This document shows, in pieces, positions 1 to 64,000 of a stretch of 64,000 nucleotides of DNA. The notes under the pieces were generated by a model. The model worked only from the letters and a program-made list of their open reading frames with translations. It was not told the origin of the DNA and ran no database searches. Source of the DNA: Octopus vulgaris (lineage: Eukaryota). The translations under genes were made by a program, and so were the position numbers. Numbering within the stretch: position 1 is the stretch's first letter; every line of letters starts with the position of its first letter. The stretch spans positions 37,448,001 through 37,512,000 of the forward strand of contig OX597815.1 in the NCBI GenBank assembly GCA_951406725.2, given 5' to 3'.

Positions 1-620
1 TGCTCGCAGGGTGTGCTCCTGGATCCTAAGAATCTTCCGTCCAGAGAACAAGGTGTCACCATTCCCCTTCCCCCCCCCTTTGTACGGCCACACCTCGAAC
101 ACTACTGCCCCCGGTGGTCTCCCCATACAAAAATAAATATTTCGAAAATTGAATCACCCCAGAGGACAGTAACTAAAAGAATGATCTCGATTATTGCGAT
201 CGTCTTAAAGCATCGATACTCTATCCTCTCCAGCACTGCCGTGAGCGATACGTCATTTGCACGATGTGAAGAATATACTACCACCATTGCCCAAACGACC
301 TCAACATTAGTTCCAGAACTCATCCAAGGCTGGGACACGTGCCATACTTCCTCTACGCAATTCAGGATCACAACACACAAATTCACTGCAACACAATTTT
401 TTTCCTCAACAGGCCCTACCATATTTAAACAGTGTCCCGAAACAGATCAAAGAAGAAAAGGATCCAATGACCTTTACACGGAATCTGAACAAATATTTTC
501 AAGGAATACGAAATCAGCCACCTATACCTGGATATAACTCACCCAACAAGAACTCCCTGCGCTAATGAACCATGATACCACAAAACTTGTCTTAAAAGGA
601 TTTAGCTAAGTTATCTAAGT
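1..620 (+). mobile_element. Degraded 3' end of a CR1-like LINE
   Basis: Translates FVRPHLEHYCPRWSPH and is colinear with the better copy at 31777-32647. It has frameshifts and ends in a similar (CTAAGTT)-type tail at about 601-620. Confidence 0.8.
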
Positions 621-694
621 AGTGTGTGCGTGTGTGTGTGAGTGTGCGTGTGTGTGTGCGTATGTATCTATATGTGTAATAATAATAATTGTTT

Positions 695-923
695 CTTCTA
701 TGCACAAGTTGTGAAACTTTAGAGGAAGAGGATAATCGATTATATCGACCCCGGGGCGCGATAGGTGCTTATTTTATCGATTCGGAAGTATGAAATCAAA
801 GTCAGCTTAGATGGAATTAGAACTCACAGCATTAAGACGGACAAAATACTGCTAAGCATGTTATACCTCTTAACCCTTAACGACATTTCGTCCGGCGTGC
901 TAACCATTCTGACAAATCACCAC
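695..923 (-). mobile_element. Degenerate SINE family A copy
   Basis: Recognisable but decayed match to family A (atcgattatatcgacccc...ttattttatcga...tgaaatcaaagtc...gaactca). Confidence 0.6.
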
Positions 924-1167
924 TCTAATTATTATCTCCGCCTTAGCGAATGCGGAGTTATTGTTTTTTCAGTCGTGTTTGTTTGTTTGTTCGAATGAAA
1001 CCTTCAAGGATGTTTGGCCTCGTGACTGGTACAAACTGATTGATTATATTTGGGGATCGATCTGATATAGGACAGGGATTCTGAATTATTTGTTATATTT
1101 ACTTTACATGATTACGATCTTACGTTAACTTTCAAGTCTTTCTCAATTATCTCCCTTTAGGCTGTAG

Positions 1168-2400
1168 TATTTGTTTGAAGCGAGGATATTTTTTCGCCAC
1201 ATGCTGGTAACTTTTATGCAACACTTTTGAAATGCCAGCGGGGATTTCAAAAGGCAATTTGAAAAGCGGGGATTACTGGAAACATGCAAATGCTTTTGTA
1301 TGTCATTAAAGGAAATAGCAAATGAAATAGCTAAGATTAGCAAAGATAGTCAAACCTATACGCTTAATTAAAGCAAACACAATACAATAGATGACAGAAT
1401 CCCTTTAGTGATTAACTGGCACCGACATTTCGCTGGCATTTCAAAAGTGTTGCATTAAAGTTACCAGCATGTGGCGAAAAAATATCCTCGCTTCAAACAG
1501 ATATTTCCTCAGCCGCCTATTGTAGCCTTTAGACAGAATAAGAATATAAGAGAATTATTGATCTCTATATCTGACTCCAAGAAAACGAACATTGGAGTAT
1601 CTACACGCTGTGCCCTGCCCTAACGAACAGCCGAAAGAGAGGTAAGCCCTGTTCATTGTGCAACAACATGAGTGAAGTGGATTCCATCAGAAATCATAAC
1701 AGAAATGTTATGATTTATACAGAAGGTGGAACATGTAAAGATTCCCATTTGGTGTACGCTGCAGAATGCACGAAACACAACCTAATTTACGTCGGATGCA
1801 CAACAAAACAATTAAACAAAAGGTTTAATAGGCACAGATTCAATGTCAGGCACAATAACAGTAGTTCAACAGAAACTGCTGAACATTTCGTTTCAAGCGG
1901 CTGCAATTTTGAAGACTTGAGAGTGCATATTCTCAGAAAATATTCTGAATCTGCTTCGCTTTCACTTCTCAGAATGTATGAGGAGAAATACGTTTACGCG
2001 TTATTAACATCACGCCCTGGAGGAATGAATAAGATGATAGGAGAATATCATCAAATTTATACAAAACTGTTTGATCAAATATTCTTCTTTCTCTATTTTG
2101 CTTTTCTTTTTTTTCTGTCGTCTTCTTTTTTCTGTTTTTTTTCTGTCTTTTTCTTTTCGCCTGTTATAAAATTGTAACTTAAAAACTGATGATGTCATTC
2201 CATCAACGTGTGGACGCTGGTTGCTCTCGTTGATACTTTACGTTTAAATTTCTGTAATTTTGAATTTTTATCACTTCTTATATTGAACTTGACAAAGACA
2301 GATGTACTGTTGAAATATCGTTCAAATAATAAAATATCTTACAATCGAATCGCTCTCTTCTTCTTGACTGTGTACCTTTGTGAAGAGTTACGTCAATCCT
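1168..2400 (+). mobile_element. 5'-truncated Penelope-like element remnant (linker + GIY-YIG + 3' region) with 5' inversion
   Basis: Peptides RIPLVINWH, FPQPPIVAFRQNKNIRELL, PCSLC and LVYAAECTKHNLIYVGCTTKQLNKRFNRHR (GIY-YIG). There are stops upstream. 1168-1240 is the reverse complement of 1431-1503. Confidence 0.85.
2283..2325 (+). ncRNA. Minimal type-I hammerhead-like motif (U3-A8 core variant)
   Basis: TTGAAC-TTGACAA-A-GACAG atgta CTGTT-GAAA-TA-TC-GTTCAA: 6-bp helix I, helix II and a UC cleavage site, followed by AATAAA. It lies at the 3' end of a Penelope remnant. Confidence 0.65.
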
Positions 2401-2410
2401 TCTTAAAATA

Positions 2411-2437
2411 TATTATTATTGTTATTATCATTATCAT

Positions 2438-2475
<38 letters not shown>

Positions 2476-2546
2476 TGATAATAATAATAATTATTATTAT
2501 TATTATTATTATTATTGAGTGAGAGAGCAGTGATCTATTATTATTA

Positions 2547-2605
<59 letters not shown>

Positions 2606-2712
2606 GTTGTTGTTGTTGTTGTTGTTATTATTATTATTATTATTACTATTATTGTTATTATTATTATTATTATTATTATTTTTAATTTTTTATTATTATT
2701 ATTATTATCATT
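2411..2712. repeat. (ATT/AAT)n microsatellite block
   Basis: Direct inspection. Confidence 0.95.
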
Positions 2713-5700
2713 ATCGAATCATTCAGAATCAACCTGACTTTAATCATCATCATTATTATCATAAACATTGTGTTTATGATCGTAATCGCCGTCATCACTT
2801 TCTTCATCCGGATCTTCAGAATCATTATTAGCAAGAACCTGATTTCACAAGGTTTATGATGTCAATAGATAAATTTGTCAATTACTGCAGGGATTTATCC
2901 TAAGGCAGGTTGTATGTTCTGAAAGTAGATATGCTGTTTCGCTGAAAGCGGAGATGCTGAAGTCTATTGGCAAATTGGCTTTCTATTCATGATGGTATTC
3001 CATACTTACTCTTATTGGTAAATTTATGACATGGTAATAAAAGAAGAATTCATATTATAGTGATATTAACGGCGATATTGTTGAAATGGAATTTATTTTT
3101 TGTTTTATACATTAGAAGAGGAAAGGCAGTATCCAAGAGCGATTTGTTGGGCTTCAGAGGCCTATGTACGAAGTTGAGGAAAAGAGAAATACTGAAGGTC
3201 ATTGTGGCCTCGATTCAGTGATCCATTCTTAAATTTATACCCTACTTTTCCTAGCTGAAATCCATACTGCACACACTGACTTGCAAAGAAGAAATCAGTT
3301 AAGGTACAGTGTCACAGCTGAGGCATGTTTCATTACCCTAGTCTATAGCTTATTACTGTATACTTACTGCCTGCCTAATGTTATTGTTATCATTGTTTTG
3401 CTATACAGACCCAGGCTAACCCTGATTGAACAGACCTATTATCAAAGATATCTAGGACCATCCCAACCCATCCTTTTATACATTTTGCTCAGAGGACAAT
3501 ATCCAACACATTTTCTCCTTTTCTAAGAGAGAAGGGTGTGACTTAAGAGAGAAATGACTACTGTTTCTTGCAAATTGAGCTATTACGTATAGGTTCCCTT
3601 GTTGGAAGAGCTTTTAGTTTGATTAAAAACGAATATTTGTCAATAAATCTCATGGATAGTATGGGGTTGCAATCTACGGCAGAACTTTTACCTTATCTTC
3701 CTCACTTACTAACTTATATTCGGTATTCCTCAATTTCTATTTCTTACACTCTATCTTTCTTACTAACGCTTATTCTCTGTCTGTTTATCTGTCTCTCTGT
3801 CGGTTTGTCTGTCTCTCCCACCTCTCTGTTTCTCTCTCTCTCATCGTTTCTGAAACATAGACATACTGACATATATACACACAAATACATACATATATAT
3901 GGCTGACGGTTTTGATCAGTTGCTATCGCAATTTTGGTGAACCCTTTGTGACATGATCCTATCGATCACCAATCTTAATTTCTTTTGTCTCATCTTTGTC
4001 TCATGACGCGGTTACTGGAACGTTGTAGAGAACTGACAAAATAACATGATTCAGTTTTCCTTGCCTATATTCAGCTACACAATTGTTTATTTATTTATTT
4101 CTAGACAATGTCTGGAATCTATGTCTTTCTAAATAAAGGATTGTTTCCTAATCATTCGCTAATGTTGGAAAGAATGCAACAGGATTCTTCGCCACATGAC
4201 ATTTCAAATTCTCAAACACACGCACATATTGATGTCTTTCACATGTCTAAAACATACAGCAAGCTAAAAATATTTAACAGATATATTTATCCTCCCACTC
4301 ACACACATATTCACATTCGAAAAAGATAATATTCTGTGACCTATAATCTTATTAACTGGTACTGATAAGCAATAATAATGTTAACTATTTTTTTGTCAAG
4401 AACACATTTAAATTGTTAAGCTAAGGATCCGCTGTTCTTTTTCAGATAATTATATTCTACGAAGATTCTTTACACTATAACTCGTTGTGTGCCACATATA
4501 GTGTATTTACACTGTCATGCATTTGCATTTAATCCTATTTTTGCCAATACTAGGCTGTTTGTTATAAGTTGTTTGTATTGCGTTGTTTGTTGCTGTTCAT
4601 TTACTCTAAGTATTTGCTCTGGATGATATGCAACCCACTTATTCTTGTCAGCATCATCAAATAATTTTGATACTGGAGTTATTCCTCTTTGTTACTTTCA
4701 TTTATATCCATTTGCATTTCAACTATTAACGTTAAAAAGCTATGCTGTTTGTGTAAATAACAGTACGCTATCTCAGATGGTTTTAATATCTAAAATAAAC
4801 TATTCAGTAAAATATTGGTAGTTAATTTATTATTTGCAGTGAGAGGAAAACATTGTGAGTATTGAATTTGAAATTGAAGGCTATTCAGACTAAACTCATT
4901 TAGTCATACATTACATCCGTGTAGAAATCTCTAAAATATGAGATTATACTTTCAAGTATACAAAAGCTATTTTCAAAAAACCTGTGGAAAATAATACTAG
5001 TCATTATTTGAAGCAACTGAAATAGCTGACCGTTGAGGATCCTAATCAATATTCTGGCTTTGTAGAATGGTTAATCGGAATCTATGTCATGGTCTGCTTC
5101 CAAATAATCTAACGTTGCTAAAATTTTAATTGCTTGTCAAATGCAAGAAATGTAAGGAAACAATTAATGATGCGTGATTTGTGATGCGAGATTTATAAAC
5201 AGCTGAACCTCATTAATGTTATTTGAAGAATACATTTCAAGGAATTACATTGGTGTAATTCATTATTTTTCCAGGAAATATATACTAGCATTTGGGTTCT
5301 TTAATGAAGCTTGATCACAGGTTTGGCGACAGTTCAAACCACAACACCAGTATAACAACATTGTAGCGCGGTGGATAAAATATCTTGTGGCATTTGGTTA
5401 AGCCTTTTCAAATTTAAAGTTTAAATCCTGCTGGGATCAATTTTTCCTTCCATTCCGCTGGAATCGATAACTATCTGGTTCAATAAGTTTACGACTGTTC
5501 TTCTAAACCACATCAACATATTTAAAGCTGGGTCAAACTTATGGCAATCTGACACCGAATGTGCAAATATAACATCGAAATTTATATCAGAAATTGTTTT
5601 CGAACGAATCGTTACAGTGACAGATGTGAATCTGTACATAGCAACATAGCTATGATGAAGTATGCTGTTGAATGGGTAATAGAACTGGTTCGCAATTCCT

Positions 5701-6351
5701 TCATATGTTAATATCAATGTAACTTAGCTGCGAAATTATAAATGTTTAATTACCACTTAAACGTATGTAGTCATAGAAATATTTGCTCGTGAAATCTACT
5801 AGAGTGTAAGGAATTATATATACAGAAGCCCTAAAAAGACCAAATCCCGTCAGTGAAGGCAACACCTTGATTTGTTAGTTGCAAGCCGATTGTTGTAAAA
5901 GAAGACGTGTAATACTGACCCGCTATAGTGTAGGCAAAGTTACCATTCCTTAACAGTATATGTTTTAAACAGAGTTGTACTATATTGGGCAAGTTAGAAA
6001 CTGTTCCTTTAAAGGAAAATGAAATAAGTTCGCAATATTTGCAGTGACTTCTAAATTACAGGGGTTGTTTAGTCAATTTATATTACGCGTTGTGCTTCTC
6101 CTCAGCGATCTAACTTTGTTGTAAAAAGACATGTTTCAAACAACCACTTGACATACGGTGGCATAACTACAACAATGTTAACATGTGATCAGGTTCGGTT
6201 TGGGAGAATCAGGCTCACTAACAAATAATGATGATCCATGTATTATGATACTTGCAGCTAAGGTTCATTTATAGATGGAGGTCTGATTAAGCACGTGTTT
6301 TGTACAACATACTGGGGAATCTTTTCGTTTATTCATTTATGCACCACACAC

Positions 6352-6352
6352 A

Positions 6353-6445
<93 letters not shown>

Positions 6446-6531
6446 GCCTGCCTGCCTGCGTGTCTCTGTCTGTCTGTCTGTCTGCCTGCCTGCCTGCCTG
6501 TCTGTCTGTCTGTTTGATTGTCTGTCTGTCT
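6352..6531. repeat. (TATC)n/(TGCC/TGTC)n compound microsatellite
   Basis: Direct inspection. Confidence 0.95.
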
Positions 6532-6887
6532 AGTTATATACCTGCCGCTCTGTGTCAGCTTATGTGCGTGTGCATGTATAATAAATCGTGTTTAAGGTGG
6601 ATCTCGAAGAAGATAAAGCTATAAATAATGGTTTCAAATTTTTGGCGCAATGCTAACAGTTTTAAATTAGGATTGTTTTATAATCTTTCAATTAATGTAT
6701 GTGATTAATTGTTTTCCACAGATTCTCAAACGCGTCTCTATTTATTGTATAACGTCTTACATCGCTTAAATAATTCATATTTTTACATCGCTTATATAAC
6801 TTATCTTTTGTCCCAATCCACATGCATTCCTAAGTCCCCTGTTTAACACATATCATTTTAGCGTATCTTTCAAGCGCTTGTGTCTAT

Positions 6888-7085
6888 GTGAGCTGGCAGA
6901 ATCGTAAGAGCATGTGGTATTTGTTTCGATTCATTATGTTCTGATTTCAAAGTTACGTCAAGTTTAACTTTCTTCTTTTCGGGGCTGATAAAATGAAGTA
7001 CTTGTCAAGTATTGGGACCAGTGGTATCGATTATTTCTCTCAACTTAGAATCACTATATTTGAGTTCTAAACCAAAAACAATTAC
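6888..7085 (+). mobile_element. Old SINE family A copy
   Basis: gtgagctggcagaatcg head and ttttcggggctgataaaatgaagtac body. Confidence 0.55.
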
Positions 7086-7174
7086 TGTTGTTTTGCCTTT
7101 TGTATGACGTTTATTATTTGTATTCCAGTTTGTGGATTATATGTTGACCAGTTTCGCAAAAGTTGGATAATATT

Positions 7175-7388
7175 TATGCTTTATTACGCGGAGGTATTGC
7201 CCAAGAAACTAAACGTTTTCATCTATCCGCTTTATCTATTATATTAAGCAAGGAAAAGAAAGACATTTTGAAAGTACCTTTCTCACTAGCCGACATTCAA
7301 TAAAAATGTCGATCTGATATGCTGCCTCAATCAACAAAGGCATTTTGCACACTGAATGCAACAACTGAAAAGATATTATAAATGAAAA
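7175..7388 (+). repeat. ~215 bp dispersed direct repeat, copy 1 (copy 2 at 10417-10633)
   Basis: Near-identical tttattacgcggag...gatattataaatgaaa at both sites. Confidence 0.9.
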
Positions 7389-10149
7389 ACAAGCATCCAA
7401 TACCAAGACTTTTTGAAACATATTACAGTTTATTTGAGAACTCAGGCAGGAATGACAATGATGGTGGTACAATAACAACACACATTTTTTCACACACATA
7501 TACGACCTTCTTTATTTTCGTATTAAACAGAAAGATATTGGACTTGAACATGTTGCTATTGGAGACGCAATTTTGGCAGAACTGTATCACGTAAAGCTGC
7601 CTTTCTTCGCCAACCAAATTTTCTGTAGAAGCAGAAAAGGAGAAAGTGGTTATGCTAATGCATAATGAAAATAGAAGAAACTCTTTTGTGTGCTGTTCAA
7701 AAATGAATTTTATCAAGAATATTAGGGGCACCATTTTGTTTACTGAACAAAGTAAAATTACGTTTCTATCAGAAGTACAGCTGCTAACATTTTTGTTGTA
7801 ACAGAGACAAACTTTATCGTGAAAGATGTCAAAAACAAAATTTAATCAAATTTTATATATTCATATAACAAAACTGAAAGCCACTTTAGAGAAAAATATA
7901 TTAACCTTATATTTAACCACAAATTCGTCATCAGCTGCTTCATTATTATACCAATATATTTATTTCCTCCAAATGCAGTTATAATGGGATAGACGCTAAT
8001 TCATGCGGTTAATGCCCTTGAATAATAACTTAGTTAATATTAATAAACTTAAGGTGAATGTTTTCAAAGGGCCATACTTTATAACTGCTTAAGTATGAAG
8101 CAGTGAAAGACATTTAATCCTTAATTGACAAAATAAAACGATATTCGGTTCATATTTGTCTGGACATATTAAGCCTACATTTTTCATATGCTTTTTTTCT
8201 GCATTACGAGATGTTCTTAGAGTATTAACTTCCTTCCTTCTTTACTAATTTGTTCATGGCTTTATTGGAAAATATCGTCACTAATAGAATAAGGATATTT
8301 TGCCCTCTCTCAGTAATATTTTTATGTTCAACGCCTTAAGCCACTCTAAATTAGCAAAGACTTAAATTATTTGTTGAATAAGGCAAGCATAGAGATTTAA
8401 AATATTTAATAAAAATTTTTATAATTCTTTGGGAGAGATTTTTTAATGAATTATCCAGATACATGCCTTCTAAATTAGCACCAGTATAAATGTCGGCTAT
8501 CCTGACAAATATTGATCACTGTAAACATTAATTCTATTCATATAGAATTATTATTAGTTTTTAATATTTCTTTTTGAGGAATTCATTGATGTTCTTAATG
8601 TTTTGAAATTCTTCACAATTAATTAGGCGCTTAGTTCCTCTGCACAAATATAAAAGAATATTTATAGCCAACTCTTCAAAATAAGCGACAGTTCAATTGA
8701 GATACTTCAACATACGAAAGTATAATGAATAGCGAGACGAAGGCTGTATGACGCTTTGGGGAGTTTTCAGATTTGAAAGATGTTGAATTCCTCATTTGCT
8801 TCCAATCATAATATGAGCCTTGTTGCTCGCAAATCCTATGAGGTTTTCAAAGTTGATTTCATTTTTTTTAAAAAAAGAAAGTCTCTATATAATTAGAAAT
8901 TCTGAGAGTAGCTTTGCCTGTAATGCCTAAACGTATTTGAATTCTAGTATTATAAGATCAGGCTACGAGAAGAAGCTGTTTGAATAGATGGAAATGTATT
9001 TTAACTTAACAAACAATATGTGACTTTTCCTCTCCATTCTCTTTTACTGTGTTTTGTGTCTTGCTGTTTTTCATTTTACTTCCTTCTCTCCGTGTCTCTC
9101 TCTCTGCATCTCACTTTATCTGCATGACTGCATCCCATATTGTTGCAAATGTCTGTCGTGAGTGTTTCTTCGTTTCAGGGTTCCATGATAGTAAAAGTGT
9201 TTTCCTAGGCGTAAAGCAATTTTAAAGTCGCATAAACTCAACTATAATATAAGAGTAATATTGTGTAATGCGTACCTATTCCTCACTTATATTTTTGTGC
9301 ACAATTCCACCGCGATTCAACACAGTTTGTATTCCTGACTGGATAAAAGATACTCATTAAATAACTAACTGTACGTCAGGTTCTGTAAATCAATTTAAAT
9401 GTTAGCATGAAATCATCTACAAATCGTTACTAGTGAAAACATAATACTTCTGGTCATTTCATACTTTACTGTTTCACTGTTTACGAAGATGTTCATTCCT
9501 TAATAATTTCATTTTCTTTTGACACAATAAACATGTTTGCTTTTTACTTACGTGAGGCCCTTTGAGAGAAGTGCTATATTTTTTCATACATGGTTTTCCC
9601 ATTGTCTACTTTATTAATCGTCAAGAATTTTCCTGATTAATATTGATATTCGCATAGGATCAAGATCATAATCATCACATACAAATTTTGTATGTTTTAC
9701 CAATACAATTTAACTTTTCTTCCCCATTTTTGTCTATATACTGTTATATAAAACTTCAGCTACAGAGTTTGATCAGTGTAATGATATGAAATATTATAAA
9801 CTTTTATATATTCAGAATACTTTTACTGAATTACATATTAATCACAATATTAAAATAGCGCATTATTATAAATTCTAGGACTAGCCTATAACAAGCAAGC
9901 TTTTTATTAAAATTTGTGCGCACAAGTATTACAAATATATGTTGCTTTAAGATTTCTCTGCTTGGGCGTTACTCATTAATTATCTTTTGTGAAATTTAGC
10001 TTTGAAACTATATAAACTAGCCCGGGAAGTTATGATAATTTAACCAGTTGTATTGAATTTAGAGTAGTCTGTCACTGTGAGTTATATTCTCATATTTATG
10101 TTTATCGGTGAAAATACTTTTAGATTGCATTTTCCACTTTAGCATCAGA

Positions 10150-12715
10150 ATATTAGCTGAATCTGCAAAGAAACGAAAATGGCCATTCGAATGGAGGAGG
10201 AACATAAATTTTCAAGAAATATGAAGTGAAAGATTTAGCATTACCAAAATATGCGATAACGCATCATACAGCGTATGTTCTGAAAGGGTTCTGTGTTGGA
10301 TTTCTTCCGTAAAGTAGCAACACGAAACTATTTATAGTCGCCATTGTCTTAAAAGAGAGAAAAATAGAGAACACATCTTTTCGAGAAGAAGATAAAGCTA
10401 TAAATATTTGAGGAAATATGTTTTATTACGCGGAGATATTACCCAAGAAACTAAAAGTTTTCATCTCTCCGTTTTATCTATTATATTAAGCAAGGAAAAG
10501 AAAGACAATTTGAAAGTACCTTTATCACTAGCTAGCCGACATTCAATAAAAATGTCGATCTGATATGCTGCCTCAATCAACAAAGGCATTTTGCACAGTC
10601 AATGCAACAACTGAAAAGATATTATAAATGAAATATGTTTCTTGCTTTCCAATTATAGTTGCTGATATTTTTGGCATTTCAAAGATTATCGCTCAAAATC
10701 GAAAGTCACTTAATGATAGGGAGTCTATTAAAAATGATGGTTAGAGTATACTCCATTCATTTGTGACAGTATTCCAGAAAAGGTAAAGACATTTAGCACA
10801 TTCGGGATTTACAGGTGAGCAGAAACAAATAGTAAGCATAACAAAACAGCTAATAAAAGATATCGGTTCATATAAATTCTGTTTCTATGCATTTAAGATG
10901 AGAACGTTTCAAATCTCGGTTAGCTAGTATTGCTCAATTTGTATGGACGGTAGTTTATGTTTCCTCACGAATACATAGGCACCTAAAATAATTAGCGAAA
11001 GCACACCGCATGCCATCAGCTTATACTCCTTACGAAAATGGCCTCGGTTTTCGAAGGAATATACGCAGGACTAGTTAATTCCAGAACTTCACTTTAGTAT
11101 ACTCTGGAGTTGAATCATGCAAAGCAAGAGTAGTCGAATGATCTAACTGACAAATTGACTTTTCGAAAATAGCTTCTGTGACAGCGATGGTGTGTTTAAC
11201 ACGTTGACAAGCGACTTCTGTAAATATTTTACAACGCCTAATTTAAAATTTCTCAATCAGAATTTGCACCACATCATGAAAAAATATCTCCTGTCTCACT
11301 GCTTCTCTCCTGCCTTCTCCGTCTCTCCTATCTGTCACTATATCGCTTTGCGATATTCTACTCGTATTCTTAACACAAATTTCCTTTGCAGCCATTTTCA
11401 TGTCCATCATAGCCTCTTCTAATTTCTCTTTCCGTGTTCCTCGTTCAGACATTTATCTTCTAATTTCTCTTTCCGTTTTCCTCGTTCAGACATTTATCTT
11501 CTTATTTCCTGTCTGCATATGCATGCTCACGTTGTCCTGCGTTCCTCGTCAGCTGCATCCGGTTTCTCAAACGTAGAATATGATATGAAACTCTAATGTC
11601 TTTCTTTTATTTCTCTCCTGTCATCTTTACCCTAAAGAACGTGTCTGTCTGAGACGTTGCATCTTCTTCTCCAAAACAGTCATTTCAATTTCGCTTTCTC
11701 CTTTATTGGATACACTCGACATCAACTGGCAGCCTTACATTGTATTATACATGAGGTATAGATTGTATTATACATGAGGTATACAAAAGCTGGTATTGAT
11801 GAACCTGAATATGTGATGAAAATTGTAACTCTTTCCTCGCACACTCTCAGTAAAAGACAATTTCTGAATTTATTGCTCCGGTTAAAATCACAGTACATAG
11901 GACAACTCTGCTCGCAAGCTTAATCAAGGATTTGTCCTTAAAATTTTGTTTAGTGTTTGCATGAAATACATCTACTCCAGACGAAAAAATCGTGTGGATT
12001 TCTAGATTAATGTTTAATTTTACAGATTCTCGTCACTTCTAAATGATTTAAACAGCAGTTTACAGCGACGTATCAAAACATTTGATGTTATGTTTGAGTA
12101 CATAAAAGCCTTTGAAATGAAATTGTTACATTCAATTTTTACAAAATTTAAAAAAAGCACATAGTTGATCTTAAGATTCATTAGAAAATCGAGATTCAGA
12201 GAATTCCAAAGTAATTATTTAGTCAAATACTGATCGATTTTTTTAAAGATTTAATCAGTTCAGGTCATTTAAAGATAGCTCAAGATTCATTAAGTGAGCC
12301 GAGTGGAGTATCTTTAGATTAGCTGGATTCAGAAATATTGCAGGGAATTCATTTGAAAAATTCCGAGATGCGAATGGTCATTTTACAAAGTAATTCAATT
12401 TAGCGACAAATATTTGCTGACTTGACATCTAAATTAGAACACTCGTGCCAGGAATATTGTAGAAAATGCAGAAGGCGCAACTCTGAAACTCTGAATTTAC
12501 ATCCCTGAAATGTTTACTACAAATCATACATTGGCAATAGTAACAATGTTTTCATCGAAATAGTCTTGAGACATTGTCTTCTATGATAAATTTTATTAAG
12601 ACTAATTACAAGAGTCGCCTTACTATTGAAACCAGAATTGTATGCAAATCTCTCAAATCATTCTAATTCAATTCTGATATAAAGTATATGTCGTTGGTGG
12701 CACAGCAAGAAAAGT
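10150..12715 (+). pseudogene. Fossil hAT (Charlie/SPIN, GTF2IRD2/EPM2AIP1-like) transposase, interrupted
   Basis: Frame-broken peptides in the correct order: ESAKKRK..NFQEI*SERF, ISKIIAQNRKSLND, IDFSKIASVT..DG, HCIIHE, VMKIV, NDLNSSLQ, MFEYIKAFEMKL, NFIKTNYKSRLT. Insertions at about 10385-10633 and 11240-11720. Confidence 0.75.
11416..11501. repeat. 41-bp tandem duplication
   Basis: tcttctaatttctctttccgtKttcctcgttcagacattta occurs twice. Confidence 0.9.
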
Positions 12716-13709
12716 GTTTAGTATTTATTTTTCTGTCTTTGATTTTTTCTTTTATAATTGTTCACGTTTCTTCTTTCTCATTATTAAGATATTAAGATAT
12801 AATATAATTGGTAACTGATGTTATTTTTGTATTTTCTTGTTTAAAATCATTGGTATCAATTATATTTATGGTACTTATAAAGTGCAATACTATTTACACA
12901 TTATTATTTTTCAATTGACTTTTAAAAATCACTGACATTTATAATTGCTTGAGTACTTTCTAAAGTACATTCATTTATTTCGACTATTTCTATCAAAAGC
13001 AATAAATACACATAAGCAGTTATGAAGTCTCCTTTCTTTTCTTGTCAAAGATTAATATTTATTGTCATTCATTAGTTTTACTTTTAATGAATTACCTGTT
13101 ATAAATAAAAGTCTGCAAAACTCAAAACAGCCACATTCAAGCAATTCAGCTATCACTGGTTGTCTAAAGAGACCTCTTTAAGAAAATAATCAAAATGATT
13201 TCAAATATTTTGATGTTTTCTACATAAAATTGTTTGTAAAATATAAACATAATTAGCGAAGTATAATGTAATGTAATTTTATAACATGCTCCTCTAAATT
13301 CTTACAGGGAAGGGAGTGTATTTCATAAAGATTATGGTCGATATGGACACACTCTCAAAATGGTTTATAGTCATACTAGGTGGTGGCCACTCACTGCGGC
13401 TATGATAGATTGTCAATTGATGGTAAGTAAACAAGAATATTATTAGCCTTAGGTGTATAATACTGGCTGTTGCTGAAAAAGTTATCCAAACGTATTGCTT
13501 ATCCTATAGTCCTTTGTATAGCATACAATGACACTTGCAAGAGAAGTAATTATCACTGTTGCTTAAAGCGATTGCACTAATTCAATGTGCTTCATTGTGA
13601 TTACCTTAATTAAGAAACCAATGCTTAGCGGTGAAGATTAAATAAATCCTAACTTACTTCAAAGGGATAAATAACTTACAACACAAATAACATCAAATAT
13701 TTCAAATGT

Positions 13710-14030
13710 ATCAGAAAAGTTTGCAGATATATTTGAAGGTTATAATATTCTTGAAGGGGAATAAAGACTTGCTTTTGATGATCTAAATAGCACCAGTTAT
13801 ACATATGCCAAGAAGAAATCCTGAAGCATTAAGACGAAATCCTGAAGCATTAAGACGAAATCCTGAAGCATTAAGAAGATTAAAATCTATAGAGTTAAAT
13901 AGTATTATAGCATTCAAGAAACAATTAACCTGGTTTTCGAGATTTGAAGATTGTGAAGAAACAAGATAATACAATATTTATATGGACCAATCCAACTGAT
14001 CTTTACAAAGCCATAAGATGTCTTTACTGT
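13710..14030 (+). pseudogene. Ty3/Gypsy pol remnant (start of RT)
   Basis: EKFADIFEG...PVIHMPRRNPEALR...KIVKKQDNTIFIWTNPTDLYKAIR resembles the Gypsy DVFEG..PVVHPPRRVP..VKKKNG.LRICLDPRDLNKAI pattern. Frameshifted. Contains a 21-bp x3 tandem repeat at 13816-13877. Confidence 0.6.
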
Positions 14031-14448
14031 CCTTTTATTACAAGGAGTTATTAATACAATAGCTCGGCTAAGTACATCACTGTGAATAATAGGAAGAAAG
14101 TGGTCCGAAATGGAGAGGAAACAATCCACATAGGCAAATTTTGTTTCAATAAAACTACTTTTAGGGAATCGCAAAATTACTGCTTCTGTCGTTAATAATT
14201 CATTTTTAATGTTAAAAAGTTTTTCAACTCGGTATTTTTCTTTGTAAATATTATATTTCTTCATATACTGGATATAAGTAAAAATGTGTACCCTTATAGC
14301 TGTATTTGTCAATTAAATCAATATTAAGCAAAAGAGTAGACAGAGAATGTCTCACTAAAAGAGTTGCTATGGACATAAAGAAATGTTTGAATATGTTCCC
14401 TTTGCAACAATATGACCCTCTGCATTTTATCATGGTATGGGTGATGTA

Positions 14449-15008
14449 TTGGGTTGTCCAGAAAGTTCGTGCCGATTTATAGTAGCTTACCTTTCGACTT
14501 ATTTTAGAACATGGTTGTGTCCATAAAATAGGATTTGACTACACCTCCATTTAGAGCACAGTTTAAGCTATCTCTTCATGGAATAAGGTTTATGTTCCTA
14601 TAACCTGTGTTAATTCTGTAACCCTTTAAAATGGAGGATAAGAAAGTTCATTTTCGGCACTTTATGCTTTGGGAACCAGACAAAAATTGCTGCAGCTCGG
14701 TTGGGATGTGTTATTCACCCTCCATATTCACCAGATATTGCTCCTTTGGATTTTCACTTATTCGGGTCTCTGCAGAATAGTATTAATGGTAAAAATTTCA
14801 ATTCCTTGGATGATGTAAAAAGATACCTTGATGAATTCTTTGCCATGAAACCACCTCAATTCTGGGAAGAGGGTATTTTAAAGTTAAAGATGGAGATGCA
14901 TTGTGCAACAAAATGGTTCATATTTGGTTGATTAAAAATATAATGGCAAGTATTTATTGACCTTTTTCTTTCCTTTAAAAATCGGCACGAACTTTCCGGA
15001 CAACCCTA
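14449..15008 (+). mobile_element. Internally deleted mariner element
   Basis: ~30-bp TIRs (ttgggttgtccagaaagttcgtgccgattt / aaatcggcacgaactttccggacaacccta) with TA flanks. N-terminus MEDKKVHFRHFMLWE is joined directly to the C-terminal HPPYSPDIAPLDFHLF. Confidence 0.92.
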
Positions 15009-15109
15009 TATTTTGTTGATACGCGAGTTGAATGTTTTAATACAGAGTGTCTCCTGTAGCCACTGATAGGATATCATACGTTTATGTTCTTTGTCAGGTT
15101 GGTATGGCG

Positions 15110-15386
15110 AAAGTGACCGACAAGTTTGAAAGCACTATGTCTGGTCAGGTGATTGCACTGGATCATTACTTCCCACAGTATTTTGTATTTCTCATTTTCG
15201 GTGACATCTTCTGGGGATTCTCATAGCACGTCTTTGGTCTTTTTAGGCCGTGACTTCCACAAAGCTCCCAATGGATCATTCTTGCCACATTGTCATAACG
15301 TCGTTTATATTCGCGTTGTGCCAATTTCGGGCAAACGGTGTGCCATGCCGTTTCACTCCTCTCACCACACATTCTGCTTCTGGAAG
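15110..15386 (-). mobile_element. R4/Dong-like (RLE) non-LTR fragment, zinc knuckle region
   Basis: RMCGERSETAWH..CPKLAQREYKRRYDNVARMIHWELC...LWEVMIQCNH. Confidence 0.8.
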
Positions 15387-15889
15387 CCCAGTATACCCAT
15401 CATGACTACCCGTCTGATAAGGGTACACTAGGCACATGCATCACAACCATATGTGCGTAACATGGTGATCTATTATCAAGATAGACAGCGCATGATCTTG
15501 CAGGTGGGACCCAGTTAGAAATTTCTTCTGTTCGATTAACCTATCCCACTCAAAAGGTCCCTGAATAAGGGTTGTTTAAGGATGATGAACAAAACACCCA
15601 TGTTTCCAGAGGTGAATTATTCAAACCCCAAAGAATCCCTCTCAACACATGGCTATGATGCTCCCTCCGCTACATGTGCTCGTGATCAGAGATGCACATA
15701 TCGTCAGCCACTAAGGGACATGCTCAACTGGTTAAGGTCAAACAACTGACAAACAAATCTATGGTATTGAGCAGAATATTTGCTGTAGCCCATCTTTTAT
15801 ACCAAGAAAAAACAATGCACATGATAACACTTCCAATCAGTTAAGATCAGAAGCCTTGCGAGCCACTGCCTGGTACTCCATCAGGGATT
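15387..15889 (-). repeat. ~500 bp non-coding repeat module, copy 1 (opposite-strand copy at 54516-54950)
   Basis: Shares cccttagtggctgacgatatgtgcatctctgatcacgagca and flanking sequence with 54516-54950. Confidence 0.85.
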
Positions 15890-15928
15890 TTATTATTATT
15901 ATTATCATTATTATCATCATCATCATCA

Positions 15929-16008
<80 letters not shown>

Positions 16009-16370
16009 TTACTTCTCAGAGCTCTCAGTCTTATTTGCTCTGGTTGCGTTTGTGAAAGCAGACAGCACCTGTTGTCATTGGTTTCACTGGGTCTCTTCCC
16101 GCAAATTATAAAACTCGGTGCTTGGATTTTAAATTATCGTGGAAAACATTCATCATTCAAGCACCAATCTCAAAATCCTAACTGTCCCCAATACAGCAGT
16201 TTTAGGGTCATGCTCTGCCCTCATGTCAATTCCATTTCTCCGACATATTTCCCGATCTTGAATATTAGTGCTTAGAATGCCCCTACAATTACTGGGATAA
16301 CAGTTACTCTCCTCATTGCCCACATCCTAGCAATTTCGTCTTTTAATAATTTATATTTTTTCAAACCATA
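15890..16370 (-). mobile_element. R4/Dong-like non-LTR 3' end with (TAA)n tail
   Basis: EKYKLLKDEIARMWAMRRVTVIPVIVGA...KTAVLGTVRILRLVL, followed by a short UTR and (TAA)n at 15890-16008. Confidence 0.8.
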
Positions 16371-17914
16371 TCCAGCTGTTTGTCACGTACACGTATCATT
16401 ATTATTATTATTATTGTTGTTGTTATTGTTGATGTTGTGAGACTGATTTTCAGAAAAAAGAACTTATCAATATCATCAGAACCCTCCTCCACAACTGCAT
16501 TTCTTCCTCCTTTGCATATTTGCCATCGTCGTAGTTGGCGTCATCGGCTTACTCAACACCCAGCATCATCAAGTTCCTCCTCTTTACCATTACCATCATG
16601 CACACTCATGGATACACACACACCACCAACACCACCACCTCCATCATCATCATTATCATCGTCATCATCATCATCATTGTGAATCATGTCACCACCACCA
16701 CCACCACCTTCTCTTCATGATCATCAGCAATGTTTGCTAAAACTATCCACTTCGTCATCAAAGAACAACGATACCATCAAGAAATTATGCAGATCATGCT
16801 TCATGTAACTTTTATCAATTCCAGGAAACCAGAAGATATACTTGATATTGAATTCTTCCAGACATATCAATATCACAATATATCTGTTGCCTTTCTTTAC
16901 AAGTATTCATTCTCTAAGATCAATGCACATCCCATTAGTATATCTTGTTCTATGGCCGGAATAATAAAATAAAGTTAGAGGCAAATTACACAAGAAGCCC
17001 AAGTTATATTCGATAAAAGTAAATCTGTGTGACGCTGCTGAGTTGTAAATTTGTATATTTCCGTTTCTGTTTTGTAAATCTCTTAAATAACCAGCTTAAT
17101 GTAAATAGTAAATCGCATGCAAAACACAAAACAAGCAATTCAAAGACAGTTAATTATCTGGGCAATATATAATCTTTTCATTGTTTCATTGATTTCAGTA
17201 TCTGAACTGCGGCCGTGCTGGAGTAACACTTGTGAAATACGGTTTTAGACGTTCATATCAACACCAGTACTGAGGAATTACAACCGTGTTTCGTGGTCTG
17301 CTACCACAACAGGTCCTTTATAGGATCCAGTTAGCTCAAGACATCATCAGGAGGAACCACGTCCGGTTTCGGCCCCTACTCCTCTACCGTTTTGACGTGG
17401 CGGGGCCCCCCTTTTCGGAGGTGTCTTCAGCTCTGGTGTTGGGTGCATGTCTTCTTTCTTCTGTTCCCTGGCCTCTTCGATGTATCGTCAGTGAATTGCT
17501 TATCGATCTGTAAATTATCGAACGACTATGTTACATTTCTTGGTGTTAGTACCAATTTACACAGGTATGCACAAAAACATGCAGTTAGACACACAAACGC
17601 GTACATGTGCAGACACACACACGCTCACATACACATGATTTTGTTAATAGAGAACAAATTGCTTTTCGTTTAAGCATATACGAAAGTGTTCAAATTTGAT
17701 CTGTAGTATTTTCCTCATTTCCTTGTCAATCTTTTTCTAATGGTTTTATTAGTGCTCTTATATCTATTCATTTTACATTATTGAGACTTCCAAAGTTTCA
17801 TTTTCGAATTAAACTCAAAACATGTCTGGCCATGGGAAATATCTTACGTGAAAATTAGACACGCATACACCCGCACGCTTGCAAACACCCACCCACATAT
17901 AGGCTCAGGTATAG

Positions 17915-18144
17915 GGCGGCGAGCTGACAGAAACGTTAGCACGCCGGGCGAAATGCGTAGCCGTACTTCGTCTGTCGTTACGTTGTGAGCTCAAATTCTG
18001 CCGAGGTCGACTTTGCCTTTCATCCTTTCGGGGTCGATAAATTAAGTACCAGTTACGCACTGGGGTCGATGTAATCGACTTAATACCTATGCCTGTCCTT
18101 GTTTGTCCCCTCTATGTTTAGCCCCTTGTGGGTAGTAAAGAAAT
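17915..18144 (+). mobile_element. SINE family A (tRNA-derived), nested in an old SINE family B head (17901-18290)
   Basis: A-box-like tgacagaaacgttag, B-box-like gctcaaattc and body gcctttcatcctttcggggtcgataaattaagtaccag. Candidate TSD AGGTATAG at 17907-17914 and 18145-18152. Confidence 0.9.
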
Positions 18145-18364
18145 AGGTATAGCTGTTTGGTTAAGAATCTCCCTTTGGAATCGCGTCGTTTCGAGGTCGG
18201 TCGAAATTGCGAGGCATCTTTGGCAAGTGTCTTCTACTATAGCCACGGACCGAACAATGGCGTGTGCGTAAATTTGTTAGATGGAAACTGTGCACACACG
18301 CACGCACACACGCACACACGCACACACGCACTCACACATGCACACACACAACGCACAAAATATT

Positions 18365-18805
18365 CTGTCTACTATAGGCACAAGGCCTGCAATTTTGAAA
18401 AAGGGGGACAGTCGATTATATCGACCACAGTACTTAACTGGTACTTATTTTATCGACCCCGAAAGGAGGAAAGGCAAGGCCGACCACGGCAGAATTTGAA
18501 CTCACCGCCTTTCCCCCCCCCCACACGACACACATACACATACACACAAATGCGTGGAGATTCGCTTAGTCTATTAATATTGGTTTCAAATTTCAGCACG
18601 TGGCAAGCAATTTCAAAGGTTATGGTAACACGATTACATCGACCCCAGCCCTCAGATTCTCAACAGGTACTTATTTTATCGACCCCAAAAAGATGAAAAG
18701 CAAAGCCAACCCCGGTAGCATTTGAACTCAGAACGTGAACACGGACGAAATGCTGCTAAGCATTCCTTTGCCAGGTATGCTAACGATTCCGTTAGCTCCC
18801 CGCTT
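18365..18805 (-). mobile_element. Two adjacent SINE family A variants (18365-18505 and 18578-18805)
   Basis: The ggtacttattttatcgacccc...aaggc...atttgaactca motif occurs twice. Confidence 0.8.
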
Positions 18806-18899
18806 TAAATGTAGTTGCTTAATATTATTGACTGCAGTGCAAAGTCAACGCTACAACAATGAGTCACTCAGAGTTACTTCTCCTAGCGTTACAATGCTA

Positions 18900-20707
18900 A
18901 AAGTACGCCTTGAAACGGTATGGAGGTCGTTTCTGTTCCTCCCCGACGAGATCCAGCTGACCATTCCACTGCTGCCTTCTGGATGATCTGCATTGCCAAC
19001 ACAAACAGTATAGGGAAGATTGCACATCACATAATTAAGCCCACTTACAAACTGATCCAGACATACTCTTTGGTGTACTATTTATTGTAAAATCGAATTG
19101 AGAAAGCACGGATGTTCTTTGGAAGATGATTCATTTCAGGAGTTAGTTAAATCATCTTGTTGGGTGAAGGGTCGAAGTGTAGGCTTTCTCGACATCGAGC
19201 CGTATCACATTAAGGTCTCTCATTTCTGCGCTTGCTCTTTGCATTGCCTTCAAAATCATTAAGGCCTGTTCTACAACCTGACACTCCAAAAATGCCTTCC
19301 TTCTGGACTGACATATCCAAGTACATATTCTCTGTGAGATATTTATTTGGCCTTGTTGCCATTTCGCTTAGAAATGATATTGGTCTGAATTGGCTTATGT
19401 CGCTTGAGTACTTCCTCTTTCGGACTGTATACTACTTCGGCCTTCATCCATTGGTCACTGATCATCAAGTTCTCTCATGCGGGCTATATTATATTGTGGA
19501 GCCACTCAAGGACACTGGGACATCTCTTGTACAACGGGTAGGATATTCCCTTTGGCTCTGGCGATGGTTTAGTTCTGGCTTTCTTCCTTACTTCACCAAT
19601 TTTTGGTAGTTTGTCATCGCACAATTCTCCTGGCAAAGCAAACCATACAAGATCCTGGATTGGAAGTGACGTCTCGTTCTGTAAGTCTGAATGTTTTCTT
19701 ATGATACTACCTAATAACTTCTTTGTCTACCGGGGTGTCCAAGATTTTGGCTGCTCGAATAGTTCCTGACGAATTATAAGGAATCGCTGAAGAGGGAATC
19801 TCGTATCTTTTCCTTTCTGCTTCTTTTCTTCTTTTCTGCTTCTGCTTTACTGACAGTACTGTGCCTAGTTTTGCACTTTCTCCGGAGTTTTACTACTCCT
19901 TGTTTCTTAAATTACGAAAAACTTTGAAATGTTTCTTTGGATCTTATTTCTTCCTCCGGATGTTATCCATATCTCACTGGCGTCTGGATTTTACAAGATG
20001 TGTTTTCATTTTTAACTTTCTTACGTCATAGGCATCTATGTAGATTGTATACACAATGTCTACCTTGTGTTCTAGAGTACCCTTCTCCGTGAGCATATTC
20101 AGTTTCTGGACTATTTTCTAGTACTGTGACTCGCATTCTTCTTTTGCACTTGCAGGCGGCAAATTGAGCTTACAGCGTCTGGTCTCAAGAGCCTGTACAA
20201 ATTCTTTTTTTAAATCAACAGTATGGATGTCCTGGCCTTGTGGTGCTAGTTCTGGCTTTGTTTTTCCGACATTTTATTTGCTGGAAAATGCGCTGTTGCG
20301 CCACGCACAGTGGAGAATATCTTTTCACAGTTACATGGGAATTCTATTAGTCCTGTGCTCGTAGCCCAATGTGGATTCTTGGCCGTAAGGATTATTTTAG
20401 TACCAGGGATAATGTAGTCCTTGATAGCCCTAAAATGTTGGTTGGTCACGGCTGGAACGCCTTTTGTCCAAGGTGCACTCATATAAGTCTGGCCTTGGTC
20501 TAAATAACAGCGGCAACAACAGCAAATTAATCACAGTACTAAACACAAACAGGCAATTAGGTTTGTGTTTATTATAGTGCCTTACACTGTCTGTGTACAA
20601 CTGTACCCAACCAAAGTAAAGCAGGCATTTACTAAATTTACTCAGTTTATCGAGGAAGACTTACTTTGAGCTTATTTTTCTTTAAGATCCTTTGAAATTA
20701 CAATCTG
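18900..20707 (-). mobile_element. Degraded HERO-like (RLE clade) non-LTR retrotransposon, 5' UTR to RT
   Basis: Minus-strand peptides CNCEKIFSTVRGATAH (Zn finger), EVRKKARTKPSPEPKGISYPLYKRCPSVLEWLH, SDISQFRPISFL, YLTENMYLDMSVQKEGIFGVSGC and CAIFPILFVLAMQII. Confidence 0.8.
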
Positions 20708-20794
20708 CTCAATTCTCAGAACGAAACAAACTATCAGATTCGATTGTCCCGTGGTCTATTAACAATAATAAGATAAAGTAGAAGCAGCAGCAGC

Positions 20795-20796
<2 letters not shown>

Positions 20797-20862
<66 letters not shown>
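20797..20862. repeat. (AGT)n microsatellite
   Basis: Direct inspection. Confidence 0.95.
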
Positions 20863-22289
20863 CAACAGTAGCAGCAATAATAGCAGCAGCAGCTTATAGT
20901 ACCCGAGCGAGATTTAATCTGGCAGACCTATGATCAAATGTGATTGCAATGTCTGTTTTCATAGGCATAACGGTGTATCTTCTTGAAGCTGGGTGTGATT
21001 TGATGTATATTTGAGGCTTATTTCTCGCACGTCGAATAATTTCGTAGCGGTTCTTTCGTTAGACAGTTGTAGTTGTTTATCTTCAGGTGGAGGCTGGCAG
21101 AGCAAAATTATGACTGAAAATGTTGTCGCCATGAATATCCCATCTAATCTACCCAATGCAGTATTACGTATTTTTTTTAAAAGAGAATAACGTTTGATTT
21201 ATGAGAAATTTGGCTGATTTTTCCTTCAGTTTGAATAGAGGCTCGCTTGTTAACTCACCAAGAGCACTGTAATATTGATAAGATGACAGTAACGTAGTTC
21301 ACAGGGAACAGCCAGAAATAAGCTATTTATGAGTTGAAGTGAAATCTACCAATCGACTGTCATTTAGAATATTCATCAGCCAAAAAAAATGGACCCCATT
21401 TTAACATATAAATATTCAATAGGACTATTATCGTGGATATCCTTTATCTTAAATACACCCATAGTTCTCCTTCATACTACCATTCTACTACTTACTGTGG
21501 AAATATTTCCTCGGAGTCGATTTAAGATATAAGCTATTTAAGTAAAAGGACGAAAATACTATGAACCAGCTGGAAATATTAATACAAACCACTATCGATA
21601 TGCGTTTTGAAAACCACTTAATTCACATTTTGGAAAGGCAAGAGTGTCACAGCTTAACATTAGCATACACGATTCAAAAATTAATTCTAACACGTTATTT
21701 TTATCTTGATAAATAAAAGTATAAAGCCAAGATGCGTACCAGTATAACAGAAAAAAAAAGAAAAGAAAAAAGAACAGGAAGCATTACAATTTAATTGTTT
21801 TACAACTATTAATAGAACTTTTTCCGTGTTACAAAGGAAAGATTCTTACAAAGAAATTTTAAAATTTAATTATAGTTTAAATGGCGTTTCTTTTATTTGC
21901 TACTTAAAATGGTGATTATTTTTTCCAGTGAGAATAACTATAATCTAATTGTTTCTTTATAGGAATTGAGATGAATCATTTAAGAGATGCCGGGCTTTAT
22001 ACTCTAACTGTTGTTGTTCGTAATCTAAATTTATTGAGTTCAAATCAAACTGAAGTCATCTCGTTATCATCAAATAAAGAAGCCTGCTGTGTAATATGCT
22101 ATTAGTATCACACAGGTTAGTATCTCTAAAACAGACTTAACGCTTTGCAATTCCACTCGACTAAAGCTGAAACGGCTTACTATTTTGAAAGTTGAGAACA
22201 TATTATTAGTAAAGGCTTGATAAATTTGTAGCGCCGTGTTTGAATCATGTTTGAGAAGGACGGTGTTCGACAAATTTCTTTCGTTGCAA

Positions 22290-22503
22290 GTTTGTCCACA
22301 TTACTCCGGAAGGAACACAGGGCTTGTATATTCCTCTATGGACAGGAAGCCGGTTCGTCGCAAGATTACTCATTTTTATCAGCTGAGTGAACTGGAGTAA
22401 CGGAAAATGAAGTGTTTTGCTCAAGAACACAACGCTTCGGCTGGTCTAGAAATCGAAATCACAATCTTACGACCATGAATCCAACGCTTAAGCCATGCGC
22501 GCC
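22290..22503 (-). mobile_element. tRNA-derived SINE (third family)
   Basis: Minus-strand ggcgcgcatggcttaag head, then tgtgttcttgagcaaaacacttc...ctccagttcactcagctgataaaaatgagt, which resembles a conserved SINE central domain. Confidence 0.65.
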
Positions 22504-23137
22504 CACTTTCCTTTTACTGAGCAATTCAAAATTTACAAAAGGCCTTATATTTTTATCTACGTTTAGAATATACTTAACTCATTCCGAAGACGATAAATTT
22601 GTATTTATATGTGGCGTGTTTTGGTTCAGTTGAAAAATATCAACCGCGGCTTTATGTGAACTTATAATCGATTTGTGACTTTGTAAATATTTTAGTTATC
22701 AATATATATCTGTTTTGATCTACATATAACTAATTTATTTTCCAAACAAAAGCGTAATTACCTCCTCTGTTTATAATTTCAATCACAGATTACCTCCACT
22801 AAAATGTATTTACTTTCCGATTCATTTACAAAATATCGGTTCTCCTACGAAGATGCAATGCAAGCTTATTATAATACTCAGTCATGATTAGCATAAGCGA
22901 AACGGATCGACTATGCAAATATTTCATTTCCAACATAAAATTCCTGTGGATTTTTCTTCTTTTTATACTTTTATTGCAAATCACCGAGTGGAGTTTTATC
23001 TCGAACCTTAGAAATATATATATATAAATAAATAAATATATATATATATATATATAAAAGTTGAGTTGTGGGGTATCGCACGAGTGGGATTATATAAGAA
23101 AAAAGGTTTGAAAATGCAATTTAAACGATGTTTATTT

Positions 23138-23178
23138 ACTTAACCGGTTTCACTCTTTGGTAAAAGATTGTCAAAAGT
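23138..23178 (-). ncRNA. Minimal hammerhead-like motif (U3-A8), left arm
   Basis: Reverse complement of the 25640-25680 motif. Confidence 0.65.
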
Positions 23179-23954
23179 TACATTTAAGGAAACATTGAAT
23201 AATATGGGTTCAAAAAAAGGTTTTTACATAATTGTCACATTGAATATTATGCATTCAAAAAAGTTTTTTACATAATTGTCACATTGAATATTATGCATTC
23301 AAAAAAGTTTTTTACATAATTGTCACATTGGATATTATGAATTCAAAAATGTTTTTTTATACATAATTGTCACATTATTTGGGAAAATTTGGCAGAAAAG
23401 GATAAAACAAATATATTATTGGGAATTGGTTGCGTTAATTATTGGTTGTCGCAAATTGTCACATTACATGTATATATATACAATCTTTGGTATATATATA
23501 CAGCGTTTTGACAGCAAAAATTAAAATGGAATTTTTGTACATCTCAGAATATTTTAAGTATGTTTTTACTGACCTGTCAGTATTAGCAGAAAGGCTGAAC
23601 TGAGAGAACAGAAGAAGTAGCCAATGTGGTGTATACTTCCCCTTTATGCATGAATGATTTTGGGGTTATCAGGAGGTTAGTATGCGGGTGTGAATAGATG
23701 TGTCCGTGCCTGCTGGTCAGACAGCGTCTGTTTGTCACACACATATATATACACACAAACACACACACACACAACAACACACACACACACACACATAGTA
23801 TACAAACACACACCACATACAAACAACACACACACACACAGAACACACACATCCACACACAACGCACCCACATATATCACATATACACACAGCACACAAA
23901 TATAACATGTATCTATATATAACATACACAGATATATAACACACATACACACAC

Positions 23955-24001
<47 letters not shown>

Positions 24002-25639
24002 CACACGCACACATACATACATAATATAAATATCACACAAATACACCTAGCATATATATACACACATACAATACACACATACAGCATGTAAGTAATATAC
24101 ATACACAATATATGCATGCAATATACATACGCAATACATACATATAATATATATATATATAGACAATGCATATACATATATACACATATACATATAAATA
24201 GTGTTTACATACACATACATAGATGTACCACATATACACACAACACACATACATACAATGCATACACATACACGTACGCATACATATAATATATATATAC
24301 ACACACACACACATAACATACATACACACACAATGCATACATATATATACACGCAATGCATATACATGTATTCATGCACATATAGCACACCTACAATATA
24401 CATATATACAGTGCACACATACACACAAATATATACACTTAATTGTACACGTACATATACAATACACATACATACAATATACATATTGAATGTATATATA
24501 TATTATATGTATGCGTACGTGTATGTGTATGCATTGTATGTATGTGTGTTGTGTGTATATGTGGTACATCTATGTATGTGTATGTAAACACTATTTATAT
24601 GTATATGTGTATATATGTATATGCATTGTCTATATATATATATATTATATGTATGTATTGCGTATGTATATTGCATGCATATATTGTGTATGTATATTAC
24701 TTACATGCTGTATGTGTGTATTGTATGTGTGTATATATATGCTAGGTGTATTTGTGTGATATTTATATTATGTATGTATGTGTGCGTGTGTTGTGTGTGT
24801 GTGTGTGTGTGTGTGTTGTGTGTGTATGTGTGTTATATATCTGTGTATGTTATATATAGATACATGTTATATTTGTGTGCTGTGTGTATATGTGATATAT
24901 GTGGGTGCGTTGTGTGTGGGTGTGTGTGTTCTGTGTGTGTGTGTGTTGTTTGTATGTGGTGTGTGTTTGTATACTATGTGTGTGTGTGTGTGTGTTGTTG
25001 TTGTGTGTGTGTGTTTGTGTGTATATATATGTGTGTGACAAACAGACGCTGTCTGACCAGCAGGCACGGACACATCTATTCACACCCGCATACTAACCTC
25101 CTGATAACCCCAAAATCATTCATGCATAAAGGGGAAGTATACACCACATTGGCTACTTCTTCTGTTCTCTCAGTTCAGCCTTTCTGCTAATACTGACAGG
25201 TCAGTAAAAACATACTTAAAATATTCTGAGATGTACAAAAAATCCATTTTAATTTTTGCTGTCAAAACGCTGTATATATATACCAAAGATTGTATATATA
25301 TATACATGTAATGTGACAATTTGCGACAACCAATAATTAACGCAACCAATTCCCAATAATATATTTGTTTTATCCTTTTCTGCCAAATTTTCCCAAATAA
25401 TGTGACAATTATGTATAAAAAAACATTTTTGAATTCATAATATCCAATGTGACAATTATGTAAAAACTTTTTTGAATGCATAATATTCAATGTGACAATT
25501 ATGTAAAAAACTTTTTTTGAACCCATAATATCCAATGTGACAATTATGTAACAAACTTTTTTGAATGCATAATATTCAATGTGACAATTATGTAAAAAAC
25601 TTTTTTGAACCCATATTATTCAATGTTTCCTTAAATGTA

Positions 25640-25680
25640 ACTTTTGACAATCTTTTACCAAAGAGTGAAACCGGTTAAGT
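25640..25680 (+). ncRNA. Minimal hammerhead-like motif (U3-A8), right arm
   Basis: ACTT-TTGACAA-T-CTTTT acca AAGAG-T-GAAA-CCGG-TT-AAGT, then AATAAA. Helix III is palindromic. Confidence 0.65.
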
Positions 25681-25791
25681 AAATAAACATCGTTTAAATT
25701 GCATTTTCAAACCTTTTTTCTTATATATATATTTATATATATATATATATATATATATAAATATGGATATTATATATATATATATAAATAT

Positions 25792-27630
25792 GTTATTATG
25801 GATACCGAATACTATAAGGATTTGGTTGAAGACCAACTGAAGGATACAACCTTCTATTGTGAAATACCCGCAAATATAGACCACCACATCATGAAAAAGA
25901 TCAACAACCTGATTTCAACACACCACAACTCACTTACGGATAATGAAAAAGACTACATCACCAATTTTGAACCAAAACCCAGCAACTTCTACGGCTTACC
26001 AAAAATACACAAATCAAAAAACATTCAACAGGCAGTAAAAGAACAAGAAAGTGAGTACATAAAATTATTACATCCAAAAGACCTAAAACTTAGACCTATT
26101 ATAGCTGGTCCAGCATGCCCTACACACCGTCTAAGCAATTTTATTGACATTGTTTTGAAACCACTATGTACTTACATACCAAGTTTCATCAGGGATGACA
26201 TCGACTTCCTGTCCCATCTTCCCAAAACAACAGAAACAAATTCAGTTTTGCTAAGTTTTGATGTGGTAAGCCTCTACACCAATATTCCACACGATTTAGG
26301 AATAAAGGCGATTAAATACTGGTTAGAAAAACATAGAGAAGTGATTCCCAGCAGATTCACAGTGCCATTTATATTAGACACAGTCAAACTTATTCTAGAA
26401 AATAACACATTCTTCTTCAATGGAAAGAATTACATCCAAATTAGAGGCACGGCGATGGGAACGAGGTTTGCTCCCGTTTACGCCAACTCTGTAATGGGAT
26501 ACTTAGAAGAACAACTCTACCAAGAGGTGGAGGTAAACTATGGCACTGGATTTAGAAAGTATATTGAAAAGGCATGGAAGAGATACCTAGACGACTGTTT
26601 CATAATCTGGACAGAATCTCTAAATACTCTGGAAGAGTTCAATATCCTCCTGAACAACCTACACCCATCTCTCAAATTTACAAAGGAGATGAGTAGTACC
26701 AAATTACCATTCCTGGATATAATGGTAATTAAAAAAGACACCACCATCACCACAGATATATACTATAAACACACAGACACACATCAATACCTAAATTTTA
26801 AGTCGTGCCATCCACCACATACAAAACGTAACATCCCATACTGCCTAGCCAGAAGAATTTGTACTATTGTAGAAGATGCAAATATCAGGAACAAACGCCT
26901 AATAGAACTAAGAGAATTTTTGCACAAACAAAAATACCCATCTCTACTTATAGAAAATGGCATACAGCGGGCTATAAAAATACCTATACAACAACTTAGG
27001 ACAACCCAAGGAAGAGGAAAACAAGAACAAGTCATACCATTCATAGTGACACACAACCCATGTCACCAGAATATCTTCAACATTGCCAAAGCAAACCTAC
27101 CAATCATTGCCCAAAGTAATGAATTAAAAGACATAATCAAGGATCGAGCTATGGTGCTTAGTAAAAGACAGCCTAAAAACTTGAAAACATTACTAACAAA
27201 GGCAAAATTTGACCTCAGCAACAAAGACCAAACATTCACGGTATCTAAATGCAATGATAGCCGATGTGGCACATGCCAATTCATACATACCGGTCAATAT
27301 ATAAACACAAAAACCGGGAAAATATTCACAAACGCGAATATGAACTGCAAAAGCAGAAATTTAATTTACTGCATCAAATGCCCAAATTGTGAAGAAATAT
27401 ATGTAGGTCAGACGGGAAACGCACTATTAGAACGCTCACGTGTACACCGGCAACAGATTAGAGACCCAGAGGTCCGTCAGATACCTTTGAGTAACCACCT
27501 AGCAACATGTGGTCGGAAAATATATATAATATTTCCATTCTACAAATTACACAGCCCAAGTGAAATCGAGAGGAAAATCAGAGAAAAGAATTTTATTGAT
27601 AAATTCGAACCCAAGCTAAATAAGCAATAA
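25792..27630 (+). CDS. Penelope-like element ORF: reverse transcriptase + Cys-rich linker + GIY-YIG endonuclease (5'-truncated, Neptune-like)
   Basis: FYGLPKIHK, LRPII, SFDVVSLYTNIP, GTAMGT, RYLDD, PFLD, YYKHTDTHQYL, CNDSRCGTC and LIYCIKCPNCEEIYVGQTG. No stop over ~610 codons. It begins at VIMD, just after where the DKG motif would lie. First ATG at 25798. Confidence 0.95.
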   Translation, partial: VIMDTEYYKDLVEDQLKDTTFYCEIPANIDHHIMKKINNLISTHHNSLTDNEKDYITNFEPKPSNFYGLPKIHKSKNIQQAVKEQESEYIKLLHPKDLKLRPIIAGPACPTHRLSNFIDIVLKPLCTYIPSFIRDDIDFLSHLPKTTETNSVLLSFDVVSLYTNIPHDLGIKAIKYWLEKHREVIPSRFTVPFILDTVKLILENNTFFFNGKNYIQIRGTAMGTRFAPVYANSVMGYLEEQLYQEVEVNYGTGFRKYIEKAWKRYLDDCFIIWTESLNTLEEFNILLNNLHPSLKFTKEMSSTKLPFLDIMVIKKDTTITTDIYYKHTDTHQYLNFKSCHPPHTKRNIPYCLARRICTIVEDANIRNKRLIELREFLHKQKYPSLLIENGIQRAIKIPIQQLRTTQGRGKQEQVIPFIVTHNPCHQNIFNIAKANLPIIAQSNELKDIIKDRAMVLSKRQPKNLKTLLTKAKFDLSNKDQTFTVSKCNDSRCGTCQFIHTGQYINTKTGKIFTNANMNCKSRNLIYCIKCPNCEEIYVGQTGNALLERSRVHRQQIRDPEVRQIPLSNHLATCGRKIYIIFPFYKLHSPSEIERKIREKNFIDKFEPKLNKQ

Positions 27631-28315
27631 TAATAATACTTAGAGGTATTACTTCCACTGCTACGACCATGACCACTAACAACAACAACAATACTAAAGG
27701 TGATCAAGACGAAGATAGCAGGAAAATTATCTTATTTAGGGTTAAAAGTTCTATTGCCACCACCATCACCACTAGCAACAATAATTAAGGTGCTGACAAT
27801 GATGATGATGACAATTGAAATATAAAAATATAAAAATCTCTGACAAAGGATATTTACAACATTTCTAAAAATAACCCAACAATTGCTGCTTCGGCCAGGG
27901 TCAAGATACAGGACTCTTGACCTGTCCAACAAAGCTTGATGCCTAAACCAATCAGCTCAACCAACCAATCAGCTTAAGTAATTGAGTGATACTACACACT
28001 GATTGGTCAGAATACAGTTTGCAAAACCTAGCACTCTGGAGCCTACCCAGCTGTATTTATAGCACAGAATCACTCATCTTGCTACAGTCAAAAATTGTGA
28101 AGCATGACTGTCAACACTACTACATGAACCCGAAGATTGCAGAATTCAATGCATGAAAGTACTAGTTCAATCAGAATGAATATTTAACATTCTACTATTT
28201 CATTTTATTTTATTCAATTATAATATATTATCTTATAATATATCATTATAAGATTGTAAATAAAACGTGAAAATCAGACAAGGTTGGAATTCTTTTTATT
28301 AATATATTCTTCTAT
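27631..28315 (+). mobile_element. 3' UTR/pLTR of the Penelope-like element
   Basis: Follows the ORF stop, contains a hammerhead-like motif and ends in a (CA)n(TA)n tract. Confidence 0.75.
28125..28169 (+). ncRNA. Minimal hammerhead-like motif (C4 variant)
   Basis: TGAAC-CCGAAGA-T-TGCA gaattcaa TGCA-T-GAAA-GTAC-TA-GTTCA. Confidence 0.7.
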
Positions 28316-28396
<81 letters not shown>

Positions 28397-28397
28397 A

Positions 28398-28429
<32 letters not shown>

Positions 28430-28750
28430 GTGAGTGTGTGTATGTGTGTGTGTATGTGTGTGTAAATATAATATGTGACAATTATTCGGTTGCCATGAGT
28501 TTCGGATATCGGAGTGGAAATCCACGCCACCATCTCTTCATAATATCGAGGTCTCTTTCATTCTTTTGTTGTCTTACCATTTCTATCAACATATATATAT
28601 ATATATAAAATCGTGTGTTGAAACATATATTGTTGTATTTAGGAATGGTCATTTTGCCAGTTTAGCCAATAAAAACACACGCACTATATATTTGGTGTTA
28701 CTTTGCTTCAGCGTAATTAATTTCTAACATTAATCTTAATCTTATTTCGG

Positions 28751-28790
28751 CCAGAGTTCTTTCGTCACATTCCTGTGACCTCATCAGTGG
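28751..28790 (-). ncRNA. Hammerhead ribozyme motif
   Basis: Minus strand CCA-CTGATGA-G-GTCAC aggaat GTGAC-GAAA-GAAC-TC-TGG. Confidence 0.8.
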
Positions 28791-28982
28791 TTCTTTGCTT
28801 TCTTCTTTTTCATTTGTGTGTCTCTCCTTACTAACGATCAGCCATTTTGTATTACGTATTCCTATTGTATGTGTCTTCATTTACACATGCGTATACTTCT
28901 ATGTGTTTCTATGTTTAGTTAGTGTGTGTGTATGTATGTGTGTGAGGAGAGACACACAAATAAGAAAGAAGAAAGCAAAGGA

Positions 28983-29022
28983 CCACTGATGAGGTCACAG
29001 GAGTGTGACGAAAGATCTATGG
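28983..29022 (+). ncRNA. Hammerhead ribozyme motif
   Basis: CCA-CTGATGA-G-GTCAC aggagt GTGAC-GAAA-GATC-TA-TGG. Confidence 0.8.
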
Positions 29023-29597
29023 CCGAAATAAGATTAAGATTAACGTAAAAAGTGAATAACGCTGAAGCAAAGTAACACCAAATATATAGTGCGTGTGTTT
29101 TCATTGGCTAAACTGGCAAAATGACCATTCCTAAATACAACAATATATATATAAATATATAAAGAGAAATACGCCCCAAAATTATCGCAGTGCGACTGAA
29201 TCTTGCACTGATAGATTGCGAAGCAAACTTCTTAAATCATTTGGAGGGTTGCTTTCACATACTGTATCGCCGTTCACCCATCCATAAACTTTCGCACACA
29301 CGCGTTCTTTTCATTAACAAAATCCTCCATTTGTAATATTGTAATTAGACATATCGAGTGGGAACCCTTTGAACATTACACATTCTATAACGCACTGTAT
29401 TACACAGTTACATAATTTATTGAACGATCTACAACTTAAACTTTTACATTATCTATATATTCTGGAATTTCACTGCAGCAAAATGTGAAGAATATAGCAA
29501 AAATTAAACCTTCAACGCTTGGTTTTCTTGTAACAGCCACAGTATTTAATCAGATTTGAAAGATGCCGACCTTCCATAAGACTGAGTTCATGTCGAC

Positions 29598-29751
29598 AAG
29601 TTGGTAGTAAAGAATATCGCTTTGCAGCTATAAGGTTACGGATTCAGTCCTATTCTGTAGCACGTAAGGTAGGTGTCTTCTGCTATGGCCTCGGATCCAC
29701 CCAATGCTTTGTGACTGAATTTCATAGACAGAAACTGTGTGGAAACTTGTC

Positions 29752-29755
<4 letters not shown>
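29598..29755 (+). mobile_element. Old SINE family B 5' half
   Basis: ggattcagtcc...gtgtcttctgctatggcctcgg...gacagaaactg, running into a microsatellite. Confidence 0.65.
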
Positions 29756-29784
<29 letters not shown>

Positions 29785-29870
29785 TGTATGTATGTATGTA
29801 TGTATACATAAATGAATTCTTGAAATTTACAGAAATATATATCTTTATATGTATATAAATATATAAGTAT

Positions 29871-29901
<31 letters not shown>

Positions 29902-29915
29902 CATACATATATATA

Positions 29916-29988
<73 letters not shown>

Positions 29989-30169
29989 TGTGTCTGGAGA
30001 TAGCCATTCTCTTTAATGCCTTATTAATTTAACACACTCACCGGTCTGATATCTACTCATTTACTAATTTAAATAAATAGATAAAAAGATAAGTAGATGA
30101 GTGATAATCAGACCGATGAGTATTTTATATTAATGAGACACTAAAAGAGAATGTCTCTTGCCAGTCACA
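29989..30169. repeat. ~180 bp imperfect hairpin adjacent to (TA)n
   Basis: tgtgtctgg...cattctctttaatgccttattaat...actcaccggtctgat pairs with atcagaccgatgagt...attaatgagacactaaaagagaatg...ccagtcaca. Confidence 0.8.
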
Positions 30170-30296
30170 CTAACATATTCTTCAACACACGAATTCACAT
30201 AAGGAATCATGCAAACCAAATACAAAACGAAATATATATATATATATGTGTGTGTGTGTGTATGTTTGTGTGTCTGTGTTTGTCCCTTTGTTCTCT

Positions 30297-30361
<65 letters not shown>

Positions 30362-31264
30362 ATATGATATATAAATATATGCATATATACATACATATAT
30401 GAACATACCTACATGCCTATATATATGTATATATGTATATATACCTATACATATATATGTATATATGCATGCATATATGGGTACAGGACATCCAAAAAAC
30501 GTAGACGAAATGAGAAACGAGAACATAAAAAACAAAAACATACAAAACGAACTGTTTTCAAACAGCGAAAGAAACAAAGAAAACAGGGAAACGAGACAGG
30601 CGGCATAAAGAACATTCCCTTTATCCCGTGTTTTATCTAGTCCACGTTTCATAGGTAGGGACAGGTTGCGACTTCGTTATAACAGTCCTTCCCGCGAAGC
30701 AAATTAAATAAAATTTGGGCTTTTTGCGGAGGGTGAAAGTAGCAACAAAAACAGCACAGAGAACAAAACAGTAAAAACAAACGGTGAGGGCTGTTAAGTC
30801 TTGACGGTTTGAAGTGGTGAACGGTGGAAAAACGAGCTTTGACAAGAGGCAGGTGGAGCATGTGTTGTCTTTAGGAAGGATGTGGAAGAAAAAAGATCGA
30901 TGGCCGTTGGTCACGTGTGACAAACGAGAGAGTCAAAGAGGAAGAGTGAGAGACAGAGAGAGAGTGAGGGAACTGTGAAGGGGAGAGGAGAAGAATAGCG
31001 AAAGTGTGGGAGAGTAAAACAGAGAGGAAGAACAGGAGAGGGAGATAGATAGAGAGAATAGAGATAGAATAAGAGTGCGCATCGTAATTATTAAGACAAA
31101 ACTTACTTGGAAATGGATGCGGGTCACTTGATCATATAATAATATAAATAATATATAAATAGAAATATATATGTATGTATGTATGTATGTATGCATATGT
31201 ATATATACATATACATAAATATATATATATGTATATATACGTATATATATATGTATATATACGT

Positions 31265-31313
<49 letters not shown>

Positions 31314-31776
31314 TAGATAGATAGATAGATAGATATGTGTGTGTGTGTGTATGTATATATATACATACATATATATATATGTCCAAAGTAATCTTTCCAA
31401 AAATTGTTTCAACTGATATATATTCCTGACGGTTACCTTAGATCGGTTCTCGATGCCGGTTAGCCACAGCGAATGTTAATGATAATTTACTAGACACGGT
31501 TATTATCCTCACTGTGTAAATCCAGCAGTCATTTTATGGACTGCATAGCTTTTGTAGATAAAATAAGGAAATTAATGAAGATCATGAGAACGGAGATTTA
31601 CACATACATATTTTATTATACAGCTACTTACATCCTTCTTCGCTGAGACGTAAGCACATTTCGGCTGCAACCAACAATTAACATCAAGACAGACAACGGT
31701 TGCAGCCTAATCTTGCGTAGGTCCAAGCGAAGGACGATGTAAATAATTGTATATGATAAAAATTGCATGATAAAAT

Positions 31777-32647
31777 ATGTAAACTGAATGAGGGAAAATT
31801 TGAGCTGATGCATTTTGGAAGAAATTCCTCACTAAAACAACCATACTCTCTTCCTTCAGGGGAACCGCTCACAGCCTCTAACAATATCAGAGACCTGGGT
31901 GTAATTGTTGATGACGATCTCAGTTGGAGCGCACACATCAACAAGAAGGTCGATACAGCTCGTAGGATGAGTTCCTGGATCTTAAGAACTTTCCGGTCCA
32001 GAGAACAAGGTGTCATCATACCACTTTTTTCATCCTTTGTACGGCCACACCTTGAATACTGCTGCCCACTGTGGTCTCCTCACACAAGACAAAACATCTC
32101 CAGAATTGAGTCACCCCAGAGGGCTCTCACTAAACAAATTGAAGGCATGGCTGCTCTCGACTATTGGGATCGCCTTAAAGCCTTGAAACTTTACTCCCTC
32201 CAGCGTCGCCGTGAGCGGTACATCATTTGTACGATGTGGAAAATATACCGCCAACTTTGCCCAAACGACCTAAACATTAGCTTCAAGGTTCATCCGAGAC
32301 TTGGACCACGGGCTATACGTCCCCTGCCAAATTCAAGATCACAACATACATGTACACTGCAACATAATTTCTTTTCCTCAACAGGCCCTGCCCTATTTAA
32401 CATTGTCCCGAGGGAGATCAAAGAGGAAAAGGATCCCATCAACTTCAAACAGAGTCTGGATAGATTCCTTCAAAGAATACCAGACAAGCCACCCATAATT
32501 GGATACAACTCACCCAACAAGAACTCACTACTTGAACAAAACTTGACTTAAACAGGATTCGAATAATCCTATCAGGTGGTGCTATTAAGTTAGACATGGC
32601 CTGGACCAATCTCTGGTCGAAACATATCTAAGTTTTATCTAAGTTTT
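31777..32647 (+). mobile_element. 5'-truncated CR1-like LINE, open 3' part of ORF2 plus tail
   Basis: KLNEGKFELMHFG, RDLGVIVDDDLSW, FVRPHLEYCCPLWSPH and LYSLQRRRERY. Stop at 32551. Tandem tail atctaagtttt x2. Confidence 0.9.
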
Positions 32648-32716
32648 GTGTAAATTTTCGTTCTCCTAATCTTCATTAATTTCATATATATACGAGGTTA
32701 ACATAACCTCTAGCTG

Positions 32717-32827
<111 letters not shown>

Positions 32828-32889
32828 TTACGTGTGTACATGTGTGTGTGTTTGTTGTGTGTTTTGTGTGTATTTGTGTATATGTGTGT

Positions 32890-33086
32890 GTGTGTTTGTA
32901 CCACAACCGTTGATAAATAGGCATTGCTTTAATTACGTCCACTTACGCTTGCGGTTCGGCAGAAGACCAGAGATAGAATAGGCACTAGACTTTTAAAAAA
33001 ATGTGCTGGAGTGGATTTGTCCGCTTGAACTCTGCAAGGCTGTGCCCCATGACAGCCACTCTCTTATGACTGAAAGAAGTAAAATG
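32890..33086 (+). mobile_element. Old SINE family B 3' half
   Basis: gcggttcggcag...gatagaataggcact...atgactgaaagaagtaaaa. Confidence 0.65.
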
Positions 33087-33198
33087 TAGATGATGATAAC
33101 ACCCGAGATCACAGTCAAGGGGGAAAACTCCATTGACGAGCTGCGTCGTACACTCATTTTTCAACAACTCGTTGGTAGAAGAATTCTTGTTTCCTGCC

Positions 33199-33247
<49 letters not shown>

Positions 33248-33344
33248 GTGTCTGGTTGTTTGTCTGTCTGTGTCTCACTTTCTCTCTCTCACTGGCGCCT
33301 GGGTTTCATGATAGGGGATTTCACTTTTGAATCTCTTACGCCAC

Positions 33345-34457
33345 AAGCGTTTCTGCATATAGTATAAACAATATGCTCGAATGTGGCTATCTTGTGTTCC
33401 AGAATGTTCTTCCCTATGAACATATTCAATTTCTGTATTACTTTTCGGTACAATGTCTTGCATTATTCTTTTGGACTTACAGTCGACAAGTTGACCTTAC
33501 AGCGTCTGATCTCAAGAGCCTGTACAAATTCCTCGTTTAATATCAAATAACATGGATGTCCATGACGTTGTTTTGCTGGTTCTGGCTTTGTTTTTCCAAC
33601 ACCTTATATGCTGGAGAATGCATTGCTGCTCATTCAATAGAGTCCTTTCTCATCCCTTTTCCGACTTGCAGATCTTTATGCCGCATACAGTGGAGATTCT
33701 CCTTTCACAGTTACACGAGAATTCTATTTGTCCCGTGCTAATAGTCCGATGTGGATTCCTGGTCGTAAGGATTATTTTAGTACCAGGGATGATGTAGTCC
33801 TGGAGAACCCTAAAATGTTGGCTGCTCAAGACTGGAATGCCTTTTAACCGAGGTGACCTCGGTTAACCTTGAACTAAGCAACAAAAGGAAGTTAAACACA
33901 GTACTAAACACAGACAAGCAGTGATGTCTGTGTTTTATCTCTTTTACTCTTTTTCTCTTTTACTTGTTTCAGTCATTTGACTGAGGCCATGCTGGAGCAC
34001 CGCCTTTAGTAGAGCAAATCGACCCCGGGACTTATTCTTTGTAAGCCCAGTACTTATTCTATCGGTCTCTTTTGCCGAACCACTAAGTGACGGGGATGTA
34101 AACACACCAGCATCGGTTGTCAAGCAATGCTGGGGGGACAAACACAGACACACACACTTATATATATATACATATATACGACAGGCTTCTTTCAGTTTCC
34201 GTCTACCAAATCCACTCACAAGGCATTGGTCGGCCCGGGGCTATAGCAGAAGACACTTGGCCAAGATGCCACGCAGTGGAACTGAACCCGGAACCATGTG
34301 GTTGGTTAGCAAGCTACTTACCACACAACCACTCCTGCGCCTATCTGTGTACAAATGTACAGAACTAAGTAGGCATTTACTAAGACTACCCAATTTATCG
34401 AGGCAGGCTTCCTTGGAGCTTATTTGTTTTCAAGATTCATTAAAATTACTATCTGGT
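33345..34457 (-). mobile_element. Second copy of the HERO-like 5' region, split by a SINE
   Basis: Colinear with about 20030-20707 (cttacagcgtctg.tctcaagagcctgtacaaatt, gtaaggattattttagtaccagggat, tttatcgagg). Confidence 0.8.
33941..34342 (-). mobile_element. SINE family B, full length
   Basis: tRNA-like head ggcgcaggagtggttgtgtggtaag...gggttcagttcc, an internal (TA) microsatellite and a (TAAAAGAG)n tail. Confidence 0.92.
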
Positions 34458-35002
34458 CGTCCTCCTGCTTCCTGAGCTATCTCCCTCCCTCCCTCTCTAT
34501 CTCTCTTCCCTCCCTCTCTCTGTGTCTGTCTCCCCTACCCTGTCTCCGTGACCTCTACCTCTAACTCTGGTAACTCTACTTCATCGCTTGATTCTCTTCT
34601 CATTTTTCTGACTATGTCTTAGACACACGACACTTTGCCCAATCCTTATTCGCAAAAGTGCAATTTCTGCAATTTCCAAGTTGCTATTTAACCCCATTTC
34701 AGTTCAATCCTGATATAACTGATCTATTATGAAAAGCAACCCAGCCGTAGCCATACTGTATTCTTTAATGCGTCGTTGGCTTTTTAAAACCGCAGGATGT
34801 GGTTTGAGGGGGAGTTGGTTTCTATTTCTAACAGGTCAAGCATTCACGAAAAACCCTGTCTCATCTGCTCATGTTTTACTCTGCAGCCATCAAAATTACA
34901 ATATGAATCAACTACGTGGTTTTCACCTGGGTGTACAAACTGCTAGAATTAGCAAATCTCCATCAATTTTACAACCAATCTACATATGGTCACGACTGGA
35001 AC

Positions 35003-35003
35003 A

Positions 35004-35074
<71 letters not shown>

Positions 35075-35150
35075 AAAGAAGAAGAAGAAGAAGAAGAAGA
35101 AGAAGAAGAAGAAGAAGAAGAAGAAGAAGAAGAAGAAGAAGAAGAAGAAG

Positions 35151-35188
<38 letters not shown>
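35003..35188. repeat. Compound (AAT)n(AAG)n(AAC)n microsatellite
   Basis: Direct inspection. Confidence 0.95.
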
Positions 35189-35692
35189 AGTTGTCACTAT
35201 TTCTCATGAAGATCCCACCTCTCTCACCCATCAGCAAATAACATATTTTTCTGTTTTAGTAAATTGGAGGTCTGAGGTGTATCCAAGTACCTTATATTCT
35301 GTCGAATCCCCTTTTAGGTTTAAGTTGTTTCCCTTCTCAGTTGTTTGGTTGAGTTACACATTGTTCAGCATTGCTTACCTCCCCTATGCACAGTCCTGTC
35401 ACCTTAAGTACATTAACGCTTGTTTCTCTATTCAAAAACTTTCCATCTATTTACAAAACTTTTGAAGTTTGGAATGTTCTACAAAGGCCTTGGGGACTAC
35501 ATATCATACTCAAACTTAATTTGTAAAGGGAATTTATACTACGCATCTTTTGTGCATATTTCTCATTTTAAATAGGGACCTTGTTAAAACATATACTGAG
35601 GTTATTCAGCACTTTGTTAGTTAAGAGTACAACCGTCTGTGAGATTTGTGGTTCGGGTTCGAATATCTACAGCGAATTGTTTCCGTGCTCGC

Positions 35693-36161
35693 GAGAAGAG
35701 TTATCTGATGTTTCTCTACTGATCTTTCGCCTGAGGAGAGAGAAAGTGTGTAAAAGAAAGAGCTCAAATTTAATTACTAATAATGTAGACAGGTAGACAG
35801 AGACACAGATCACTCGTTCTGTTACTTTCTACAATGGGAAGGTTACAACTGTCACTAAAAGAGTGATATGGTCACGGTTATGGTCAAGATATGGTCACCG
35901 ATATGGTCAAGATAATTAAGATTCAGTTACTTGACAGTAACTGTTCGTAAGTCGTCAGGAGAAGAGTTACCTGATGTTTCTCTACTGATCTTTCGCCTGA
36001 AGATAGATAAAGTGTGTAAAAGAAATAGATCAAATTTAATTACTAATGATGTAGACCGATATTCAGGTAGACAGGTAGACAGAGACACAGATCACTCGTT
36101 CTGCTACTTTCTAAAATGGGAAGGTTACAAATGTCACTAGAAGAGTGATATGGTTATGGTT
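35693..36161 (+). repeat. ~190-200 bp direct repeat pair (35693-35879, 35959-36161)
   Basis: gagaagagtta.ctgatgtttctctactgatctttcgcctga...agagtgatatgg occurs twice. Confidence 0.9.
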
Positions 36162-36929
36162 CGTATACTTTCTACTATGTATAACTATTGGAGAGACTTG
36201 ACCTAGGGTTAAAGAGCAACAACAATAATACCAATTAAAATGGTAACCAAATTTTCAAATTTTTACCATCTGCTGACCAAGTGACAGAATTAACAATTTT
36301 GTTCTTGACGTCGATGCTAGAGAAAAAAAAGAAAATTTACAGCTAAAAACAAGACCGACAAAAAATTCTATACCATATCATAAACAGATGAAATAGTGAA
36401 ACTCTATATGGCTTCTCATTATACATTAATAGATACTTGAGAAGTTGAAGCAGGCGCGTAGATTGTCCAGCATTCAATAAACATAAATATTTATCTGAAG
36501 TAATTTCGCACTAAACAGGGGAAATTACTCTCAATTTGTATTTGTTAGTTATTTCCCTTGACATGAGTTCCAGTCACTGAGTCTGTTTTTTTTTTCACGT
36601 AGTTTCAGATATGTACAAATCAAATGATTAAGTCGTAATGGACCGCAGAGTGCACACATCACTTTACAACGTTACTGTCCACAGATACTAATGACATCAT
36701 TCTTCTTTTCTCTGCACTCGCCTGGTCTCTCCTTGTATATTGCCGGTTACTGCTCACTACGGCCTGTCTATGCATAACATATCCTTATAAGAATTGAATT
36801 GAAACACGCAAAAATGAAAAAAAATAAATAGAAAATTCAAAGAAAATGGACTGCAACTGAAAGGAAGCCGTATGACAGTACATGACTATTGTAATCCTCT
36901 CGAAAGACATCACCGCTAGCGCCACACTA

Positions 36930-38290
36930 CTTGTGTTGTATGAAGCTTGACACCCAACCACATCGTTCTGGATTCAGCCCCACTGCATGGCTCCTTCGGC
37001 AAGTGTCTTCTACCACAGCTTCGGGCCGATCAAAGCCCTGTGAGTTGATTTGGTAGACGGAAACTGAATGAAGACCGTGGGAAATATATTGGGTCATTCT
37101 ATAAATGCGGTTTTTAAATAATGTATGAACTAAAAGTCGGAGGGGGGACGGGATAAACTCCTTACATCAACTTGCTATAGAAGCAAGTAGTAATTCAACC
37201 TTGTACTTATTCTTAGTGCGAGTTTTGAAGAGTGCAGTTCGATTTTAAGAGTTACTTTTTCAAAGCTGTAATGGAAGTGACAAAGGAACATATTCGGCAT
37301 ATTTTGCTTTATAAGTTCAATAAAGGCAACAACGCAACGGAAAGTGCGAGCAATGTTAATGCAGCATATGGAGATTGGACAATAAGTGTAAACAAGTTTC
37401 AACGGGGGTTCCAGAAATTCCGAGTCGGAAACTACATCCTAAAAGACGAGCAGGCCTGTAAAGCTCGATGAGGACGTCTTAGAAGAACTAGCAGTGAGGC
37501 TTGAGTTTGGTCATTCATCGATACTTGCGTACCATCGGAAAAGTCAGCAAATTCGGTCAATGGGTTTCTCACAAACATTCCGAGTCTAATTGCGCACAGA
37601 GAGAGAATGTGTGCGCTTCTTTGCTGTCACGTTTAACGAATGAAGCTTTTTTGGACCGAAGAGTGACTGGTAACGAGAAATGGGTTCTCTATAAAAATGT
37701 CAAGCGCTGAAGACAGTAGGTAGGGAAACGATAAACACCGGTAAACCAGGCTAAAGAAGGTCTTCATCCACGTATGGTGTTGTTATCTGCTTGATGGCAT
37801 ATGAAAGGTTTAGTCGACTAAAACATTTTAAACCCAAACCAAACGATAAGAAAGGAGATCTACTGTGAGCAGCTTGAGAGGCTTAAGTTTCAAGACGAAA
37901 GGTGTTCTTCCAGGAGGATAATGCTCTGCCACATACAGCGAGGATGACACTCGAAAGGCTGGAGCAGTTTGAATGGGAAACGATGCTCCACCCACTGTAC
38001 TTGCCGGACATTGCCCTATTTGATTATCATTTATTCCGCAGTCTTCAAAATCACTGGGACGGAAAAAATATGAATTCTGTAGACGAGGTTAGAACAGCAC
38101 TCGAGGTGTATTTTTCGTCACGGACAAGTGGATTTTGGAAGAGCGGGCCTTGCAAGTCTACCATATAGACGGAGGTACAATGTAAAAAATGAAGGAGAGT
38201 ATATTTTAGATTAAAAATGAACCTTGTCTTAATTTTGAAAAATAAAATAAGTATAAGAAACCTCATTATTTATGGGATGACCCAATCCAT

Positions 38291-38352
<62 letters not shown>

Positions 38353-38690
38353 GTGTGTGTGTATGTATACATATAAATTATGAGTTAGAGGTTATGCAAA
38401 CGTCTAAGGATCATGTATGTACGTACGTACGTACGTATGTATGTATGTATGATTGTATGTATATACATACCTATTTGTGTGTGTCTTTGTGTCAGTGTTT
38501 GTCACCCACCACAGCTTGACAACCGGTGTTGGTGTATTTACAGCCCTGTATCTTAACTGTTACTAGGGTTTAGAAATATGTATGTTACTGGGCTTTAAAA
38601 ATATGTCCTGTATTCGATTTTTTCGACTATAGGCGTTCAAGGCGGTGCCCCTGCATAGTTGCAGTCAAATGCCTGAAAGAAGTAAAAGAA
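36930..38690 (+). mobile_element. SINE family B split by a mariner (head 36930-37088, tail ~38480-38690)
   Basis: The SINE B head ends at tata immediately before the mariner TIR. The tail resumes after (TA)n. Confidence 0.75.
37089..38285 (+). mobile_element. Near full-length mariner with disrupted transposase
   Basis: TIRs ttgggtcattctataaat / atttatgggatgacccaa. Peptides MEVTKEHIRHILLY, WVSHK, TGNEKW, EDNALPH and HPLYLPDIALFDYHLF, with frameshifts. Confidence 0.92.
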
Positions 38691-38707
38691 GATAACAGAT
38701 AAACGTC

Positions 38708-39440
38708 AATATTATCCAAACGATGTTAGTATCAATATCACAAGTCACTTAAGGCTTGGGCCCACGTTCATAGGTCCTACACAAAACCCGAGCTTATATC
38801 ACATACCAACATTGTAACAAACATTATTTTTACATTAACAGATCCCACCTCATTTAAGCAGACATAAAGCTCACAATCGTCAAACGCTATCTGGACAAAT
38901 TCCTGTAAAATATATTAGACAAAATATTAGGCGCAAGAGTGGCTGTGTGGTAAGTAGCTTGCTAACCAACTACATGGTTCCGGGTTCAGTCCCACTGCGG
39001 GCCGACCAATGCCTTGTGAGTGGATTTGGTAGACGGAAACTGAAAGAAGCCTGTCGTATATATGTATATATATATATATCTGTGTGTTTGTGTGTCTGTG
39101 TTTGTCCCCCTAGCATTGCTTGACAACCGATGTTGGTGTGTTTACGTCCCCGTCACCTAGCGGTTCGGCAAAAGAGACCGATATAATAAGTACTGGGCTT
39201 ACAAAGAATAAGTCCCGGGGTCGATTTGCTCGACTAAAGGCGGTGCTCCAGCATGGCCGCAGTCAAATGACTGAAACAAGTAAAAGAGTAAGAGAGTAAA
39301 AGAGTAAAAGAGTAAACCATCGACACATTGATATACGTCATCAAACAACAACTCCCTACTCGAATGGGCTATGATTTTCCTAAAAACTTAAAATTTTACT
39401 TCATGTAGTGCTATTAATTTATACACGGCCTAGGCCAATA
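38708..39440 (+). mobile_element. Old CR1-like LINE 3' end interrupted by a SINE B (38929-39315)
   Basis: YPNDVSINITSHLRLGP...YLDKFL*NILDK|PSTH*YTSSNNNSLLEW parallels 32260-32540. The SINE B copy has an internal deletion. Confidence 0.75.
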
Positions 39441-39642
39441 ATGTGTGTGCATTTGTATGTATGCATGAGTTTAGTTTATTTGTATGTATCTATGTATGTA
39501 TGTGTCTGTGTATATGTGTATGTGTCTGTACACGTGGTTGTCAACTTTCTCTTTCTTTATTATTTCGGGGTCGATACAATACAGAGGTCGATTCTTCTCT
39601 TTCTGTCTGTCTGATTAGTCTCTCTTTCTCCCACTATCTCTC

Positions 39643-39644
39643 AT

Positions 39645-39726
<82 letters not shown>

Positions 39727-39844
39727 TTCCTTCCTTCCTTCTTCCTTTCTTTCTTTCCTTCCTTCCTTCCTTCCTTCCTTCCTTTCTTTTTTTCCTTCCT
39801 TCCTTCCTTCCTTCCTCCCTTCCTTTCTTCCTTCCTTCCTTCCT

Positions 39845-39880
<36 letters not shown>

Positions 39881-39969
39881 TCCTTCCTTCCTTCCTTCCT
39901 TCTTCCTTTCTTTCTTTCCTTCCTTCCTTCCTTCCTTCCTTTCCTTCCTTCCTTCCTTCCTTCCTTCCT

Positions 39970-40011
<42 letters not shown>

Positions 40012-40160
40012 TTCCTTCCTTCCTTCCTTCTTCCTTTCCTTCCTTCCTTCCTTCCTTCCTTCCTTCCTTCCTTCCTTCCTTCCTTCCTTCCTTCCTTCCT
40101 TCCTTCCGTCCTTTCTTCCCTTCCTTCCTTCCTTCTTTCTTTCTTTCTTTCTTTCTCTTT
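39643..40160. repeat. (TTTC/TTCC)n polypyrimidine tract
   Basis: Direct inspection. Confidence 0.95.
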
Positions 40161-40546
40161 TTTGTTAGAAATAGGCATTACTTAAGTTGTGGAAAGAGAA
40201 GGCCTCAATAATATCTAAAAATACCAAAAACACGGCATGACACCGTCTCTTCGACTCCACCAAGCATTAAGAGCCTAAGCCAAGGTTTATAAGTCTGACA
40301 ATGTCACTGAAAGACACTGTAATGTACAGAATAGTACTTTTTTTTCTATAATATCTGAAATTCAAGTTAATTGCAAAGATTGCATTTCCTACATAGTGAG
40401 AACGACAGAGAAAGAGAAAGAGTCGGAGAGAACGACAAAGAGAGATAAAGAGAATGAATGGGAGAGAAAGAATAAGAAAGAGAAACAGAGAGAGAAAGAG
40501 GAAGAGAAAAATAAAGAGAAAGAGATAAACAGAAAGAGAGTAAAAG

Positions 40547-40960
40547 AAGGCGCGAGCTGGCAGAAACGTTAGCACGCCGGGCGAAATGCGTAGCTATATT
40601 TCGTCTGCCGTTGCGTTCTGAGTTCAAATTCCGCCGAGGTCGACTTTGCCTTTCATCCTTTCGGGGTAGATTAAATAAGTACCAGTTACGCACTGGGTCG
40701 ATAAAATCGACTTAATCCGTGTGTCTGTCCTTCTTTGTCCTCTCTGTGTTTAGCCCCTTGTGGGTAGTAAAGAAATAGGTATTTTGTATGCCGCTATCTT
40801 CTGAGTTCAAATTCCGCCGAGGTCGACTTTGCCTTTCATCCTTTCGGGGTCGACTAAATAAGTACCAGTTACGCACTGGGGTCGATATAATCGACTTAAT
40901 CCGTGTGTCTGTCCTTGTTTGTCCTCTCTGTGTTTAGCCCCTTGTGGGTAGTAAAGAAAT
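40547..40960 (+). mobile_element. Dimeric SINE family A with a 16-bp TSD
   Basis: One head and two body units. AGAAAGAGAGTAAAAG at 40531-40546 and 40961-40976. Confidence 0.92.
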
Positions 40961-41009
40961 AGAAAGAGAGTAAAAGCGATACTTTATGCTTAGATTGCTC
41001 TTGAGTGAT

Positions 41010-42620
41010 GTCCACAAGGATGCAACATGGTCAGAAACTTCTGTGTCTTAGCATTCGTTATGCTGTATTGACACTGTTAACTATTCAATATACCTTACCC
41101 TTGGCTCAAAAATCATCATGACCTAACCGTGCATTTCTAGTATTACGCTCAACAGATGTAGCCTTGTATGGGGACATATTACATATAACATATATAAAGC
41201 AGCCCTCATCGGCAAACGATAAAAACATAAATGCCTATTACCTTTAAAAATATGGCCTCCATTTACTTAACAACACTGAGTTAAATAATCTACGAATAGA
41301 GATATGAAAAGAAGTATCATATAATAAGGGTACATTAATAGCATATATCAATGATTATGAACCCGACGCTAGTGTGGGAAATAGGGTACCCTACTTAAAA
41401 TTTTCGATAGGATTCGATTACAAGAAGTAAGATTTTGCGTCTCTGGTGTAGATGATAGAACTGAAGTGACAACTAGTCAGTCAACAAAGGGGAATCACTA
41501 TTGCAGTTATTTTCCTATTTAGGTTTTGCTGCCCCACATCTTCCTGGTTTCTGCACATCATATTCTAATCTCAAACTTGAAGTTTGCTTGGACTTGGCCG
41601 CAAATGATACACCTGTTTCAATGATTGCAAAGATTCTGGAACCGAACAAATTCTTAAGCGATGACAAATGAGTAGATTGAACTACGTAGTAGTTTACAAG
41701 AGAGCTCTGGAGGAACTGGATATGACTTACACGGCAATAGATCTCAAATGGGAAAAGCAACGGTTGTTTTGTGAAGTGGGCTACTGTCAGCCCCGACCAG
41801 TTATTCCGAAAGTAACAAAAGCCAGTGAAACACGAGCATCATTAAATCGTTATCACTTTGGATATAAGCCAACATTTTCAAACAATCTACAAACAGGTCA
41901 ATTAATATTTTTGGAGATTGACGACTGTTTCATCTTTTGCTCATAAATTACTGTAACTCTTTAGAGGGTTGATTGCCTTCTGGCAGTAATGACGCCATGG
42001 ATACACCTCCCATAAACGCGTTGTTCTTTAAACTGTAACAACATTAACTAATTCATAAATGGCTGGGCGCCAAAAAAAAAAAAAAAAAATAATAAAAATA
42101 AAATAAAAGAAGGAAACTGTTTGCATCTACAGCATCGATTGGCAGCTGTTGCAAGTGCCTCCAGGAAACAGTCTTCAGAAAGTTCACCATTCTGTAGAAT
42201 TTTAAAATTCTTTGGAACCTTTAGATCTACGCTACACAGACTTCAGCTAAAAGTACACATACGGTTTCTAAGAATGCTGCCGTGTAATAGACACCACTCG
42301 CGGTTATGCAATAGCAGAGAACTGTTGATTAAGAAACTTATTCTAAATTCCATCACCAATACTATTATCACTGGATGCAACAAAATAGAGGATGCACTTA
42401 TATCCAGAATTCCACTTGTCTTAACAAAAGTGTATTTGATTGAAGAGACTTAAGTTTCTAGAACATCGAAATTAGCCATAATATTCAAGAAATTTTCAAT
42501 GCAAACGTTAACAGTTTTTGAGCAGCATATTGAAGGATACTACTTTGCTATTGACTAATTTTAAGTAAGAAGTCATCATTTTGGAACCCCACTTAATATA
42601 TTTGGTAATGACTCTATCGT
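41010..42620 (+). pseudogene. Fossil Helitron RepHel (PIF1-like helicase domain)
   Basis: Frame-broken KRALEELDMT, PVIPKVTKASETRASL, VEF*NSLEP..LHRLQLKV, RLCNSRELLIKKL and IITGCNKIEDALISRIPL. Confidence 0.78.
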
Positions 42621-42664
42621 AAAGCCTGAGGTGTTCAAATGACAAGGTTCAAAATTCTTCCCTA

Positions 42665-43453
42665 ATCTTGGCAAAAGGCCGGGAATTTTGGAGAGAGGGG
42701 GCTAGTCGATTAAATCGACCCAAGCACGCAGCTGGTACTTGATTTATCGACCCCGAAAGGATGAAAGGCAAAGTCAACCTCGGTGGAATTTGAACTCAGA
42801 ACGTAAAGACAGACGAAATATCGCTAAGGAATTCGCCCAGCGTGCTAACGTTTCTTATTTCTTTATTGCCCACAAGGAGCTAAACATAGAGGGGACAAAC
42901 AAGTACAGACAAAGGGATTAATTCGATTAGATCCACCCCAGTGCGTTTGGTACTTAATTTATCGACCCCGAAAGGATGAAAGGCAAAGTCGACCTCGGCG
43001 GAATTTGAACTCAGAACGTAACGGCAGACGAAATACCTATTTCTTTACTACCCTCAATGGGCTAAACACAGAGAGGGAAAACAAGGACAGACAAAGGGAT
43101 TAAGTCGATTACATCGACCCCAGTGCGTAACTTGTACTTAATTTATTGACCCTGAAAGGATGAAAGGCAAAGTCGACCCCGGCGGAATTTGAACTCACAA
43201 CGTAACGGCAGACGAAATACCTATTTCTTTATTACCCAAAAGGTACTAAACATAGAGGGGACAAACAAGGACAGACATAGGTATTAAGTCGCTTATATCG
43301 ACCCCAGTGCGAAACTGGTACTTTATTTATCGACCCCGAAAGAATGAAAGGCAAAGTCGACCTCGGCGGAATTTGAACTCAGAATGTAACGACAGACAAA
43401 ATACCGCCAAGCGTTTCGCCTGGCGTGCTAACGTTTCTCCCAGCTCGTCGCCG
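42665..43453 (-). mobile_element. Tandem array of four SINE family A units
   Basis: atcgacccc/ttgaccc-gaaag.atgaaaggcaaagtc repeats at about 42750, 42961, 43145 and 43330, a period of roughly 180-210 bp. Confidence 0.92.
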
Positions 43454-43659
43454 TTGATAAGGTTCAACATTGTCAAAGCTATGAAGGCACAGCTCTAATA
43501 TCTTATAAGCTGAGACTCATCGCAATTTTTTTTTTTTATTAATTTCTTTCTCTTTGCTTGTATCACAGTTTCAGTATTTGGATATGTACGTTTCCTCTAA
43601 GTATTTTGGTTTCTGCACCTTAAAAGAATGTCTTTACTTCTGTATATATATTTACTTAC

Positions 43660-43900
43660 TATCTTCAATTCGATTTTCTTGCCTGTCCTCACGTATTGTT
43701 ATGAATGCTGTGTAACGATCGAAAAAGTGCGGTTGCGAATACAAGCGGAAGAAAAGGGGTTTCTCCAAAGATCCTTGAAACGGATCCTTGGAGGCACGTT
43801 ATTCGATAGGGTGAGTAACTCGGATAGATAATTCTCCGCATTGAGAGGTCATACATCTCCGGTACGACGGACATGTGGTTAGACTGCAGAGGTGGTGTAT
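43660..43900 (+). mobile_element. RTE-like LINE fragment
   Basis: LTYCYECCVTIEKVRLRIQAEEKGFL..RILGGTLFDRVSNS..LRIERS..GHVVR. Confidence 0.65.
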
Positions 43901-43968
43901 CTGTATTCTTCGGCTGCCCATAGAATTTTAATTGTAAATTTCTGTCTGTCTCTGTCTCTGTCTCTCTC

Positions 43969-44012
<44 letters not shown>

Positions 44013-46252
44013 TAAGCTAACACAAGCAAACGTGTATATTTTACACACTTTCATACTTCGGAAAGGTACATAGCCGTATTATATAGACATCAAACCGACT
44101 ATGCTGACTAGGTTGCTATTGTCACTCTTAAGGTTATTTCTGCAGATTTTTTATAAAATCGAAAATAGGAAATAGGTAATAGGTGTATATATATATTTCA
44201 TGAGTAATTGCTCCTTTATCAGTACCACATCTAACTTAACAACTATCCATAAACAAACTGCTTAAATAGCCACCAAATTTAACTGAGTAATACTATTGCA
44301 TAAAGCAATTTACACATTAAACACATTCCTGCCAACTGCTACGTACATATCGATTGCTGGTAGGGGTACAATATATTTTTATGCAACCATAGTATACTAC
44401 CACTAAATTTAGTGGGTATGTAAGCAATGAATTTGTGGATGATTCATAGGTTGGATGCGTACGAAAGAAGGAGCAATAACGTCTGAAATATGGACGTACA
44501 CCCATGACTTATTATTCTATCTTCGAACGCGTTGTTTATATAAATGTATTCGAATACGAAACATCATAACTTTCATTGTTGGCTCTAAGTTCTAAAAAAA
44601 CGTCTTCTGTAGATATAAGCATAAAAGTCTTTGCCTCGCACTGCTGATGCAAAAATGTAGGACAGGATATTGACTTATAAATCTATAATATACTTGGCAG
44701 AATATTATGTTTGTAAAACGAAATGCAGTGCCCCTACTAGCCATAAATAGATCACTATTGTGTCTTCTTGTATATAAACAATCGGAAGAATGAGAGAAAT
44801 GTATGAGACGAAGAAACATTGCAAGACACTGAAAACAGGAAGATAATGAGATTTAAAAAAAGTGAAAGAACATAGTCGGAAGACTATAGCAGAAAAAAGT
44901 AACCAGGACGAAAAAGAAATGAAAAAGCATGAGAGAGCGATTGTACAGAAAATAATAAAGATGGGCGAACAGAAATAAGATTTCAGAACAGGTGGAAAAA
45001 AACATCTAAGTATAATAATAGTACAAAAAGTGATAAAGAAATATTTCATTTAAAAAAGTGAATAATAGCAAAAGGAATGTATAAGAGAGCGAAAGAAAAC
45101 CAAAAACGAGATCTAAAAATCTGTGGGAAATATATGAAGTACAGTAGCAGCGTATTGTGTTTTAATTATTATGCTAATTAGGATCATGGAAGAGAAAAAG
45201 TGTATCGCCGAACTCTTAGTACAAAACAGATGACGAGTGTGGTGCAAGAAAATTTGATTAAGCACGCGTTGAGTTACCTGAATATATATAACAATTTTCT
45301 CCTGGCATGTTTTAAGAATCAAAACACTTTCTTAAGAAAAAAAAAAGCTTCTGAGGATGCAAATGAGAATTGTATTTTTCATAATACAGCATTTGGAACA
45401 AGTGAAACAAGAGCAACTTGATCGCAGTATTTGGTTATCTTTAGCCGCGCGCGCGCGCGCGCGTGTGTGTGTGAATGAGTGAGTGAGTGCGTGTGTTTGC
45501 ATAGGTAGATTGATAGAAGAACACGCACACTCACGCACGTACATGCACGCACGCACGCACGCACGCACACACACTAACGCACACACACGCACACACACTT
45601 ATATAATCATGATGTCGCAACAAAAACCGTACAAACTCAAAGTTATAACTTTTGAAGCTGTGAGAAAATGTTCATTGATAATAGGTCATATGTCAGGAGC
45701 TTTTTGTATGTTTTAGAATGCATTTGAACTCTATTTTTATGCTGTAATTGATGCTTATGGGTACAAAAGACCCACTTAAGAATACGAAGTGGCAATTATT
45801 ATGGTTAGATAAGATCATGGCAAGCAGGATATTGTTTTGAAGTTCTATTACTGTAGCCTAACATTCGTATACAATTCTTTACAATATAATGTATTTACGA
45901 CAGAAATCATGGCTGCCAATGTGTTACATCACAAGAGGCTAGGGTAATTTCAAGATGCTGGGATAATTTCAAGATGCTGAGATCACTTCAAAACGACTCT
46001 ATTCTCTTTGAATTATTAGGTTTATCGATCGACGATTCGAAGCAATTCCTTTGAGCATCTCCATCACTTCCAAAATCTTTTTTCCTCGAATTTGAAGATT
46101 TATATGCCACCAATACTAAGAGAGGATATGGTACATCAAAATGCTTCAAAAACGACTGTGTTCAAAAACCTATATACATTTACGAGGATGAGTTAACACT
46201 GGAAAAGATCTCATAGAACTCCCATCAAACTTTACACGTGACCTGTGATATA

Positions 46253-46486
46253 TATTTGTTTACTACCCACAAGGGGCTAAACATAGAGGGGACAAACAAG
46301 GACAGACAAAGGAATTAAGTCGATTACATCGACCCCAGTGCGAAACTGGTACTTAATTTATCGACCCCGAAAGGATGAAAGGCAAAGTCGACCTCGGCGG
46401 AATTTGAACTCAGAGCGTAACGGCAGACGAAATACGGCTACGCATTTCTCCCGGTGTGCTAACGTGTCTGCCAGCTCGCCGCCTTT
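46253..46486 (-). mobile_element. SINE family A monomer with a 15-bp TSD
   Basis: GTGACCTGTGATATA at 46238-46252 and GTGACTTGTGATATA at 46487-46501. Confidence 0.92.
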
Positions 46487-47948
46487 GTGACTTGTGATAT
46501 AAGAGAAGAGAAACCACTCTGCTTTATGTTAGTAAATATGAACGTCCTGATATTTTACTTGCAATATTAAATGGAACTTTTTCTAAGACGTTAAACACTC
46601 ACAGGCATGAACTAGTTGCAAAGGTTTAACATTTCGAGGTTTTCAAATTGACGGAGCTTATTTATAAGCCAAAGATATTTCGACCGGTACGTTACCACCT
46701 GTATACAACCTGAAGGCAAAAAGTAGTCTGACTCACCGACATTTTAGAATCTGGCTTTTGCAAAAAATTAATTTTAATGTGATTGATTTTCATGAATCAA
46801 CAGAAATTGCAAATCCCGCAAAGACAAAATATTTTGTAGCTCATCTGATTATTTCAAACACAAATGCATTTTGCATGAAAGACGAAAAATGTACAAAACA
46901 TCCTAAGAATTACATTAAAGAAGTATCACTTGGTGAATATGGATAATTATCATATAAAAAAAAGAGGCACCACGTGATGTTAACTTTGATACATGCAACT
47001 GGCAATCAATGGTCAGTACAGTGTTACTCACTTTTAAATAAATCATTTCTTTGTGTGACTATTGGTAAGAAAGTGAAGACGAATGACTTAGGATACCGGG
47101 TTCAATATCGTGAGGTCGTGAGTTTGAACAAGACACTATATTTTCATTCCCCTGACAGGATCTCCCTGAAAAATTTGCTAATGGTGCGTGTGTCTGTGGA
47201 GTGTTCAGCCACTTGCACATTAATTTCACGATCAATAAGTTCCATTGATCGTGAAATTAATGTGTAACGGATCAACTGGTACACACATATGTTGAAACCG
47301 ACGAAATGCCTTTTTTTATCTTTTGGTAATAAAGAAGAGGTGCTCATCTCGAGATTAAGTTTAGCACTCAGTACTATAAATTTTCCCTTGTCGAAATAAG
47401 GAGAACATGATGTTCACTTAAAAGCACGCATTAACCATTCAGTAACCATTAGCAAATCACAAATTCACTCTTTTTCTTACCTTGGCGTGAACCTGCTTTC
47501 TACAATTTTTCGCCCATGTTGGACACTATTTTCCCTCTCCTGTCTTTATTGTGGCCTTCACCTTCATTTGCGCATGTTGGACTAGATTTCCCGTCTTCAA
47601 TGTTCTATTATTTCTTTTTAATCAGTTGAATAACAAAATAAAAATAGTTTTAAACTACTCACTAATTTAGTACAACAAAAGAAATTTTGCTGCGAGCAAA
47701 ACACTTCGAAACAGAATTATAAAATTAAATATTACTTGCAAAACTTGTAGATATTTGGCTTTGTTGTACAATCACTTTCGTATAATTGGATAAATATTCA
47801 CTTTTGCCAGAAACCGCAGAGCTGCTTTTAGGAAAGAGGAGAACTAATAAAATTAACGTTTGCATTCAATGAGAATGGTAAAAACATTTTATAACACCCA
47901 TGCTTAAATTTTCGTGTTTAAAGAAACAATTTTTATTAAAACATTGGA

Positions 47949-48162
47949 AGGCGGTGAGCTAGTAGAAGTGTTAACACACCGAAAGAAATGCTTCGCGGCA
48001 TTTCTTACGGTTTTACGTTCTGAGAAATTCAGGTTTCAGCAGAGGTCGACTTTACCGTTCATCCGTTTTGGATCTATAAAATAAATACCTGTTGAGCTCT
48101 GGGTCTATGTAAATGATAAACCCCTGGCCACCCCCGCCAAATCTCAAGCCTTGTACCTTTAG
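47949..48162 (+). mobile_element. Old SINE family A copy
   Basis: aggcggtgagct head and gaggtcgactttaccgttcatcc body. Confidence 0.7.
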
Positions 48163-49031
48163 AGTAAAATTATTTAAACATCAATCATATTCACAAGCAT
48201 AAAAATATACGTGACTTCTCTGCTGCCATAATTTCATGCTTCGTTGGTTCTGAAGGTATTGATTAAACTTTGTAGAGATGTATTACAAAAATATCAATAA
48301 TGCAATGGTATCCTAAAGGGGAGAAATAATCGAAATTACAAACTAATTATTCAAGTTAATTTACCAGCAAACCAATCAAAAGAGTTTTGACTCACGTGTG
48401 CCCATTCTCATTTAGGAAGCAAATTCTGCAACTGCTTTCAGAATCATTTTATCTGTTCTTTGTGATATTATTTGTTTCGTTCTTGACCGAAGACATATCT
48501 TTAATCGCTTCTCGCAACAGATGTTGCTGTATTTGTCATCAAAAGTTAACAAATTTTGCATATCCGGTCTGTGATATCAAGCGCTTGCCATCGGCTGTTT
48601 TCTTTTTCAGATGACCTACACTTAAGACTATATCAGATCTCTTTCTTACGCAAACGTCAAACGGAGAAAGATGAGTTATGTCATCGTCATATTTTTTCTG
48701 TTTTACTGTTGTTTTTCTGTTGCGGTGTTCTCATTATAGATCGCCTTTAGAATTAATGAGGCCTCTAACCTTGAGTATGTATTGCAACGTGCTTCATCAA
48801 AGCGTTTGTTGATAAAAGATACCTTTCACTGTATGAACCTCTAGTTCTCTTCGGAAAATGTACCATTCAATGATTCTAGAGCTTTTTTATGCTTCTGCAA
48901 TAACAGAGGTTCTGAGACGAAACAGCAAGTTCCTGTTTTGAACAAAATATCCTCAATGAAAGTTATGAAATGAATTTTCATTTTTCATATCTTTCAAAGA
49001 TGGTTTAGAAATTTTAGGAACATTCTCTCCA

Positions 49032-49278
49032 TTTTACTCTTTTACTCTTTTACTTGTTTCAGTCATTTGACTGCAGCCATGTTGGAGCACCGCCTTTAGT
49101 CGAGCAAATTGACACCAGGACTTATTCTCTGGAAGCCTAGTACTCATTTTATTGGTCTATTTTGCCGAACCGCTAAAATACGGGGACTAAGCATACCAGC
49201 ATCGATTGTCAAGCGATGTTGGGGGGACAAACACAGACACACAAGCATACACACAAACACACACACACACACACACAT

Positions 49279-49367
<89 letters not shown>

Positions 49368-49527
49368 CGACGGGCTTCTTTCAGTTTCCGTCTACCAAGT
49401 CCACTCACAAGACTTTGGTCGGCCCAAAGCTATAGTAGAAGACATTTGCCCAACGTGCCACGCAGTGGGAATGAACCCGGAACCATGTGGTTGGTAAACA
49501 AGCTACTTACCACACAGCCACTCCTGC
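49032..49527 (-). mobile_element. SINE family B, full length
   Basis: Same head, internal (TA)n(TG)n and tail as 33941-34342. Confidence 0.92.
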
Positions 49528-50720
49528 ATTGTTGACATTATTTTCCCTTATTTACAGGGACTTTGGTAAATTGTCTGCGAATACGAGACAGCATTTCGTC
49601 CAAAATCAGCATTTCATCCAAAAATGAAGTAAAATGTTTCGATTTGAGCTTGGCATCTAATTATATGGCTATATAATTCGAAGTGGATTGAATAATTATC
49701 AAGAACTTGCCGACAGTAAGCAGTACATGATGTCTATCTAGTTGCTTTCAAAGTTAAGATAGTGTTATCGGTCAATTCGTTCTCAAACTCTTCTATGTTG
49801 ATCAATCCACGAAATAAATTATTCCCTTTTGGTTAATACTTGATTAGTGTTATTTATTGCATCAAACAGAATAATACATTTTAGTGTAGTTTCACATTCA
49901 GACTTAACGAAATGTGCTTGATAATGTGCTCCTAATGCTGCTACAGGTTTCTTCCAAATATATATCGCTTGCTCTGTCAGACCATATATTTCTACCACTA
50001 CATAACTGTAGACGCAGTTTTTTTTAACACATTCTTAATACTTAAACTACTGAAAGATTTAGTCTGCTAAGCAATAAACATTCATAAATCTCTCATAAGT
50101 CACCAAACGTTTCGTGATCAAATGAATTCGTAATGTAGTGTGGATGCATAGTAATGAACCAAATATAGTTTGTACTTAATTTATTTATGAAGACTCTCAT
50201 AACAAATTCAGCATTTACCAAACAGAACTCATTTCCTATAATTAAATATCGAGGCTCCTGTATGCTTCTGTATTAAATTTATTTAGTCTCCTCAGTACTA
50301 GATTAAGCAAGTTAACTGAATGAACTCAAAAGTAGGGAAATAAATTGCTTTCATAGAAGCTTTTGCTTGCTTGGGTAAAGTAAAGTTCATTGGTGATCGA
50401 CAAATCCATTGGAAATCTCGTTGGGTGGTTGCACTGGTGACCAAAACAAAGAAGTAGAAACTACCACAACAGAAATGACTTTACTAAAACTGTTTGTACA
50501 GGCGATTGCATAGTATGACTTGTTTCAGGAGCCGGGAAAAAATTTATCGATTTTAGTTGAAAAAGTTTTGGCATCGTTTTGTTGCCTGTTTTCGTTGGTC
50601 ATACTTAAAATTGTTTTATATTAGAGTTTTCGACATAAAACAAAAGTATTTTCTTAGCGCACGTTTAAGTATGCGAACTTGACAAATAAAAGATTTTAAC
50701 CTGTTGATATCTATATTATA

Positions 50721-51116
50721 CTAGCAGTATCGCCTGGCGTTGCTCGGGTTTGTAAGGGAAATAACTATATAAGCATTTTTAGAGAGTTATAGCCAAAACT
50801 AGCAAAAAAATGCATTAGAAATGGAAAAAAAATGATGGTAATTTTTTTTTAAAATCGTTGACTCATCGTAGACATTTTTAGAGAGTTACTTCCCTTATAT
50901 AATAGCGAAAAATGCATTAAAATGGAAAAAAATGATGGTAATTTTTTTTTTAAATCGTAGACTCATCGTAGACGCGCGCTAATACCCAGAAGGGCTCGAT
51001 ATGAATCACGACTATAAGATACCCGGTTTTGGTTAAACTGCACCGCAAAATGTGGGAGTAGTTAGGAATCTAAATCGTAGGAGACAGACACACAACTTCA
51101 CTTCTATATATAAAGA
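50721..51116 (-). mobile_element. Non-autonomous Helitron
   Basis: The minus strand starts TC after A and ends CTAG before T, with a subterminal GC hairpin (50733-50748) and an internal ~100-bp tandem duplication. Confidence 0.85.
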
Positions 51117-51169
51117 TATCACACTTACATATTTGATGATGGTGGAGTTTAGAACAAGCTTTTGTATCT

Positions 51170-51191
51170 CTAACCCTAACCCTAACCCTAA
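51170..51191 (-). repeat. Short interstitial (TTAGGG)n
   Basis: ctaaccctaaccctaaccctaa. Confidence 0.85.
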
Positions 51192-52014
51192 TGTGGCCTA
51201 GCCCTAAAAATCCGTCATATCTCTTCGCTTCAATCATAATCAGAACATTCGAACTGAGGTACCTGATATTTAAGTTTCTAAACAATCATATATCATATAC
51301 ACTTGCCAGCTGATACGTTACGTCAAAACAGGATACTCCCGATATTGCTATTTTTGATTACTCTGAACGTAACGTATGTATATTTTTGCAGTGGTTTACA
51401 TTATACCGTTTTAATTAATTCACTGCACATTATTTTGTATGAAGAAACATTTCAGGTTTGATCTGAAAGAGTTAATTGATAGACTAAAATAACAATTTTC
51501 ATAAGAAATACAAATCAACGATTTAGAAAATTCAATTTATTAACTCTTTGTAAAAGAGTAAAATTTGTGAAAACTAGTTTTGTTTTGCTTCAGGAAGAAG
51601 TATTAGGCGGAAGGCGATATCGATACAAGCTGACTAACTTTTTGATTGAAGGCTTCGCGAAGGCAGGCTTGAAAGTGATACCTTGTAGTTCAGCTTCATC
51701 CGCTCGTTGACATCATTTCCTTTCACAACTAATTTTAGATGCTTAGAACAATATTTATAACCAGAACACAGGAACATAGACTCATACTCTATTTATATAT
51801 GTACAGTGATACATAGTCACCCACACATCCCACTGAACAAAAGAGAAAAAAAATTAATTGTTCCTTTGACATTCTTCAGTATATCATCTATTTAAATTCA
51901 TATATTCTCTGAGGTGAAAGAGGACGAGATCTTCAATGACATGTTGTTTTTATAGTTTAAGCATGTATGTTTCTGTGATGTGTATCAGTCGCCTTCTGAT
52001 ATATGCATATATAT

Positions 52015-52486
52015 CAGTCTGAGACGCATCATGGATATCAAGTGGACCTGCCGAATCACCAACACTGAAATTATCAAGCGCACCGAGACATCCGCATATT
52101 CACTCTGCACCAGCAGCGCCATCTGTGATGACTCGGTTATGTTTATTGCATGCCGGACGGGAGGACCCCAAAACAACACCTGTATGGGGAATTGGCCACC
52201 GGCACAAGAGCCGAAGTCAATAGATATGGACGTTATGAGATGGGTGAGGATCGCAAATGATCACCAACGCCGGAGACAAATACTACGCAAGGGGATGGAG
52301 CTAGGGAAAGAGAAACTGGAACTTGCCACGAGAGAAAAGTGCACTCTAAGAAAGGAAACGTTAGTAAGGCAGGTGAAGCGCTTCTTCAAATACACTCGCT
52401 GCCACAGCAGACGCTGTACGACCCTCAGGAGCTGATACAAATTCTCTAGATGCAGATCCAGGGTCTCTCCAGACCAACGGGTGCCT

Positions 52487-52490
<4 letters not shown>
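52015..52490 (+). mobile_element. RTE-like LINE 3' fragment
   Basis: LRRIMDIKWTCRITNTEII...LGYVYCMPDGRTPKQHLYGELATG. Confidence 0.8.
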
Positions 52491-52574
<84 letters not shown>

Positions 52575-52654
52575 TGTATGTGTGTGCGTGTACGTGTGCA
52601 CGCATGTGTGTTTATTCGTGTGTGTGCTTTGAGTATGTATGTCCCTTTCTTGTA

Positions 52655-53720
52655 CAGTACCGTGCAGAAGTCTTCGGCCACATTAAACTATTATAAATGT
52701 CTACTAATTACCAACTGAGTGCATGTTTCGCATTGCGGTCTTTACTGAGGACACGTACATATGATTAGGTATGGATTCATTTCCATACATAATAATTATA
52801 TTTTGTAGTAGGGGTTTTAAATAAGAGGGGAAGATGCGATACGACCACCAAAAATGGCCGTGAAAAAGTTTTCGGCCACCTCACATAAACCAATTATGTT
52901 ACAGCGTTTTAAAACAGAAAATGTCTATAATGAAACTTTATAATATAATGTTCCTTTTAAGAAGTTATTGTACATTGATAATGGTTCGTGTGTTTTTCTT
53001 TAGCTTGAATAATTGCTTCAATGCGACTGGGAAGAGATGCCCTTCACCATCTTCACATGTATGAGATGCCATTTTCTGTGGCTGAGCTCTCACAACTCTT
53101 CAAGATTGCGTGGATTCTTCTGACGAACTCTTGTCCTTAGTTCTGTCCACATTTGCCCGATGATATTTAAGTCAGGGCTCTGAGCTGGCCAATCTTTCAA
53201 TACAGTAACACCATCAGCAGTGAGACTCTGTTGTGTTGCCCGCAATCTGTGGCATGGAACTTCGTCATGCCGAAAAAAACTCAACTTCATTCAAGTCTGG
53301 TATCAAATTGTCCTTCAGCAACTGGATGATTTCGGCACTATTCAAGTTACCGTCAATTTTAACCAACTTTCTCGAACCAGCACTTTTTATGTATCCCCAA
53401 AGCATCAGACTCTTACTCCCAAACTTCACTGTTTTTGTCGTATAACGTGGTTTGTTTCACTTTCTAATAATATACTGTGTATATTCTCACAAAACCTTTT
53501 AGTTTAGGGCTACAATAAACCATTGCAGATTCCGACTGAAACATGAATATACCAATGATCGTCGCACACCAGTTTCACACCACCGTGATCTTTAGGCAAG
53601 AACTCGCTTGAAGTAGTTTACAGCGGCGAGAAACTCGAGTCATGAGTTAAAAATTTAAGTTTCAGTAACCCATATCATCCACATTATGTATTTAGCACTG
53701 TTTTTTCATTCGTTAGACAT
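52655..53720 (-). mobile_element. Tc1-like transposon remnant
   Basis: Terminus TA|CAGTACCGTGCAGAAGTCTTCGGCCAC with an inner repeat at about 52863. Peptide LKDWPAQSPDLNII. The second TIR was not found. Confidence 0.8.
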
Positions 53721-54515
53721 AATTCAACTTTCATATATGTGTATACGTGTATACGTGCATACGTCCACATACTAGAATTATATACAAACACATCCGCTAC
53801 ACTTTTGCTTGATTGCCAGTATTTATATTTACAAAAGATGGCGGTCTGGAAGAATCGTTAGTACACCGTTAGCGGCATTTCATCCGCATTTACGTTTTGA
53901 GTTAGAATTTAGCTGAGGCTAACTTTGCTTTTCATCCTTTAGGGCAGTATAATCGGCTTTCCGCTTCTCCCAAAATTGCCGGCCTTGTACCAAAATTTGA
54001 AACCAATATTTACATTTATTAATACGTAAATAACGTATATTATATATCATAAGTAAATAACATATATCATATTCTTCATAATAAATCGGTTGAAAATCAT
54101 CATGGACGATCCATCGTGTTGGGTGGAGTATCAGAAATAAATATATTTTTTTCACTGGGTTCTCTCCTTAGCTGTTCCAGTCCATCTGAGAGCATCAGTT
54201 AACGATGTCATTTTACGTTTAGCCACAGCCTAGCATCTAACACAGAATCTACACTCGTTTCATTTACAACTAAACTAATTGTAAAAACACTTGTTTTGGC
54301 AACTGAGTTCCTACCGTTCGCTGGACATAACCATATAGCAGAAGTTTTGCTACAATAAAAGCTCTTTCATATTAAAGACCTTTCGTTTCTTCTAGGATAA
54401 GGATGTTCTTCCCTTGAGCTTTCGATGACATCTTCAAGATATGTCTCAAATGTCTCTCTATAAACACATACCTCCAACAACAGCAGAAACAGCAACAACA
54501 ACAACATTACTACAT

Positions 54516-54950
54516 CAAATATTCTGCTCCGTACCACAGGTTTGCTTGTCAGTTGTTTGACATACCAAGTTGAGCATATCCCTTAGTGGCTGACGATATG
54601 TGCATCTCTGATCACGAGCAGAAGTAGTGGAGCAGCATCATAGCAATGTGTTGAGAGGGATTCTTTGGGGTTTAGATAATTCACCTTGGGAAACATAGGT
54701 GTTTCGTTCTACATCCTTAAACATCCCACATTCAGGGACGTTTTGAGCGGGATGGGCTACGCGAGCTGAAGAAAATTTTAGCTGGGCCCCATCTGCAAGG
54801 TCATGCGCTGTTAATCTTGATATGAGATTACCATGTCACGCACATATGGCTATGAGGCATGTGTCTGGTGTACCATATGAGGTTGGTAGTCATTATGGGT
54901 ACACTGAGCTTCGTATATTTTACCCCAGTGTCACTTTGATAGCACGCACT
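54516..54950 (+). repeat. Non-coding repeat module, copy 2
   Basis: Reverse-complement homologue of 15387-15785. Confidence 0.85.
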
Positions 54951-55295
54951 CCTGATGTAGCCATACCAAATGACATTGTGGGTTAGAGGTTGAACAGATC
55001 ACCAAGTACTACAAATTGAAAGTGGAAATGGCAGGACTATAGAATGCGAGAGGGTAATGTAAAAGTGATACCAGTGGTGATCGGAGCGTTGGGCTCAATA
55101 CCATTGAAACTTCAAGACCCCTTAATGCAACTGGAAATCTCATGCCAGATTGATGTCTTGCAAAAGCAGCCTTATTGGGCACTGCACATCTTAAGGAAAG
55201 TATTATCTGTCTGAGGTTCTTGTTGTTACTTGACAGATGACTAAAGACTTCGGTGCATCTTACCTACACTCTGTTACGTAGGAATAATAATAATA

Positions 55296-55381
<86 letters not shown>
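54951..55381 (+). mobile_element. R4/Dong-like non-LTR 3' end with (TAA)n tail
   Basis: DVAIPND...ITKYYKLKVEM...VKVIPVVIGALGSIP...LQK.ALLGTAH.LRKVL, then a UTR and (TAA)n. Confidence 0.85.
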
Positions 55382-55382
55382 T

Positions 55383-55593
55383 GTTTCTACTAAATGCACA
55401 AGGCCTGAAATGTTTTGGTGTAGGAGACTAGTCGATTAGATCGACTCCAGTGTTCCACTGGTACTTCATTTATCGACCCCGAAAGGATGAAAGGCAAAGT
55501 CGACCTCGGTGGAATTTGAACTCAATGCAAGGACGGAAGAAATGCCGCAAAGCATTTTGCCCGGCATGCTAATGATTCTGCGAGCTCGCCCCT
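55383..55593 (-). mobile_element. SINE family A variant
   Basis: atcgaccccgaaaggatgaaaggcaaagtcgacctcggtggaatttgaactca. Confidence 0.88.
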
Positions 55594-55599
55594 TTTTTG

Positions 55600-56330
55600 G
55601 CATCCTTTGCACATCAAGTGACTTACAAAGAATACCTTAATTGTTATCTATATCTCCTGAATATCAAATAGGTCTTGCTTTTCCTGCAGTCCTTATTGAT
55701 TGTACTACCCAGGTAGGAAAATCAGCTTACTATTATCATTCTTGGTATAAGCTAACGATAGGCTCAGATCATGTCACTTGGTTCTAACCAGGACTTGGCT
55801 TACTGATATTAATGTTCGAGCATTAGTTTTGAACCGTAACACCTTGGACAAATTGACATCTTGTCTTGTCTGTATGTACACACTATCTTATCAAGCAAAT
55901 TAGGTGCAGTACTGTGGCTCGCTCGCGTGTCATGAACCATCATGCCAGTAATGTAGGCGTTGTATAATATTGATGAACTTTTCTGGTTTTTGAAACCTTG
56001 TGGGTATCTGCCATAGGGCTAGTCTGTTTGCTAAGTCAAATGCCTTCATGAAATCAAGGAAACTTCATAAAATACCTTGTTTATCTCGGCACGTTTCTTC
56101 AGAATATTTCTGATGCAGAACATCATAATGATGACGCCTGTTCTCTATTTGAATCTTCATTGGGTCTCAGCTAAAATTGTGATTTTCTCATTCCGCCTAT
56201 AAATCCAAAATTTTGTGAGGTTCTTAACAATAACAAGTTAAGAAGTGCCTCGCTAATTCCTACATTCATTCTTGTTAACTTCATGAATATAAGGATAATG
56301 ATAGTATATTTCCTGTCACTTGGGATATGA
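55600..56330 (-). pseudogene. Highly degraded RTE-like RT remnant
   Basis: ILAETQ*RF, MFCIRNILKK, KAFDLANRLALWQI..PEKFINII and YLGSTIN. Confidence 0.6.
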
Positions 56331-56689
56331 CAAACATTCCATTATTCCATTATAGTAGTATACACTGTTGAAGACATCTAATGTGTTTATTTTCTCAATA
56401 TTTATACACTTCAGCCTTACTCATCACTGACAGAGAAAAATCTGTGATTAAAGGTATTACAGCTATGATCATATAACTTTTTACTATTGACATTGTGAAT
56501 CTAGGACTACACTAGCAAATGTGTACTTCCTATTTTTTGATAGCTGGGCGTAATTTGAAGGAAATGTGACTGCTGTTTCGAACAAATGTTTGAGAGATAT
56601 TTTACAAATATGGCTGTGTGATTGGGGAGCCCACCTTGTAACCACGTGGTTTCGGATTACGTACACTTACTTTGTCCTCCTCTCTCATC

Positions 56690-56870
56690 CGCTTGACAAA
56701 CGGTGTTTATGTACGCTCCTCATAACTTACCGGTCGGCATAAGAGACTGATAAACTAAGTGTCAGACTTTAATATAAGTACTGGGATCGATTTGTTCGAC
56801 TAAACTTTTAAAGGCTACGCCCTAGCATGGTCGCAGACGGTTGACTGAAATAAGAAAGAGGTAAAAGATG
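56690..56870 (+). mobile_element. Old SINE family B 3' half
   Basis: gcttgacaaacggtg...gatcgatttgttcgactaa...gactgaaataag. Confidence 0.65.
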
Positions 56871-57765
56871 AATGAATGTTAAAAATAAAAATTGGAATCC
56901 CTTATGAGTTTTCGTATTCCTATATGATAAGGATCAAAGTGTAAATACCTTAGAAAATGGACACTAAATATTACTATTACTCACATTAGGAAACATTCAG
57001 GGGCGTAATACATATCGACCACAACAACGAAATTTGAACTCGTAAGTCTGAGGATGTCAAGAGAGAAAATAAATATGAGAATTTATTTAATCAAGAACTC
57101 TTTGATAGCCAGCTTTGCAACAAACAATTTTTCGATTATGGAGATTCAAAGTTTAAAATGAAATTTATTTCCCATCCAACACAGAAAAAGTGATTTTATG
57201 AAATTACTCTCTTCTAATTCTAAAAAAAAAATTATGTTTTTATGATTTGTTGGCAGTTAATTGCTGTCTCGAGCGAATTGTAGCCTTCGATGATTCCATT
57301 ATATTTGTAGTTGGATTTAAAGTATTAGAACGCACACATAGCTTGTTAACAGGAATTCAATTCCAGCAAATATTTTGAGGATTAGCTAAGTCAATTTTTA
57401 AAAAATAATAACTTAAAAAGGTTAGCGGAATCACCATGAAAACCAATAAAAAATTCCAAAAAAATTTTCCCAAATTTCTAATGAAACTTTAATGTCAAGA
57501 TAAAAGGGGTGAATATTTGAGGTTTAATTACATGCCTGTTGTCCCCTGATATGAAGCACATATTAGTGATATGGTAGAGAAACAAAATTGTTTCTCCAGA
57601 CATTAAATATAATGCTGTGACAATACTTTTTGAAAATATCACATGAAATTATGCAACAGACGAAAAGTCAATACATTTTTGTTACATATATACATGTATG
57701 CATACATATACGCATGCCAGCAGGCAACTAGTATGTATGTATGTATGTATGTATGTATGTATATA

Positions 57766-59995
57766 TGTAATTGTTCAGTTTTATTTCGAAATTTCTTACC
57801 AATGGAGAAAGGGCCGGTTTCTAACCTCGATGCTCCTTCATTGGAATTTCAACAATATCAACAGGATATATTTGTATGTATATGTGCAAATTTGTATGTT
57901 TTGTTTTATTTATGTATTCTCATGCATGTAGTTGAAGGTCTAGACATGCATATATGTATTTAAATGATAAACTTCTGGAAAGTTTTACAGATCTTTACAG
58001 TTCCAGTGATCTTTAGTCTTTGAATCAGCTTTCTCCCTTCTAGTTTTGAGAAGCCTGATTTCTCAAGATTGGTATTTAGGCAGTGTGTCCCACTGTCCTA
58101 ATAATTACAGGTATGAACCTGAACTTGTAATTGGGATAGACCTAACCGTAGATTACTTAATTGTTCAGCGTAGGTATTTTTTCTTTCTAGCCAATTTTTA
58201 GCTTTATGTTAACACCCACTGAGCAGCTGATTCTCTTCTCTATCCCAAATCACTATGATAGGTATATTAGGTTTAAATTTTATTGAGGTTTTCACGAGAA
58301 CATTCCACCAGTAATCCTTTTTATTATGAGTGGCTATGGCTTCTGTCATACTGCGGCTTCTTATTTCTTTGGCCATGGGGTTATCCTTCCGACAGATCAC
58401 ATTATACAGTGTCCTAGCTACAACATCATGTTTCATCAGTAGATGATAATGTAATGACATTTTCAGAGAACTGCTTATGACGTAGGTGATATCTTCGGTG
58501 TTAACTCCACAAAGTCTGCATCAGTTATCACATTTTGCTGTTTTTTCAGCGTCTCTGTCTCTTTGCTGCATCATGTATTTGGCTGATATTTCCTGTTCCT
58601 GGATTGCAAACACCTAGTGGGTGGGGGGTAGTTGGTCCATGAAAGGCTGCTTTGATGATCAGTATTACTATCATCTCGGAGCTTTCTACTTGCATATCCA
58701 TGCATGGTCTTCTGCTCATATACGCTCATCCTTTCATCTGATATGTTGCGATAGAGTTGTGCAACTTCTGTGGGCATGTATTTAAAATTATCGGACAAGG
58801 AATGCTGGTCAAGGACATGCTTTCCAAATCTTATGATGCTATCAGCTTCATGTATGCAAACTTGATCAAGAGTTGCATTTTGACACTTGGTGGTTAAAAG
58901 ATGTTGCCAAAGGGATATGATACGACATTCAAAGGCAGTCTGGACTGATGTTAAGCTAATGTCGCCTTGTTTTCGTTGTAGTTAGAGGCAGTCGACATCA
59001 CTGTTCAGGTGGAGATTATGTGTGCTGGTTAGTATCTTCTGGGTTTTTGCATCAATAGCTCGGATCTCATCAAGCAGCCCAAATATTGGTATGAGTACTT
59101 GCTGGCACTGCAAACACACAGTGAGTCACGGTTTTATTGAATGCAGGTAGTTCCGAGGTCCATAGTTTTTAATTTGGCTGTAATATTCTTAGAGACACGT
59201 TTTTTGTTTACTACAGATGCCTTTGTAAGGTATGTTTTCATCCACTCCTACACACCTGTAACATCCCTCGTCATACAGAGGAACAAGTTAAGCCATTGAT
59301 GGAACTGTTGCTTGTCTTTTCACAACCATATAGCAACATTTATCCTGACCTAAATCCAACGCTATATCCTTTGAAGATGTTGTAACCAAGCCAGGGCTCT
59401 TTTTCATCTCATGCATATTCTTGGCATATAGTTTCAAGTCATCCACAAAGAATAAGTGTGTAATTTTGGTATTTCTGTTTCCTTGTGAACATGTGAGACA
59501 TCCTTCAGACTTTCTTAACAGGAATGACAAGGGGTTTACAGAAAGTATAACCATCACAGAGAGTCTGTCCTCTTGGAATATGTCTTTGCGATACTGTATT
59601 ATATCAGTGAGAATACAATCATTCCTTGTGTTTAATTTCAAGATGGTGGCCCACGATGAAGTCAGGTCTGCTATGGCTTTGAATATGCTCACTGGCCATT
59701 TAGCATATCGAAGGGCTTCTAGTATCCATGAATGGGGAACAGAATCAAAGGCTTTCTTGTAGTCTAGCCACATTGAAACTAGGTTCCTTCTATTCCTCTG
59801 CACGTCTGACATTACAGTTTTGTTTATTAAAAATTGCTCAGCAAATCTCCAGCCTCGCTTCTTCCCAACTGATTGTTCTGCTGTGATGATGTTATTATAT
59901 CACAATAGTTTTGGAGGAAGAGGTTCAAACATGCTGTACATAATTTATACATTAAGTTCGAGCATGTAATTGGCCAGTAGGTGTTTGCGATGGGA
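57766..59995 (-). mobile_element. 5'-truncated R4/Dong-like non-LTR element (RT, zinc knuckle, RLE), disrupted, flanked by (TATG)n
   Basis: YWPITCSNLMYKL, MWLDYKKAFDSVPHSWI, IFQED.LS, HLFFVDDLKLY, CRLCG, KHDVVARTLY and WWNV..KT. Confidence 0.9.
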
Positions 59996-60689
59996 AGGGG
60001 TTCTGCATATGGGGTTTCGTTTTCTATGTATGTATGTATGTATGTATGTATGTATGTATGTATGTATGTATGTATGTATGTATGTGTGAGTGTGTGTGTG
60101 AGTGACTGTGTGTAATTGATTCTACTAGGGCACACACATGCACACACACGCGCACATTTATGCACACACACGCACACACACGCACATTCATACACACACA
60201 CATACTTACATATGCATATATATTGCACCTCCCTGTAGTACTTTGAAAAAGAGGTGAAGTGGAGCGGTCAAGTTCCGATTATGTCTGTGAGATAAGGGGC
60301 ACAACTCTAGAAGCACGAGTCCTTACTTAACCGTTGAATAATATATGCGTAAGTATACCCCATCCACTTTACAATAAAAACAAGAATGCTTAAGAAGCCA
60401 ATGAAATCAAAAACAAATATTGGAAATACAAAAGAAAAAAAAGATAAGAGCCTTTAATGGAGTCCGTTCTGTTGCAAGCGTTCGGCAATTTCCGTAATCC
60501 AGTACTCCATCACCCCATACACTTCCCTGCAGTTTGAAATCCCTTTGCTAATTCTACACCCTCTTTTCAAACATAGGAGGATTTCTCTCCTGCCTGATCC
60601 CATATATTACCTCTCTCTCAAGCGCAAACCTCATAATCAATCTTCCTTCAAGCTGCAAAGTTCCCAGACCTATCTACCTGCAATATAAG

Positions 60690-61462
60690 CTGTAATATCA
60701 TGTGTAAATAAATATAAATGATAATATAGGATTCTATTAGTAATATATAACAACTCTTCTCCTTTATTTAAAGCTACTGATATAAAAAAAAAATATCTAA
60801 AGTAACAAAAAAATGTTCTTTATTTACTGAGTTTATCGGAGAGAAAATTCCGTAATAAATAGGAAAAGAAAATTAGAGCTACAATAACTTCAATCTATAT
60901 TACCCCATAGATATAGAGTTAGGCTATAATAGTGGATATTAAAATATTACTATTTGTTCAGATGTAACCAAATTTGAAGTAACTCAAATAAGGATTATAC
61001 GCAGTAACTAACAAGTAAATGTCCCTATATACGTATATTACGGAAGGGAGAATAAAATAAAGTAAGATAAGCAAAAACATGGAGTACCGATCCACAATAT
61101 CAATAATCAATATTATTTTTTAGATAAAGGACTATAAATAGTATATATATGTATATATCCAAATTTTATTAAATCTTTCAGAAGTAACAAAATTATATTG
61201 TTGCAATAAGAATACATGCTATAAACTATACAATACTATAATAATTATTATTAGACTTTACTGAACAGTTATTGTTAGGTTTCTCTTCATATTTATTACG
61301 GAATTCCCCCTCCGATAAACTAAGTAAATAAAGGACATATTTTTTGTTACTTTAGATAATTTTTTTTTATATCAATACCTTTAAATAAAGAAGAAGAGTT
61401 GTTATATATTACCAAAAGAATACTATATTATCATTTATATTTATTTACATGTTTTATTACAG
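60690..61462. repeat. AT-rich inverted repeat (arms ~60690-60892 and ~61262-61462)
   Basis: For example, tttatcggagagaaaattccgtaataaat pairs with atttattacggaattccccctccgataaa. Confidence 0.88.
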
Positions 61463-62088
61463 TCTCTAGATTAAGTTAATACCCTGATACTTAATTTATA
61501 TACATATATATATATATTGTTGTTGTATGTTATTATAATATCCAAAGATTGTCTTCGACCTAGGCGAATTTAGATCAGTATTATTTGAGATATATAGAAA
61601 TATATTTCGATAGTTGTAGATTATATTTACTTAATTATTTTGTCCGTTATAATTTTTTTTTATGTAATTGTTATGTACTTTTGAAGTTAACACTCAGACT
61701 CATAAGCATAGGCATTTGAATTATTTTTTTTACAATTCAGCCGTCCTTTCACACCGAATTTAGTCTATTTTTAAACCAAAGTTCTGAAGAGACTTATATA
61801 ATGGATATAAAGTATTTACAAATCGAATAATGTATATAAGCCGAAACGAATTATTGGTTCTTATGATTTTTTAATGATTTTTATGTTATGTTATATTATA
61901 TTCATAGTCTATTATGGAATCTCTATATTTAATTTATTTCTTGTAATGTGTCTTATACCCTGTTTATGTGGTATTCAACTGACGTTCCAGTGCATTGGAT
62001 GTGCTACACACCCCTTCGAAGGAATTCCTTTCCTTAGTGACGATTTTTTTCCTCCGTCTTCCTTTCTTTGGATCTTTCCTTTTCCTAT

Positions 62089-62123
62089 GTTTCTGACGAA
62101 GAGCTCCGCTCGAAACATTAAAT
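62089..62123 (+). ncRNA. Minimal hammerhead-like motif in a Penelope-type 3' end running into (TA)n
   Basis: GTTT-CTGACGA-A-GAGC tcc GCTC-GAAA-CA-TT-AAAT, about 90 bp before (TA)n at 62212-62424. Confidence 0.7.
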
Positions 62124-62208
62124 CCTCCTTCTTTCTTTCCTTTCCTGAGCGTCCAATAACACTATACGTGTTCCACGTCCTCGCGTTGTTGTGTTTTCAT
62201 GTGTGGAT

Positions 62209-62379
<171 letters not shown>

Positions 62380-62380
62380 G

Positions 62381-62426
<46 letters not shown>

Positions 62427-62431
<5 letters not shown>

Positions 62432-62895
62432 GTCAGGGTATAATATGCACTTCTTTGCTAGAAAGAAGTGCTAAAATTTTCGAAAGCCACGCATCTTACA
62501 CTATATGTAAACACCCATGGGGTATGTAACAGATATATTAAAAACTAGTCCTCCCCATTTGTAAAACCACAAAGAGCAGAGTAGATATAACAGCATCAAA
62601 TGATTTCACTTTGTGTGCCGAATGGTACTTAAAACTCATCAGCTAGGGTTACTACGTAAACTATTTTTCAAAATGTATTTACCACGGAATGGTAAGTGCT
62701 ATTCGGCACATTGAATGAACTCAATTTATACCAGGATATCTACTCTTCTCTTTGTGGTTTTACAAATGGGGAGGACTGTTCTTTAGTATACTTACTACCA
62801 TCCCCGTGCCTGTTTACAAACATTGTGAGATGCGTTTTTTTGAGAATTTTAACTCTTCTTTCTCGCAAACAAGTGGATATTGCACCCTGACTTTT
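62427..62895. repeat. ~470 bp fold-back element abutting (TA)n
   Basis: aaaagtcagggt...agtcctccccatttgtaaaaccacaaagag...tgtgccgaat pairs with attcggcaca...ctctttgtggttttacaaatggggaggact...accctgactttt. Confidence 0.9.
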
Positions 62896-62990
62896 GATAA
62901 CATATATTTTGCCTATTTTGGTTATGTTTGTTGGCCTCCTTATCATTATTCTTTTAAAGATAATGATAACTTAGTTGAATTTTGGTATAA

Positions 62991-63041
<51 letters not shown>

Positions 63042-63076
63042 TACTATTATTATTATTACTATTATCATCATCATCA

Positions 63077-63140
<64 letters not shown>

Positions 63141-63146
<6 letters not shown>

Positions 63147-63654
63147 TCGTAGCCACTTCAACATGACTGTTCAAACAGACTTTACTGCAACTTTTTAACC
63201 CCAAGAGCACTCCTCCTCTAGTTGGTTAACGATGAACACCTGCGTCCGAGATATTGCGAGCAGGGGAGAGACCCCCTACTACCTTCTAGCGACGGGACCA
63301 GCAGACAAGCCTGGTTTCGGGTTATTTCTGCCTCTCTACAGTCACCTCGCCTGCTAGAGATGCTCGCAATATATATAATTTGAAGCAACATACAGTCAAT
63401 GTTTGTGCAACAAATAAAAATGGCAGTTCTAAAGTCTCTCTAAGAGATCAATACAGTAGTTGTACTAATCAGAAGGTGGTTGGAGTTCGCTCCCCTGCTC
63501 GTAATATCTCGTTAACCAGCTAGAGGTGTCCTCCTGAGCTTAAAAACTCGCAGTAATGTCCGTTCGAACTGACAGCCATGTTGAAGTGGTTACGAACATT
63601 ACTTGTTTGTACAACTACTGCATTGATCTCTTAGATTTTAGAACTAGCATTTTT
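63141..63654. repeat. Interleaved inverted repeats A-B-A'-B'
   Basis: A 63141-63287 pairs with A' 63471-63601. B 63416-63465 pairs with B' 63609-63654. Confidence 0.85.
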
Positions 63655-63671
63655 GCTTAAATATATATGTA

Positions 63672-64000
63672 TGTGAGGTACCCAAAAGTAAGCAGAAACG
63701 TTCTCTGTTGGACAAGACCATCGTAGTTCAGGCTTGCGCCGCTAGAGGCCACTTCATGCAACATTCAGGCATCAGTACTACCGCCACGTAGTGCGTCTTT
63801 GTTTTGCCGTGCTTCTCCCCAGTTCGTCGATTTTTGTGATGGTTGAAACGAAGGAACAATATGATTCCCTCTTGTGAAGTTCTGTTTTCTGCTGGGGAAA
63901 ACGCCGGCCAAAACAGTTCTCTTGCTTCAAACAGCTTACAAGCACGCTGCCAAGAGCAAAACACAAGTTTGCGAGTTGTTTTCACGCATTAGGAACGATC
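63672..64000 (+). mobile_element. 5' part of a mariner-like element (runs off the window)
   Basis: MVETKEQ...VKFCFLLGKTPAKTVLLLQTAYKHAAKSKTQVCELFSRIRN matches a mariner N-terminal HTH. Confidence 0.75.

Follow-up and report, generated by a model that had tools for sequence, protein, structure and literature searches.

A palindrome at a (TA)n target

In the 64-kb stretch of Octopus vulgaris DNA analyzed here (the window), an inverted-repeat search found a near-perfect inverted repeat at 23091-25725, with innermost blocks 189 nt apart. Block by block the arms are 94-100% complementary; they differ by one unit of a 44-bp minisatellite (4.1 units at 23192-23376, 5.1 units at 25399-25626), by 20 nt of (CA)n, and by a few substitutions. 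An ORF scan found no meaningful ORF inside the palindrome. An earlier note on this DNA, which described two near-identical inverted arms around about 190 bp without a real ORF, and minisatellites of 4 versus 5 units of about 44 bp with (CA)n of unequal length, was accurate on each of these points. It also described each outer end as a hammerhead-like motif followed by AATAAA and (TA)n. The motifs, the AATAAA (25682-25687, + strand), and the (TA)n flanks (23014-23055 on the left, 25722-25791 on the right) are all present, but on the left a 35-nt tail (23056-23090, - strand), ending in a T-run plus TA and found on this arm only, precedes the (TA)n.

The left arm (23056-24486, - strand, 1.43 kb including the tail) and the right arm (24491-25727, + strand, 1.24 kb, untailed) are both truncated at the 5' end and meet head to head at four untemplated bases (24487-24490). 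The segment that the earlier note took for a spacer apart from the arms is largely a continuation of the left arm: 185 nt (24302-24486, - strand) are additional 3' UTR present in this arm only, matching other copies at 100% and contiguous with the arm there, which leaves only 24487-24490 untemplated. Among the best 40 of 507 candidates genome-wide, no second locus spans this junction.

The arms are 3'-UTR pieces of a Penelope-like element

Both arms derive from the 3' UTR of a 5.9-kb, ORF-bearing Penelope-like element (PLE), which we call the parent. One locus (L049), which contains the 5875-nt unit in full, served as the natural reference copy for arm positions. Its order is a short pLTR with a hammerhead, the tail, ORF1, ORF2, and a 2.2-kb microsatellite-rich 3' UTR that ends with the minisatellite, the hammerhead, and AATAAA. 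The left arm corresponds to unit positions 4447-5875 plus the tail, and the right arm to 4632-5875; ORF2 ends at position 3686, and in the fetched loci the arm sequence runs upstream into PLE coding region. The palindrome lacks an ORF solely because both copies end within the parent's long 3' UTR. The tail comprises the initial bases of the following tandem unit and matches the stretch from the hammerhead end to ORF1 in full-length copies. That the arms map to this unit bears out the earlier proposal of a Penelope-related, hammerhead-bearing structure made by a PLE reverse transcriptase (RT) and GIY-YIG endonuclease.

ORF2 of L049 contains an RT, a Cx4CxxC linker, and a GIY-YIG domain with CCHH. 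Pfam RVT_1 scores 33.1 bits above its cut-off in the parent ORF2, in which Pfam GIY-YIG gives no score; a neighboring PLE ORF in the window does score with Pfam GIY-YIG and aligns over its full length with the parent ORF2, with the Cys and His residues kept. ORF1 (447 aa; L049:5558-6895, - strand) is conserved in its N-terminal 250 aa. Neither Pfam nor Atlas gave it a name (best score 0.78), and it has five stand-alone relatives of 267-398 aa. The parent thus combines the features of endonuclease-bearing (EN+) PLEs, namely a PLE-type RT with C-terminal GIY-YIG and CCHH, and a hammerhead motif in the pLTR. Its family also shows the pLTR or partial tandem, the tail, and the inverted 5'-truncated copy, and a full tandem occurs at one locus (L112). 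The Cx4CxxC linker, present in both parent and neighbor, fits the Neptune pattern CX2-5CxxC, a feature common to Nematis too. From this linker and the (TA)n/microsatellite target, rather than from an RT tree, we provisionally classify the parent as Neptune-type; the combination of RT with C-terminal GIY-YIG and CCHH, Cx4CxxC linker, and microsatellite target resembles that described for the Neptune clade (PMC8557442) and for a killifish Neptune (PMC12602865). Among 20 full-length loci, fetched from the best 40 scored, 7 have both ORFs open, which suggests a young family, plausibly one still active. A list of 30 recently active Penelope families has been given for an octopus (PMC13282606).

The inverted head-to-head layout itself is already published for this class: descriptions of EN+ PLEs include an inverted 5'-truncated copy and a one-sided tail of 30-40 bp (Craig et al., 2021, PMC8557442; Arkhipova et al., 2013, PMC3846280). 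The palindrome resembles those insertions in its truncated copy joined head to head, its 35-nt tail on one side only, the (TA)n, the hammerhead near the 3' end, and, in its family, partial tandems. It differs from them in the place where both copies end, within a 3' UTR that is rich in microsatellites and, at 2.2 kb, unusually long. The locus is in itself ordinary, and its value lies in the regularities of the family to which it belongs.

Minimal hammerhead motifs in both arms

A minimal type I hammerhead motif lies near the outer end of each arm, at 23138-23180 (- strand) and at 25638-25680 (+ strand). The parts are a 4-bp helix I, the core UUGACAA with a U3-A8 pair (25644-25650 in the right arm), a helix II hairpin, GAAA (25667-25670), a palindromic helix III, and a GUU triplet, with the right-arm cut predicted after 25676. 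The motifs depart from the usual hammerhead consensus in this cut triplet and in having U.U rather than G10.1-C11.1 at the closure of helix II. A hammerhead descriptor matched the window four times and none of 30 shuffled sequences, in line with the earlier note's placement of a hammerhead-like motif near each outer end. Rfam made no hammerhead call in the window, returning only low-complexity miRNA look-alikes below the gathering score, and single-strand folding of the arm motif did not give the hammerhead as the minimum-free-energy fold of the monomer (z about 0).

Genome-wide, the exact 32-nt hammerhead sequence has 688 matches (control 0), and a looser pattern with the same helix III has 7029 matches versus 105 in a reversed control. 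Among the first 100 listed of these 7029, the 3-8 Watson-Crick pair is kept in 98 (96 U-A and 2 C-G, counted by eye), and several unrelated helix II sequences retain pairing. U.U closure of helix II recurs in several of the genome-wide hammerhead families, with U3-A8 predominant among the first 100 listed.

These features parallel the minimal PLE hammerheads described by Cervera and de la Pena (2014, PMC4209133), which have a short helix I, a palindromic helix III, a U3-A8 core variant, and close pairs on opposite strands, and for which poor cleavage, as dimers, is described. Judged from sequence, self-cleavage by the arm motifs is probably low. A read-through transcript of the palindrome would give a duplex of about 1.2 kb, in which pairing with the antisense copy would likely tie up the lone sense hammerhead.

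Fold-backs across the genome

To the segment unique to the arms there are 732 candidates genome-wide; the best 40 of these are all 100% identical, and many form inverted pairs 1-9 kb apart. Our survey comprised 71 loci: 47 from all 68 matches to the 32-mer on one contig (C1), 23 from the arm-segment search, which lie off that contig and were picked by 100% identity, and the window itself. Tail-out fold-backs make up 26 of the 47 loci on C1 and 44 of the 71 overall, and (TA) of at least four repeats lies within 50 nt of all 115 outer ends (115/115). Some C1 loci belong to sister subfamilies that have only the 3' end in common with the parent; their arm lengths are therefore unreliable, and we omitted them from the set of 29 clean junctions used below. 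Three loci scored as single (L056, L069, and L046) nonetheless hold an inverted piece and stand outside the 44. In three fold-backs (L039, L060, and L089), additional template jumps or inversions lie internally, between the arms.

The earlier note had suggested a distinct non-coding element mobilized in trans, an ORF-less fold-back replicating as a unit. Non-autonomous PLE derivatives are known (PMC8557442; bioRxiv 10.64898/2026.07.22.740005), and 18 of the 44 fold-backs lack coding sequence. The other 26 have it, however, as do 21 of the 47 C1 loci and 33 of the 71 overall, and both ORFs survive in full-length loci as noted above. Breakpoints differ from locus to locus, no two loci sharing the same ones, and grade continuously into the ORF; the junction at 24487-24490, too, is unique among the candidates compared. 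We therefore regard a trans-mobilized unit as very improbable. The arms are the usual 3' ends found in an autonomous family, which is largely the outcome that the earlier note had set against its own reading, although other copies do often invert, with breakpoints of their own. The palindrome resembles non-LTR retrozymes (bioRxiv 10.64898/2026.07.22.740005) in being ORF-less and PLE-derived with a type I hammerhead, but those are described as units arranged head to tail in tandem and amplified as such, and this is a one-off inverted stump; the many copies of one ORF-less structure with common ends that would mark a retrozyme or non-autonomous element are not found for it among the loci compared. 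The stump shows neither an ORF nor evidence of a promoter and is most likely a dead one-off; annotation should treat such stumps as PLE ends rather than as new fold-back elements or MITEs.

Exactly one outer end carries the tail in 43 of the 44 fold-backs (binomial p = 2.6e-12 against 0.5). The exception (L033) has two tails, and no fold-back has none (0/44). One tailed end is also seen in all three full-length loci with both outer ends visible (L101, L105, and L115). Where the junction is clean (29 fold-backs), the longer arm bears the tail in 19 cases, the shorter arm in 9, and both arms in 1; the junctions themselves comprise 17 overlaps of 1-16 nt, 10 short inserts, and 2 blunt joins.

Long near-perfect palindromes are a known artefact of long-read sequencing, in which a read or an assembly folds back on itself. 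Such an origin has next to no probability here: the arms differ in a minisatellite unit, the tail, and substitutions, and 44 fold-back loci obey the same element-specific end rules. The window, moreover, contains no N (0 in 64 kb).

Probable double priming on one RNA source

Arms of the same locus resemble each other more than arms drawn from different loci. In the 25 loci with the unique segment in both arms, the two arms differ by 0.8 substitutions, whereas permuted pairing gives 1.65 (none of 5000 permutations was as low); at the commonest variant site 24 of the 25 arm pairs agree, and rare alleles are common to both arms. Minisatellite copy number is frequently unequal between the arms of one locus. 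The tailed and untailed start sites both end in a T-run plus TATATA.

With high confidence, we interpret the palindrome as a pair of 3'-UTR copies, each truncated at its 5' end, of a young Neptune-type PLE that bears ORFs. They lie head to head in (TA)n and likely arose together in one insertion, with reverse transcription primed from both cut DNA ends on the same RNA source. The GIY-YIG endonuclease would cleave both strands within the (TA)n; one 3'-OH would prime at the tail end, and the second would do so at the untailed end, 35 nt upstream; the T-run plus TATATA at both priming sites could pair with the target. Each cDNA would stop on its own, here inside the 2.2-kb UTR, and end-joining would then link the two 5'-truncated ends. 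Two independent RNAs as arm templates would explain neither the one-tail coupling nor the shared alleles. Counting against a single RNA source, allele sharing could also result if the arms underwent gene conversion afterwards or if one source locus were dominant, and the unequal minisatellite number, which fits slippage, also fits separate templates.

Alternatively, a single cDNA could snap back, prime itself, and copy itself, the arms being made unequal by a later central deletion; self-priming has been put forward for such inversions (PMC3846280). Alleles common to both arms would be expected of it, the junction overlaps are compatible with microhomology deletion, and the longer arm is the tailed one in 19 of the 28 clean one-tail junctions. 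In the other 9 of these 28 the tail is on the shorter arm, sometimes shorter by more than 3 kb (as in L031), and since a copy cannot gain a tail that its template lacks, snap-back requires an extra deletion for each of them. Tiny inverted stubs of both end types also speak against it (an untailed stub of 52 nt in L069 and a 14-nt tail piece in L046). The one-tail coupling, together with the occurrence of the tail on either arm and the shared alleles, favors two primings on one RNA source, and we consider snap-back unlikely.

Two primings have an experimental parallel: a PLE protein, Poseidon PAc, cuts and extends both strands of AT-rich targets in vitro, and its RT starts at two sites, one on either side of the tail (Frangieh et al., 2024, PMC11167929). 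The Poseidon start sites are described as lying inside an ORF and without homology to the target, whereas those of the parent lie upstream of ORF1 and end in TA repeats like the target. As that report found neither a strand bias of the start sites nor template-target homology, Poseidon shows no counterpart of the strict one-tail coupling or of TA pairing. The tail rule, near-obligate here, is given only as 'often' in the published accounts of EN+ PLE insertions. We found no quantified tail asymmetry in the literature on EN+ PLEs, though it may be in print, Repbase, Dfam, and supplements having been outside the search. Beyond the literature that we found are the 43/44 rule, the tail on either arm, and the allele sharing between arms. 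The family offers a large and very young natural set of insertions that narrows how PLEs build inverted structures, and these three regularities yield predictions for the existing in vitro PLE system.

A putative frameshift site between ORF1 and ORF2

The parent does not have a single ORF: two overlapping ORFs of 447 and 758 aa recur across copies, with ORF2 in the -1 frame relative to ORF1. The overlap contains the heptamer T TTT TTA in the ORF1 register, and in 28 copies the T-run has six T in 22, five in 5, and three in 1. The same heptamer is found in 9 of 10 loci of a family at 54% identity to the parent, a T-run stands at the site in 20 of 25 loci of the neighbor's family, at 45% identity (the remaining 5 are truncated), and the heptamer is in register in 5 of 9 closer relatives at 77-94% identity. 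In each of the three families the run is unique within the 3.4-3.6 kb examined, where T makes up about 20%.

Retention of U UUU UUA/U in the -1 register in three families at 45-54% identity points to ribosomal frameshifting; in the parent, as predicted from sequence, a -1 frameshift likely joins ORF1 to ORF2 in a fusion that supplies the RT-endonuclease. In the parent family (family A) an ATG overlaps the ORF1 stop, and reinitiation there is a rival explanation. It fails for the two other families because the first Met of their ORF2, at residues 59 and 134, lies past the conserved N-terminal block. A search of the parent for downstream stimulatory hairpins (hairpins only) found none, the 50-90 nt fold being no better than shuffles, and a weak search among longer proteins found no fused ORF1-ORF2 protein.

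The arrangement resembles the retroviral gag-pol -1 frameshift (PMC4373837), with the same heptamer U UUU UUA in the same register and a first ORF followed by an RT ORF. The killifish Neptune (PMC12602865) likewise has two ORFs, but they are described as non-overlapping in the consensus, whereas those of the parent overlap at the slippery heptamer. According to the legend of Fig. 1 in PMC8557442, a frameshift with a pseudoknot can set ORF1 apart in animal PLEs, in a clade that the legend leaves unnamed; the parent site differs in that no downstream hairpin was detected. The same literature search on EN+ PLEs found no named slippery site beyond this legend, again with the proviso that one may be in print in sources it did not cover (Repbase, Dfam, and supplements). 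Translational recoding in an endonuclease-bearing PLE is directly testable at this conserved site with a reporter.

We lean towards a more specific reading in which a PLE dimer holds one RNA and two RTs start at fixed sites 35 nt apart, both pairing with (TA)n, so that each cut strand gets its own cDNA and one end is tailed and the other untailed, and in which, in addition, synthesis of the RT-endonuclease would depend entirely on a -1 frameshift of the retroviral type at U UUU UUA/U, with no evident stimulator.

Other elements in the window

A second-family PLE, 5'-truncated and outside the palindrome, lies at 25790-28315 (+ strand), having landed in the same (TA)n tract as the palindrome. 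Its 610-aa ORF with RT and GIY-YIG (25798-27630) begins about 70 nt to the right of the palindrome, and its own hammerhead, a C4 variant, starts at 28124. We rejected this ORF as the parent: it has no DNA match to the arms, 47% amino acid identity to the parent ORF2, and a hammerhead of its own. The neighbor's family is also young, the best 40 of 547 candidates being at 100%.

A third, smaller fold-back at 28600-29160 has 207-nt arms that are 93% identical, each with a CUGAUGA...GAAA motif. It has 1650 candidates genome-wide, several of them inverted, and PLE protein lies within 1.5 kb at 1 of 14 other loci. At 1575-2330 a GIY-YIG fragment precedes a hammerhead motif of the U3-A8 type (at 2283), with an inverted repeat (1168-1240/1431-1503) directly upstream; this is probably another PLE end. 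A further inverted repeat of 200 nt, 87% identical, occupies 60690-60889 and 61267-61462, and a dispersed SINE-like repeat in tandem 184-bp units is found at 40549-40965 and 42704-43456.

Follow-up and report, generated by a model that had tools for sequence, protein, structure and literature searches.

A hairpin locus of Octopus vulgaris with a hammerhead motif in each arm, interpreted as a truncated inverted insertion of the PLE type

A 525-bp segment (28626-29150) of the Octopus vulgaris DNA analysed here, a stretch of 64,000 nucleotides referred to below as the window, forms a hairpin with a hammerhead ribozyme motif on each strand. The question it raises is whether such a structure is a mobile unit in its own right, built around two ribozymes, or a by-product of the way in which another element inserts. 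The preliminary description left room for both, comparing the hairpin to a non-autonomous retrozyme-like unit and to a solo inverted Penelope terminal repeat. We consider it probable, at roughly 0.84, that the locus goes back to one old insertion by an endonuclease-bearing PLE machinery into a TA microsatellite, in which two 5'-truncated pieces were joined head to head. The parts of the locus under this interpretation are given below with the evidence for each.

28626..28941, minus strand: apparent longer 5'-truncated copy of the family 3' end (left arm plus 'spacer'), about 316 bp; bridging contigs from other loci
28626..28831, minus strand: left arm; repeat search, blastn, arm comparison
28749..28793, minus strand: left minimal type I hammerhead motif, predicted cut after 28754 (triplet CUC), outer helix I pair broken at 28792; pattern scan, arm comparison
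28832..28941, minus strand: 'spacer', the low-complexity, CA-rich upstream part of the longer copy and not host DNA; contig depth, bridging contigs
28942..29148, plus strand: right arm, an inverted copy of 204-207 bp, more strongly 5'-truncated, with the same 3' end; blastn, arm comparison, flank contigs
28980..29024, plus strand: right minimal type I hammerhead motif, predicted cut after 29019 (triplet CUA); pattern scan, fold
28591..28630, no strand: left target region, with a TA run (28591-28607), 17 unrelated bases and a short ATATAT at the arm end; sequence (28580-28619 skipped in the contig comparison)
29143..29161, no strand: right TA run, target site; sequence, with the loose ends of other copies TA-rich behind 29153-29161

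The outline of an ORF-less hairpin with arms of about 205 bp, a 110-bp spacer and TA-rich flanks, as previously described, was borne out. A blastn comparison within the window found the inverted pair 28625-28831 / 28942-29148 (207 bp, 93.2% alike) and no third copy of the arm, the repeat search gave 28618-28831 / 28942-29155 (92%, with 110 nt between), and the longest stop-free stretch in six frames of the 525 bp was 90 codons. TA is found at both outer ends, on the left at 28625-28630 with a longer run at 28591-28607, and on the right at 29143-29161. Folded as a whole, the 525 nt form a single long hairpin (-344 kcal/mol, z -38), a trivial consequence of the inverted repeat. Both motifs read outward and the arms are therefore head to head, each finishing in a common 3' sequence followed by TA. 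The 17 extra bases at 28608-28624 are present on the left side only and could be a one-sided tail or target DNA, and no target-site duplication can be delimited because both ends lie inside TA. Compared in register, the arms show 14 differences over 207 positions; the mismatch at 28944 may be derived from the junction, in which case the arms are about 204 bp long, and a single one of the 14 is located within the outermost 90 nt (P 0.004 post hoc; scan P 0.06). The arm junction lies within low-complexity TG sequence, where inspection found no TA run, no foreign DNA and no palindrome.

The hammerhead motif reported for each arm is present exactly as written, at plus 28986-29019 and minus 28787-28754. 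The strict pattern, which was composed after the motif had been noticed, matched three times in the window, whereas 100 dinucleotide shuffles gave a mean of 0.07 matches (maximum 1), and none when a helix II of at least 6 bp was required. In the right motif an extra G separates the core CUGAUGA from helix II, which has 6 bp and a loop of 4 nt and is followed by GAA; helix I is 3+2 bp long and bulged, and helix III has 2 bp, with a palindromic hexamer. A perfect palindrome is found in the right arm alone, the family majority hexamer being only partly palindromic, and in the left motif the majority family letter at 28792 differs from that of this copy. The distance from the right cut to the TA run is 123 nt, and the hammerheads of both arms are equally placed relative to the common 3' end. 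Cervera and de la Pena (PMC4209133) characterise canonical metazoan hammerheads by loop contacts and by helices measuring 6 and 4 bp. In the PLE hammerheads, according to the same authors, helix II is long, helix I short and helix III palindromic, and a base is present between positions 9 and 10.1. The earlier label 'canonical' had to be dropped: no Rfam family reached its gathering score across the window, the 38 matches at E<=10 over 27900-29400 included no hammerhead family (most were microRNA models on microsatellites), and a closing stem for helix I sought in the flanks was not found (best flank duplex -2.2 kcal/mol). Judged by their predicted anatomy, the motifs are of the minimal Penelope type. 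The preliminary description had also noted that the arms differ at several positions with core and stem II intact in both. The differences are real, but little weight can be placed on where they fall: of the 14 mismatches, 4 are within the 45-nt motif, including the one that breaks the left-arm helix I pair, and 14 random mismatches would spare the 23 core and stem II positions with P=0.18. Selection on the hammerhead core, as a conclusion from the arm comparison, was rejected on this value.

In order to place the locus within a family, contigs of 4 of 24 listed public runs were compared with 28480-29700 at 85% likeness; the runs comprise two DNA runs of organisms A and B, a run of organism D of unknown kind and run X11 of A, guessed to be RNA. 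In run X1, in which 9,441 contigs were placed on the stretch, the summed depth, which is not a copy number, was 2e5-1.9e6 over the arms against 54.9 on the unique right flank. Over the spacer it was 1e4-2e5 (28849-28930), falling 5'-ward from 2e5 to 1.8e4 at 28890-28930. The family is dispersed at very high copy number, the probable order of magnitude being thousands of copies or more. Bridging contigs run from the arm into the spacer, at 28753-28906 (X11) and 28773-28906 (X3), each with 20 other letters, and at 28752-28877 (X11) and 28776-28877 (X12), each with 12. The spacer is thus, on the evidence of contigs from other copies, further upstream family sequence of the minus-strand copy, and the locus therefore a minus-strand copy of about 316 bp with an inverted copy of about 205 bp; for 28907-28941 this assignment is by extension, because 28910-28962 was skipped as repeat. 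The right 3' junction and its unique flank occur on one contig in X1 (29125-29700, no other letters) and in X3 (29132-29700, two other letters), so the right end is not an assembly artefact and is common to two organism labels; no single contig piece among those listed covers the whole element. Behind the 3' end (29153-29161), the loose ends of other copies in X1, X3 and X12 are TA-rich and then pass into unlike sequence (agreement 0.44-0.54), a pattern suggesting that the copies are scattered in TA runs and do not form arrays. Family sequence is present in run X11, which does not cover the unique flank and is thus uninformative on the expression of the 28626-29150 locus.

Several further observations were made in the same comparison. 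The equivalent of an A9-to-C change at 28781, core position A9 of the left motif, occurs in 7-23 contigs per run in all four runs, and the loose ends at 28817, 28736 and 29055 suggest that there are sister subfamilies in which the motif is surrounded by different sequence. To the left of the hairpin, 28465-28590 is a second high-copy repeat (X1 depth 1.1-1.4e5) whose last five letters before TA are as in the arms. A signature of A-to-I editing in the arms was rejected, the 13 positions polarised against the majority letters comprising, on the sense strand and by hand count, four A>G, one T>C, three G>A and five transversions. Exact motif scans gave no match in metagenome contigs, prokaryote genome contigs or viral contigs; short family motifs were not found in the supplements of PMC8557442 and PMC4209133 (file 2), and word searches of the literature, together with these two supplements, yielded no published name for the family.

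Directly supported by these data are the geometry, the common 3' end, the family membership of the spacer, the high copy number, the dispersal into TA and the variable junctions dealt with below. PLE ancestry is suggested by the type and layout of the motif, the family sequence being covered up to 28906 with no RT or endonuclease ORF in it, and that a single insertion event was involved we infer. In the element RNA, a minimal hammerhead would have preceded the 3' end by about 125 nt. Two pieces of reverse transcript would have started at that same 3' end and stopped early, after about 316 and 205 nt, and their joining at the truncated 5' ends would have produced a head-to-head inverted repeat in which the 'spacer' is what the longer piece has in excess of the shorter; two hammerheads would be present only because both pieces exceeded about 170 nt. 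PLE insertions are described as 5'-truncated and as often accompanied, on their 5' side, by an inverted copy that is likewise truncated (PMC8557442, PMC8969392), head-to-head being the most frequent inverted form (PMC3846280). As to the route, we give about even odds to both nicked strands having primed reverse transcription at the same RNA start, by analogy with the anole PLE protein, which in vitro cuts both strands of AT-rich DNA and extends each of them from one and the same internal RNA start (PMC11167929); by our own reasoning, two such cDNAs joined at their truncated ends would have exactly the geometry of the hairpin locus. The hammerhead of the anole PLE was dispensable for insertion in vitro (PMC11167929). 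Somewhat short of even odds is the alternative route, a self-priming fold-back during copying, which has been published for PLE head-to-head repeats (PMC3846280). The case is an ordinary one, in that the insertion pattern has already been described, while the family itself was not found named.

The arm differences could also be read as the mark of two independent insertions, the second copy having inserted in reverse orientation, next to or within the first, at a CA/TG-rich patch. Their number (14 of 207), their uneven spread (1 of 14 in the outer 90 nt) and the position of the junction in low-complexity TG sequence would agree with this. It is nevertheless very improbable, since the junction holds neither a TA run nor foreign DNA, the head-to-head geometry recurs in many joints, chance adjacency is unlikely with only two copies in the 64-kb window, and both arms make similar small departures from the majority letters. 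These departures number 8 listed positions in the left arm and 5 in the right, with no sign of two subfamilies, so that, as far as is visible, the arms do not come from different subfamilies, the finding that had been named as fatal to the original reading. A single insertion duplicated in inverted form at a later time, by a template switch in DNA replication or repair and with no retrotransposition for the second arm, may find some support in a possible 2-nt microhomology at the junction, but the inverted homology ends at the 3' end of the element with no flanking host DNA copied, and the fold-back form recurs throughout the family; we regard it as extremely improbable.

How fold-backs are joined in other copies bears on whether the 525-bp structure is itself a unit. 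Among the 15 of 47 joints listed (table 5 of the contig comparison), 10 led from an antisense arm to a sense arm, 4 were strand changes and 1, from 28689 to 29214, ran into the flank through a 21-letter side and was left out of the tally. Three further arm-to-arm joints were taken from the 12 of 34 rows listed in a second table (5c), other rows of which (28823 to 28799, 29013 to 29088 and 29163 to 28539) were not fold-backs, bringing the tally to 17. The breakpoint pairs were all different (17 of 17). Complete hammerheads numbered none in 12 of the 17 junctions, one in four and two in one, and the arms ranged from 14 to 228 nt, with 12 of 34 measuring 39-58 nt. These figures are to be read with some care: depth was 55-316 for the 14 joints from table 5, 7 of which have a side shorter than 30 letters, a class that is often spurious, and the direction of the 4 opposite-strand joints was deduced. 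Moreover, joints upstream of about 28853 are under-detected and the tally is therefore biased against forms with two hammerheads, and the junction of the locus itself (28941/28942) lies within the skipped stretch, so that the tally describes other copies. The joint 28839 to 28974 (side 64) is found at a depth of 59.1 in X1 and 20.3 in X3, near that of a single locus, and represents either another two-hammerhead fold-back or a spacer-deletion allele of the hairpin locus; in X1, the depth of the letter that the window itself has at 28854 does not exceed 17. A tendency of the 5' breakpoints to cluster at the predicted cut was considered and rejected: of 34 arm ends, 4 lie within 7 nt of it, about 2 being expected (hand count), and some arm ends fall near the cut because the right-arm differences at 29016 and 29019 clip alignments there.

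The junctions make it highly improbable that the 525-bp fold-back is mobile as such, whether as a MITE-like element or as a two-ribozyme mini-element amplified whole. Neat arms with TA ends would suit a unit of this kind, the joint 28839 to 28974 in X1 and X3 likewise keeps both motifs, and the junction that would be diagnostic lies in the skipped stretch. On the other hand, a unit copied whole would not be expected to have a different pair of breakpoints in each tabulated junction, a junction depth at least 600 times below that of the arms (for the 14 with a table-5 depth), a depth that decays over the spacer instead of staying level, or a spacer made of one-strand family sequence, and its own hairpin is predicted to abolish the ribozyme fold. 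The miniature architecture with two ribozymes that had been proposed was accordingly not supported: the spacer continues the minus-strand copy, and the junctions vary, mostly with no or one hammerhead. The solo inverted Penelope terminal repeat, the other half of the same comparison, gained support.

A more serious competitor, though still an unlikely one, is that the parent was a short ORF-less unit, either a retrozyme monomer or a SINE-like derivative of a pLTR, mobilised in trans by a PLE, with the fold-back as a by-product of insertion; it differs from the reading preferred here only in the nature of the parent, and the two are not exclusive. Depth is very high over the 3' 230 nt and one to two orders lower upstream of 28890, there is no ORF in the 525 bp, and retrozyme families are reported to have many dispersed monomers and to derive from pLTRs (10.64898/2026.07.22.740005). 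The same drop in depth would, however, be given by 5' truncation together with the divergence of this copy from the majority at 28854-55, the loose 3' ends listed consist of TA followed by unlike sequence, and the motif is without the canonical helix I and loop architecture of described retrozymes. Furthermore, no head-to-tail joint of family copies was found among the 15 of 47 joints and the 12 of 34 table-5c rows listed. For the retrozyme-like unit that the preliminary description had envisaged, this result is compounded by motifs that lie on opposite strands and that would be locked in double-stranded RNA in a read-through transcript.

The motifs of the locus were also considered as ribozymes. 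Helix II has a pairing probability of 0.0 in the whole fold-back on either strand and of 0.92-1.0 in the spacer plus one arm, and in a read-through transcript the hairpin would be expected to abolish the ribozyme fold. Lying on opposite strands, the two motifs cannot both be sense in the same transcript. We consider the copy probably inert, because a read-through RNA would form a 200-bp duplex that destroys both folds and because a motif on its own, its helix III being 2 bp long, would require another sense copy; single minimal motifs are reported in PMC4209133 to show no cleavage in vitro. Helix III duplexes between copies were computed at -5.0 kcal/mol for right with right, -0.3 for right with left and +1.4 for left with left. 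A bolder scheme can be imagined, in which an ORF-less, PLE-dependent family of many thousands of copies has active fold-backs: divergent transcription from the spacer would yield two sense RNAs, one per arm, that complete helix III in trans and cleave, the split ribozyme unit would be copied whole, and read-through hairpins would supply long dsRNA that silences the family. With 5 of 6 pairs and only -0.3 kcal/mol for right with left in trans, we think this far-fetched.

Other elements of the window have a similar layout. A relaxed scan, which was run without a shuffle control and missed the left arm, gave four further motifs with a palindromic helix III, located 45-167 nt before a microsatellite as in the hairpin arms; two follow a GIY-YIG ORF (one of them RT plus GIY-YIG), and two lie on the arms of a fold-back at 23091-25727. 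The latter is a large fold-back of another family with near-identical inner arms and a similar head-to-head pattern, which has a U3-A8 hammerhead variant on each arm (minus 23174-23142 and plus 25644-25676), in agreement with the analogy to a larger fold-back that had been drawn previously. At 25687-27630 (plus strand), with a 3' end at about 28330, lies a 5'-truncated-looking PLE between TA runs, with an open RT and GIY-YIG frame (RVT_1 E 2.6e-6, below the Pfam cut-off; GIY-YIG E 5.8e-5, above it) and a CX4CXXC linker; by the features given in PMC8557442 it appears Neptune/Nematis-like, and a hammerhead variant with the core CCGAAGA follows at 28130-28164, 3' of the ORF. A GIY-YIG fragment (1575-2177) within 1168-2410 is followed by a U3-A8 hammerhead (2289-2319) before an (ATT)n run and preceded by a 73-bp inverted copy (1168-1240 / 1431-1503) that excludes the 3' end. 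Two close inverted pairs, 60690-60889 / 61267-61462 (87%) and 63143-63287 / 63471-63599 (71%), were called free of hammerheads by the scans; 62093-62125 (plus strand) is a hammerhead-like core, detected with the loose pattern only, some 100 nt ahead of a long TA run, and 59288-59899 (minus strand) is a fragment of another reverse transcriptase (RVT_1, E 8.7e-9). Comparison of the hairpin with five other repeat ends in the window revealed no similarity (best 10 bp, E 0.49); as they share no sequence with it, the other PLE ends indicate PLE activity in this genome and do not identify the parent.

As it stands the locus is of little importance: it neatly illustrates an insertion pattern already in the literature, and might be taken for a MITE by automated annotation. 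A genome that contains many fold-backs whose junctions vary could nevertheless help to decide by which route PLEs come to lie head to head, from both nicked strands or by self-priming, and where transcribed the fold-backs are a likely source of long dsRNA.

MITEs and foldback DNA elements are short and non-coding, with long inverted arms and TA ends, all of which the locus shares. It differs from them in that the junctions vary within the family, the arms are unequal truncations of one sense sequence, and the depth gradient is weighted to the 3' end in a way typical of reverse transcription. A MITE or other fixed fold-back unit was rejected as its class, given 17 different junctions among other copies and the decay of depth over the spacer.

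With the animal non-LTR retrozymes, as described in PMC7229834 and 10.64898/2026.07.22.740005, the locus has in common the lack of an ORF, a length of about 300 bp, a type I hammerhead, low GC and a relation to PLEs. Unlike these elements, it is inverted and does not consist of head-to-tail repeats of 150-450 bp with a hammerhead per unit; its motifs are on opposite strands, and therefore no unit-length RNA can be cut out. Most of the retrozyme families described have the canonical helix I of 6 bp, helix II of 4 bp and contacts between loops 1 and 2, whereas here helix I is 3+2 bp and helix II 6 bp. A non-LTR retrozyme at this locus was rejected, the tests for tandem arrangement and for a canonical motif having both failed.

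The likeness is greater to the minimal PLE hammerheads of PMC4209133, with which the motifs share type I topology, one base between positions 9 and 10.1, the pair G10.1-C11.1, a 6-bp helix II, a short helix I without a closing stem, a small palindromic helix III and an AU-rich 3' flank; they differ from them in that the extra base is G against a consensus of H, the 5' flank is A-rich instead of U-rich, helix I is bulged and the family majority helix III hexamer is only partly palindromic. The same source reports pairs of minimal hammerheads on opposite strands, 100-700 bp apart, in Schistosoma mansoni and ascribes them to truncated PLEs, and the pair described here, about 200 bp apart, resembles these dual motifs.

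The closest counterparts are the truncated inverted PLE insertions described in PMC8557442, PMC3846280 and PMC8969392. Outward common 3' ends, unequal 5' truncation, a head-to-head junction, an AT-rich or (TA)n target, a hammerhead near the 3' end and a high dispersed copy number are found in both. They are set apart in that the copy at the hairpin locus is without an ORF and without a direct pLTR, and in that the published insertions have an optional one-sided tail of 30-40 bp, where the present locus has 17 extra bases on the left and no palindrome at the junction. Four features of PLEs were found at the locus, namely a minimal type I hammerhead near the 3' end, 5' truncation with a fixed 3' end (supported by the depth gradient, the loose ends and the arm lengths), an adjacent inverted 5'-truncated copy, and an AT-rich or microsatellite target, and on these four the locus is an inverted truncated insertion of the PLE type.
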